DNA of 64,000 bases from Felis catus (Eukaryota), in assembly GCF_018350175.1 (NCBI RefSeq), contig NC_058368.1:5146001-5210000 (forward strand). The letters are read 5' to 3'. Made by a program: the position numbers and the translations under genes. The notes beneath the pieces were generated by a model. That model was not told where the DNA came from and did not search any database. It saw only the letters and a list, made by a program, of their open reading frames with translations. Positions 1-64,000 of the stretch are shown piece by piece. Numbering within the stretch: position 1 is the stretch's first letter; every line of letters starts with the position of its first letter.

Positions 1-672
1 AGCTTTTTGGTTTGAGGTAGTCTCACCTGTTTATTGTTTTGCTTTTTGTTGCCTTTGCTTTTAATGTCAAATTCAAAAAAATTCATCACCAAGACCAATG
101 TCAAAGAGCCTACTGCCTATGTTTTCTTCTAGGTGTTTTATTGTTTCAGGTCTTACATTCAGATCTGTAATCCACTTTGATTTAATTTTTTGTGTATGAT
201 ATAAGATAGTGGTCCAGTTCCACTTTTTGTGTGTGTGGTTGTCCAGTTTTCCCAACACCGTTTATTGAAGAGACTTCCCCTTCCCCATCATATATTTTTG
301 GCTTTTTCTTTTTGTCGTAAATTAATTGACCATGTATGCCTAGGTTTATTTCTGGGCTCTCTTTTCTGTTCCGTTGGACTATGTGTCTGTTTTATGCTAA
401 TGCTATACTGTTTTGATTACTATGGCTTTGTAATACAGTTTGAAATCAGGAATTATGATGCCTCCAGCTTTGTTCTTGTTTCTCAAGGTAGCTTTGGCTA
501 TTTGGGGTCCTCTGTGGTTCCATACAAATTTTAGAATTGTTTTTTCCTATTTCTGTGAAAAATGCCATTGGGATTTTGCTAGAGCTTGCACTGAATCTGT
601 AGATTGCTTTGGGAAATACGGACGTTTTAACAATATTAATTCTTCCAATTCATGAGCATGCTATATCTTTCT
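1..672 (-). mobile_element. LINE-1 ORF2 fragment
   Basis: Minus-strand peptide [25 protein letters not shown] is typical of the L1 ORF2p C-terminal region. Confidence 0.9.
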
Positions 673-829
673 ATGACTTCCTTCTTGCCAAGATGTTCAG
701 AGATGCCTATGTGTGCATGCACGTGGGTGAGGGGATATTAGTTGTCACAATAACTGGGGACCAGGGATGCTCAACATTTTCCAATATACAATATGTCAGT
801 AGAAGCTGTGCTAGAAAACACTGGTGCAA

Positions 830-1465
830 AGACACAGGAGGTGAACTGAGACACCATTCCTGCTCTCCGACTAAGAAATGAGGGATACTTGCATCAGGCT
901 GGGGCACTGTGGGTGATGAGGAAGCTTGATGATTCCGTGTATATTTTGAAGCTGGAGTTGACAGGACTTGTGGACCGATGGAATATGAGGGGAAGACTAA
1001 GAGAAGAATGAAAGGTGACTTAAGGATTTGGGGAAAAACGGAGTTGACGTTCCTTGGAAGGGCAAGGTTGAGGGACCGGTGGGGGAGAAGGAGCGGCAGA
1101 ATCACAGGTGCGGTCAGCTATTGTAAGTTTGAGACACCTCCGGACATACCAGTGGGCATCTCGTAGTAGGCAGATGAAAAGAGGCATCTGAAAAGAGATT
1201 CTTGAGGGGGAGATTTAAATTTTGGAGTTTTACTAGGCCAGGTGATTAACAAAAGAGGGAGTTAGAAAAGGGAGAAGCCGTGGGGCTTTCCAACAAAAAA
1301 AAAGTCAGAGTGATGAGCAGGAGACAGCCAAGGAGACTTAGGAAAACCGTCCAGTGAATTAGAAGGAGAAAGAAGGTAACATCGAAGGCAGAGGAAATCA
1401 CTAGTCACCTTTGGCAGCATGGTTGGGTGCAACGTCGGGGAGGAAGATCTGCCTGGAGTGGGGTC
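830..1465 (-). mobile_element. LINE-2 fragment
   Basis: Purine-rich antisense L2 motifs (gtaagtttgagacacctccggacataccagtgg). Confidence 0.7.
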
Positions 1466-1769
1466 ACCGGGAGGGGGGAGATTCCCAGCCTTCCCCTGAT
1501 AGCACGTCCTCCCTGCTTAGTACAAATATAACCTCTGGACAGAACACAAAAACACTACTTGCGGATGTTGAAAAATATGCAACCGAAGGCAGCTGTCGAA
1601 CAGGGGCCAGTTTCCTTTTTCTTTTAATTTTCGTCTTTTTTCTCAATGCTTTGCCCCCAGGGCAGGCTCTACTAGCTTCTCAGTGCATTTCAGGAGACTA
1701 AAACTCCAGTAGAAACGTCCCAGTCTTTCTGGCCAGAGGATTCAGGTAAAGGAGGCCCACGAACTGGAA

Positions 1770-1979
1770 AGAGAGAGTGTGTGTGTTAGCCTGGTGAGAG
1801 CATGTGGGCAGGGGAGTGGCAGAAAGAGAGGGAGAGAGAGAGAATCCCAAGTAGGCTCCACGCTGTCAGCGCAGAGCCCGATGTGGGGCAGGATCCCACG
1901 ATCCTTGAGATGGTGACCTGAGCGAAACCAAGAGTCAGACGCTTCACCGCTTCACCCACGGAGCCACCCAGGCGCTCCC
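1770..1979 (-). mobile_element. Can-SINE (older)
   Basis: (GA)n region through gagccacccaggcgctcc. Confidence 0.85.
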
Positions 1980-4190
1980 AAATTTACCTTCCTACTGTCA
2001 GTGTTTGTGAGGTTCTGTTTTTCTGCATCCACACTAGAAACGATAATGAGAGATTCCTTAATTTTTGCTGGTCTAATTGGTATTAAACGGTATCTGTGAT
2101 GGTTTCAATCTTTACTAAATGACTAATAAGGTTGAGAATATTTTCATATGTTTATGGGCCATTCATATTTTTCTTTCCAGTTAAATATGTGACATCTTTT
2201 GCCCATTTGTTTTCCTATTGGGTTGTTTACCTTTTTCTTATTAGTTCATAAATTGTTAACTGTTCATTCTTTGTTGGTTAAATAAGTAACAAATGTTTAA
2301 TTACGGTTCATGGCTTGTCTTTTTCATCTAGAGTGTCTTTTGATGAGTGGAAGTTCTTACTCTTAATGTAGTTAAAAGTATTCATTATTTTCTTTTATGA
2401 TTTTATGGATCTTTGGGGGGGGTGTTTAAAAAAAATTTCCCTACTTAGAAGTCATAACAATACTTGTTCTTTCCACCTGAAGCTGACTCATGAGTGGTGT
2501 GAGAAACAATTTCATTTTTTTTATATGGAAATTCAGCACCATTTATGGAATAATCTATTATTTTCCCAGAGGCTTCCAGAGTGGAACCCGGCACAGGTTA
2601 AGTTTCACATACGTGCGTGCCTCTTTCTCACTATTCTGTTCCACTGGTCTATTTATCTCTCCCAGTATCAATTCTGTATTGACTTGTTATAGAAACTAAA
2701 TCACAAACTTAATTGTTATAACTTTATAATATATCTAGTAGGTTAATTCTATTTTGTTCTTTCTTTTGGACTATGTTGTTTATTCTTGGCCCTTTTCTAG
2801 GAAGACGAACATCTGCTTTTCAAGTTTCATGGAAATTCCTGTTGGAAACTTGCTTTAAATTCCATTGACTTTATGGATTAATTTATGCATAATTATATCA
2901 TATAACACTGAATTTTTCCATCAATGAGCATGGTATGAGGTTCCATTTTTGGGGGACTTTTTAATGTCTTTTAATAAAGCTTTATAACTTTTTCCCATAA
3001 TAGGATTTGCACTCTCTCTATTTGTATAATGAATTTATATTCAGCAAACTTGCTAAACCCTTATTCTAATAATTTAATTGTATATGTGTTACACATTTCT
3101 ACCTTGACAGTCATATCCTGTGCAAATAATCCATTTTGTTTCTTCCTCTGCAGTCCTTTGATCTTTCACCTGGTTTTATTCTCTTACCCTCCTGGCTGGG
3201 TGCACTGGATAATGTTAAATAGGAGGGGGAATGATAGTGTTCTTGTCTTTTTCCCGATCAGTATTTCACCATTAAAGTTTTATTTTTTTTAAGATTCTCT
3301 TTATCTTTATTTAAGATATTATTCAAAGATTTTTTTTAAAGATTCTCTTTATCTAGGTAAGCAAATTCCCTTGTGTACATTAAAAAAAAAATCAATAGGT
3401 ATTGAATTTCTTCCTTTTTCCGCATCCATTGAGATGAGAAAGATTTTCTCCTTTAATATGTTAATGCACTAAATTTCATGTATTTATTTTCTATTAAACT
3501 ACCTTTGCGTTCACAGGATAAACCAAACTTGGTCATAATGTGTATTACCTTTTCTTATAAAGTACCTCCGTGTGTGTGCATGCACATGTGTGTGTCTGTC
3601 TCTGTATCTTTCTCTCCACTCTCCCCATCCCACTATTTTATTAGTCTTTTGAAGGCATAAACTGTTGACTTTGTTGATACTTTGCATCCTGTCTTTTTTT
3701 TCCTATTTCATTAATTTCTGTTCTTATCTCTGGGCTCTTCTCTTTTCTTTGAGCTTACTCTGTTGCTCTTTTCCTAATTTCTAAAAATGGACATTTAGCT
3801 AATTACATTTTTGGTTATTTTTCATTTCTTGTTTTTTAAACATAAACATGAGGTCTCTAAATTTTCTTCCTGTGTCAATTTGGGATTATCCCACAAGTTT
3901 TGATAATTTTTATTAATGTTCAGTCCTAAGTATTTCTTGTCCAGCATGCATTCTTTGTCTCTACATTTCCGACCATATCCTTTAAAACTAAAATTTGAAA
4001 ATTTTATTTTTATTTATTTTATTATTTATTTATTTATTTATTTATTTATTATTATTAATGTTATTTATTCTTTAAAATTAAAATCAAATTTTTAAATTTA
4101 AAAATAAAAGTTTTATTTACATCGTTTATATCTTCTATGTTTTTGTACATTTATTTGTTTGCTTTCGGTACACTTGACCTATCGACAATG
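1980..4190 (-). mobile_element. Old LINE-1 (L1M-type) ORF2 region
   Basis: T-rich degenerate antisense L1 motifs (ttttgcccattt, cagcaccatttat, ccaaacttggtcat). Confidence 0.75.
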
Positions 4191-4199
4191 AAATGATGA

Positions 4200-4680
4200 G
4201 CAGTTACACAGCACTTGCTAAACACTGGGTGATGTTTCGGGCTGTTGGCATTAGTTATTAGGGAATTATTTTATTTTATTTTATTATTATTATTTTTTAA
4301 CGTTTATGTATTTTTGAGACAGAGAGAGAGACAGAGCATGAACGGGGGCGAGGCAGAGAGAGAGGGAGACACAGAATGGGAAGGAGGCTCCAGGCTCTGA
4401 GCCATCAGCCCAGAGCCCGAGGCGGGGCTCAAACTCATGAACCACGAGATTGTGACCTGAGCTGAAGTCAGACGCTTAACCGACTGAGCCACCCAGGCGC
4501 CCCTAGGGAATTATTTTAATCATCCTTTAAGGTGAATACTATCATTACCTTCATTTTACCTATGAGGAAATTGAAAGTAAATAAGTAATTTGTCCAAGAT
4601 CGCACAGCTAATGAGTACCAGAATAAGGAATCATACCTGACACTTTGGTTGCACAATGCATGCTCTTAACTGTTATACTA
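4200..4680 (-). mobile_element. MIR, split by a Can-SINE
   Basis: cattttacctatgaggaaattga...ccaagatcgcacagcta core. Confidence 0.75.
4274..4503 (-). mobile_element. Can-SINE (SINEC_Fc)
   Basis: Full length, TSD tagggaattatttta. Confidence 0.95.
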
Positions 4681-5464
4681 TGTGTCAATAACTCTGGTAT
4701 TCAAATCCCATATTACTGATGTATCTGTCATTTTCACACTGAAGTTCTATCAAGTTTTCATTATACACATTAGGGGTATTATGTTAGGTAAACTGAATCT
4801 TTTATCATTAGGCAGAACCCTCTTACCTCCAGTAATATTACTATTATGTTTTGTCTCTTATTAACATGGTCACTCCTGCCTTCTGACTATATCAGCATGA
4901 TGTAACCTTTCCATCTTTTGCTTTCAAACCTTTGGTGTCCTTATATTTTTGGCATGTCTCTTATAAATAGCAGTTAGCTTAATCATTAATTTTCATTTTC
5001 ATTTTTATTGGTATATGTGTATCTTATAGATTCAGATACTTAGTGCTTTTCAATATCTTTATTCTGTAGGAATTTTGTAATTAAAAAATTCCCCTTTCAC
5101 GAAACTGAGAGTTGTTAAATTTTCACTGGAAGGACCTCTTAAAATATGTTTGTTCTGCCAGGACTCTTTGAAGGGGAAGAAACACACAGACACACACACT
5201 CAAGCCCCTATCTGATTTTAACTTACTGGGTATGCTACATTTGGTTAAGTTTCATCAAATCTCTCCATAAAACTTTCAGAGGCAAAAAAAATTCAGTAAA
5301 ATTTTCAGAGGCAAAAAAATTCATATATCAATCCCATCAGGACTTGGAAAGTGTCACCTCACCCAGTTTCATTGGAAAATCATAATTAAACCTTCAGCTT
5401 CATTTGTAGCCTAGCCAAAAATAACACAAATATCCTTTTAGTGGCACATCCATTTGCTTTTCTT

Positions 5465-5850
5465 TTTAAATTTTATTTTACTTAATTTTTTTTACCATGA
5501 TAAGTTTATGTTACTTTTTTTTTTTAAATCTTGATAAGTGTACGTTTAATTCCCATCCCCTGTTTCTCCCATGCCCCCACCGACCTCCCCTCTGGTAACT
5601 CTCTGAACTCTATAGTCAAGAGTCTTATTTCTTGATTTGCCACTTTCTCCTCCTGTTTTTTTTTTTTTTCCTTTGCTTGTCTTTTTTGTTTTTTAAACTC
5701 CACATATGAGTGAAATCATATAGTATTTGTCTTTCTCTGACTTATTTCGCTTATCATTATACTCTGTAGATCCAGCCATGTTGTTGCAAATCACAAGATT
5801 TCATTCTTTTTTTATGGTTGAATATTCCACTGTATATAAGTACCACATCC
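5465..5850 (-). mobile_element. Carnivore LINE-1 3' end (older)
   Basis: ccacatatgagtgaaatcatatagtatttgtctttc 3' UTR motif. Confidence 0.85.
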
Positions 5851-6660
5851 TCTTCTTTTTTAAAATGCAATTTATTGTCAAATTGGCTTCCATACAACAC
5901 CCAGTGCTCATCCCAACAAGTGTGCTCCTCAATGCCCATCACTCATTTTCCCTCTCCCCCAGCCCCCCCCCCCCCATCCTTAGTTTGTTCTCTATATTTA
6001 AGAGTCTCTTGTGGTTTGCCTCCCTCCATCTCTGTTTGTATTTCTCCCCCTTCCCTTCCCCCATGGTCTCAAGATCCACATTTGAGTGAAAACATATGAT
6101 ATCTGTCCTTCTCTGATCCACGTTGCTGCAAATGGCATGATTTCATTCTTTCTTATTGCCAAGTAGTATTCCATTGTATATATAAACCCCATCTTCTTTA
6201 TCTATTTATCAGTTGATGGACATTTAGGCTCTTTCCATAATTTGGCTATTGTTGAAAGCGCTGCTGTAATTGAGGGATCAGAAAAATGGCGACCCCCCAG
6301 TCTGTCCTTTATGGACCAGGTGTTCCAAATCACTCTGTTCAAGCCGTCCTCACTGTGCCATGGGCACAAGTGAGGTGATTTGTCCTGCTCTCCCGACTCC
6401 CATGCCCTGGTGCTTGGCTGGGATTCAAACTCCTGCTCCATGAGCCCTGGTACTGGGGGAGTGCTGCCCCCACGCCACCCGATATATGGTCTCTGGCTGG
6501 CAGGCAGTCTTTGTCTTTTGAGCAGATAGAACCCCTCTTCTTACAGCACTCCAGGGAGGGTATCACTTTCTCCCACTGTGGACCGCACCCCAAACCTAGC
6601 CATGGAGCCTGGGGCTGGCTCCCCTCCTCTCTAGGTGCACGATCAGGGCAGCCGGTCTGG
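5851..6660 (-). mobile_element. Younger felid L1, internally deleted (3' end fused to 5' UTR-like segment)
   Basis: 3' end matches the L1 at 27427-28258; ORF2 tail ALSTIAKLWKEPKCPSTDK; abrupt switch to GC-rich sequence at ~6270. Confidence 0.75.
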
Positions 6661-8945
6661 ATCTCCTTGGGTTGATTTGGTTCCGGGCACTCTGTGCTTC
6701 CTGGGTGTGGTTTTCTGTTTCCTTCCCCAAATTCAGGAAGTTCTTAGCGATTATTTCTTCAAATAAATTTTCTGCCCTCTTTTCTCTCTCTTCTCCTTCT
6801 GCGATCCCTATGACGCTAATGTTAGTACATTTTTTGGTGTTACTGTGTTTCCTAAGTCTATTTTCATTTTTAATGTTTTCTTCTCGCTGCTGTTCAGCCT
6901 GATTGCTTTCTAGTACTCTGTTTTCCAAGGTGCTGATCCATTCCTCTGCTTCCTCAAATCTACTATTCATTCCATCTAGTGTATTTTAAATGTTTTTTAT
7001 TGAGTTCTTCATCCCTGATTGGTTCTTTCTTATGTTTTCTCTTTGTTAAGGGTCTCACTGAGGTCTTCCCCTGTATTTTTATGACTATTGCCTTAAAGTG
7101 TCTATCAGGAATATTACTTAGCTCTGTTAGTTAGCTCTCTTGTGTGATTTTGTCCTGTTTTTTTCATTTGGGACGTATGCCTTTGCCTCCCATTTTGTCT
7201 CTCTGTATCTCTTTCTACGTGTTAGGAAAGTCAGCTATGTCTCTTGTTCTTAAAAGTAGTGGCCTTATGAAAAGGTCCTGTAGTGCCCTGCAGTGCAATG
7301 TTCCCTGCTCACCAGAACCTCCCGTTTCGAGGGTGTCCTCTCTATGTGTTGCATTCCTCCTACTGTCGTGACCGAGTTGCATTCGCCTTCAGTCCAGTCA
7401 TGTGCGATGGATCTCTTTGTCTGGTACGGGCAGGGTTTGGCCCCTGTGTTGTGAGTTGGCTAGTCTGGGGCCATCCTGGGCTTGAGTTGAGTCAGAGCAG
7501 GCGTTTGCTAGAGATAAGGCAGCACTGAACTGCAGAGCCCTTTCCCTGTGTTGGGAAGCTTTTGTCGGTGGGCTGGGCCTGCATTCAGACCAGATGAATG
7601 GCCCCTACCCCCTGCTGGGGCTGCTGTCAGACTGACCCGTGTGGTTATCTTTTCCTCTCCCCGGGTAGGAGTCACTTTGAGGTTGTGTTGGTGACTGCGG
7701 GGGCTGCCTGCCAGGCTTACGGCATTGCTTTGGATGGGCTCTTGCCGAGGGCTTTCTGGAGGGGGCAGGTCTGCAGAAGGTGCGGGTGGGTAGTGGTGTT
7801 AGCAAAGTTTGTGCAGGTCTGCTGTGGGAGAGGATGCGGAGCTTGGGGAAGACTTCCTAAAGCTGTAGCTGCAGGACTGGAGGTAGTGAGTCCACAGGAG
7901 AACGCAAGGGCAGAGAAAATGGCGCTAGCCAGGTTTGGATAGGTCTGCTGTGGCAGAGGGCCTCGAGGCAAGGCCTGGCTGGGGGGGGGGGGTGTCTGAA
8001 GGTCATGGGGGTGGAGCACACCGTCAGCAAGTTAAGCGGTGGGTGTGGGTGCTGTCCTAGTTTCTGAAGGTGTCCCTGTGCCTAGACTGAGGGGCAGCGA
8101 AGGGAAATGGCAGCTGCCAGCAATTTTGTTCTTGGAGAAGCGGGCCAATGATCCCCGTGCCCCCAGTACGCACCCTGAGATTAGTAAACGAACGTCCCTT
8201 CCATATCCCCCGGGGTGTTTTTCAAAATCCTGCTTCTGTGTTATATCTCCATGAGGCTGTTTGTTGTGTTGTCTCTCTCTTTTTTTTAATTTTTTTTTTT
8301 TTTTGAAGGAGAGAGAGAGACAGAGCATGAGCGGGGCAGGGGCAGAGAGAGAGGGAGACACAGACTCCGAAGCAGGCTCAGGGCTCCGAGCTGTGGGCAC
8401 AGAGCCCGACGCGGGGCTCGAACCCACAGACCGCGAGATCATGACCTGAGCTGAAGTCGGACGCTCAACCAACTGAGCCACCCAGGCGCCCCTGTTGTCT
8501 CTTTAAGGGTGGGGACTCAGTTTCCCCTCGTCCTCCCAGCAACCCCAGAGCCAAGCCCACTGATTTTTAACATTCCACGTATTAAGCCCCGCTGGTTGTA
8601 AGAACTCAAAAAATTATGTCTCTGGTTTTCAGGATTTGTCTTCCCCATGCAGGTTCCTTGCACCCGGGGTGCCTAGTTTGAAGGTCTGTTCCTTTCCTCC
8701 CTCCAGGCCTCCGGCATCACTTGCTCTCAGGGATGGTCACATGGGTCCATTTAGCTCTGGACCATGTCTCTTCCCTTTCGACCCTCTTCCATGTGGCCTC
8801 TTGTCTAAATTTAGCTGTAGAGGGTCTGTTCTACCAGTCTTCGGGTCATATTCTGGATTATTTACACCGATGGGGATATTATCTAGTTGTATCTACGGGA
8901 CAAGGTGAGCTTAGGGTCCTCCTACTCTGACATCTTTCTCAGAAG
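6661..8945 (-). mobile_element. Carnivore LINE-1 5' UTR and ORF1 N-terminal half
   Basis: ORF1p peptide EEAEEWISTLE...NLFEEIIAKNFLNLGKE...INPRRS, followed by GC-rich 5' UTR. Confidence 0.9.
8280..8492 (-). mobile_element. Can-SINE inside L1 5' UTR
   Basis: Full length, TSD tgttgtctct. Confidence 0.92.
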
Positions 8946-9134
8946 TCCTTTACAGGTCTTTTAAACGAGAAAACAGTTGAACGTAGCTCTAGAAATATTT
9001 CTTTAAAAATATTTAAAAACTATTTTCCATCTATTCATTTTCTCAGCGTTCTTTTTCTGGAACCTCTATTAATCAGATTAGTTTTCTAATTAGCTATCCT
9101 TTCTCTCTTATTTCTCTAAATGCCTGGCTGCCGG

Positions 9135-9305
9135 GTGTTGTGTGCACCAAATATGCAGATGTGTCTGTGTGTGTGTTCGGGTCTGTGTCACAGTTTGTAT
9201 CTGTGCTTGTGAGTGTACGTACATGTATGCACGTGTCCTTGTATGGACGTGTCCCACGCATGGGAGTGTGTGTGCACACATTTTTGTGCGTGTGCATGTT
9301 TGTGT
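9135..9305. repeat. Degenerate (TG)n-rich tract
   Basis: Read directly. Confidence 0.8.
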
Positions 9306-10161
9306 AGACTATTTGGGGCGTCACAAAGTTTGTTTGCAGGCGTTCTTTCGACCTGCCCTCCCTCATGCTCATGGCTCTGAGATCTGAACCTTTCCCGGGT
9401 ACTGGGGGGGGTGGGGGAGACAGGCTCTGTCTTTGACTCTGTCCCATTCTATGCTCACCTGGAGGCTGTCGCTTCTTCCAGCCTGCAGAGCCTTGTCCAG
9501 GGTGTAAAAGATAACGTTCAGAAACAGACGTAAGTTCTCTACGGGAATCTAGATAGAATAAAGATCCACACCATAGGTGGCATTTCCAATGAGTGTGAAA
9601 AAAATGGCTAATTGAAGAAATGGTGTGGGCATTCCTGTTCGCCATTTAGAAGACAACAAAGCGGGACCCCCTGCCTTGTTCCGGAAAACAACATAAACCC
9701 CAGATGGGATGAAGAGTCAAATATGAAAAAGGGAACACACAAAAAATACCAGAATGGATCATTAAAAAAAAGTGTCACCTGGAGATAAAGAATGCCTTTG
9801 AAAAATGTCACGAAATCCAGAAAGCTGAAGGGCAAAACTGATAAGCAAGCTGCCTTCCTGGACATTACGTTTCTCGGGGCTGGCTGACCTCGCTCCCCAT
9901 GATTCTTTCCCTCCTTGAATGCTAGTGGTCCTGCGACTGTCCTGCACGGGCTAGCCGCTTCAATCCACACTCCTTTCACGGAGAGTCCCTGCAGGCTGGG
10001 CTGCTGACCACACCTTGGCCACTCAGACTCTGTCTGAGAAGTGTGAATCTGGAGCCGGGGTCCACGGGGTCAAAAGCGGAGCCCTTCCCAAGGCTCTGAT
10101 GCTCCCAGTTGCCTGCGGTTATGTGAGGGCCCATGTCCTTTCATGAATTCTGTACCTATTT

Positions 10162-10362
10162 GGGGCGCCTGGGTTGCTCAGTCCATTAAGCGACCGACTC
10201 TTGATCTCACCTCAGGTGATGACCTCACGGTTCACGGGTTCTAGCCCCGAGTTGGGCTCCACCCTGGCAGTGCGCAGCCTGCTTGGGATTCTTTCTCTCC
10301 TCTCTCTCTGCCCCTCCCCCCGCTCTTTCTCTCTTTCAAAATAAGTAAATAAACATTAAAAA
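10162..10362 (+). mobile_element. Can-SINE (older)
   Basis: ggggcgcctgggttgctcagtc head, CT region, A-tail. Confidence 0.9.
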
Positions 10363-10759
10363 CATTGTATTTCTGTTTAAGTTAGCCAGAGCCAATGTTT
10401 ATGACTTACTCTCAGACAACTCTGGCAAATGGAGAGCTGGATGGGGTGGGGGTTGGGGGAGCATCCCTGCCTTGCTCCTCCCCACTCCTCCCATAAAGCA
10501 TTCTAAACCAGTTGAAACAAAAGTAACAAAGTGGGAAAATATTTACAGTAAGAATAAATAAATAAAGAACATTAAGGGCCAATTCACAAAATGAAAACAC
10601 TACCAATAAATACCTGAGACAATGGTTAGTCTTTCTAATGAGCAAAGGTATGCAGACTTTAAAAAAAAATCAAGTATTTAAAACATCTATTAGGCTTTCC
10701 TGGTGGCAGAGTAAGCCACAGGCTGTATTTTCCAAGGCACAGTTGATTTTTCTTTCAAG

Positions 10760-10860
10760 TTTCTTTCTTTCAAGTAGGCTCCACACCCAGCGTGGGGCTT
10801 GAACTCACGACCCTGAGATCAAGAGCCGATGCTCTATCACCTGAGCCAGCCAGGTGCCCC
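10760..10860 (-). mobile_element. Short tRNA-Lys-like Can-SINE
   Basis: gaccctgagatcaagag...ctgagccagccaggtgcccc. Confidence 0.8.
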
Positions 10861-10949
10861 TCAAGGTAATCTTTTCTAAACTGCAAATCTCGATTTCCTT
10901 ACCTTCTGGACGTTTGGTTCTGTTTCCCAATGCCTTGTCTATTGACCGG

Positions 10950-12300
10950 CTGGCGGCAGGCTTGCCCCTTGCGTCCAAGCTGCACCCGCTGCACCGAGGA
11001 GAGCTGGCCTGAGTTGGGAACGCCATGGGGCCAGGTTGGCCTGAGGATCCCTGCGCTTCTGCTCTGGGCTCTCAGCCAGCCGCGACCCCCGCCCCAGACC
11101 TCTCCCCCCCTTCCTCCCCCTGGTTCCCCCCCAGACCCCTCCCCCTGGCTCCCCCCACCCCTCCCCCTGGCCCACCCTCAGACCCCTCCCCCTGGTTCCG
11201 CCCCCAGACCCCTCCCCCTGGCTCCCCACCCAGACCCCTCCTCCTGGCTCCCCTCCCCCCACCCGTCTCACACCCCCCCCCACTGCACACGGACCGGTCC
11301 GCGTCTCAGAGCCGCATCCTCCCCCTGGTGCTGCCGGCGTGGCTCCGTATCTGGAGCTTTACCGGAGCCCACCGTGCACCTCTGTAAAATTGCCGGCACT
11401 GCCTGGGGGCCGCGGGTAAGGAAGGAGTGGCAGCGGAGTGCGACGGAGTGTGCGACTGCCAGGTGGCAGCGGCGGCGGCTGGGGGGCAGACGCGCAGAGG
11501 GAAGGAGGAACAGGAGCCCCAGGGCAACGCGGGTGGTGGGGGGAGGCAGAGGGCTGGCGCGTGGAAGGGCTGGCTTGGGCCGGCGTGGCCGTGCGTCGGT
11601 CCCTGCACCCGCGTACGTGCGCACGCAGGGGGGGGGGGTGAGGACGCGCGCGGCCTGCCGAGGTGTCCGAGCGTGCAGGCGTGGGAGTGGGGAGCCCCCG
11701 AGCGCGGCGGCGGAGCTCCAGGGAGAGGCAGGGCTCGGGGCTGCAGGCGGCGTCCAGGGCGCGGGGGCGGGGTGGGTGGGAGGAAGGGAAGGGGCTCGGT
11801 CTCTTTGCCCTAACTCCTGCCTTTTCTCTCCTGCCTCCCCCTGCTCTTCTGCACGTACCCTGCCTGTGCTCGTTTCCTCTCACGGCTCAGGACACGCGCA
11901 GGAGGACCCCAGGCCTGGTCGCCCCCTTGAACACGGCGGGCTGTTGCCGGGAGAGCCGCCCGGGGACGCGAGCACGTCCTGTGGATGAGGGGTGCCGGCA
12001 CCCGGGCACGCGCAATGGTTACCTACGCTTAGGGGCCGGATTCCACGTTCCGCCCGTGAAACGCGCGCCCCGCTCTCCAGGACGGGAGGGGATGTTTACT
12101 AGGCACATTGGACAGACTGGTTTTCCAAAGTGAAGTCATAACTGAAATGCTGTATGTTGCCGTTGTGCTCGGTGTGCTCGGATGCGCACTGGTGAGGCTT
12201 CATCTGTGCGCGCAGCGCGCCTCCATTATCACAGAAGCGGGGCACAGCGCGGTGGGGAGATCTCGGACACCTCCAGCCGAGGCCACCTGCCACTCCCCAC
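10950..12300. promoter_or_regulatory. Second (orphan) CpG island
   Basis: About 1.3 kb of GC-rich, CpG-dense non-TE sequence 11 kb upstream of ATP8A2. Confidence 0.8.
11090..11262. repeat. C-rich minisatellite, ~6 imperfect 25-30 bp units (AGACCCCTCCCCCTGGCTCCCC)
   Basis: Repeated CCCTCCCCCTGG cores read directly. Confidence 0.85.
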
Positions 12301-12744
12301 CTTCCAGGGCCCTCCGGACTCCATCTTCTCTCCGTCCCAGCTTTCCCACCTGGCTCCTGTCTGGGGGCAGGCCTGCAGAGAGCTGATTCCTGTCCTTCCC
12401 CACGGGGACAGTGGCTTGGGGTGGCCTGAGCGCACTCTTGTTACTCTGCCAAAATGCAGCCTAAAGCATTCTGATGGTTAAATAATTCAGAAAACGTTCA
12501 TCTGTCTTTGCTGCTCCTGTGAAACTCAGATCAAGTAAGTAGAAAAGAGCAGGGGAAAAAAATGTTTAATGTGATGTGAACATTAATCTTTCTCAAGGAT
12601 CTGTAGCCCACAGAAATGATAAATCAGATAGCCAGCCAAATATTATATGTTAACTTCTCAAAATGTTGTCTTCAAGTTATGTTCATGCAAGTGATTCTCC
12701 AATATTCAGGAATCAGTTTGCCAAAAGGGTATTTTGGGGGGCTT

Positions 12745-13232
12745 TGATTATGTCAGTGAGGTCCCTCCATATTGTAACCTGTATTAATACTTTTTCATTG
12801 CTGAATAGTATTCCAGGGAAGGATATACCACATTTTCTGTATCCATTCAGCGGTGGATGGGTTATTTTCAATACGGGGCTATTATGAATCACACTTGTGT
12901 ACAAGTTTTTGTGTGGATGGATGTTTTCATTTTTCTTAGTGGATTTCTAGGAGCAAAATTGCTGGGTTTATAGGGTGAGTTTTACTTTTATTTTTTAAGT
13001 TTATTTATTTCTTTTGGGAGAGAGAGAGTAAGAGTACCAGTGTGAGCAGGGGAGGGGCGGGGAGAGAGAGGAAGAGGAAGAATCGCAAGCAGGCTCTGTG
13101 CTGTCAGTGGGCAGCCCAACTCCGGGCTGGATCCCATGAACCGTGAGGTCATGCCTGGAGCCGAAATCAAGAGGCGGACATTAACGGACTGAGCCACTCA
13201 GGATCCCCGTGTTTAACTTGTTAGGAAACTGC
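12745..13232 (-). mobile_element. Old L1 3' fragment with inserted Can-SINE (12984-13208)
   Basis: L1 3' antisense motifs (tatccattca, gctattatgaat) flank a SINE body. Confidence 0.8.
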
Positions 13233-13536
13233 TAAGGGAGATCAAGCATGGTTTTCAGGGAGGCTTCGTCTCATTGGTCAGCATGGTTTCTCAGGCCACT
13301 CCAGTGGTAGCAGGTGCAGCCTATGATATCGTTAGCCCTCGCCCTCCAAACCCTTGCAGTGGAGAGACGTCGGGTCATAAAAGATGACAAAGCAACAGAT
13401 GTTCATCTGATGAACTCCAGAATTCAGTCAACTCTGAGTTTTAACTCATATTCTGTAGGAGAGGGCATGTGTTCAAAGCTGTAATTACTTTTGGTAGTCT
13501 TTGGTCCGCAACTGCGGAAGACAATGTAGATACTTG

Positions 13537-13542
13537 ATTAAA
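13537..13542 (+). terminator. Candidate polyadenylation signal ATTAAA
   Basis: ATTAAA followed ~30 nt later by a GU-rich tract (tttgggtttgtgtt). Confidence 0.35.
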
Positions 13543-13679
13543 GTCTTCCATTCTGTTTATATAAAACTATGCTTTGGGTTTGTGTTACTATGACTGTCTA
13601 GAAACACTTTTCTTTTTTTTTTTTTTTTTGTGACTTCTCCTCTGTTGAAAAGACCAATTTGGAGGGTACGATAATTATG

Positions 13680-13930
13680 GATGCGGCCACTAGACACAGA
13701 ATTGACAAAAGCTCGCATTCCGGCCCCACTTACTACCTACCTGTGTGATCTTGGGTGAACTCTTGAACCTTCCTAACCCCGAGTTTTCTCAGCCACAAAT
13801 TAAGGAGAATCACGTCCTTGTCTATTTGTATTGTTTTGAAAACGAAGTGAGGAAATGCAAGTCAAGCATTTAGCTCATTGCCTGGTGCAGAGTAAGCACT
13901 TAAAAAATGCCAGCTATTTTTATCACTATT
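13680..13930 (+). mobile_element. MIR
   Basis: ctgtgtgatcttgggtgaactcttgaacc...cctggtgcagagtaagcact. Confidence 0.75.
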
Positions 13931-14310
13931 ATAAAACTAGCTTATCTGCTTTCACACTTGTTCAGTTGTCATCAAGCTGCCGGGTTAGCTGTTGAACTCC
14001 CCAATACTCAGCAGCTGTGTTGCGTTTCCTGGCGAGGTGCTTTGCTCTGTTATTGTGACATCCCTTCTGGTCCCCAGTTCAGCTTGGCAACCAATGCTTG
14101 CTTTGATCACTCTGCTGTTCATCCCTTGCAACTGAAATTGTAGCATACCAACGACGTTAGGCTGATAGACTCACTATATCCCTACGCTTCATTTAAGGAA
14201 CACTTTCTTATTGTAAAATTGTAAAAAATTTGAAAGAGCATGAGATGGAAATAGAAATCACCATCCAGGAATAATGGATTACAGTTAACATTTTAATACC
14301 TCTCTCCTTA

Positions 14311-14311
<1 letters not shown>

Positions 14312-14352
<41 letters not shown>
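14312..14352. repeat. (CA)~20 microsatellite
   Basis: Read directly. Confidence 0.95.
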
Positions 14353-14355
<3 letters not shown>

Positions 14356-14380
14356 CATATATACGTATATTAAAAAATAG

Positions 14381-14578
14381 GGGGCACCTGGGTGGCTCAG
14401 TCGGTTCAGTGTCTGACTTCGACTCAGAGTTTGAGCCCCATGTCGGGCTCTGGGTTGACAGCTCAGAGCTTGGAGCCTGCTTCGGATTCTGTGTCTCCAC
14501 TCTCCGCCCACCCCTACTCAGGCTCTGTCTCTGTCTCTCTGTCGCTCAAAAATAAACATTAAAAAAATTTAAAAAATA
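14381..14578 (+). mobile_element. Can-SINE with small internal deletion
   Basis: SINE head and tail; lacks the gtcatgatctc segment. Confidence 0.9.
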
Positions 14579-14763
14579 GATCACAACATATATGCAGTTT
14601 TATGTTTCCCTTTTGTTCATTTAACACTGTTATAATTTCTCAAGCCATTACACATTCTTCAAAAAGAATTTTAACTTACTTGCTCATGCTTTTGTCATTG
14701 GGCTTGTTTTCCAGGTTTTTGCTATTATGAGTATCCTAGTGCAAGCATTTAAAAACATTTTAA

Positions 14764-14971
14764 GGGGCGCCTGGGTGGCTCAGTCGGTTAAGCATCCGAC
14801 TTCGGCTCAGGTCATGATCTCGCGGTCCGTGGGTTCGAGCCCCGCGCCGGGCTCCGTGCTGACAGCTCGGAGCCTGGAGCCTGCTTTGGATTCTGTGTCT
14901 CCCTCTCTCTCTCTGCTCCTCCCCCGTTCATGCTCTCTCTCTGTCTCAAAAATAAATAAACATTAAAAAAA
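14764..14971 (+). mobile_element. Can-SINE
   Basis: Full length, TSD aaaaacattttaa. Confidence 0.93.
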
Positions 14972-15560
14972 CATTTTAAAAGTTGAGGTAAGTTTACAGT
15001 GAAACATGTAGATCTTAGCTGTACAGTTTGATGTGTTTTGAAAAATGCACACACCCAATATCCATTCCTTTATATAAAAAAAATTAAACCTGTCATCCCA
15101 GGAAGTTCCCTTGAGTCTCTTTTCAGTAAGTCTTTACAACCTGACCCTTAGAGGGGGTTTTCACCTTTTCTCAAACTTCATTTAAAGAGAATTGATAAAA
15201 GAAAATTTCCTACAGATGATTTACAGATCCGCTTACTAGATCAGGTAGGTTTTTATTCTGCAATTCATGAATCAGGGAGCATTCACTCCGGCAGACAGAC
15301 AACAAACAGCTTTAAAAAGGCAAGAGATTGTTTTTTTTTTTTAACCGAGGTATCATTGGCCTAAAACTTTATATTAGTTTCAGATGTACAACATGATGAT
15401 TCAATATTTGCATACATTGTGAAATGATCACAAGGGGGCTAGCTAACATCCGTCACCACACAGTTACAAATATTTTTTCTTTAAGATTCGTTCTTTTAGC
15501 AACTTTCAAATATGCAATACAATACTTTTAACTATAGTCCCCATGTGGTACATTACATCC

Positions 15561-15624
<64 letters not shown>

Positions 15625-15678
15625 TACTGGAAGTTTGTACCTTTTGACCCCCTTCACATATTCCACTACCCCCCCATA

Positions 15679-16351
15679 CAAGCATGCCTTGTTTTATTGT
15701 CCTTTGCTTTCATGTTTTATTTATTTTTGAGAGAGACAGGGACAGAGACAGAGTATGAACAGGGGAGGGGCAGAGGGAGAGGGGGACAGAGGGTCAGAAG
15801 CAGGCTCCGTCCTGACAGCCGCAAGCCCCGTGCCGGGCTCAACTCCCAAACTGCGAGCTCATGACCTGAGCCGAAGTCGGACGCTCAACCGACTGAGCCA
15901 CGCAGGCGCCCCGGATTGTCCTTTACTGTGCTTCCCAGCTAGTGGAGGTTTTTACGAATGGCAAGTCTGTGGCAGCCCGGTGTGGAACTCGTCCATGGGC
16001 ACCACTCTCCCAGCACCACCCGCTCCCTTCCTGTCTCTGTGTCACGTTTTGGTAATTCTTGCAACACTTCAGACTTCTTCATTATTACTACGTTTGTTTG
16101 GTGATCTGTGTCAGTGATTACTGTTTGCTAGAAGCTCAGATGGTGGTTGGCATTTTGGGGCAATAAAGTATTTTTGAATTAAGGTATGAACATTTTTTAG
16201 ACATTGCGCACGTAACAGACTACAGTATAGTGTGAACATAACATTTATGTGCACTGGGGGACCTGAAATTTCATTTGACTCGCTTTATTGTGATATTTGC
16301 TTTATTGCAGCAGTCTGGAACCAAATCCGCAATATCTCTGATGTATGCCTG
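15679..16351 (+). mobile_element. Tigger1-derived MITE (TcMar-Tigger)
   Basis: TA|caagcatgcctt...gatgtatgcctg|TA terminal inverted repeats, both Tigger1 ends, no transposase. Confidence 0.85.
15714..15912 (-). mobile_element. Can-SINE inside the Tigger1 MITE
   Basis: SINE body with attgtccttt repeated on both flanks. Confidence 0.9.
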
Positions 16352-17494
16352 TATGAGTGAGATTTCTGTGACTTAGTTCACTTAGCATAATGCCATCAAG
16401 GCTTATGCATGTCAGCAATGGCAGGGTTTCCTTCTTTTTTTATGGCTGAGTAATAGTGCATTCTATATAATATATTACATATATATTTAGAATATGTACT
16501 ATATATTGCATAAGTATTTAGAATATATGATATATAATAAATATATACATAGTATAATATAATAAATATATATAAATCTCTACATCTCTATATCTCTATC
16601 CTTATCTATCTATGTATCCATGTACCTATCTACCTATAAAGTTGTTTCCATGTCTTGGCTATTATGAATAATGCCGCAATAAACTTGGAGGTACAGCTAT
16701 CTTTTTGAGTTAGTGTCTTTGTTTCTTTCACATAAATACCCAGAAGTGGAATGGCTGGATCATCCCACATGGTAGTTCTGTATTAAACTTTTCGAGGAAC
16801 GTCCCTACTGGTTTCCACAGTGGCTGCACCAGTTTACATTCCCACCAACGGTGCCCAGGTGTTCCTTTTTCAACAGATCCTCACCGACACTTGTTTCTTG
16901 TCTTTTGGATGATAGCAGTTCTGAAAGGTGGGAGGCGCTATCTCGTGGTTTTGATTTGCATTTCCCTGATCATTAGTGATGTTGAACACCTTGCAAGGAA
17001 TTTTCATAGACCAAAGTGAGCAGGATTGAGGAAGTTTGGACGGGGCGTTTGCTAATAGGTTAAAGCAGGGTTACTTTCCTTACAAGGAGCAAAGGCCACT
17101 TCTTGGAGCTGGGTTAGGTGATCTGTGCCGGGCAGACCAGCGCTGATTAGTTGACCTAGGCCTTTCTTTTCTGGGGGAGCCAAGCACAGAGCATCGAAAC
17201 TTAAGTTCTGGTTTGCTTACATGGGGCTTAAGCCACGAGGAACTTGAAGTTGGACCTAACCCGGTTACTTTAATGGAATTATACTCTATTTACTCTTTTG
17301 TATCTTGCTTCCACTCAGCATTATGTTTTTTAGATTCATCTGTGTTACTGTATATATTCGTGATTTATTCCTTTTTATTCCTCAGTCATAGCCCATAATA
17401 TGAATATATCACAATTTGTTTATACGTTTACCTGTTGATGGATATTTGGGTTGTTTCCAGTTTGAGGCTATCATGAATAAAGCTGCTATTAACA

Positions 17495-17716
17495 TTTTTT
17501 TAAGTTTTTTAAAAAGCTTATTTACCTGTTTTGAGAGAGAGAGAGAGCGTGCACAAGTGAGGGAGGAACAGAGAAAGGGTGAAAGCGAGAATCCCAAGCA
17601 GGCTCCACACTGTCAGCGCAGAGCCCCACGCAGGGCTTGAACCCACGAACCGTGAGACCACGACCTGAACCAAAATCGAGTTGGACACATAACCACCTGA
17701 GCTACCCAGGTGCCCC
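17495..17716 (-). mobile_element. Can-SINE (older)
   Basis: SINE body, TSD ctgctattaa/ctgttattaa. Confidence 0.88.
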
Positions 17717-18644
17717 ACTGTTATTAATACTCATTTGTAAGTCTTTTTGTAAATATGTGTAAATTTCTCTTGGGCAAATACGTAGAATTTCTGGGTCATA
17801 GGGAAGGTGGATATGTGACTGTGTAGGAAACTATGAGTTTTTCAAAGTGGTTATAGCATTGGACACTCCCACCAGCCAAGTATCGCCACTCCTACAGTAT
17901 TTGGAGTTGTTAATCTTTATTTCTAAGCATCCTGCTGTGTACTGATATGTCATCGTGTTTGAATCTGCATTTTCCTGATTATTAACGAATTAGATTTGTC
18001 TTGGGAGTATTGAGTTGTAGGAGTTACTCATATATTCTAGAAACAGGTCCTTTGTCAGACGTGTGTGCATTGTGAATGTTTTCTCCTGGACTGTGCCTGC
18101 CTGTTTATTTTCTTGGTGTTGTTTTTTGATGAACAGAAGTTTTATTTTTGGTGATGTCTGATAAAAGTTTTTTCTTTTATGGTACTTTCCAGGTCTTGTC
18201 TAAGAAATGGTTTCTTCTAGAAGCTGTACATGGCTAGTTTTTTTACACTCACGTTTACGATCCATTTTGAGTTAATTATTGTGTTATGGTTAAGGGATCA
18301 AGGCTTAATTTTTTTCCACATGAACATCAAGTTTTAGCACCATTTATCGAAAAGACTATTTTCCCTATTGAATTGTTTGGGTGCCTTTGTCAGAGTTATT
18401 TAGTGGTATTTCTGGACTCTCTGTTTCAGTGACGTGTCTCTGCACCTGTCTATACTACGCTGTCTTGATCAGCATTAGCACGACAATAAGACTTGAGATC
18501 AGGTAATGTCTTTGATTTTCTTCTTTGGGTCCCTTGTTTTCAATGTGGAGGTCTTGCACATCTTTCATGAATTTTTCCCCACGTATTTTATGATTTTGGC
18601 GCCCTTATGTTTTATGAAAATTATATTTATTTGCTGCTGGTTTT

Positions 18645-18995
18645 GATAGGTTGGATTTCCCCAAATGGCTGCAATGGTGTTTCCAATCCTTACGTGCCAC
18701 CAGAATCTTGCCTCTTTTCCATCAAGAGCTGGAGTCTATTTCCTGTCCTCTCGAACCGACTGGGCCTTTGCGACTCCGTAACAGGTTTGGTGGGAGGGAG
18801 ACCGCAGGCGTTCCGAAGCTAGGTTAGAAAAGGTGACATAGCCCGACTCTGTCTCCTGGGACTGTTGGAAGCCAGCCACCATGCTGTGAAGAAGCGTCAG
18901 CTGCCTGGAGAGGACATGTTGAAGTACAGCAGAGGACAGACCCAGCTAAAAGCCCAGCTTCAGCCAGCGTCACATGCCAGACACAGGTGCTAACG
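18645..18995 (+). mobile_element. MLT1 (ERVL-MaLR) LTR fragment
   Basis: ccatcaagagctggagtctatttcc and gccaccatgctgtgaagaagc motifs. Confidence 0.7.
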
Positions 18996-19446
18996 AGTAA
19001 CGGGAAGGGGAGGGGGCCTGCGACACCCGCCCCTCTGGTCATCAGGAAGATAGTGACCGTTCCACTGAATATTTCTTGTTCTATGTCCAATTTGGGAAAG
19101 TGCTCTCCAAAAACGATGTAAAAATTAGAGGAATTTGGAGTCATCAGAATGCACTTACAGAATGCTGAATACGACTGCGTTAGAGGAATAAGGTTTTCTA
19201 TTAAATCATCTTCTTTCCTGGATCTTTTGCCCAATACTCTCAGGGTTGCTTTTTAGCCTGTGTGTAAATAACAACAGGGAGAGAGGAAGGAGGCCTTATG
19301 AAGAAAGCCTAAAAGGAAATTGGTCTGGGGACAGAGGGAAAGGAAAGTGGTGAGGGATTAGTGGTGGCTTCCACTCTGACTGTATTGTCCCTCAAGCTGG
19401 CGAGGAGGTACACCGATGAACACTGTATGTGTATCGACATCTTTTT

Positions 19447-19648
19447 ATTAATTTTTATTTTTTAAATGCTTATTTTGAAGGGGAGAGAGGCAGAGCGTGA
19501 GTGGGGGAGGGACCGAGAGAGAGGGAGACACGGAATCGAAGCAGGCTCCAGGCTCCGAGCTGTCAGCACAGAGCCCGACGTGGGGCCTGAACTCACAAAC
19601 TGTGAGATCATGACCTGAGCCAAAGTCGAACAGTCACCCAGGCGCCCC
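19447..19648 (-). mobile_element. Can-SINE
   Basis: TSD tatcgacatcttttta/tattgatatcttttta. Confidence 0.9.
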
Positions 19649-19924
19649 TATTGATATCTTTTTATATGGTGTACATATGCCATTTCCTTTTCAAAAATGT
19701 TTCCCTATGTATAGACACAGGTCTATATACATATGATATACATATATATGCATACACGTATGACCATTTTTTCATGTGTAAACATTTTAAAAGGAAATGA
19801 GGTTTTCGTTTGAGGAAAGGGGCTTAAGAAATGGTGTCAGGTCTTCATTTGTATGAAAGAACTTCAGAAGGACACAAGCCAGTTGTTTTCTAGAACCACG
19901 AAGGTTAAGAATGGGCTTGAGTGA

Positions 19925-20143
19925 GGGGCGCCTGGGTGGCGCAGTCGGTTAAGCGTCCGACTTCAGCCAGGTCATGATCTCGCGGTCTGGGAGTTCGAGC
20001 CCCGTGTCAGGCTCTGGGCTGATGGCTCAGAGCCTGGAGCCTGTTTCCGATTCTGTGTCTCCCTCTCTCTCTGCCCCTCCCCCGTTCATGCTCTGTCTCT
20101 CTCTGTCCCAAAAATAAATAAACATTGAAAAAAAAAAAAAAAA
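19925..20143 (+). mobile_element. Young Can-SINE
   Basis: 18-bp TSD aagaa(t/c)gggcttgagtga, pure A-tail. Confidence 0.95.
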
Positions 20144-20896
20144 AAGAACGGGCTTGAGTGAAAACAGAATTTTAGGTGGTTATACGAGGGGAAGGATTGC
20201 TTGGCCACCCTAGTTCTTGAGTGTTGGGAGTGTGCTGCCCAGAGAAGTTGGGCAGATTTCGTTCCTTGGAAAACAGGGTCGGCCTTTCTGCCGTCATTCC
20301 ACACCATACTGTCTCTGGGAGACCGGGTCTGTCGTTGGCTGACCTCACTGCTTAGGGAGAGGGCACAGAGAATAGAGAGGATGGAGACAGCTGGCTCTCA
20401 GGGACGGAAAACTCGGATCCCCTTTTCCTTTACGTCATCCCTTAGGACAGAAAGGACTGCTCTTCGCTCCGTAGTATTTATCAACCCACAGTGCCAGGGG
20501 CTCGGTGTGTCCTTCTTGGTCTAGCTCTTGAGGGTTTTTTCCCCTCTGCATGCTGCTGCTGTCACCTGACTTGTGAATGCGTGGGGTGGTGACTCTAGAG
20601 TGGAGGCGCAGGCTCTTTCTTGACAAGTCTTTGCTTCTATGGGGTAGACACAAAATGCATTTCTCTGACTATTGTATACATACAATGTTTCCCTGTCGCT
20701 GTCTGTTTTGCATTGGCTCCTCTTTTTTACAAGCGTTTTGGTCTCCTTTGGTTCTAGCCTAGGCTGCCCCTGACAAGCGTGAAAGCATTTCTGAGAGGTC
20801 AAGCACAGGTTATTGAATGATCCATACTGGCATGTGCGTTCTGAGACTAGTAACAAATAAATACTGGTCATCGGCTAGCTTCTGTCCTTTGTGCAG

Positions 20897-20920
20897 GTGT
20901 ATCTTTAGAAGACTTCAAAG
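20897..20920 (+). other. Candidate 24-nt microexon
   Basis: cttctgtcctttgtgcag|GTGTATCTTTAGAAGACTTCAAAG|gtaaga. Confidence 0.35.
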
Positions 20921-22585
20921 GTAAGATTTAGGTCTGGATCCTGTAGTCAAACGCCATCCTTAACTAACTTCCCCAGAGAGATACCCGCCAGTCAGATCAG
21001 GGAAGTTAACCACGGCAGTCAATGAGATAACACAAGTTCAAGTGAGGCGCCCATCTATTGGCCCTCGTACCTACGACGTCATCTTCACAGTGGGCCAACT
21101 GGACTGTCTCAGCACTCTACAAAGTCGTCAGGACAGATTTGGTTATCGGAAGATACACACAAGAAGAAACAGAAGCACTCTCCCGACTTCATGATAGGGA
21201 TGCAGGAAATCAGGGGAAGGCACTGAGCCAGTCTGTGGTGGTCAAGGCAGTGGCCTCTATTCAACATACTCAGCTTCTTAAAAATTAAAAATAACTTCTA
21301 TCTACTCTTTCTTTTCCCACTTGGTTATGGGCAGAACATTTTTCATCTTAAAATTCGGAGTTGAAAAAAGCCCTATTTTTCACCTGAGTCCTCTCCAGCT
21401 CTGCTTAAGCTCTCAAGGGGGTTGTTCTGTGTAGGAAATTGAATCATCAGTGACAAAGTTTTTGACAGACTCTGCTGGGACGAAGTTGCTTCACGATCAC
21501 CCTCAGCAGCTAAGACCCACTGAGAAAACATCTTCCGCTCTGAAGCTCTCAACTCCAGAACCGAGAAAGTTCTCTTCTTCCTCAATACCATGCTGAAGAT
21601 TCACACTTCTTATCAGAAACACTTTTTTCCCCCCCTGAGGGCCCAGAATGGGCAGGCAGGGAATCCCACCTGAAGCTAAGGTTGCCAGTCTGTCCATCCC
21701 TTCTGCACGTTTTTCTGGGAAAATGCGGGGCAGAGGCTAGCCAGGAGGAGCTGGAGGGATGCCTGGCCTTTTCTCGTGGGGCACCGATTCTTTCTGCTCA
21801 ACTCTGTTCCTCTCCTGGTCCGTCCCCGGTATTTACGCTAAATTTAGTGTAATGATCACATCGATAAATAAACGCAAGGTCAGCCTCTCTTACAATCATG
21901 TTTCTCTTTTCACTCTGAGGTCGGAATTTCATCAGCTATTAAACATTCAGCCTTTCCCCCCTCTCTTTATGGAACTGTGCCCAGAAGGACCAAGTGCGGT
22001 TTGAACGCTGAGTAAAAACAGTAAGAAATGGATCAAGTGACCTTGGACAAATCACCTCACCTGCCACTGATTTTGTTTCCTATGGAAGGTGTGTCGGTGT
22101 GTGTGTGCGAGTGTGTGCGTGTGAGCTAAGCGAGATAAGTATTCGTAGGGGCTTCTCACAGTTTTAACGTGCCACTAACTAGAATTCTAGGCGGGCTGGG
22201 GGCCCGGAGTCTGGACACCCAGGTTTTCTGTTTTCCAGACCCTACACCTTAGAAGTACCTGCTCTTTGCAGCCGATCCCACCACAATGTACACAGAACAG
22301 AAACCGAGAGAAGCCGGCAGAGTCAGGAGTCCCGAACGATTCCCACGGGACAAGCGCACCACCTAACAAGGGACAGGTAAAAGAGGCAGCGGGCAGGGGC
22401 AGAAAAGGGCACCCTGAGGTGCGCTCGCGCCCCAGAGGAGCCCCCTAGCGCACCGCCCCGTCCCCCCACCCGTCCCCTCTCCGCCACCTAAGAGCCCCCC
22501 GTGCTGCGGAACGTTCCAGACTCTCCCCGGCCGAGGCCCGCTCCGCCTCCCGCCGGGCTCCCCGCCGGAGGGCCGGACCCCTCCC

Positions 22586-22587
<2 letters not shown>

Positions 22588-22617
<30 letters not shown>
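22588..22617 (+). repeat. (GCC)10 trinucleotide repeat
   Basis: Ten perfect GCC units read directly. Confidence 0.95.
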
Positions 22618-22619
<2 letters not shown>

Positions 22620-22750
22620 GCCAGCGAGGCCCGCAGCGGTGGCGTCCGCGGGCGCTGCCGCATTGGCCGGCGGCTGCGGCACGGACGGCGCAGCCTCCTC
22701 CTCCTCCTCCGCCGGCGGCCCCGCAGTCCGGCCCGGGAGCGCGCCCACCC

Positions 22751-22822
22751 ATGGCCCTCGGGCCGCCGTCCCTGCGCCCAAGCCCAGCGCGCAGCCTCCG
22801 CCGCTCGCCCGGGGCCGCCTAG
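22751..22822 (+). promoter_or_regulatory. Upstream ORF (23 aa, MALGPPSLRPSPARSLRRSPGAA*) in the probable ATP8A2 5' UTR
   Basis: cacccATGG at 22751, TAG ending 22822, 17 nt before the main ATG. The transcription start is unknown. Confidence 0.55.
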
Positions 22823-22839
22823 CCCCCGAGCGGGGCGCG

Positions 22840-22915
22840 ATGCCGAACGCCTCCCGCCTGGACAGAGCGCTCAGGATGTCCCTGCCCCGAAGGTCGCGGA
22901 TCGGCTCGTCCGTTG
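22840..22915 (+). CDS. ATP8A2: ATP8A2 coding exon 1 (phospholipid-transporting P4-ATPase IB), phase-1 end; intron 1 runs past the window end
   Basis: Translates [25 protein letters not shown](G), matching the human N-terminus as I recall it ([26 protein letters not shown]). 76 coding nt, then a GTTG|gtgaga donor at 22916, inside a CpG island. Confidence 0.93.
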
Positions 22916-23086
22916 GTGAGAGGGGAGGGGCGCGCGGCGGGGAGGGTCGGCGGGGCGGGGGAGGGGGGAGGGAGGCGGGCGCGCGGAGGGGAGCCGCCGC
23001 CCCGCCCTCCTCCCGCCTCCCGCCGCCGGTGCTCGCACCTGGGGGTGGGGGTGGGGCGCGCCCGCGCCGCCGGGAGGGCCGCACGC

Positions 23087-23128
23087 GGGGCGAGGGGCGA
23101 GGGGCGAGGGGCGAGGGGCGAGGGGCGA
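23087..23128 (+). repeat. (GGGGCGA)6 heptamer tandem repeat
   Basis: Six perfect units read directly, 170 nt into intron 1. Confidence 0.95.
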
Positions 23129-24169
23129 GGGCGTCGGGGACCCCGCTCCGCCCGCGGGCCGGGCTGCGTGTGCGCGCGCTCGGGGTGTGTGCGTGTGCGC
23201 CGCCACGCGCGTGCCCGGCCGCCCCTACACGGGGGGTTCCCCGTCCCCCGCCGGGTGGGCGCGGAGACCGTCGGGCATCGGCGGGGCCGGCCTCGCCCCG
23301 CGCGGTGTTTGCTGTAGGGCCCCGGGGAGCCGAAGGGCCCCCACGAACGTTTGTCGCCACCTGGGCCCTGGGGACTCGCGCGCGCACCCGGCGGCGACGC
23401 ACCGGCTCTCGACCACCCGCACGGCCACCGCACACGCCCCGCTGCGCTCGGGCGCCCGGGCGTTGGGGCGCCTAATCCTCTAAAGCCCGACACCCCGGTG
23501 CTTCCATCCCGGCACCCCCGGCCCCTCCCGTCCGGACGCTCGCATTTTGTTTCTTATAGACTATATTTAGAAAGCAAAGTCGCGTTAAGCTGGATGTTAC
23601 GTGATTATGATGCACGATGGGTTACCTAGACACCCCCCCCCCCCGCCCTAATGAGAAATCTCTTACCATTTCAGGGCGCCCTGCACGTTTGTAGGTGGAT
23701 CTTTGATTGGAGGAAGGGACAGGGTCTGCACTTTGGGGCTGGGGGCGTTTGGAATTTCTGTGCAGTTTTTGTCGCTTGTTTTGAGAAAGTAGGCTTCTAA
23801 AAATAAGTGACTTTCCCATTTCTCTGGTTGAGTCATGTGAGGTGGAAACGGCAGACCAGTGTTTCCACGTTATCGTCCGGGCGCCTTCAGACTGGTTGGA
23901 GGAGAAGCCCAGTGCGAGAGGATCGCTGGCCGAGACTGGGCAGTGCCGAGTGCGGGCTGAGGCAGGGAGCCCCGCTGGGAGGGGACAGCGGCCATCCGGG
24001 GGCCGGATGGTACCTGTGACAGTGCTTAGGTGGAGCGGAACGGGGCGGAGGGGCGGGGAGAGCGGGCAGGGCCGCCGCCATATGTTTGAAGGCAGAGGCA
24101 ATAGCATTGTTCCTGATACGGATTGAGGCTTCAGTAAACAGAGCATCAAAGGTGGCTGGGAGGAGAAAG

Positions 24170-24345
24170 AGAGTGGAAGAAGGCGCCACTGTGTGACGGT
24201 GCCGTCGCACAGAGCCCCGCTCTTGCGCGAGTCCTGCGTTGGCTTTAATGCTGTGTTGTCGCTGTCTCGGAGGCCTTAATGGGTTTTGAATGAGGGGCCT
24301 GCAGTTTGATTTTGCAGCGGGCCCTGCAAGTTACGGAGCCAGGGT
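24170..24345. mobile_element. MER45A-like hAT MITE
   Basis: gtcgcacagagccccg...tttgcagcgggccctgcaagttacggagcc. Confidence 0.7.
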
Positions 24346-24760
24346 GTATAGATGTGGCCCAGAAGGGAAAGGTCCTTGGACGGAGCCCTAGGTGTGGTGA
24401 CATTTCAAGGTTAGGGCAACCCCCAAGGGGCTGAGAGGATGGTCGAGGGGAAGCCCGGAGAGGTCCTCTGAAGCTCAGCGAGCCAGCCAGCCGTGCGGAG
24501 GGCAGGAGTGCTCAGCTGTGCCCAGTGCTGCTGGGAGCCCAGGAGAGGCACCACCTGCCGACAGCCCGTCATCGAGGGCACGGGTGACCTTGCACGGAAC
24601 TGCTTTGTGGACGCGTGGGCAAGAATGTCTACAGAACACCTTCAGAGAGACTTAAGGGGACAGATATTGGAGACAGCAAGTACAGAAAACTCTTGGCTGA
24701 ATTTTGTAGCAAAGGGGGAGACTGAGCAACCATAGGCTGAGTTTGGATGATGGACCAGGA
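24345..24760 (-). mobile_element. LINE-2 fragment
   Basis: ggtgaccttgcacggaactgctttgtgga...attttgtagcaaaggg. Confidence 0.6.
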
Positions 24761-24899
24761 CGGAGGGAAGTGCTGGGGCTGGGGGTGCTGCAAGGGGAGG
24801 GCCGGTCCATGCTGGAGGGGTAGCCCAGGAGTGTCCTGAGCTTTGAAACTGCTTTCCAGGTGACGGAGGTGCGACACCATGAGTGGGACATTGCCATCA

Positions 24900-26150
24900 G
24901 CAGAACTGGCACTATCACCACCCATTCTGCAGAAACTCTTTTTGGTACTTTACTCCTTCACGTGGAAGAGGTTCTTCAAAGAACCTTTTCTTCTTTTCTT
25001 TTCTCTTTGCTTTTCTTTTCTTTTCATTTCAAACAAGTCTTTTTTTTTTTTTAGCGTTTATTTATTTTGAGAGTGAGAGAGACAGAGTGCGAGCAGGGGA
25101 GGGGGAGAGAGAGAGAGAAACAGAATCCGAAGGAGGCTCCAGGCTCCGAGCTGTCAGCACAGAGCCCAACGTGGGGCTGGAACCCACAAACCACAAGCTC
25201 CTGACCTGAGCTGAAGTCGGATGCTCAACCGACTGAGCCACCCAGGCGCCCCTCGAAGAACCTTTTCTAAAATGAAATGAAACAAACCAACAACCTGTTA
25301 GAATTTGGGTTAAATTTGCATTAAGTTTATAGATTAATCTGGAGCGAGTAGACATTTAAAAAATGTCCCTTTAACCATAAACATGGTATTCTCATCATTT
25401 ATATATGTCTTTTATGTCTTAAAAATTTTTTTTTTATGTTTATTTATTTTTGAGAGAGACAGAGTGTAGGTGGGGGAGAGGCAGAGAGAGGGAGACACAG
25501 AATGTGAAGTGGGCTCTAGGCTCCGAGCTGTCAGTACAGAGCCCAATGCGGGGCTTGAACTCACCAGCTGTGAGATCATGCCCTGAGTCGGAGGCTTAAC
25601 CGACTGAGCCACCCAGGTGCCCCTGGGTCTTTTGTTAAAGTGTCGCAATTTTCTCCATAAATTTCTATGCATTTTAAAAGGTTTATTGCAAGATAATTCT
25701 GTTCCGAGAATAAATGAGCTTATTCAAAAATTACATTTTTAATTGGTTGTTGCTGACGTCTAGGAAACAAGTTTTAATGTTGACTGTTGTATCAACAACC
25801 TAGTGAACTGTCATAAATTTTTGAAGCTTAGGGTTGCTTTAATTTTGTGTGTGTAGACGTTATCTGCAAATATTAATTTCATTTCTTCCTTCATAATTGT
25901 TATAACTCATATGTTTTTCTTATTTGATTACATTCATTAGTACTGCCAATTAAAGTTTGACCAGAAGGGCCATTCTTGCTCTGCTCTTAGAACATTAATG
26001 CTTCCAGAACTCTCTGTTGAGGAATGGTGCTGGAGTCCGCAGCTGTTCTGTAGGACTCTAAGGAAGCACTCTGTACTTCCTACTCAGTACTTTAGGGCAG
26101 AGGCGGGTTTATTGTGCATTTTAAGACACTGGTCAGGGACCAGCAGAATG
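24900..26150 (-). mobile_element. Old L1 with two Can-SINEs (25040-25252, 25415-25623)
   Basis: Degenerate antisense ORF2 motifs and two minus-strand SINE bodies. Confidence 0.75.
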
Positions 26151-26374
26151 CTTAAAGCTACCTGGGTGGTTGTGAGGTCTTTCCCTTTCCTCTTTCCTCC
26201 CTGGGTCTTTGTGTTCAGGAAGAGTGCATCCTGGCCCCCGTATCAGAATGGCCATAATAAAAAATAGTGACCTCAGCAAATCCTGGCAAGGATGCAGAGG
26301 AAGCGGATCATTCCGACATTGTTGCTGGGGATGTAAGACGGCGCAGCCACGCAGGAAGAATGTTTAGCAGTTTC

Positions 26375-27426
26375 TTTTCTTTCTTTCCCTTTTTTGATCG
26401 AAGCATGGTTGACACACAACGTCACATCAGTTTCAGGTGCACGACACAGCGATATGATGTGACATCTCTGTGTGTTATGCTGTGCTCACCACGAGTCTGG
26501 CCCCCCACAGTCACCACTCAGCGTGTTGACTCTGTTCTCTATGCTGTACCTTTCGCCCCCCCGACTTACTCATCCAGACTTGTGGAAGCCTCTCCCTCCC
26601 GCCCTTCTCCATCCGTTTTGTCCGTCTCCCACTCGCCTCTGCTCTGGCAACCATCCGTTTGTTCTCTGTATTTATGGGTCTGTTTCTGCTGCTTTTGTTT
26701 TTTAGATTCCACAGATAAGTGGAATATGGTATTGTCTGTGACTGCTTTCACTTAGCATAATACCCCCTAGGCTGATCCATGTTAGCAAATGGCAAGATTT
26801 CATTCATTTTATGGCGGGGTATATTCCATTGTATGTATGTATACGTATGTATATATATTTATCCGTCTCAATGATCAGTACACAGTTGTCAGTGGACAAT
26901 CAGGTTGCTTCCATTTCTTGGCCGTTGTAAATAATGCTGCAGTGAACATAGGAGTACTTCTTTCTTTTCTGAATTAATGTTTTTGTTTTCTTTGGCTAAA
27001 TACCCAGTAGTGGAATTACCGGGGTATATAGTATTTCTGTTTCTAATTTCTTGAGGAAACTCTGTGCTTTTTTTGTTTTCACCATGCTGCACCAATCCAC
27101 ATTCCTGCCAACGGTGTACAAGGTTTCTCTTTTCCCCACACCCTCACCTACACTTGTTATTTCTTGTCTTCCCGATACCAGCCATTCTGACAGGCGTAGA
27201 GTGACATCTCATGTGGTTTTGGTTTGCATTTTCCTGATGATGAGTGATGTTGAGCACCTTTTTATGTGTCTGTTGGCCACCTGGATGTCTTCTTTGGAAA
27301 ACTGTCTATTCAGTGTAAATTAAAAAATAAATAAATTATTAATAAAGAAAGACAAATGTCTGTTCAGGTCTTCTGACCATTTTTAATTGGATTTTTGGGG
27401 GGTATTGAGTTGTATAAACTCTTTAT
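26375..27426 (-). mobile_element. Carnivore L1 3' end (older)
   Basis: L1 3' UTR and ORF2-end motifs. Confidence 0.85.
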
Positions 27427-28258
27427 TTTATTTTATTTATTTTATTATTTTTTATTATGACATTTATTGTCAAATTGGTTTCCATACAACACCCAGTGCT
27501 CATCCCAACAGGTGCCCTCCTCAATGCTCATCACCCACTTTCCCCTCCCTCCCACCCCCCATCAACCCTCAGTTTATTCTCCGTTTTTAAGAGTCTCTTA
27601 TGGTTTGGCTCCCTCCCTCTCTTTTTTTTTTCCTTCCCCTCCCCCGTGGTCTTCTGTTAAGTTTCTCAGGATCCACGTAAGAGTGAAAACATATGGTGTC
27701 TGTCTTTCTCTTATGACTTATTTCACTTAGCATAACACTCTCCAGTTCCATCCACGTTGCTACAAAAGGCCATATTTCATTCTTTCTCTTTGCCATGTGC
27801 TATTCCATTGTGTATATAAACCACAATTTCTTTATTCATCCGTTGATGGACATTTAGGCTTTTTCCATAATTTGGCTATTGTTGAAAGTGCTGCTGTTAA
27901 CATTGGGGTACAAGTGCTCCTATGCATCAGCACTCCTGTATCCTCTGGGTAAAGTCCTAGCAGTGCTATTGCCGGGTCATAGGGTAGACCTATTTTTAAT
28001 TTTTGAGGAACCTCCACACTGTTTTCCAGAGGGGCTGCACCAGTTTGCGTTCCCACCAGCCGTGCAAGAGGGTTCCCATTTCTCCACATCCTCGCCAGCA
28101 TCTATAGTCTCCTGATTTGTTCATTTTAGCCACTCTGACCTGTGTGAGGGGATATCTCAGTGTGGTTTTGATTTGTATTTCCCTGATGAGGAGCGACGTT
28201 GAGCATCGTTTCATGTGCCTGTTGGCCATCTGGATGTCTTTGGAAAAATGTCTATTCA
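27427..28258 (-). mobile_element. Younger felid L1 3' end, 5'-truncated
   Basis: ORF2p C-terminus [33 protein letters not shown]...[14 protein letters not shown]. Confidence 0.92.
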
Positions 28259-28688
28259 ATGTAAATTAAATACATAAATAAATTATTAATAAAAAAATAA
28301 AAATGCCTAATCAGGTCTTCTGACCATTTTTAATTGGATTTTTTTGGGGTACTGAGTTGTATAAACTCTTTATATAATTTGGCTATGGTAGTTTCTTATA
28401 AAGCTGAACACACAACTGTCATTTGACATGGCAATTGTCCTCTTGGGCATTCATTTCAGAGAAATGGAAACCTGTCTTTACACAAAAACTTATGCGTGAA
28501 TATCCATAGCAGCTCTATTCATCATAGCCAAAATTTGCATGTCTTTCCATGGCCGAAAGGATAAACAAGCTGTGGTATATCCATACCATGTAATACTACA
28601 CGGCAATACGCAGGAACCAAATACTGGAAACACCACAACTGGGGTGGGTCTCCAGGGAGTTGTGCTGAGTACAAAAAGTCCAATTACG

Positions 28689-28909
28689 GGGGCGCCTGGG
28701 TGGCTCAGTCGGTTAAGTGGCTGACTTCGGCTCAGGTCATGATCTTGCGGTCCGTGAGTTCGAGCCCCGCGTCGGGCTCTGTGCTGACAGCTCGGAGCCT
28801 GGAGCCTGCTTCCGATTCTGTGTCTCCCTCTCTCTGACCCTCCCCCGTTCATGCTCTGTCTCTCTCTGTCTCAAAAATAAACGTTAAAAAAAAATTAAAA
28901 AAAAAACCC
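28689..28909 (+). mobile_element. Can-SINE
   Basis: 16-bp TSD aaaaagtccaattacg. Confidence 0.95.
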
Positions 28910-29844
28910 AAAAAGTCCAATTACGAAGACTACGTGTCACCTTATCCTGTTTATATGACATTCATGAAATGGCAAAATTAGAGGAATGGGGAATAGGTTG
29001 GTGGTTGCCAGAAATGAAGGAGGGCGTACGGGCAGGAAGGATCAAACGGCAACATTAGGGATCCTTGGGGTGGTAAGAATGTTCTGTGTCCTGACTTACC
29101 AATAGCAGTGCCCTGGTTGTGATATGGTGCTATAATTTTGAAAGGTGTTTCCACGGGGGAAAGCTGGGTAAAGGGTACACAGGATCTGTGTTTCTTACAA
29201 CTGCATGTGGATCTAAAATGATCTCAAAATGTTTCATGAAAAAAAAAAACAAGGTAAACTGTAGTGATTTTTCGTCAAAAGAAAATAGTTGTCAAGTTTC
29301 AGATCCTGTAATAAACTCTCAGTTTAAGACAGTGGACTGAAATTATTATAGTTTCATTGATAGGATGTTTCCTCGGGGAAATTGCATCGTACATCACCTG
29401 TTTCTAGAACACGGCAGAGCCTCTGTGTTTGATAAGCTCTGTGCTTGACGCACTACCTCCTGCTTGATGTCATCTTGGCGGGGTCTGGGCCAGGGGTACT
29501 CCGTTGAAATTATTCTCATTTTTTATAAACTCGTAGTGAAGGGATCAAAGGCCACCGTCTGCCTCAAGATGATGTGCTCAGCTGCGTACTATTTAGTAAA
29601 ATAATTCTGGGATGATTATTTTTTGCTCATGAGGTATCTTTGACTCCTGTCTTCATCTGGATATTCAAAGGTACTTTTGCCAAGTCTCCCTTTCTCCAAA
29701 TATATGTTCGGTGTCCGTGTGGCTGAGATATTTTACCAGGTGATGGGAATACAGAGACTGACCAGGGGTGGCCCCCCGGCCTATCTGGAGCGTACCGTTG
29801 GCCCAGGGAGGAGCCTTTCAGTCCAGGAAGGGGGACAGAGCTGT

Positions 29845-29970
29845 TGATTTTAACAGATATGTACTGAGTGCCCACCACGTGCCAGGCACCGCTCCTGGTG
29901 CTAGAAACGCAGCGGTGAGCGGAGCAGGTGCTCTCTCGTGGAGCTTGTGGCCCTAGTGGTTGGATACAAC
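29845..29970 (-). mobile_element. LINE-2 3' end
   Basis: tactgagtgcccaccacgtgccaggcac. Confidence 0.65.
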
Positions 29971-30147
29971 ACACGGGGTCGGCGTGCACAACTCTCTTCC
30001 TCTGCCTCACCGTGGCACGCATGGCCTGTGACAGCTCGTGGAAGGTAACACTCGCGGGCAGCGCACACGGATGAGTGATGAATCTGTGAGTGTGTGTATG
30101 GGTGTGCAGGGTGAGGTGAGGTGTGAGGACAGAACGGAAGAGAGAGG

Positions 30148-30374
30148 TTTTTTTTTTTTAATTTTTTTTTTCAACGTTTATTTATTTTTGGGACAGAGAG
30201 AGACAGAGCATGAACGGGGGAGGGGCAGAGAGAGAGGGAGACACAGAATCGGAAACAGGCTCCAGGCTCTGAGCCATCAGCCCAGAGCCTGACGCGGGGC
30301 TCGAACTCCCGGACCGCGAGATCGTGACCTGGCTGAAGTCGGACGCTTAACCGACTGCGCCACCCAGGCGCCCC
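30148..30374 (-). mobile_element. Very young Can-SINE
   Basis: One mismatch in ~200 bp versus the copy at 33153-33370. Confidence 0.95.
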
Positions 30375-31160
30375 GAGAGAGTTGTTTTTTACAGACTGTG
30401 ACGTCAGAGGTATCTAGCTGCCTCCCTGTTTTATTAAATTTAGGGATTTGGCTTAAATGACAGAAGATTAGCAATGGAGAGCGGGTGGGCAGCCAGCGCA
30501 CGGACCAGAGACGGAAACCGGAGGAGGACGGCAGATCTTCCAGAAACTGTCCCCAGTGTCCTCCTCCCAGCCCCACCCTGGACCCATCCATGTCCTCTGT
30601 CCTCTCCTGGTCCTCAAAGGCGGGTTTTTTTTTTTGTTTTGTTTCGTTTATAAAGAGTTCCCGTGTGGACTCAGTTTTCCCATAACCACCTGCCCCACGT
30701 GTCAAGGGGCCAAGTGGGCAAATGAGGGCAGCGGAAAGTGGAGAGAGCTCTTCTGTTAGGACGTGTGCCGGGAGGCCTAGCTGGCTGGCGTGTTGAATTA
30801 AGAACGGGCAGATCATGACCTGCGGAGGGAGGAGGCGAAGGCCACTTGCCTGAGGCTGGCAGGGGGCTCCCTCAGCCCCCAAGCGCCCGCTTTGGGAAAG
30901 TGAAAGCCCTCTGGGTCGTTTTGACCAAAGGTGCGGTTTTGGTACGCTTACACAAAGGGAGGAGTCACCAGAGTTATTACCCACAAAGCCCAGAAATGGG
31001 GCTGGGGGTGCAGTGAGCTGGGGGGGAGGGTGGTCCTCCATCCGGGGGGGCATGAGTGAGCCGGAGGCAGAGAACAGGGTCGCAAGCACCTGTTTCCTAT
31101 AAGGTGGTCAGGGTGGAGGGCAGTAACTTCTGACGACCTTAACTCGAAGGGGTTATTTTA

Positions 31161-31422
31161 TTTTATTTTATTTTATTTTATTTTATTTTATTTTATTTTA
31201 TTTTTTTAATTGTTTTTAACGTTTTTATTTATTTTTGAGACAGAGAGAGACAGAGCATGAACGGGGGAGGGGCAGAGAGAGAGGGAGACACAGAATCGGA
31301 AGCAGGCTCCAGGCTCTGAGCCATCAGCCCAGAGCCCGACGCAGGGCTCGAACTCATGGACCGCGAGATCGTGACCCGGGCTGAAGTTGGATGCTTAACT
31401 GACTGAGCCACCCAGGCGCCCT
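31161..31422 (-). mobile_element. Can-SINE with (TTTTA)n tail
   Basis: TSD gaaggggttatttta. Confidence 0.95.
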
Positions 31423-31952
31423 GAAGGGGTTATTTTAAAAGATGCCTTGGGGAAGGCACAGTGGCAACTTTCGGGGCCCTCCCAAGCTCAAGTCCATACG
31501 TGAATGTCCAGACCCTGGGTGTGAGTAGGGGAGCCATGCCGTAAAACACCCAGGCGGCAACTCAGAAACACAGACGTTGTCTTTCATCACGAAGGGCGGG
31601 ACGGCGTCTCAGAAATGGCCAGATCCTCCCGTTTCACCGAGGAGAAAGACAGTTCAGAGACATTCCTCGCCTCTTGGTTAATTTCTGACAGGACCAGCTA
31701 ATCCCCCAAGTCCAGTGTGCTTTTGGCCACCTCCGGTGCACGTGGTTCAGTATCACACCCAAGCTGAACAGAACAGGCTCTGTTTTTGTTTTCTGTTCCT
31801 CAAATGGAAAGACATAAAGAGTTAGGCCTAGTTGCTCCTGCTTCTGTTTTCTCTACTGTCTATCCTGTGGGTACTCAGAGCTCTGACTGAGCTCTGTCAT
31901 GGATCAATTTTGGACTTGGTCTAATGGGCTAGATTGTGTTTGGAACTTTCTT

Positions 31953-32168
31953 AAAAAAATTTTTTTTTTAACGTTTATTTATTTTTGAGACAGAGACAGA
32001 GCATGAACGGGGGAGGGGCAGAGAGAGAGGGAGACACAGAATCTGAAACAGGCTCCAGGCTCCGAGCGGTCAGCACAGAGCCCGACGCGGGGCTCGAACT
32101 CACGGACCGCGAGGTCATGACCTGAGCCGAAGTCGGACGCTTAACCGACTGCGTCACCCAGGCGCCCC
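31953..32168 (-). mobile_element. Can-SINE
   Basis: 17-bp TSD gtgtttggaactttctt. Confidence 0.95.
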
Positions 32169-32360
32169 GTGTTTGGAACTTTCTTGATGGCAGTATGCAT
32201 CGGGGTTCAAATACCTGGCTTCAGGATCAGAGAGAATTGGATTCAGTTCTGTATGACGTTGGAAAGCTTCCTTTATTTCTATTATAGATGTGAATGAAAA
32301 TTACAATTTGTACCCCATGGGGTGGTTGTGATTAGTAATGTGTATCAAAGTGCATGCCTT

Positions 32361-32577
32361 GGGGCGCCTGGGTGGCTCAGTTGGTTGAGCATCTGACTTC
32401 AGCTCAGGTCATGATCTCGCAGTTTGTGAGTTCGAGCCCCGCGTCAGGCTCTGTGCTGACAATTCAGAGCCTGGAGCCTGCTTCCAAGTCTGTGTCTCCA
32501 TCTCTCTCTGCCTCTCCCCTGCTGATGCTCTGCCTCTCTCTCTGTCAAAAATAAATACACTTAAAAAAAAAAAAAAG
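32361..32577 (+). mobile_element. Can-SINE at the end of a MIR remnant
   Basis: TSD aagtgcatgcctt. Confidence 0.93.
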
Positions 32578-32926
32578 AAGTGCATGCCTTAATTATTTGA
32601 TACATTAAGAGAACTTTGTGATGCAATCACGCTTGTATTGACAATATACAAGGTAAACTCCTACCCTGCATGACCGTGGAATTGGAGGAAACTTCACCTC
32701 TCACCGTTTCGCCAGGTTAAATCTCACGATGGAGGCCTGTGGAGGACATGAGTGTATGAAGTCACCACGCGAGCATTTGAGCATTCTTCGCGTGTCCTTA
32801 TCCGGGTGTATGTGATCACCCGCCAAGCACTCTGATATACGTAGAGAATTCATCCTCCAGTGTCTCTGGAGACTTTCCCCTGCTGTTCATTTGTCCTACC
32901 GTCATGGCCCTTTTTTTCCCCTACAG

Positions 32927-33112
32927 GTGGCCAGTAAACACCCTAGTTGACGGCTTCAGTTGCTTAATAATTGACTTAACTTTTACAGCGGATGTTTTAT
33001 CTTAAACCCTTATCTGACCGAGGTGCCAGCGAGACTGACGTTTCAATTCAAATTATTCTCTAAAAAACTCTGCAGACATTGAGGGGAGGATGTGCATAGA
33101 ACACCTTTAAAG
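32927..33112 (+). other. Candidate cryptic/poison exon (186 nt) in ATP8A2 intron 1
   Basis: ccctttttttcccctacag acceptor, AAAG|gtgagc donor; stop codons in the ATP8A2 frame. Confidence 0.3.
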
Positions 33113-33152
33113 GTGAGCCTCTGCCTTTCCTTCTTGGATCTTTACATTTTAT

Positions 33153-33370
33153 AAACATTTTTTTTTTCAACGTTTATTTATTTTTGGGACAGAGAGAGAC
33201 AGAGCATGAATGGGGGAGGGGCAGAGAGAGAGGGAGACACAGAATCGGAAACAGGCTCCAGGCTCTGAGCCATCAGCCCAGAGCCTGACGCGGGGCTCGA
33301 ACTCCCGGACCGCGAGATCGTGACCTGGCTGAAGTCGGACGCTTAACCGACTGCGCCACCCAGGCGCCCC
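33153..33370 (-). mobile_element. Very young Can-SINE
   Basis: 15-bp TSD gatctttacatttta. Confidence 0.95.
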
Positions 33371-35117
33371 GATCTTTACATTTACTAAATATAACCTGTG
33401 GTCAATGCCGCACTAGATACAAGATCTTATTTACATCCATTTAGGCTGGGGAAAGTGCTCAGGGCCGATGCTAACAACTGTTAAGAAAGTCTAAAAATAA
33501 AAGTGATGTCATGTTCATGCCCTGGGAGTTCTTCCCCGTCGTTAAGGGCAAACTCCGGAATAAGACCTGGGAGAGAGCCCTCACCAGGACAGAGCACCAA
33601 GGAAGCCAGGATGGTTGGTTGCCCACGCGAAATACCCTGACGACCTGTAGGGACACATGGACACCTGGGTCTTTCCTGCAAAGATGTGTTCATAAGGGTG
33701 CACGAGTAGTACTGTTCATTCATCAGTAGTGATTGTGGAGGGCTCCCTGTGTCAGCACGAACGTGTGTGTGTGTGTGTGCGCGCCCGTGTGTGCATGTCT
33801 CTTCCTCGGACAGTTCATCTCTTACTTTGCTCATTGCTTGTAAGAATCAGAATCTGATATCACATCACCTGTCACCCGAAAAAGTGACCTAATCTCTGTT
33901 AACTTTGAACTAGAGATTTTACATTTGCAAGTAGACTTTCCAGACTTGTAATCTCATGCTAAATAATAAGCAAATGTGACATTTCACACATTTCGGTGAA
34001 GCGTTTGGGGGCTGCTTCTCCCTCTTCTGTCCCGAGGGGTGCTGTGTGGGCCGCGATCAGTGCTGAGGATCCCTGGATTACTGTAAATATTTTAAGCACA
34101 TTACCGAGACTGGTCGTACGGGAAACTAGAGTAAGCAAATACTACACGGAGTAAAGACCTCTCTGCTCTGACATTTGGAAGCTCATTCCAGATCCTAAGT
34201 TCAGGGAGGGTTGCTGTTTTTTCACCGGCCTTCAGTGATGCCTTCATATCATGGACAAGCTCATTCACATTCAGAGGGAGACACTGCACACTGGCAAGCT
34301 GTTCAGCTTCGTGCCCCACAGGATCAGGCCTCTTATGAGCTATTTTTAGCCACGTAATGATTATCCTTATTTAAGACTCTTTTCCATTTTCTTTTTGCTT
34401 TTTTTTATTTGCACCGAGGAAACAGAACTTGGGTTTTAAAACTGCAGAATTTTTGTCTTTGGACCCCCAAAGAAGTAGTTACTGTTTGTCTAGCAAACAA
34501 ACTAAGTGACCTTTTGTTCTTGAATCTCAGGAGCCTCGCTCCACAGCTGAGTTTAACTGAATTGCTAAGAGTGTAGGATAGTGTGAGGGGTTTCTGTGGT
34601 GTCCCCTGCCCCCACGGTCCCTTCCCCAGATTACCCGTGCTGTTCACTTGTGCTGCTGAGAGTTTTAGAAATACGCTCTTGGGGTCTGCCCTACCTACGT
34701 TCATGCTCATGGTGACCTTCCTGATGCTTGGAAATACGTCTGTTCCACTCTATTTAGCTCTTCCACTCTCTGATTTTCAGATGTCAGGGTGTGGGCAGAT
34801 ATTCTGGAAGGGAAGACACCACTGTGAGCAAGTGACTGAGGGGGCCTCAGGTAAAATAAAGTGCACAGGTAGGGGCTGTTACGGTATTCCAGGTGAGGAA
34901 TGATGAGGGCCTGATCCAGGGAAGCATCAGAGATACAAAGAGAGAATGACTGGGGAGCACAGCTGAGTTGGAATGGACGTGGTGTAGAGATGGAACCAGA
35001 CAAGTAGAAACGTCTATCCATCTTGCCTGTCCATTATTTGTCCTTTGAGAGCCCAGGCACTTCGCAGAAGTGGGCAATACTTCAGAGAGTCAGACGTTAT
35101 CGGAGTCAAAGGTGACT

Positions 35118-35419
35118 CTGTGCCATCCAAGATGGCGGCCAGCAGCCGCAGGGGGTTACTGGGCACTTGAGAGTCAGAACCCAGTGTAGTGTGCACACTG
35201 CATTCTGAAGGCTTAGTAGGAAAAAAGAATCTGAGACATCGCATTAGTAATATATGGTGTTTCTCACATATTGAAATCATACTTGGGATTGGTCAAGTTA
35301 AATAAAATATATTATTCCCATTATTTTCCATTTCTTTGTATTTTTTTTTTTTAATGTGCCTATGAGAAAAGTTCAGATTGTGTATGTAGCTTGCATTGTA
35401 TTTCCATTGGACAACACTG
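35118..35419. mobile_element. MER33-like hAT-Charlie MITE
   Basis: gttaaataaaatatattatt...cattggacaacactg terminus. Confidence 0.75.
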
Positions 35420-35739
35420 TCATAGATCGTCTTGTCCAAGCACTTGTGATTGACTATTCATGGAATTGTAGACTTTCAGCAATAAAATTATCTGGGAGCC
35501 CAACATCCTCCCCTCTGGGGGAGGAAACCAAGGCTCTGACAGGTTACATTCTGGAACCTGCCTGGTGTTCCAGGGGTGGCGACCGCCTGGGGTCCATGTC
35601 TTTCTACTCTTCCAGTATTCTTTTCAGGCTTATTTTGTCTTTCTCTGGCACGGAGTAAATCTCTCTTGGGCACAATGTAAGCGATCCACCTTGAGTTTAT
35701 TTTGAAAATTAACTGGGTCATAGTGCAATATGACCAATA

Positions 35740-36100
35740 TGTTTGGTTTTGCTTTCCACAGTTTCACTCACAAGGCAGAACATCATCTGGAAACAGATGA
35801 TTCTCGTTTTGAGCAATTGGTAGAGGGTCCACAGTAGCCTAACGCTGCGTCACAACGCCTGTGTCACTGACCTCACTTCATCTCATCACGTGGGCATTTT
35901 ATCATGTCCCATCATCACAAGAGGAAGGGTGATTGCAGTGTAAAAAGTTATTTTGAGGGAGAGGCCACATTCACATTAATTTTATTGTGGTATATTGTTG
36001 TTACAATTGATCTGTTTATTAGTAGCTATTAATCTCTTACTGTGCCTAATTTATGAATTTAACTTTATCACAGATACGTATTACGTACAGGAAAAACACA

Positions 36101-36146
<46 letters not shown>

Positions 36147-36220
36147 CTCAGTACTATCCACGGTTTCAGGCATCCACTGGGGGTGTTAGAACGTGTCTTC
36201 GTGCATAAGGGGGGCTACTG
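35740..36220. mobile_element. MER44/Tigger7-type MITE containing (TA)~20
   Basis: tactatccacggtttcaggcatccactgggg...ggggggctactg|ta terminus. Confidence 0.8.
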
Positions 36221-37907
36221 TACTTGAGATTCTGTTATATTTCTTTGAACCTAATATCTAACAAAACCTACTTGCTTGAGTCTTTGTCGTCTGAGATCGT
36301 CAGTCAATATTTGCAGAGAGGATCTTCAAATATTATGCACCTGCAATTTATGTTAAATGAACCTTTGGCCCCGTGCTGCATGGTCTAGAGAGAGAAGCTG
36401 GCAAATCTTACCCACCCCCATGACAACCTCCCTCATGACCAGTGGGCATTTTGGTAGCAATTTCCTCTTCCCAGACACCGGTCAGTAATTAGAGTCGAGT
36501 TTTTTAAAGACACATATCTTAAAAATGTTTCCCTCTGAGTGTATATTTTCTTCATAATGTAGTCCTCAAATGGCTGTCCCCCAGAAATGGAGAAAGTAAA
36601 TACAGAAGAAAAAGTAACCCAAGGGCCATGTTCAAACACCATTAGGCTGTCCATGGCACTGAGTCTTGTTGGGAAGGCAAGGTAGGTTTTGTTACCGGGG
36701 GATAAAGCTAGGCTTTTTAGATCGTCCCTGAACTTTGAGTTTTTGGGAATTTCTTTTAGCATTGATGAAATCGTGGGCTGTGATACCAAATACAGTGTGG
36801 GTAACCGAGATGATACTTGTGCTGTCGTTAGCAGTCTGATACCTTGTTCCATTGGCGTGTGGTTGTTTTGCTTTAAGGGGAAGATCTGACTCTCAGGCTG
36901 TGTCTGTGTGATCGAGAGCTATGTTGTCTGTAGTCTGCGGTCCGTTTCAGCAGAGGTCTTGGCCTTAGGAGCATGGCTGTGGGGTATGACTGAAGATACC
37001 CTGGGTAGGAGAGGTATCCCGTGGTTCTACGTCCACCGTAAGGCTCTTTTAGGCAGAATGTGGACAGGATGTATCAACGCCATGCCAGAAATACCACGCA
37101 GGGCAGATGAGACCTTGGATGTGGCGATGGCCGTGTGAACTCAGTGCCGCGGCATCACGCTGTGAGGTCAGCACTGCCGTGTTGCACCGTGACAAATATC
37201 TAATGACATGTATCCACCATTACAGAATCACAGAGTATTGTCACTGCTCTACAGGTCCCCTGGGCTTTACCTGTTTATCCTCCTCTGTCCCCGGCCCCTG
37301 GCTACCACTGATCTTTTTAGTGTCTCCATCGTTTTGCCTTTTCCAGAATATCATGTGGTTGGAATCCTACAGGACGTTTTCAGACTGGCTTCTTCGCTTA
37401 GTGATTCGCATTTAAGACTCATCCGTGCCTTTTCACAGCTTGATATCAAGCTGTTTTTTAAAATCCCTGAATAATGGTCTGTTGCCTGGATGGACCACAG
37501 TTTATTTATCCATTAAGCTACTGAAGGATATCTTGGTTGCTTCCAAGTTTTGGCACTTATGAATAAACCTGCTGTGAAGGTCTGTGTGCAGGTTTGTGTG
37601 TGGACATACATTTTCAACTCCTTTGGGTAATCTGATCATATAATGAGAGCATACTTAATTTTATAAGAAGCTGCCGAACTGTCTTCTAGAGAGGCTGTGG
37701 CATTGTACATTCTTACCAGCAGTGAGTAAGGATTCCTGCCGTTGCACATCCTCACCAGCATTTGGTGCCATCGGTGTTTTGGATTTTAGCCATTCTAATA
37801 CTTGCTGTCCTTTGCAATTCCCTAATGACGCGTGATGTGGAGCATCTTTTCATATGCTTCTCTGACATCTGTATTTCTTTTTGTATCTAAGTACAAAGAA
37901 CTCTTCA

Positions 37908-38092
37908 ATGTTTGTTTCAGAGAGAGAGAGAGAGTCAGAGAGAGACACACACACATACACACAGAATCCGAAGCAGGTTCCAGGCTCTGAGCTGTCAGCA
38001 CAGAGCCTGATGTGAGGCTTGAACTCATGAATGGTGAGATCAGACCTGAGCCGAAGTCAGATGCTTCACGGCCTGAGCCACCCAGGCACTCC
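37908..38092 (-). mobile_element. Can-SINE
   Basis: TSD tacaaa(g/a)aactcttcaa. Confidence 0.9.
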
Positions 38093-38157
38093 TACAAAAA
38101 ACTCTTCAAACTCAGCAATAAGAAAACATATAACTTGATTTACAAATGGGCAAAAGA

Positions 38158-38378
38158 GGGGCGCCTGGGTGGCGCAGTCGGTTAAGCGTCTGACTTCAGC
38201 CAGGTCACGATCTCGCGGTCTGGGAGTTCGAGCCCCGCGTCAGGCTCTGGGCTGATGGCTCAGAGCCTGGAGCCTGTTTCCGATTCTGTGTCTCCCTCTC
38301 TCTCTGCCCCTCCCCCGTTCATACTCTGTCTCTCTCTGTCCCAAAAATAAATAAAAACGTGGAAAAAAAAAAAAAAAA
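38158..38378 (+). mobile_element. Young Can-SINE
   Basis: TSD acaaatgggcaaaaga. Confidence 0.95.
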
Positions 38379-38639
38379 ACAAATGGGCAAAAGATTTGAA
38401 CCGGTGGTTCACCATGAAAGATATGTTTTGCAGATATCTTCTCCCAGTCTGTGGCTTGTCTTTCATTCTCTAAGAGTCTTTTGCAGAGCGTATGTTTTCC
38501 ATTTTAACAAAATCCAACTTATCAATATTTACCTTCACAGATTATGCTCTTTCTTGTTGTTTCAAGTTTTCTTTGATAATATTTTTTCTTAGCTTTTTAA
38601 AACTTACATGTGTAAAGTTATTCTTGTAGAGGATACTTA

Positions 38640-38836
38640 AAATTTTTTTTTAACATTTATTTATTAGTTTTGAGAGACAGAGACAGAGCACGAGCAGGGG
38701 AGGGGCAGAGAGAGAGGGAGACACAGAATCCGAAGCAGGCTGCAGGCTCCAGGCTCCGAGCTGTCAGCACAGAGCCCGGCTCGGGGCTCGAACTCATGAG
38801 CCACGAGATCATGACACTGCGCCACCCAGGCGTCCC
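38640..38836 (-). mobile_element. Can-SINE with internal deletion
   Basis: TSD gaggatactt/gagggtactt. Confidence 0.88.
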
Positions 38837-39119
38837 TGGAGGGTACTTTTAAATTGTGAGTAACACATACTGTTTTTTCCTCCTAACACAGGCGAGAACT
38901 AATCAGTACATGAATCCTTTTCCTCCCCGCTCTTGGCCCCGCAGACAAAAAGAAGACTGAAGCTTGGCTGTCTGACTCCCTCCCCTACTGCCTTCTCTGC
39001 TGAAATCACCTGAGTTGGCTTCTGAGCGTGTTCACTGTTTTCTTTGCTCACCAGGCTTCCTTGTGTACCGCTCTTCTTGTTGGAGTAGATCCCCCAGGAT
39101 CTCCCAGTGACCAGCTGGG

Positions 39120-40200
39120 AGTGTAAAGGGTTTCTCCGTGTCCCTGAAAATGCTTTTATGTCATCCTCCCAATTAAGCGACAGTTTTGCTGAATACAGAG
39201 GTCTAGCCTCCAAACTCTTTTCCTTCAGTGCTTTAAGGAGATCGCTTCATTATCTTCCTGTACCCAGATTTGCTGATGAGAATCTACGTCCATCAGACTC
39301 TTGTTCCTTTGCAGCTAAGCTATTTTCCTTTTTGATTAGTTTTTAATGATATACGTGTCCTTGGTGTTCTCAAGTTTCAGTCTAATGGATTTTCTTTTGC
39401 CCATTAGTTAATTGCTCGGTGCTGGAGGACCCTTTCAATCTAAGAATGCTATCTTTCTTTTGGGGGGACGTTTTTATCTTGCCTTGTCAATCACTGCCTC
39501 CCCTGTCCTCCCCCCCTCCTGCTTGCAGCTTCCTTTACATCAATGTTGGCACTTCTGTGTCCCCCCACCCACTCCCAGGGGTTTCTTAATTGTATTTATA
39601 TTCCTTATCTCCTAATGCCCCATTGGGGCGTTACCTGGCTGTTCACTGATGCACTCTTTAGCTTTGGTTTTCCTTTCTTTTCATTTTTTTTCTCCTTGGT
39701 TTTTAATATCTACCGACTTTTTATTTATTTATTTTTTATTTTTTTTTCAACGTTTATTTATTTTTGGGACAGAGAGAGACAGAGCATGAACGGGGGAGGG
39801 GCAGAGAGAGAGGGAGACACAGAATCGGAAACAGGTTCCAGGCTCTGAGCCATCAGCCCAGAGCCCGACGCGGGGCTCGAACTCACGGACCCCGAGATCG
39901 TGACCTGGCTGAAGTCGGACGCTTAACCGACTGCGCCACCCAGGCACCCCTCTACCGACTTTTTATTTCAACATTTATGTATTTCATTTCCAAGGTCTCT
40001 AATTGATTCTTTTTTTTCAAAACACTCTAGTATTGTGTAAGGTCCTGAGCACTCTGCTTTCCTGGAGGATGTGAATTACACGTTTCAAAGTATTTTTCTG
40101 ATTGTTTTATTATTGGAGTGTGAGTTCTGTTTGTTTTCTCCTTTTCAAGGTGTTCATGCACCATGTAGTTCTGTGTGATTCCAGAACTCATTTTTTAAAA
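39120..40200 (-). mobile_element. Ancient L1/HAL1-type ORF1 region
   Basis: cagttttgctgaatacagag...gctgatgagaatct antisense ORF1 motifs. Confidence 0.55.
39726..39950 (-). mobile_element. Young Can-SINE
   Basis: 18-bp TSD tctaccgactttttattt. Confidence 0.95.
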
Positions 40201-41123
40201 GTTGGTTTATTTATTTTAAGGGGGTGGGGGATGGGCAGAGAGAGAGGTGTTTTGTTTTGTTTTTTTTTCCTCAGTTGAGGGTCCCTGGAGAGGGCCAAGC
40301 AAAGCTGCGGGGGATCGGGGATCATCCACACTGTCTTCAGTTGAGTGCAGAGCAGGTGAAACGTGCTAGCAGGTGCCTGCAGGGATGGTCTGCTCAGCTC
40401 CTCACTCCTTCCACATAAACAGCTCTGTGTCCCACGAGCCAGAGGAAGCTCTCTGCAAAGGAAAAGTGTGGGTCAGTTTCCAAAGGGCCAGAGTTTCAGT
40501 GGTTTATCCCTGGCCAGGTGTCCTATGGGACCACATTAGCCACACAAGTAGTCTATCCTGTGTTTATCCTCTCTTTTCTTTTGCTTAGATGCACGCCTGC
40601 TGGTTGCAGAGGGGAAGTCACGCACAGCATTCTCTTTTTGTTTGATCTGTGCTGTAGCTTAGGCTGAGCACAGTCCCGACTGTAGGCAGGGATACAGCCC
40701 AGATGACTCTAGTCGGACCTTTTGGGTTCCGACCCCGACACATCCTCGCTGGGCGTCCATGAGGAAGTGAGTTACCTGACTCCATGAGCCCCGCTTTCCT
40801 CGTCCATAACATGCAGGTGGTAATAATACCTCACTGGTTACAGAAAGACCTTAAATATAATAACATATATGGAGCACCTACCACTACCCGAAACTTAATG
40901 TCATTCATTGATTATTGTAAAATTAAGAATTAAAAACAATGACATGATATGCTCTTGTAATTATTTCAAGAATAATATGCTAGGGATTATAGGGCTCTGA
41001 CCCTCCTCCATTTTATTTTATCCATAACTAGATTGTTAACTTTTCTTCATGTAATATGAACTCTGTATGGATACCAAAGTCTTTGTCTGGAAAGTCAAAT
41101 GACAATCATAGTGGGCTTAATTA

Positions 41124-41340
41124 AAAACAATTTTTTAAATGTTTATTTATTTTTGAGAGAGAAAGAGAGAGAGACAGCCGGGGGGAGGGGCAGAGAGAGA
41201 GGGAGACACAGAATCTGAAGCAGGCTCCAGGTTCTGAGCTGTCAGCACAGAGACAGATGCAGGGGTCGAACCCACGAACTGTGAGATCATGACCTGAGCC
41301 GAAGTTGGTTGCTTAACTGACTGAGCCACCCAGGCACCCC
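41124..41340 (-). mobile_element. Can-SINE
   Basis: TSD atagtgggcttaatt. Confidence 0.93.
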
Positions 41341-42106
41341 ATAGTGGGCTTAATTTTTAAAGAACATTGCAATATTCCTCTCACATCACCAAATGCATGG
41401 GAGAATTTGCTCTTGTGAAACAAACCAGTTTTCCACCTTATTATGGTGCTTTGGAAAACTTAGAGGAATACAGGGATCCCATACCTCCCTGCGCCCACAC
41501 TGGTTACTGGAAGGGATATGGGGCGTGCCCAGTTGGCCCCATTGCAGACTCGCACTTTTAAACCAAAATTATGCTAAGCTGAGTAGCAGTCTGAACATTA
41601 GTAGGAATGGATGTTTTTCCTCTTGGAATCCAAATTGTCATTTTCTCTCATCACTGTACATGGAAGGTGTGACCACCCCTTACACTCCAGACTCTGCAAC
41701 AGTTTAAGGGTGTCTCTCTCTTTTTTTTTTTCTTTTACAACCTTGATTTCTGCCACAGAGCACATCTTTCAGGGACCCTCTGGCCTCTCAGCTGATCTTG
41801 GAAATACATGATTACATCGTAGTGTCTCCAGACCCTCAGGGGAAAATGTTCCCACTCCTTTTGCACTGGAAATAAAAAGAACAGGTCCATTCTGTGATTG
41901 GAACTAAGGCACTAAGTAACCTGAGGTGCTTGGAGCCTAGAGAACCACTGAGAATTTCTCAGGACAGTGTGAGCAGCTGTGAACCTCCCGCTGTGTGTTC
42001 TAGCAGGAATTAAAATTGTGCGGACGGTTTTGCATGACACAGGGTCTAAATGAACAGGCTTCCACATCTTAAACTTTTCCCTTTTACATTTACATGTATT
42101 CATGTG

Positions 42107-42180
42107 TTTTTTTTAAATGTAAAAAATTGTTTTTCAGAGAGAAAGCTTACATGGGGGGAGAGAGTCAGAGGGAGAGAATC

Positions 42181-42211
<31 letters not shown>

Positions 42212-42625
42212 GAGAGACAGTGTGGGGGAGGGGCAGAGGGACAAAGAGAGAGAATCTCAGGCAGGCTCTGTGCTCAGCATGGAGCCTGATGCTGGGCTGG
42301 GTCCCACTTGGGATCATGACCTGAGCCCAAATCAAGAGTTGGACATTCAACCAACTGAGCCACCCAGGTGCCCCTCTACGTATTCATTTCTTTTAAAAAA
42401 AAAAATTAATGTTTATTTTCAAGAGAGAGAGAGAGAGAGAGCGAGAGCGTGAGCAGGGGAGGGGCAGAGAGAGAGGGAGACAGAATCCGAAGCAGGCTCC
42501 AGGCTCTGGCTCCAGGTTCTGAGCTGTCAGCACAGAGCCCGGCCTGGGGCTCGAACTCACGAACCACGAGATCATGACCTGAGCTGAAGTTGGACGCTTA
42601 ACCGACTGAGCCACCCAGGCGCCCC
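42107..42625 (-). mobile_element. Two tandem Can-SINEs (42107-42374 with doubled 3' end; 42391-42625)
   Basis: Two SINE heads, three T-tails, shared ctctacgt flank. Confidence 0.88.
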
Positions 42626-44364
42626 TCTACGTGCTCATTTTTAAACACTTGCCTCTGCTTTTGTAGGGCTGAGGGTCATATGCACATTGTACGTTGGCTT
42701 TAGCACTTTTCCGCTGTAGAAGGTGAAGCCCTGTGTTCGCCTCGTACTGTCTAAGCTTCTGGTTGGTGGGCATTGGGTATTTATGTACATGTTCATGGCC
42801 TTAGTGCTTCACTACTCTCTAAAATGGGTATAAATAAAACCCCTTTCGCTAAGTTACTGTTGAAGTGCTTGAAACATTACTTAGAGCTATAGCTTCCTAA
42901 AAGTCTAATGATAATTTAGTAACCATAAGAGTGTTTGTCCACGAGAAGAACTTAAGATAGGTGTTTCTTTTCTGTAACCTGAAAATATTTTCTATGTTAA
43001 ATGCAATGTAAATGTTTCTATATATTAAGACTTTTTTTTTTCTCTTCACTAATATTTTAAAATACGTTTGTGGGTCCCGGTTGTTCCGGAAGAGACTTTT
43101 GTGTTGTCTTTCTCTGTGAGAATCTAAGAAGGGAAGGAAGGGAAGGAGGTTGTCAGGCAGGCAGGAAGGGTCTTGCCCTAGAGAAAAGGTGGAAAACTTG
43201 CTGGAGGGCAGGTCAAGGACACTGTGGTGCCCGGTGGTCAGGAGAGGGGGAGGATCGGCCTGAACGCAGGAGCAGTGGGTGGAAGGGAAAGTGGAATTGC
43301 GTGAGGGCAGGTGTGCATGGAGAGTGTGCTTGAAGGGAATGTTGCTCTCCCTGTTCGATGGAAAGTAGGTTCACCAAGGTGGCCTGGAGGTATCCGAGGG
43401 AAACCGATGAAGAGCGAGGGCCAAGCTCTGCCAGGTGATAGGACAGCCTTCTGCTGCTAACGTGGGATTAGAGGAGCACAGGACAGACTTCCTGCCCCCA
43501 GTCACAGACTATGGAGAATGAAATTTCCATTTAAAAGGATGCGAGAAGATACACAGATTAAGGAAGACAGTGGCTCTTCATGAGGTTTGAGGGACTATAG
43601 GGAGAGAAGTAACCGTTGGTTTGTTTCCAGGAACTGAAAATAGGCACATTTGGAAATGGGAAATCTCAGCATTTTAGATGTAAGGAGAATGAAGTAGAAA
43701 CTGGTGGAGTTTGTAATGTTAAAAGAGGAACGTGATCATGCTGTGTGTGATGAGCTCCGGGCTTAAGTGAGGTCAGCAACGGTGGGAGAGGAGGTATCCG
43801 CCTGTGGTCTACTTTCTGGGAAGTGTCCTTAACTGGGTCTAGGTTCACGTGCAGATCTTCAGTCCCGTACCTTAGGTCAGTGGCGAATCAGCTAGAGGGC
43901 TACTGGGGGCAACATACACGAATGATGTCGACAGGTGCAGAGGCTGCCTGGGGGAGCCCGCGTTTGGTGTTTGACAGAGAAGGACATCGGTGAGCCTCTT
44001 TGTCACACTCAGCTTTGGATTGGAGGGGTACTTGAAATAACGTCACGTAGCCGGTTTTCACTGAAATCAACAAATATCGATTGAAACCTTCCCGCGTATA
44101 ATGCGTGACCTGGCTACTGTGTGGATAAAGGAGACACGATACTACACAGTTCCTGTTTCCCGGGAATTGACCATCTGGTTGGGGGAGATAAGACCCAGAC
44201 ATGTGAGGAGGAGGTAATAAAAATAAAGAATATTTGGAGACAACAGCAGGGCACCCACAGGGCGTGATGAATTGCGGAATGAGTCACGAGGATGGTAAAT
44301 GAACGCTGGAAGCAGAGCCTGGTGATACTGTGCTTTTCAGAGCAGGATTTGAGTGAGGTGGTTA

Positions 44365-44785
44365 TTTTTTGGCTTTTTAAAAAGTCAGGGCAATTAAGGT
44401 GTAATTTACATACCATGGAATTCACCCTTTTTAGGTGTGTCGTGTGGCTCCGTGATGTTGACAAATGCACACACCTGCGTACAATCTAGACCCGGACCAG
44501 TTTTCATTTCCCCCAGAGTCCTCCCTTGTCCTTTCTAGGCAGTTCCCTGCCCCTCCTCTCTCCCAGCTCCAGACAAGCACTGTTCCGATTTGTTTCTGTT
44601 GTTTTGCCTTTTCCAGACAAATGGAATCCCGTGTATATTGCAGTCTTTTTTTGTGTTTGGCTTCTTTTGCTTTCTGCTTTTGAGCTTTACCCGTGTCTGT
44701 CATTTCTTTCGTTCCTTTGTACGGCTGACCGGCATTTTGTGGTATGGATGTACCACAGTATGTTCATCCATTTTCCCGGTTCCTT
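44365..44785 (-). mobile_element. Old L1 3' end
   Basis: taatttacataccatggaattcaccctttt...ggatgtaccacagt. Confidence 0.75.
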
Positions 44786-45409
44786 GAGTTAGGTTTCAAA
44801 GGATGGGCGGATCTAGATGGAGGTGGTGGTGGTGGGGAGGGGACAAGGTAACTCAGAGGTAGAGTGGCATGATTTGAAATAGAGCAAGTTTCCGAGATAT
44901 ATCCTGAGCAGCAGTAAACCAGAGAGGAAGCCTCCTGAATAGGCAGCTTTATCTGCATTTTTATTATTGATCAACCCAGCTTCAGCCTTTCCTCCACCTT
45001 CATAACCAGCCGGCAGTAATTTCTCCCTGCCCTGGACCCTGTCATTCTGTCCACTCTCTGCCCATCTGTTTGCCCCTTCATCCCTCCATTCTGCCATCAT
45101 TTATTCACTTGTTCTGTTCATTCATCACTCAGCCTTCAAAGTGCTGGGCACTGAGTTAGAATCAGGCGACACAAATTAGAAATCAAAATCCCTGCCACCT
45201 AGAAGTTCTTAGTCTAGTGGGGGACATGACAGGAAAGCCAACACTTAATAAAACCCCTCATCATGTAATGATTTGAATTACTTAACTTTCGACGTGGGTT
45301 CTGTAGGGCAGGAAGAAGGCACCCTCCGTGTTGGTGCCTTGAATATCCTGAGATCAACACGTATAAAAGATAATTTAAGTTGAAGCCATTTAGATTAGTT
45401 TTGGTCTTT

Positions 45410-45632
45410 TTTAAAAAAAAATTTTTTTTTTAACGTTTATTTATTTTTGAGACAGAGAGAGACAGAGCATGAACGGGGGAGGGTCAGAGAGAGGGAGACA
45501 CAGAATCTGAAACAGGCTCCAGGCTCTGAGCTGTCAGCACAGAGCCTGACGCAGGGCTCGAACTCATGGACCGCGAGATCATGACCTGAGCCAAAGTCGG
45601 ATGCTTAACCGACTGAGCCACCCAGGCGCCCC
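45410..45632 (-). mobile_element. Can-SINE
   Basis: TSD agttttggtcttt. Confidence 0.95.
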
Positions 45633-45730
45633 AGTTTTGGTCTTTGGGAAAGAAAAGAAACCCAGTCGTATACATGTTTATTTTTTGCCCTTCTTGGATG
45701 CCATCGGGGAGAAACTTTGGCCAAGACGGG

Positions 45731-45858
45731 GAGCCTGGAGCCTGTTTCAGATTCTGTGTCTCCCTCTCTCTCTGACCCTCCCCCGTTCATGCTCTGTCTC
45801 TCTATGTCTCAAAAATAAATAAACGTCAAATAAAAAAAATAAAAAATAAAAAATAAAA
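45731..45858 (+). mobile_element. Can-SINE 3' half, no visible TSD
   Basis: Starts at gagcctggagcc and ends in an A-tail. Confidence 0.9.
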
Positions 45859-46391
45859 CCATTAAATTCTACCGCGTGGAGGTGGATGGACAAAGGCAGC
45901 CAGGGTATCCCTGGATTCACTCGTTTAGTGCTGAGCCCGGGTGCTGTGAGCTGTAGTCAGCCGTAGACCCCAGCCATGGTGGAAGTCCGTGGTGTGGTGC
46001 TAGTGATTGACGGGGAGCCCCGCTCCAGCAACTGTGGCACTCTGGTTGAAAGGAAATTCTGTTGCTTTTACACTTACTGTGCCTTTCCTTTGCGCCTGTG
46101 CACATGTCCCTGCAGACCCCAACGGAGGGACTCCTCCTCCACGGGGCCCTTCTTGGTTGATCAAGATTAACGGGCATTTCGTTCGTTTGCCTGAGCCGCC
46201 CTGGCATTTCATGTGTCCCACTTGTTAATCCTTGCCTACTTCTTTCAGACTTCTCAGAATTATTTACCTGCTGTTTACTGTAGTAGACACTTTCATGGCT
46301 GTATTTCTCATTGCGGGTTTCTTTGTCTTATTTTCTTTGGATTAATTTCAGAATTATAGAAGGGTTGCAAAGATAAGACAGGTTTTTGGTA

Positions 46392-46725
46392 TGTCCTCTA
46401 AAAAAAAAAAAAGCCAGCCTCAAAATCGGTTGACAAATGCTTCATCTGCTGTTTTACGAGGACTCTAGCCTGGGAGACAGTGTATCAGATCACTCTCCAA
46501 GAACTTTCTGGAATCTTGCCAGTTTATAGGGGATTCTACGCAAAAAGGGGAGGGGTGTGGGTGCTTGTCAAGGTATGATTGCATGTCACAAGTAGTAAAA
46601 CTTGTTGTTCTGTAAAAATTAAGGATTTGTTATAAATTTGTTGCAAAAACTAAGGATTACGGATTCCCTGGTAGGTGCACGAAAGACCCTTGGTTCGTTT
46701 TCACACATTATGTTTCCACCATATC
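46392..46725 (-). mobile_element. ERV1-type solo LTR
   Basis: TG...CA ends; gaggactctagcctgggagacagtgtatcagat motif. Confidence 0.5.
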
Positions 46726-46859
46726 TGATTGTTCAAAAATATTGCCTGCAAGCCGCCACTTAACTGCTTTTCTGGTTCTTCTTGTTTTTGGTTTCTCTTT
46801 GAGGTCACTTGAGACAGTCATCAGGCTGACATCAGCCCCCTACTGCAGTTTGGGTGTAG

Positions 46860-47350
46860 AGATGCGTTCGTCACCCGGCTTCCCTGGTTTTAACGTCTTG
46901 CTTAACCGCGAGGCATTGGTCAAAACTAAGAAACTAACATTGTTGAAATACTAATTAACTAAGCGACGCATCTTACTCGGATTTCACCAGTTTTTGCCCT
47001 AATGTCTTTTTTCTTTTTTCGTTCCTAGATCCTGCTCAGGATCTCACACTGTTTTTAGTGGTCATGGCTCTTTTGTCTTCTCTGATCTGTGACACTTTCT
47101 GTCTTTCCTTATTTGAAGAGTACTCATCAGTTATTTTACACAAGGTGCTTCAGTTCGGGTTTGTCTTCAATTTGGCGTTTTCCCCTGTGATTAGTATCTG
47201 CCGAACTGTCTTCCAAAGTGACTTGTATTAACATTTTGCGTTCGTATTTCCCCCAGCAGTGAGGGTCCCTGTTGCTTCTTTGCATTTGGTATTGTTGATT
47301 TTACCAACTGTAGTAGGTGAGCGAGCAGTGGTGCCTCACTGGGACTTTAG
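46860..47350 (-). mobile_element. Old L1 3' fragments
   Basis: ggtcaaaactaagaaactaacatt...tattaactaa motif. Confidence 0.65.
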
Positions 47351-47369
47351 TTTGAATTTTGAATTTGAA

Positions 47370-47945
47370 TTTTATTTTTCATGTTTATTTATTCTTTAGG
47401 AAGAGAGAGACAGAGTGTGAGTGGGGGAAGGGCAGAGAGCAAGGGAGACACAGAATCCGAAGCAGGCTCCAGGCTCCGAGCTGTCAGCACAGAGCTGGAC
47501 GTGGGGCTCGAATCCACGAACCGCGAGATCATGACCTGAGCCAAAGTTGGACGCCTAACCAACTGAGCCACCCAGGCGCCCCCGCTTTTTTTTTTTGAAA
47601 GAGAGAGAGGGAGCAAGTGAGCCAGGGGCAGAGAGAGAGAGAGAGAGAGAGAGAGAAGCAGGGCTCATCGGAAGCAGGGCTCATGTTTTTACCTGAAGCG
47701 GGACTCGAGCTCACCCAAAGCAGGGCTCGAATTTACCTGATGTGGGACTCAAACTCGCGAACCGTGAGATCATGACCTGAGCCGAAGTCAGATGCTTAAC
47801 AACTGAGCCACCTAGGTGCCCCTGAACTTTAAAAAACATTTTTCAATTTTATTCTAAGTAGGTGCGATGCCCAATGTGGGGCTTGAACTCATAACCCTGA
47901 GATCAAGAGTCATGTGCTGTAACCGACTGAGCCAGCCAGGCCCCC
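47370..47945 (-). mobile_element. Three tandem Can-SINEs of different types
   Basis: Standard copy 47370-47583, copy with internal tandem repeats 47586-47823, short tRNA-like copy 47840-47945. Confidence 0.88.
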
Positions 47946-48059
47946 TGTCTGATACTTTGTGAGCCTGCTGTTTGACTTTGTCATCTGGAGGGGGTTCATC
48001 TGGGATCCATTTCATCTTGTATGGGCCTTAACTGTAAGGGATGCTTATTGAAAATCTCA

Positions 48060-48511
48060 TGTAAAAGAAAATATTTTCCCTCCACCCTTCTAGGTTCTTG
48101 GCTGAGACCCCTCTCCTTGTAACAAAAGAGCAAATTAACAGGAGTGAACAATTTTGTGTGTGTGCCCTCACAGGAGCCCCACAAAGATGGGAGACTCGGA
48201 GGGCAGCCAGGGGACCAGTGTCCGAGCTAAGGAAGGGGCTGGGGCTTCCAAGAGGGGAGGCGACTCACGAGGAGGCGAGAGGAGAGGGAATATTTGGCAA
48301 AGGCTCCCCCTTAGGTGATGAAGTTACTCCTGGCCAAAGTTCTCTTCCGGGTACGGGCCCCATTTCTAATAGAAGTTTCCCTTCCAAAGGCGTCGCCGCT
48401 GTTCTATTTTCAGAGCTTTTCCCATGTCTGCAGTTTCTCAAAATAATCAACTCAAAATAATGCTTATTTCCAAGAGGCACGCTCTGGGGTCGTATACTCT
48501 GCTGCCTTTCA
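48060..48511 (-). mobile_element. ERV1 (MER34-like) solo LTR
   Basis: tgtaaaag...cctttca ends, flanks ctca/ctga, ctcaaaataatcaactcaaaataat motif. Confidence 0.7.
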
Positions 48512-50041
48512 CTGACGAGGGAAGAGTCTGGGCTTCCACGGCCGGCAGACTTGAGGTTGAGGTCCCACACTCCGGTCACGAGATCTTGGGAAGTCTATGA
48601 AACCTTTCGGACTTAGTGCCTCGACTTATAAAACGTGAATACGATCTCACAATCATTGAGAGCAACTAGATGCACGGCACCTAGCGTTCAATAGTTACTC
48701 CATAAGTAACTGCTTTTATTGTTTTGGTTATTGTCAGTTGAGTGAGTGAATAGTTGAGTGAGTGAATGGTGTAGTTGTCACGACCTTGTAAGTACACCTT
48801 AATAATAGATGAGAAAGATTCTAGTGGACAGTTTTGGTTTTCTGGGTCTCCTTTCTAGGCTGCAGAGGGGTGGGCTTGACCTCTGCAGTGTGGTTAGGCT
48901 GAGAGATGGGGCCAGTCTAGGGGGAGGGGAGCTGGGAGCTCCTTAGAAATCAGTGGTGGTGCGGGGAGGTTGGCCTCAGGCAGACATCGGACATCGACAA
49001 GGGTGTTGCTTTCAGATAAGTCTTCTAGCCAACGGTTTGCTCTGTGTGGTTTTGGGGATTTGTGTTTTATGTTACCATAGAAAACAAAGCCCTTGTCTCC
49101 CCCTCCCCCCAAAAAAAGAAAGAAAGGAAGAAAGAAAAGAAAAGAAAAAGGAAGAAAACCAAAAACTAACACAAAAGGAGACTTCAAGTCTAATCCCCTG
49201 AACCCTCCCGAGCCTGAGGGGGAGACCCCGTCAGAAGAGGCAGATAAGCAGAAAACAGGAGGTTGCAGAGACCAGTTACTGGCCAGGTTGATGACACAGG
49301 AAAGATCCAGGCTTCACAGGCTTGATATGCCCTTGGGCCACCTCTCAGTAGACCACTGGTCCCTCCACACTCTGTATCCACTCCCAGTGGAGTCCCTCCA
49401 CGCTCCCAGTGGCCAGTTACCCAAGCCAGAGATCTTGTCTCCAGCCTGAGGGGATCTCTCTTTTAGAAGAGGGCCATGGGTCCCACTTGTCATCCTTACC
49501 CGTGGCTCTGTGGCTTCTGTCTTGGCCTGGACATCTAGTAATGACCCCAGATGGCCTGTGACCACGAGGGTGCTCATAGATGCATTAATGGCTTCGGGTT
49601 TGTACTAACTTTATCTTGGTGTTTTTAACACGGACTGTGTAGTTGCAAAGCCTGACGCTATGAGTCTGCATGTCCTTTCCTTTCCACTTTCAGACCAGGC
49701 GACTGAGAGAAAAGCTTGTGTGTTTCTTACAGGACCTTACTGAAGCCACTAGAGGACTCCAACACCACCAATACCTGGATACTTTTTTCTCAAGTCCTCT
49801 GGGGGTAGCAGAGATCCAGAGATGCACAGGGACCTTTGAGCCCGCTGGCTTTGCTGCCATCGAATGATAATTGCAATGGCCCAACTGGGCTTGGTTGGGC
49901 GGGGCGGGGGGGGGGGGTGGACCTCATTGCTTCTCGCCCACCTTGAGTCAGCTCCTTTCACACTTTAGGACTCGCGACTTGGACTGTCCCACTTCTGGGA
50001 ATCAGTTTCTCTCTTCATTGGTATTCACGGTGTCTTCATTG

Positions 50042-50555
50042 GTGTTCATTCATCAGCTTGGGCTGCTATAACAAAATTTCATACATTGGGAGGATTAAAC
50101 AGCAGACATGCACGCATTTGTCTCAGTTCCGGAAGCTGAGGAGCCCAAGATCAAGGTGTTGACCGGTTTGGTCCTCCACTGAGGGCCTGCTTCCTGACTT
50201 ACAGCCATCCATCTTCTTGCTGGGCCTTTACATTTTGGAGAGAGAGAGAGAGCTCTAGTATCTTTTCCTCTTTTTTTGTTTTTTTGAGTTTATTTGCTTA
50301 AGTAATCTCTATGCCCAACATGGTGGTCGAACTCACAACCCTGAGATCAAGAGCCACAGGCTCTACTGTCTGAGCCAGCCAGGTGCCCCTCCCTTCCTCT
50401 TCTTATAAGGATACTAATCCCATCATGGAGGCAGCCATCCTCTGGACATCCTTAAACCTAATCACCTCCCATAAGTCCCACCTCCAAATACCATCATAAT
50501 GGAGGGTAGGGCCTAAAGACAGGAACATTGCGGGGCACAAACTCTGTCCATAACA
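50042..50555 (-). mobile_element. MLT1A-type LTR with short Can-SINE inside (50270-50388)
   Basis: gggctgctataacaaaat...ccaagatcaaggtg...gtccataaca. Confidence 0.85.
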
Positions 50556-52239
50556 ATGGGGATCTTTCATATAATCTCCTGGAATTTTCCTTTATAATTG
50601 GTCATTATACTTCCATGTGCATGATTTTCTGATTGTCACCACCACAGGCCACGGGTCCGTGAGGACAGCCTGTGTCCCCTCTGACTCAGTGTTGTGTCCC
50701 TGGTGCTTGTTATGTAGTAGATACTCGATAAACGTTGTTGAATGAATGCCGGGGGCTGAAAAAATACAAATTTGAATGCGACTTGGTTCCTGTTCTTGAG
50801 GAACTCGGGAGAGGACGGAGATCTTTATAGAATATTTTCCATACCACGTGATAGATTTTATTAAAAGATATGTGTGATGTTGAGAGGCGACAGGGAAGAG
50901 AAGAGTGTCCGTGCCCCGGGGTGGGAGAGATCAAGAAAACTTCACAAGAGGAAGTGATGCTCTTATAAAGTGTCCTTATGTAACTGAAGTGATGAATGTG
51001 AAATGAAATAAGGCCGGGGACAGACGTCATAAACCAGGCTTTGTGCGTTTGTATAACTATGTGTGATCAGGTTATTACTGTTTTCGGCCTTTACCTCTGC
51101 TTGAAAAGTTTGCTGCAATTCACAGCGGTGATCCCCAAATGCCAATTTGTGGACTGGCTGAGGCACAGTCCCGGGACACGGAACCTGGGTGCCTGATTTA
51201 CACTTTGAACCAGCTCCCCAGCGTATCTGACATACCACGGAGAATGGGGACCACTGATGGGAGCTGTGGCTCTCAAGCCGAAGCAAGTACCAGAGTTCTC
51301 TTGCTTCAAGCTGTTCTTTATTTAGCGATGAATACAGTTTAGGCTGGATTGTGATGGACAGACATGAATGCTTTCTGGCTGGGGATGGGGTGAGGGCAAA
51401 GGCATATCAGCCGCAAGCTGGCCTCGTGGCCACCAGGCCACTGTGTTTGAGGATCAGGGTGTCTTTCTGCGTGGGCGAAAGAACAGGACTGATTTAAAGG
51501 TGCCCTTTAAAAATAGCTCCTCTGCTACCCTGGTTGGCCATGGTGCTAGGCCCTGGGTCGGCCGCCCAGCAGGCATATGACTTACTGGTCTAACCTCTTT
51601 CGTTGCCTTTCAGGAGGGAGTAGCTGAGTCAGGCTGGGCACCAATTAAAAGGACTGTAGAGGGGCTTCCTTGGTGAGATGGTTCTTTTTCTGTGGAGTGG
51701 TCCACCTTGGCTGGTAATACTGGGTTAGAAGACACTGGTTGAACCCAGCTGTGAGAGTAGAGCATCGATTGTGCTGGAGAATATATGGGGGAGAAAGTAT
51801 CTCTAAACACAATTCAGACGGCCTTGTAAATTTTATATCTACCTTTGCCGGGAACTCACTGGGTGACCTTGAAAAGGTTTCCACCTCCTCTGCGTCCAGA
51901 CTTTTCACTCGGACCAGGCTTCTGCCCGGGGAGATTGGGAGCCACCTCTGTCTGTGTGGCAACCACATTTCCCCCCAACCTGAGGGAACACGCGGTCTGG
52001 AAATATTTTTTTCTGACCTGTTTCTTTTTAATCGAAACTTGTCTACTAATTTGGTTCCTTTGGTAGCAGTTGCATGGAAGTTTGGGGGTTCGCAAGAGTG
52101 GAGAGCTTGAAGTTGAGAATGTCCAAGGAGATCTGATGGCAGGGTTGCTCTAACCTAATGAAAGTTACCAGTTGGCTGTATTTATCACGGGTAAGACACC
52201 TCCTAAAAGCATAAGGGCTGGAGGGGGGCTGCTGCAAGG

Positions 52240-53790
52240 AATCCATTCATTCATTTATTCATCCCTCTATTTGGATGTTTACTGGTTACTTGCAATGTGC
52301 TAGGCGCTGAATTAGGTGCCGGGGATATCCAATGGAGGATGTAAACTTCTGGCCCCGTGGAAGACAGACAGGTGGACAGGCTCTTCCGGAGCAGTGGGTG
52401 AGTGCGAGAGCGGGGAAGGTAGAGGGAGCACATGTGAAAATCACCCACCCAGACCTGGCGGCCAGAGAAGGGTTCCAGGAGGACGCAGTGTCTGAGACTG
52501 AATGAGGACCGAGTCATGCCTGGGAGGGGGCTGGGGCTGCCGGGAGTGCTCAGGGCCAAGGGGACAGTGTGAGCAGGAGCTGAGAGAGGACTAAAGCCTG
52601 CGAGGAGGGGTGCTCCAGGCTGGCTGGTACTCGAGAGGGAAGACAGAATCGGCTGGAAGGCCTGGCCTCGTTACACATTTTGACTCTTCATCGACAAGGC
52701 GACGGAGAGCCCTCGGAAGGATCTTGAAGGGCCGCAGTGAGATCTGCACTAGAGAATTCTGCCCCTGGTTTCACTGTGGAGAGCGGCTTGGAGGTGGGAG
52801 CGGTTAAGGAAGAAGCAACGGGAGGGCCATGGGGGTGAACCCGGGAGAGTGGCCGTGCGGGTGGAAGGAGGCAGATCGCATGTGAGAAACTTGTTGGAAG
52901 GCGGGCCGAGGGAGAAAGAAGGGTAAGCTCCCTGCCGGGGCAGCTGGGTGGCTGAGGAATATGGAAGGAGAGAGAGAGAGAAGTGCTTTTATTCCTTGGC
53001 CGTGTTGGTTCGAAGTGGCTACAGGACGATGCAGAGCAGGTGTCTCCTGGGTGGTTGGATCTGTGGGTGTGGCCCGTGGACATGAGAGATTCGAGGCATT
53101 GACTGGTGCTCCTGGGACCTGATGCTTCAGCGAAAGATGAGGAGGCAAAGGAAGGTGACAGAAATGTGTCCCGAACAGAACTTTCCTGAACGTCCCCATG
53201 GAAGGGACAGGCAGGGGAGGAGAAAGCTAGAAGTGCTGTGGAGAAGCGGCCAGGGAAGTTGGAGGACACCGGAGGCGGGAGGGGCGTGCTCCAGACGGAG
53301 AGTGGCCAGCAGGGCTGAGCGTGCCAGGGCCCCAGGAAGGCGAAGGCTGCAAAAGTTGGATTCAGCAGCAGGACGTGTGGAGACCCTGAGGGGAGCAGCT
53401 GGGTGGAGGGCCGGGGACAGAAGCCCGAGAGCAGCGTCCGAGAGGACAGGGATAGGGGAGAAGCCCACGGGCAAGTGTAGACGGTGCTTTCAAAAAACTC
53501 ATCTTTGGGGCGCCTGGGTGGCTCAGTCGGTTGAGCGTCCGACTTCGGCGCGGGTCACGATCTCGCGGTCCGGGAGTTCGAGCCCCGCATCAGGCTCTGT
53601 GCTGACGGCTCGGAGCCCGGAGCCTGTTTGGGATTCTGTGTCTCCCTCTCTCTCTGCTCCTCCCCGACTCATACTCTCTCTCTCCAAAAAAACAAACCTT
53701 AAAAAAAAAAACTAAAAAAAAAAAAAAAAAAAAGCTCATCTTCAAGGGAGGGATGAGAAGAAGCTGTTGAAAGATGAGAGAAAGTACAGA
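52240..53790 (-). mobile_element. LINE-2 3' region
   Basis: (ATTC)n end then a long purine-rich antisense L2 body. Confidence 0.7.
53507..53730 (+). mobile_element. Can-SINE
   Basis: TSD aaaa(a/g)ctcatctt. Confidence 0.93.
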
Positions 53791-54406
53791 AAATGGAGAC
53801 TGGAAGAGGAATGCTACCTGTCACATCGGGACCAGCCCTGCCCTTGGGGGCTGAATTAAAGCTCGAATTCATGGACATTATTGGGAAGACCCACCTGCCT
53901 CAGTCAGCTGTCCTTCCGCCCAGCTCTGCCTTCTTCCAGATGGTGCCCTCAGCTCAGGCCTCCAGCAGCCTGCACTCTCTGCTTCCCGTCCCTGCATGCA
54001 CTGGGCTTCTGGGCGGCTCCCCCAGGCCCCTCAGGATCTGAGTGGGACCCTTAGCACCCAGGCGCTGCCCGGGCTCGTCACCCTGCACGCCAACAGATAA
54101 GGCTGGTTGAGGCCCACACCTTCTGGATTGTGAGTTTTGAATAAATGCACAGAATCCTAAACATCACATATTACAAACAAACTCGGGATGTGGTGTTCCG
54201 TGCAGTGTTTCATTGTGGTTTTTAGGCTGGGCAGTCAGTTACTGGTACTTCCAAGTGTGCATTCTGGGTGGGGAATGTTCTGGGGAAACCATAGAAAAGG
54301 TGTGTTACCCACAGGTACACAGCCTTCCCTCCTTCCCTTTAGCTATGCTTTGATTCCCCTGCCCCTGCCTTCTCTCATCCTGGCTCCTGGCCTGTTGGAT
54401 CGCGAC

Positions 54407-54690
54407 TCATTCATTCATTCATTCATTCATTCATTCACTCTCTCCGTCCACAGAAATATGTTGAGGATCTGTGTGCCTGGCTGTGATTGGCACTAAGGAG
54501 TCAAAGGTGAACAAAATGGGATTTTTTGCCCTGTGAGGGCGATGTGACAAACGCTCCCACACGACCAGGCACACACCCTGCAGTGGGAACTGCACAGAAG
54601 GCAAGGGAATGTACCAAGGGCAGTGCCGGCCTCCCGGAGGAGGCGGCATTTGAGTCTAGCTTGGAGACGAGAGTTGGATGTTACCAGGTG
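54407..54690 (-). mobile_element. LINE-2 3' end with (TTCA)n
   Basis: (ttca)7 followed by aaatatgttgaggatctgtgtgcctgg. Confidence 0.65.
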
Positions 54691-56593
54691 GCTCAAGCTG
54701 AGCCTATACTTGGAATCCCCTTGTGCCTCTCTCGAACCCGTCTCCCTGCTCTGCACCCACCCCATCCTTGGAGGGTCAGATTCTGGGTTAAGGAATCTTA
54801 AGGGTTGAGGAGCCAGGATCATCACCCTTCCTCGGAAACGTCTATGTCTTTCTTCCAGGTAACATATTTCAATTTTAACAGCCATTGTATGGCTAATGCA
54901 TCCCCCCGAGCAGTGGCTGTCACAGGGTGTGTGTTCCCGGCTGCTATCTTGTTGTGCCTCTCACAAGGTCATGCCACCTGCTTGATTGGTTGCAGCCCGT
55001 TACCACCGCTGCCAGATTGTCGGCAAAGCGATGGCCATGTTGAGAAGGGACACTCGGCAGGCAGCGGGGATCTGTGAGGGACCTTAAGAGCACCGTGACT
55101 GGGTCGAATTCACAAGCATAGAAAAATATCTCAAGGGTCATGCTGATATTCTCAGTATCAACGCCAAATTTCGCTAGAGCAGGTCTTCTATCTTTAAAGC
55201 TAATTACACTGGGGAAGTTGATAGCCCCAGCAGGTAATTGATGCTCTGTAGTCCTGACAGTATGATACAGTTGGTTTTGTTTTTGTTTTTTGTTTTTTTT
55301 TTGGTGATATAATTTAAAGAATAATTTACAGAGAAAACAAAACCTGGGCATTCTTTCCGAGAGGCCTTCTTCAGATAAAGAGGAAGAATGTCTTTGAATT
55401 CTGATATAAAGTTTTGTTTCTAGACTGTATTGCAGACAAATTAGTCTCGGTGGGATGGGAAACCAAGTTTTGCAAAGGATGGGGTGTACGTGAGCCTTCG
55501 AAGGTTCCAGCATACAGCACGGCTGATGATAAACATTTGTCAAGTAATGAGAGAACAAGTGAAGGGGGTTTCCCTTTGATTGCAGGGGTCAGGCTGCCCT
55601 GAAGGCTGACGGTTACTATAACCACAGCGGTTTTCTGCTTTTGAATTAAGGCCGGGAACGCCCTCTCCAGTTAGGACCTACAGAAGTACAATCAATGAAC
55701 AGCAGCTGCTGCTGGTTTCCTCCTTCTTCAAAGCTAATTATTCCCATCTTAGGACTTGGCAAAATCTGTCTTTACGGGGAGGCTTAGTTATGTTCGCCAC
55801 CCGGAACTCTCTGGAAATCATACATTCTCAAGTAATTGCGGGACACCCTCTGGTGAGCAATCCAAGGTATCTTTACTCTCCACGCACAGACGCAGTTCTG
55901 GCTCCTTCTTGTAGGTCTTATTTGCCTGGTTGCACCCTGGTGGTTCAGGACCGGGTCCCTATGCAAGGAGGCATCGTTCTCCTTCCCGAGGAGCTCTGGG
56001 GAGCCCTGAGGTCCGGACAAGGCTGATACGATCAGGTGGAAGGTGTGGGTAGAGGAGATGCTGTGGTTCATCTCCTCATTCTTTCGGATCCAAGGTCCCC
56101 TATGAAATGTCAACACCCGGGAAAGACTCAGTCCCCATTTGGCAGAGCTGATCGACTTGAGAGGACCGTGTGAGAAGGAGGTGCTGATGATACGTGGGCT
56201 GCAAGGAAGGAGGGAAGCCGTGCCCTCTGGGGCAGGCCAGAGAGACAGGTGAGCCCCATGGCTTTGCTTCATTCCCACCCTGCACCCGGACGCTTGAGGG
56301 AGGAGGTGAGTTGACTTTTATGCACCTTGTGAAGACCCTTATTCATTAAGCGTTAAAAATCCACTGAACATGGAAGCAAATTTGTAAAGCCAAACTCTTC
56401 GTAATTATGTGTATTTTGGAAAATGCGTTAGAATTCATGACGGTAATACCGAAATGTCATCTGAATCGGAAGCTTGTGTTCCAAATATCCAGTGAAGGTA
56501 GAAGGAGTAAGAAAAGAGGTGTCTTCACTGTCACCTTTGCCTCATATTGAGGTCTAGGGAAATGGGTGTGGGATTAGAAAATGGGGATGGTTT

Positions 56594-56803
56594 GGGGCAC
56601 CTGGGTGGCTCAGTCGGTTGAGCATCCGACTTCGGCGCAGGTCACCATCTCGCAGTTGACCGAGTTCAACCCCCGTGTCGGGCTCTGTGCTGATGGCTCA
56701 GAACCTGGAGCCTGTTTCAGATTCTGTGTCTCCCTCTCTCTCTGCCCCTCCCCTGCTCATGCTGTCTCTCTCTCTCTCTCTCAAAAATAAACATTTAAAA
56801 AAA
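56594..56803 (+). mobile_element. Can-SINE
   Basis: Full body, degenerate TSD aaaatgggga. Confidence 0.92.
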
Positions 56804-57374
56804 AATTGGGGACTGTTTGATCCAGAGGAGGAGGATACAAGGGCATTAAGAGGAAAAGGATCAGCTCTTGAAATGTCACAGTAGGGAAACAACCAAAAGG
56901 CCCACAAGAAAGTGGATTAAAATCGAAGAGAATGTTTGCCATTAGGGAGAGCTTCCTGCCTGTGCTACATTGTGAGGTTAGATTGGGCTTTTCAAGTAAG
57001 CCCATCGTCTCTCCTTCTGTGAATAATTTGAATATATCGGGTAGAAGGCATCACACCGGGCTGTGCGGCCACCTAGGCGTGTAAGACAGGGTCTCTGGCC
57101 TGGGGGAAGCACAAAGGGGCGTGGTGTGGAATGGCTTGAGTTGAGGGGCATAGACTGGGTCATCTCTCAATACCATTCACTGGAGAGAAGGAAGTACTCA
57201 TACAGCACTTTTCAAAAACCAGTATGGCAAGGAATACTTTGGCTCCGAGGTTTGTAACTGGCCTGGCTTCTGTTAATTAGTCTCCGTTCCTCCAGGTGTC
57301 TCCATAACCTTTCCCAGTGTTCTCTGGGCTTTGGATCTGGCCCTGATCGCCCTTCTCTCTCTCTCTCTCTCTCC

Positions 57375-57850
57375 TTTGTTTTTCAAGTTCACAACAAAAT
57401 TGGTTGAAGTATAGAGTTCCTTAATCCCGCCCCCTCACTCTCCCCCACCGTCAACCTCTTGCACCAGAGTGGTACCCAGCAGTGACACATCAGTACTGGC
57501 CAAAGTCCATGGGTTACATGAGGGTTCTGTCTTGTCGATGTGCATTCTGTGGGTTTTGACAAATGTATAGTGACGGGTCTACCATTATGGTATCACATGG
57601 GATAGTGTTACGGCTCTAACATTCCTCCATATGCTGCTTACTCATCGCTCCCTCTCCCTAACCCCTGGCACCCACCGATCTTTTTATTCTCTCCAGTTTC
57701 ACCTTTTCCAGAATGCTGTATGCTTGGAGCCATGTACGGTATGCAGCCTTTTCTGATTGGGTTCTTTTACTTAGTGGTATGCACGTAAGGTTCCTCCCTG
57801 TCTTTTCGGGGCTTGATAGCCCATTTCTTCTTAGTGCTGAAGAGTATCCC
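57375..57850 (-). mobile_element. Old L1 3' end
   Basis: caaagtccatgggttacatgagggtt...gggttttgacaaatgtata. Confidence 0.8.
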
Positions 57851-58013
57851 AGCCTCTTTCTCAGGCCCCTCTGAGCTCCCCTCAGGCCGCCTCCCAGGCA
57901 CAGAGATAGCAGTAGAGGAGATAGGGATGTCTAGAGGGTCAGTGTCTTCTGGACCCTGAATTTGAGAGTCGCTCCTGGAGAAAAGAAAAATCCCTTTAAA
58001 GATCCATGCCTTT

Positions 58014-58227
58014 GGGGCGCCTGAGTGGCGCAGTCGGTTAAGCGTCCGACTTCAGCCAGGTCACGATCTCGCGGCCCGGGAGTTTGAGCCCCGCATCAGG
58101 CTCTGGGCTGATGGCTCAGAGCCTGGAGCCTGTTTCTGATTCTGTGTCTCCCTTTCTCTCTGCCCCTCCCCCGTTCATGCTCTGTCTCTCTCTGTCCCCC
58201 AAAAAATAAATAAACGTTGAAAAAAAA
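58014..58227 (+). mobile_element. Young Can-SINE
   Basis: TSD aaagatccatgccttt. Confidence 0.95.
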
Positions 58228-61200
58228 AAAGATCCATGCCTTTGTGAAATTTATGAATTTTTTGAATCCTCTTTGGATGCGGAGATGAATTCCTCGTTAA
58301 CGGTAGGACCGTATCATCCTACCTTTGTAGCAATCGGGGGCCGTTCGCTAGTTTCAGGCTCTGAGCACCCAGGAGCAGGATGACTGGAACTCATTCCCAC
58401 TCTTGCCTCCCCCCACCCCCCGCAGACTCCTCCCTGCCCGGCCCTGCTTTCTGTGTTGGCTGCTAAGGTCTGCCTGTGGCCGGCAGGCTGCTGCTGTCGG
58501 GCACCGCACAGTGGCCTCGGTTCTGGGACATGAGCTGTCCCATCAGATGAAGGGGGCTGGCCTGGATGCAGACCGCCTTTGTTGTCACACAGTTGTTGGG
58601 ATCTGCCTAATTCATTGAGGTGGAGCTGGTATCTCTTGTGGCCAAAGACAACACTCCCGCTGGAATGAGAGAGGGCCCTCTTTTCCTCTGGAGTTGAAAC
58701 GTTTGATCGGGTTCCCAGAATAAGTTGGCCCTGCCCTCTGGGGTTCCGGTGCGACAGGATAGGGGGCCATGGAGATGCCTGCTGTGAAGATCCTGTTTCT
58801 TGTGTGTTAATCTTGTGGAAAGACATTTTTCCCCCCAGTGTGCACCCAGTGGATATTTACTGGTGACTAGGTTTGTAGGAGAGCAGAGTAAAAATTCTCA
58901 AAGTATACTGTTAGGGTCTTATTAATGAGTTCTGTTTATGGATTAGGCATATACTAAGCCATTGCCTTAAACTCTTGTCTCTCCCAAAATAATCTTGGCC
59001 TTATTTTCAAAGACCGTCTAATGAGGAAATCCTCCTGTCTCTTAATGCTTTGGGACAGCCCTCATGGTGCCTTGATTTGATAGTTGAAGGAAACTAATTG
59101 CACATCTAAGAATTTTAATTTCTGATTATAGATGCAGAACGATACTGTGATTCTCCTGGAGTGTTGCAAAAGGAACGGCTCAAATATAGAAATAATGGGC
59201 TTTTTGCACACATGCAAGGAATTATAACACTTGGAGGAAGAAAGCGTTGTTGTGTCGCCTGATTTTAGTACCTTCACTTACAGTTTGCAAAGTCACATAA
59301 CCGTCTCGTGGAATTGTTATTCAAAACCCTTTCTTCTTTACTTTTGTGTCCCCTGCCTGTGCTGGCATTTATGCCCTTTTCTATTTTGATCTTCCTGTAA
59401 AGCTCTCTTTTCTGAAAACGGTTTCTGGAAACATCACCACCGGCTAGACCAGCAGGCTGGCTTTCATCCCGTCTCTGCCATGATACGCTCTGTCTACTGA
59501 AATATTGACTTAAAGTCTGCAGGCTTAGTAATAATGTCTATTGTGTCTATTTACAGAAAAGGAATTTGCCACGGCTTCATTTCCTTTTGGGGAGGAAGGA
59601 GATGGGCACAGACATTTGTATATCACTCCCCGCGGGATCTTTATGAAGCATGACAAACGTAAAACAAACCGATAAGATCTTGGGCATCCAGGGCTCAAAA
59701 CCTAAGATTAAAAAAATCTAAAGACCAGGGCAAATAGCTAAGCTGAAATAGGAAGGAGATGGTAAAATCGATAGCCTGGAAGAGTAAAGGGAAAAAGCGA
59801 TTCAAGAGAACGATCGTGTTTTGTTTCAGGTTCTTGTAAGGATTATTCCTGACCTTCAAAAAGACAGAAAACACTAAGCCAGGCACCACGAAGCTTGGGT
59901 CAAATACGGTCCCGCCTTTGAATCAGCGATGATAACTGGGGAAAAAGATAGAAAAAAGTTGAAAAAAAATATTGACGTACAGCCATGAAACAGGATGGAC
60001 TGCCTTACCATCAGGAGGGACCATTGACAGCAGAAGTAATAGAATTTTCGTGTTGCGCTGACCCCTGGTTATTTTTTCAGCAAGTTGCAGAGGTTAGGGT
60101 ATTTTCTGACCCCAAATGGCCAAAGAGGCTGAGCCCGTTAGCATAGTGCTTCTCCAAAATAAATGAAACGTGAGGGGGGAGTCTTGTGCACGGCTCCCGC
60201 TGAAGCGATTTGGTTCACAAGACAACTAAAATACAGGCTATATTTTACGTAAGATACAGGCTACTTTGGAAACTGAAAACGCACCTCAGCAGGCTCAAGG
60301 GGTGTGGGGGGTACGCCTCCCACAGGCAGACGGCCGGCCCGTGGGGCAGGCACAGGTGCGGGTTGCGTGCAACTGCTCGGAACAGGAGGAAGGAGCACTG
60401 TGCGGAGTTCTGTGGGGAGCACTGCAGGGCTGTTTAATGATGGCGGCCGTCTACCTGACGATTCCCGCAAGACAGTTGGTGTGCCCAAAGCCCTCCTGAA
60501 AACAAAGATGTTGTTTACTATACAAAAGCTACAGTATAAGCCACAATATTCGGGGACTGGTGGCTAGAAGGATCTATTGAGCAATGCCCTTACTTCCCAC
60601 TGACACATGATTTGATTGTTCAGAGACCGTCTGCCTTCCACAGCCATAGGGCTGTGCTCAAAATGTATTAGGTGCCAAAGTAATCCAGTTAAGGGAAGCA
60701 AAGCTCCGAACCTCTTACTGTCCATATCCGCTCCTGGCCTGGTGGCTACTGGAGGGCTCCTTGAGGCCTTTGGACCTCAGCAAGAAACAGAGGTGGGCCA
60801 TTTCAGGTGCCGTGTATCAAGTTATATCAGCAAGGAGGCAGGGGCCTTGGGGAATGAAGCATCATAGACCCACAGGGGACCAGTTCAGCCAACTGGTCAC
60901 CCACTGGCCTGCCCTCTCTTGGACCCCACAGGGTTCGGGCAGGACACGCACGGGTGCAACCCATAATGCCAAACGGATCTGTTTCTGTTTGTTAATTCAG
61001 TATACCAAAACAAAAGTTAACTTTATGCTTGATTTTATGTGAAGCACTCTACTAAGTCAAGTAGTTGTAGTGAGAGTATCTTTTATACCTGCCGTCAGAC
61101 TTATTTTTCAAAAGATTTGCAACCTGATCGGTAATGTGATCATCTAACTTAAAAACTAAGTGAGTCTAGTTACTATTTCTGATTCTGATTTAAGCTCAAA

Positions 61201-61234
61201 TGTGGCATGGAGTTCAACCCACTTTCCTTTTTTC

Positions 61235-61444
61235 TTCTCTTCTTCTTTTTTTTTTTTTTTTTTAATGTTTATTTATTTTTGACAGGTGGGGGAGAGGGTC
61301 GGAGAGAGAGGGAGACACAGAATCCGAAGCAGGCTCCGGGCTCCGAGCACAGAGCACCATGCGGGGCTCAAACTCACGAACTGTAAGATCATGACCTGAG
61401 CCAAAGTCAGAAGCTTCACCGACTGAGCCACCCGGGTGCTCCCC
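61235..61444 (-). mobile_element. Can-SINE
   Basis: Poly-T then SINE body to gccacccgggtgctcccc. Confidence 0.9.
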
Positions 61445-61984
61445 GCTACCCCTGCGTCCGTTCCCCCCCACCTTTTTCATTTTTAATTGAGGAAATGGAG
61501 GCCAGAAGTGTTCTGTGACTGGTCCAAAGTCCGCAGTGGTTTAGAAGCTGAGCAGGACTGGAGTCAAGAACTTTCTCCTCCTTCACGAACCGAAGAACTG
61601 GTCACCATTTCAGAATAAAGGCTCTTCATTTCCTTGAAGCCTGCTCTATTTTTATTCCTCGATAACTCTGTTTTACTTTATTTACTTTATTACTTTATTT
61701 ACTTTATTTCTTAGGTTACTGCTGAGGTTTATCATTCTCCCGCAGGTTGACTGAAAATCTTGTAAAAATTGGTGGCTCGTTCTTGTTATTGAATGCGGTG
61801 ATGTGAGCAGGAGGGCAGGTCAGGGTCGGCCGTGTGGGGTGGTCACCATAGACAGCGGCACCACTGACAGTTACAGCCAGAGGAGCCTTGGTGGTCACTG
61901 AGCCTTTCACTTTCAAAGTGGGAAACTGAGACCCATAGGGGCCAAATAGCCTGTCAAAAATCAGAGCTGTGACTGGAACCTGAG

Positions 61985-62192
61985 ATGTGTGTGGGTGAAA
62001 GAGAGAGCGCGTGCGTGTGCATAAGTTGGGGAGGGGCAGAGGTGGGGGGAGAGTGAGGGAAAGAGAGAATCTTAAGCAGGCTCCGTGACCAGCTTGGAGT
62101 TTGACTCGGGGCTTGATCCCACACCCATGAGTTTATGACCTGAGCTGAAATCAAGAGTCAGACACTTAAGTGACCGAGCCACCCAGGTGCCC
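61985..62192 (-). mobile_element. Can-SINE (older) inside a MIR remnant
   Basis: gagaatcttaagcaggctcc...gagccacccaggtgccc. Confidence 0.85.
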
Positions 62193-62970
62193 TGGCACTA
62201 GAGACTCTTGATTCTGTGACTGTGTTGTCACAAGGACTATATTTCTAGACAGAAGTATCAATTGTATTAAACCACAGAGATAAATATAATCAGTTTTAGG
62301 AGATTAAGCGGTCTGGTCTTCGACCCAGGATGTAATGTGCAATGTCCTTACCGGTCCCTGGAATCAGCTTACGTATATGCCTCTTTTCCATGAATTGAGT
62401 GCTTCCATCTATCTAATTGAGGCTTCCTGCATATTAATAACCCTCGTTATAATATCGATTCCATGCCTCGGAACCACACGTGGCGCTGAATTTCATTGCC
62501 TGATTTGTGGTTAATTACCTAAATGTACATTTCGTTCTGAGCGTTGCCCTCGGTTCCTTTTTGGTCTCTCCCCCACTTTCGTGCCCCCCCCCCCCCACCA
62601 CCCAGCTGTTATGTCATCTCTTCATTTGTTCTTTTATCAGTTCCTGGTGGCACAGGGTTGTGTCAAGCGGGTGTGGAGCAAATAATTAACCAGGAGGGCA
62701 TACATGCTTGAAATTTGCCGGGGAAGAAGCAGAGGAGCATGGTGCCTTCACAGATCGAGGGGGTGCTAAAGACAGGTGGTTTCTGGGAAAACTGACGCCC
62801 TGAGCAAAGAGACTATGACAGCCATGAGAGTTGATAAGCTTTTTCATTAGATTCACATTTCTACCACCGTAGATCCCGTAGCACAGAATGTTGCTCACGT
62901 TCACATGCTTGCCTCTGAACATGATGAACTCATCGTAAGTCTCATGTGTGCATTAAATGGCACCCATCTC

Positions 62971-63187
62971 GGGGCGCCTGGGTGGCTCTGTCGGTTGAGC
63001 GTCCGACTTCGGCTCAGGTCGTGATCTCGCGGTCTGTGAGTTCGAGCCCCGCGTCAGGCTCTGTGCTGACATCTTGGAACCTGGGGCCTGTTTCAGATTC
63101 TGTGTCTCCCTCTTTCTCTGACCTTCCCCCGTTCATGCTCTGTCTCTCTCTGTCTCAAAAATAAACGCTAAAAAGTTTTTTTTTTTT
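62971..63187 (+). mobile_element. Can-SINE
   Basis: TSD ttaaat(g/t)gcacccatctc. Confidence 0.93.
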
Positions 63188-63189
63188 TA

Positions 63190-63960
63190 AATTGCACCCA
63201 TCTCACTTCCGCACATGCTCTCCTTCTTGACAAATGGTACCGCCATTTATCCTGTTATGGAGCACAAGTTCTCGGAGGAACCCTTCCTTGACTGCTCTCT
63301 CTCACACCCCATGTAGAACCCATCCGCAAGGCCTGCGGGTGCTTCTTTAGAAATATTGCCCCAGATAGGACCGCTTCACAGCACCCCCACGATTAAGGCT
63401 TCCGTCCAGGCGACCATCATTCGAGTTAAGTCTGCACGGGTCTCCTCACAGCTCCCTTTCGCAACCACGAAAAACCACGTATTTTTCGCAACCATAAAAG
63501 GAGCCTGATTGGTCCTTTTATGATTGAGTCAGACCATACTATGTTCCTGTGCGAATACTAAGGTGGCTTTCTACTCCTACTTGGAGTAGAGTCTAAAATG
63601 CACCATGGGAGAGGTCCTCCTGACCAGACCTGCTCCTACCAGTCTCCTCCCCTTGACCTGCACTCCAGGCACACTGCCTTCCCTGCTGTTTTTCAAATAC
63701 ACGAAACAGTCCTTGTCTAGGGACTCTGCTCTGAATCGTGGGTGTGCTTTTCTCACTGGGCTCCTCATTTCCTACATCTGAAATTGAACTCCTTGGTCAC
63801 TGTCCATGTGCTTACCTTTAATTTTGCTCTATTGCATATGTTATATATGTATTTGTTTGTTATTTGCCCCCCTGAAGAACTTGCAGTCTTCATGAGATGG
63901 GCTTTGGGTTTTGTTCACTGTTTCTGCTACAGAAAACAACTATTTGTTAAATGAACAATT
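63190..63960 (+). mobile_element. LINE-2 3' region
   Basis: cactccaggcacactgccttccctgctgtttttcaaatacac...tatttgttaaatgaa. Confidence 0.7.
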
Positions 63961-64000
63961 GGGGTTATCTGAGAACCGTATTGTAGTGGTTAAATTCCTC

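Follow-up and report, generated by a model that had tools for sequence, protein, structure and literature searches.

The window examined here is a stretch of 64,000 nucleotides from Felis catus (contig NC_058368.1, forward strand), in which the first exon of ATP8A2 and, upstream of it on the same strand, an orphan CpG island are found (Table 1). The earlier note had placed such an island ahead of ATP8A2, and the composition bears this out. Short motifs of the N-terminus of human ATP8A2 were not found, and exon 1 was located by reading the sequence; its peptide is 100% identical to residues 1–25 of the Panthera models for phospholipid-transporting ATPase IB. Some 10.3 kb separate the 3′ edge of the island from the start codon of ATP8A2. 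On this island the same note had proposed an unrecognised protein-coding gene of five exons.

Table 1. Features around the orphan island and at the start of ATP8A2 (window coordinates; a slash marks the exon end, numbers after sites are log-odds scores)
Feature	Position	Strand	Remarks
Candidate divergent first exon, 41 codons	10903–11026	-	ATG from the same CCATGG palindrome as ATG 11025
Proposed exon 1	11025–11034	+	ATG in gccATGG, then weak donor CAG/GTTGGC, 0.53
C-rich tandem repeat, unit 26 nt, ~6.8 copies	11102–11264	.	Fills most of intron 1
Orphan CpG island, ~1.25 kb	11250–12500	.	GC 0.59–0.74, observed/expected CpG 0.71–0.83 (11251–12500)
Proposed exon 2	11310–11415	+	Weak acceptor, -2.77; donor CGG/GTAAGG, 5.2, 99.4th percentile
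GC-skew flip	11350–11400 (~11375)	.	Putative centre of divergent initiation
Second strong donor, CTG/GTGAGG	12147–12191	+	5.34; follows a 15-codon ATG frame
Proposed exon 3	12491–12534	+	Acceptor -3.36; strong donor CAA/GTAAGT, 5.4, 99.6th percentile
Proposed exon 4	12614–12728	+	Acceptor -3.83, the weakest; weak donor AGG/GTATTT, -0.44
L1-like fragment	~12797–12975	.	One 76% L1-like match; in last intron of the chain
tRNA-derived SINE	12976–13219	.	26 look-alikes in the window; in last intron of the chain
Proposed exon 5	13459–13537	+	Good acceptor, 5.21, 98.4th percentile; ends in TGA
ATTAAA hexamer and GT-rich tract	13537–13542, ~13573–13586	+	First plus-strand hexamer after 10800
ATP8A2 exon 1, coding part	22840–22915	+	Donor TTG/GTGAGA, 3.26

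The letters of the proposed chain are as described. GT follows each of the first four segments and AG precedes each of the last four, the joined segments give 354 nt without an internal stop, and the translation is identical to the 117-residue string given before. The start codon stands in the context gccATGG, the TGA at 13535–13537 shares a base with ATTAAA, and the best 15-nt window of the tract behind this hexamer has 14 of 15 positions G or T. An equally GT-rich tract stands behind just 14 of the 92 plus-strand hexamers in the window. Since the stop codon overlaps the poly(A) hexamer, the 3′ UTR of the chain would be just ~20–40 nt.

The L1-like piece and the SINE both fall inside the last intron, as had been noted. 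That the exons are free of transposable elements holds insofar as no look-alike of them occurs elsewhere in the window; old repeats are beyond what this comparison can exclude. Rfam gave four tRNA-like SINE matches in the window, none of them within 10–14 kb.

The open frames of the single segments carry different weight. The stop-free plus-strand frames across the exon 2 region run to 124, 124 and 372 codons, and exon 2 itself is open in two of three frames and holds no ATG; its open frame therefore says little. Exon 4 is open in one frame only, at 32% GC. The ATG at 11025 also opens an unspliced, proline-rich frame of 120 codons (363 nt), which extends to 11387.

Splice sites were scored with a log-odds matrix, a score of at least 5 being called strong; the scores are approximate, because this matrix rests on general consensus frequencies. 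Five of the eight sites of the chain (three of four acceptors, two of four donors) are weak, and only donors 11415 and 12534 and acceptor 13459 are strong. The acceptors at 11310, 12491 and 12614 rank between the 71st and 77th percentile among all 9014 AGs, with 16–20 sites per kb per strand matching or beating them; the one at 12491 is indeed pyrimidine-poor, and two acceptors upstream of it, 12308 (5.44) and 12341 (6.28), outscore it. For donors 11034 and 12728 there are 5–8 equal or better sites per kb per strand (~5 for 11034 alone). The acceptor at 12607 scores 0.65, against -3.83 for its neighbour at 12614, and its use ends the frame early, as the earlier note had itself pointed out, leaving an ORF of 68 residues. 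If no site may score below 2, ATG 11025 gives no better frame than the unspliced one of 363 nt, and transcript models limited to strong sites contain no ORF besides this proline-rich frame.

The chance rate of such chains was estimated by allowing any site at least as good as the weakest in the proposed chain, up to five exons and up to 2.6 kb, and by counting the ATGs that reach a coding sequence of at least 354 nt. On both strands of the window, 569 of 1856 ATGs (31%) do so, 407 of them having a poly(A) hexamer no more than 60 nt from the stop. Of the Kozak-type ATGs, 88 of 248 do so, and 56 of 248 with a hexamer near the stop. When the locus was shuffled in 100-nt blocks, 141 of 300 shuffles (47%) succeeded, 90 of the 300 with a hexamer near the stop. 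From ATG 11025 alone there are 46,744 legal chains, 9,968 of which end near a hexamer. Given the freedom of site choice, the ORF of the chain is not longer than chance provides; the earlier note had itself cautioned that hand-picked sites may fit by chance. Most likely, the 117-codon frame arises from weak splice sites that happen to join in frame and would not be coding sequence.

Searches with the parts of the chain agree with the earlier impression that no known protein family is present. The protein searches took contiguous window translations, in pieces of 30–46 residues. In this form the stretches of exons 2, 4 and 5 found no protein match, seven stretches hit no Pfam family, and the stretch 13445–13534 had no match among 1.84 billion representatives. 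The stretch 12607–12744 had no match in the protein, Pfam or Atlas searches. The Atlas gave no usable match for the pieces, with a recognition of 1318, where 2300 is reached by 91 of 100 known-family proteins. The missing matches are weak evidence, as the pieces are short and a young gene would lack relatives. The suggestion that the locus is the 3′ half of a decayed gene found no support in these tests, which for that question are weak (short exon pieces, Pfam only). The exact 22-mer at the 12534 donor occurs in no metagenome contig. A protein-pattern scan with the 372-codon frame of the island returned a single locus, with 40% identity over 43 residues; it was rejected as spurious because it does not resemble the window at the nucleotide level. 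In the region 1–10900, Pfam searches of 84 open frames with 55 codons or more returned just an L1 ORF1 fragment (6599–6985, minus strand) and one match below the cut-off, and a 183-codon minus-strand frame at 9097–9645 had no usable Atlas match (recognition 1034).

CpG islands are defined by a length above 200 bp, a GC content above 0.5 and an observed/expected CpG ratio above 0.6. The 500-nt windows of 11251–12500 have a GC content of 0.59–0.74 and a ratio of 0.71–0.83; the ATP8A2 island has a higher ratio, roughly 1.0. The sequence at 10751–11500 is GC-rich yet CpG-poor (0.36–0.47). At about 11375 the GC skew changes sign, from -0.55 to -0.74 over 11050–11299 to +0.19 to +0.48 over 11350–11799. 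According to PMC3787257, this pattern of skew accompanies co-oriented transcription where promoters lie in CpG islands.

In the 2 kb to either side of the flip, the outward strands carry seven strong donors and no poly(A) hexamer clusters, and the inward strands none and seven. This asymmetry (Fisher p = 6e-4) ranks first among 116 centres in the window, in a post hoc test that was devised with the sites known, with the approximate matrix and with a centre picked according to the skew. The promoter of ATP8A2, the one known in the window, comes only 10th–16th of 116 by this measure, and the true donor there (3.26) falls below the cut of 5, so the test is neither sensitive nor calibrated. On the plus strand, 11351–13536 contains four strong donors against a shuffle mean of 0.86 (300 shuffles, 1.7% of which reach four). 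The minus-strand enrichment alone is not significant (three donors against a mean of 1.25; 15% of shuffles reach three). The minus-strand donor AAG/GTAAGG at 10903 scores 7.36, and no minus-strand hexamer occurs before 8290; with sites of at least 3, the candidate on that strand reaches a two-exon frame of 579 nt, and 4% of 1587 ATGs do as well. PMC5204342 reports an enrichment of U1 motifs downstream of the start for lincRNAs and mRNAs alike; the donor signature is therefore no argument for coding.

Taken together, the locus is probably a chance frame on an orphan island that resembles a bidirectional promoter for non-coding RNA. The long non-coding RNA had been one of the options offered before, and it is the part we favour, on the basis of the sign change in GC skew and the uneven strand distribution of donors and poly(A) signals. 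RNA polymerase II would start divergently near the flip, at ~11.35–11.4 kb. Strong 5′ splice sites near the start, 11415, 12191 and 12534 on the plus strand and 10903 on the minus strand, would recruit U1 and shield the outgoing RNAs from early cleavage. The plus-strand RNA may stop as soon as it meets a usable poly(A) signal, the ATTAAA at 13537 with its GT-rich tract, or may continue. What results would be either a short non-coding RNA, whether spliced or not, or an upstream exon that is not translated. Good sites that could serve such a putative transcript are the donors at 11415 and 12534, the acceptor at 13459 and the ATTAAA at 13537. The activity of the island, its start points and its choice of sites are inferred from the sequence. 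Of 24 sequencing runs, 20 contain at least half of the words sampled from the 2.8-kb stretch with its introns; two of these 20 are on record as RNA (both metatranscriptomes), the kind of 12 is guessed and that of six is unrecorded. Neither expression nor splicing can be read from such word shares.

An unlikely alternative is that the island is an upstream promoter of ATP8A2 itself. Its first exon would be untranslated, would end at 11415, 12191 or 12534, and would be spliced to the 5′ UTR/exon 1 region of ATP8A2 or, outside the window, to exon 2. The island is on the ATP8A2 strand, about 10–11 kb upstream of exon 1, and its strong plus-strand donors are followed by 2.1 kb free of hexamers. Four tiger accessions (XP_042840547.1, XP_042840625.1, XP_042840669.1 and XP_042840691.1) share one identical isoform X1 sequence, which fits transcripts that differ in untranslated parts only, wherever the difference may lie, and the bear and mink ATP8A2 entries begin at an internal Met, 40 residues downstream. 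Against this, all 11 felid ATP8A2 entries examined begin with the exon 1 peptide at 22840, and thus none of them has a coding alternative first exon on the island; the ATG frame ending at 12191 can not replace exon 1 in frame, because it ends in phase 0 and exon 1 in phase 1. A good poly(A) signal, that at 13537, also stands between the island and ATP8A2. In the literature on an alternative ATP8A2 promoter nothing was relevant by title or start of abstract; searches for the region upstream of ATP8A2 returned nothing, and those for NUP58, ATP8A2 and lncRNA nothing relevant.

It is also quite unlikely that the island is no promoter at all, being a GC-rich and partly repeat-built element, for instance an orphan island of the Polycomb/CTCF type or a methylated relic, with no stable transcript and with all of its sites decoys. 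The C-rich tandem repeat on its left, with a low CpG ratio, and the observed/expected CpG ratio of the island, lower than that of the ATP8A2 island, are consistent with such an element. Yet no other place in the window has as strong a skew flip and donor/poly(A) asymmetry, which would be unexpected of inert DNA, though the test is post hoc.

That the chain is a true young or fast-evolving gene for a 117-residue protein we consider very improbable: its intact frame, good start context, two strong donors, strong last acceptor, plausible poly(A) signal and singly open exon 4 stand against the chance rates, the weak sites, the break of the frame by the better acceptor at 12607, the near absence of a 3′ UTR, the lack of protein matches with low Atlas recognition, and a start codon ~350 nt into the C-skewed side of the flip, possibly upstream of plus-strand initiation. 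The claim of an unrecognised five-exon protein-coding gene is thus not upheld. It is just as improbable that a spliced mRNA specific to felids or carnivores starts at the island and encodes a small de novo protein, be it the 117-residue chain or the unspliced 120-residue frame.

Among known systems, the locus resembles the orphan, bidirectional CpG-island promoters of lncRNAs and upstream antisense RNAs, whose principles are treated in PMC3787257 and PMC5204342. It shares with them a CpG-rich island away from annotated starts, a central skew flip, an enrichment of outgoing donors and a depletion of poly(A) hexamers. It differs in that its activity is putative and in that its GC-rich block is partly a CpG-poor tandem repeat. 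De novo or lineage-specific small genes are alike in their short ORF without homologues, low-complexity start, several exons and nearby CpG island, but the ORF of the present chain is indistinguishable from chance and needs five weak splice sites. The untranslated alternative first exons of large neuronal genes such as ATP8A2 are alike in strand, in a position ~10 kb upstream and in donors that follow a CpG island; however, none of the felid ATP8A2 isoforms examined takes a different N-terminus from the island.

GT/AG chains of ~120 codons, when built by hand, arise from about one third of the ATGs in mammalian DNA and therefore need the support of reads, conservation or site strength. If the ORF were true, it would be a lineage-specific new gene beside a neuronal flippase gene, but the evidence points against this. 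The island itself is an ordinary, possibly unannotated promoter-like element, which could matter for the regulation of ATP8A2.

Two CpG islands are present in the window, which is felid DNA, and the earlier note was right to place its candidate gene on an orphan island upstream of ATP8A2, since ATP8A2 exon 1 has been identified and a separate island does lie upstream of it. The translation of exon 1 is 100% identical to the first 25–26 residues of ATP8A2 (phospholipid-transporting ATPase IB) in the lion, tiger and jaguar models. It is the sole ATP8A2 exon found in the window by tblastn with the 1209-residue tiger isoform, the other seven rows listed having E >= 0.59; thus 22.9–64 kb is ATP8A2 intron 1. 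A (CCG)11 run is located at nt 22586–22618, just 5′ of exon 1 in the likely 5′ UTR, and a GGGGCGA 7-nt repeat of 6.4 copies occupies nt 23087–23131 within intron 1. The bear and mink ATP8A2 entries begin at an internal Met 40 residues downstream.

Features of the two islands and scores of the splice sites in the proposed gene (approximate log-odds; donor, last exon base; acceptor, first exon base)
Feature	Position	Strand	Property
ATP8A2 exon 1, coding part	22840-22915	+	open frame, ATG to TTG/GTGAGA
ATP8A2 CpG island	~22250-24250		CpG observed/expected ~0.8-1.0
Orphan CpG island	~11250-12500		GC 0.59-0.74; CpG observed/expected 0.71-0.83
Candidate minus-strand first exon	10903-11026	-	ATG at 11026, sharing its CCATGG palindrome with ATG 11025; 41 open codons
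Donor	11415	+	5.2; top 0.6%
Donor	12534	+	5.4; top 0.4%
Acceptor	13459	+	5.2; top 1.6%
Donor	11034	+	0.5; 5-8 equal or better per kb per strand
Donor	12728	+	-0.4; 5-8 equal or better per kb per strand
Acceptor	11310	+	-2.8; 16-20 equal or better per kb per strand
Acceptor	12491	+	-3.4; 16-20 equal or better per kb per strand
Acceptor	12614	+	-3.8; 16-20 equal or better per kb per strand

The gene had been proposed to consist of five plus-strand exons (nt 11025–11034, 11310–11415, 12491–12534, 12614–12728 and 13459–13537). A script reproduced its coordinates, flanks, phases and residues; the joined segments give 354 nt and 117 codons, and the TGA overlaps the ATTAAA at 13537, with a GT-rich tract 3′ of this hexamer (putative poly(A) signal). 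The last intron holds a SINE (nt 12976–13219) and an L1-like piece, while nothing resembling the exons recurs elsewhere in the window. The 26 look-alikes of nt 12976–13219 are carnivore-type SINEs, as are four tRNA-like Rfam matches (nt 8403–8487, 14769–14853, 25163–25247 and 32366–32450), and nt 6599–6985 of the minus strand carry an L1 ORF1 fragment (Pfam Transposase_22, E = 1.5e-5). The first intron is mostly a C-rich 26-nt tandem repeat (nt 11102–11264, ~6.8 copies, 75–82% matches), with a G-rich block (nt 11400–11800) immediately to its right. Such C-rich/G-rich sequences are prone to form i-motif, G-quadruplex or R-loop structures.

Every GT (6695) and AG (9014) on either strand was scored with a log-odds matrix whose frequencies are general consensus values, so that the scores are approximate; on this scale the exon-1 donor of ATP8A2, a yardstick of a true donor, scores 3.26. 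Acceptors 12308 and 12341 score above 12491, and 12607 outscores 12614 (0.65 vs −3.83); use of 12607 leads to an early stop, as had been noted, and shortens the frame to 68 residues.

The longest spliced ORF buildable from each ATG was searched by dynamic programming, with sites at least as strong as the weakest in the proposed gene, no more than 5 exons, a minimum intron length of 70 nt and a span limited to 2.6 kb. A CDS of at least 354 nt was obtained from 569 of the 1856 ATGs on both strands (407 with a hexamer no more than 60 nt from the stop), from 88 of 248 Kozak-type ATGs (56 with the hexamer), and in 141 of 300 shuffles of the locus in 100-nt blocks (90 with the hexamer). Plus-strand ATGs outside both islands yield it at the same rate (31% of 807). 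ATG 11025 alone begins 46,744 chains that qualify (9,968 include a hexamer), and when all sites are required to score at least 2 its best frame is unspliced (363 nt). Long stop-free frames abound in the island region, with 124, 124 and 372 codons across the three plus-strand frames, and exon 2 itself is open in two of its three frames. Given the weak sites, the chance counts, the open frames and the better neighbouring acceptors, the 117-codon ORF is the expected yield of hand-picking; it is not above chance, and the proposal of an unrecognised protein-coding gene is unsupported.

Contiguous translations of the window were used as queries in protein searches. The exon-4 stretch (nt 12607–12744, 46 aa) had no match among proteins of 82–2000 residues, nor the exon-2 stretch (nt 11297–11416, 40 aa) among those of 71–2000 residues. 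As the database includes felid RefSeq models, ATP8A2 among them, neither stretch has a match among annotated felid proteins in these length ranges, which is weak evidence. The exon-5 stretch (30 aa) had no match among 1.84 billion representatives, Pfam gave no family for seven stretches, the Atlas no usable match (recognition low, 1318), and metagenome scans nothing usable.

The alternative of a lncRNA, also raised in the earlier note, is plausible, a promoter-like signature speaking in favor of this predicted transcript. GC skew changes from −0.55 to −0.74 at nt 11050–11299 to +0.19 to +0.48 at nt 11350–11799. CpG-island promoters are described as marked by GC skew co-oriented with transcription, a minus-strand partner giving negative skew upstream (PMC3787257). 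Strong donors (score at least 5) follow 11415, 12191, 12534 and 12974 on the plus strand, and 10903, 10211 and 9459 on the minus strand; the first hexamers are at 13537 on the plus strand past 10800, and at 8290 leftward on the minus strand. Within 2 kb of the skew flip near 11375, the outgoing strands carry 7 strong donors and no hexamer clusters, and the incoming strands 0 and 7 (Fisher p = 6e-4); the counts are 5/0 vs 0/4 within 1.5 kb (p = 0.008) and 7/2 vs 2/8 within 3 kb (p = 0.023). In this test, devised post hoc once the sites had been seen, the two centres nearest the island rank 1 and 2 among 116 at 500-nt spacing; the known ATP8A2 promoter ranks only 10th–16th. Against local dinucleotide shuffles, the plus strand has 4 donors vs 0.86 (1.7% of shuffles reach 4), and the minus strand 3 vs 1.25 (15% reach 3). 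Since U1-site enrichment is described as common to lincRNAs and mRNAs (PMC5204342), the signature argues for transcription, not coding.

For a plus-strand RNA, the first donor could be 11415 or 12191, with an internal exon from 12341 or 12308 to 12534, the last acceptor at 13459 and an end at the ATTAAA at 13537. If such an RNA started at the skew flip or to its right, ATG 11025 and the first proposed exon would be untranscribed on this strand. In the plus-strand models built from strong sites, no ORF was seen besides the unspliced proline-rich frame of 120 codons. On the minus strand, nt 10903–11026 may begin a divergent transcript as its first exon, and this segment equals or surpasses the candidate proposed in the note. 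Its donor, AAG/GTAAGG, is the strongest in the neighbourhood (7.36), with the next minus-strand hexamer at 8290. Joined to nt 9548–9094 it gives a 579-nt frame (sites at least 3) that 4% of ATGs equal, its best frames being equalled by only 3–4% of ATGs; Pfam and Atlas gave no protein support here either.

It is also possible that the island supplies an untranslated upstream exon of ATP8A2. One identical isoform X1 sequence stands under four tiger accessions, suggesting that their transcripts differ in untranslated parts only; however, the exon-1 N-terminus is kept in 11 of 11 felid ATP8A2 entries. Inside the island, nt 12147–12191 (plus strand) comprise an ATG, 15 hydrophobic codons and a strong donor, CTG/GTGAGG (5.34). 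This frame ends in phase 0 vs phase 1 for ATP8A2 exon 1, so that an in-frame replacement of exon 1 is impossible.

The finding is an ordinary one. Most likely, the orphan island is a promoter-like element of the bidirectional type, and such RNA as it may yield is non-coding.
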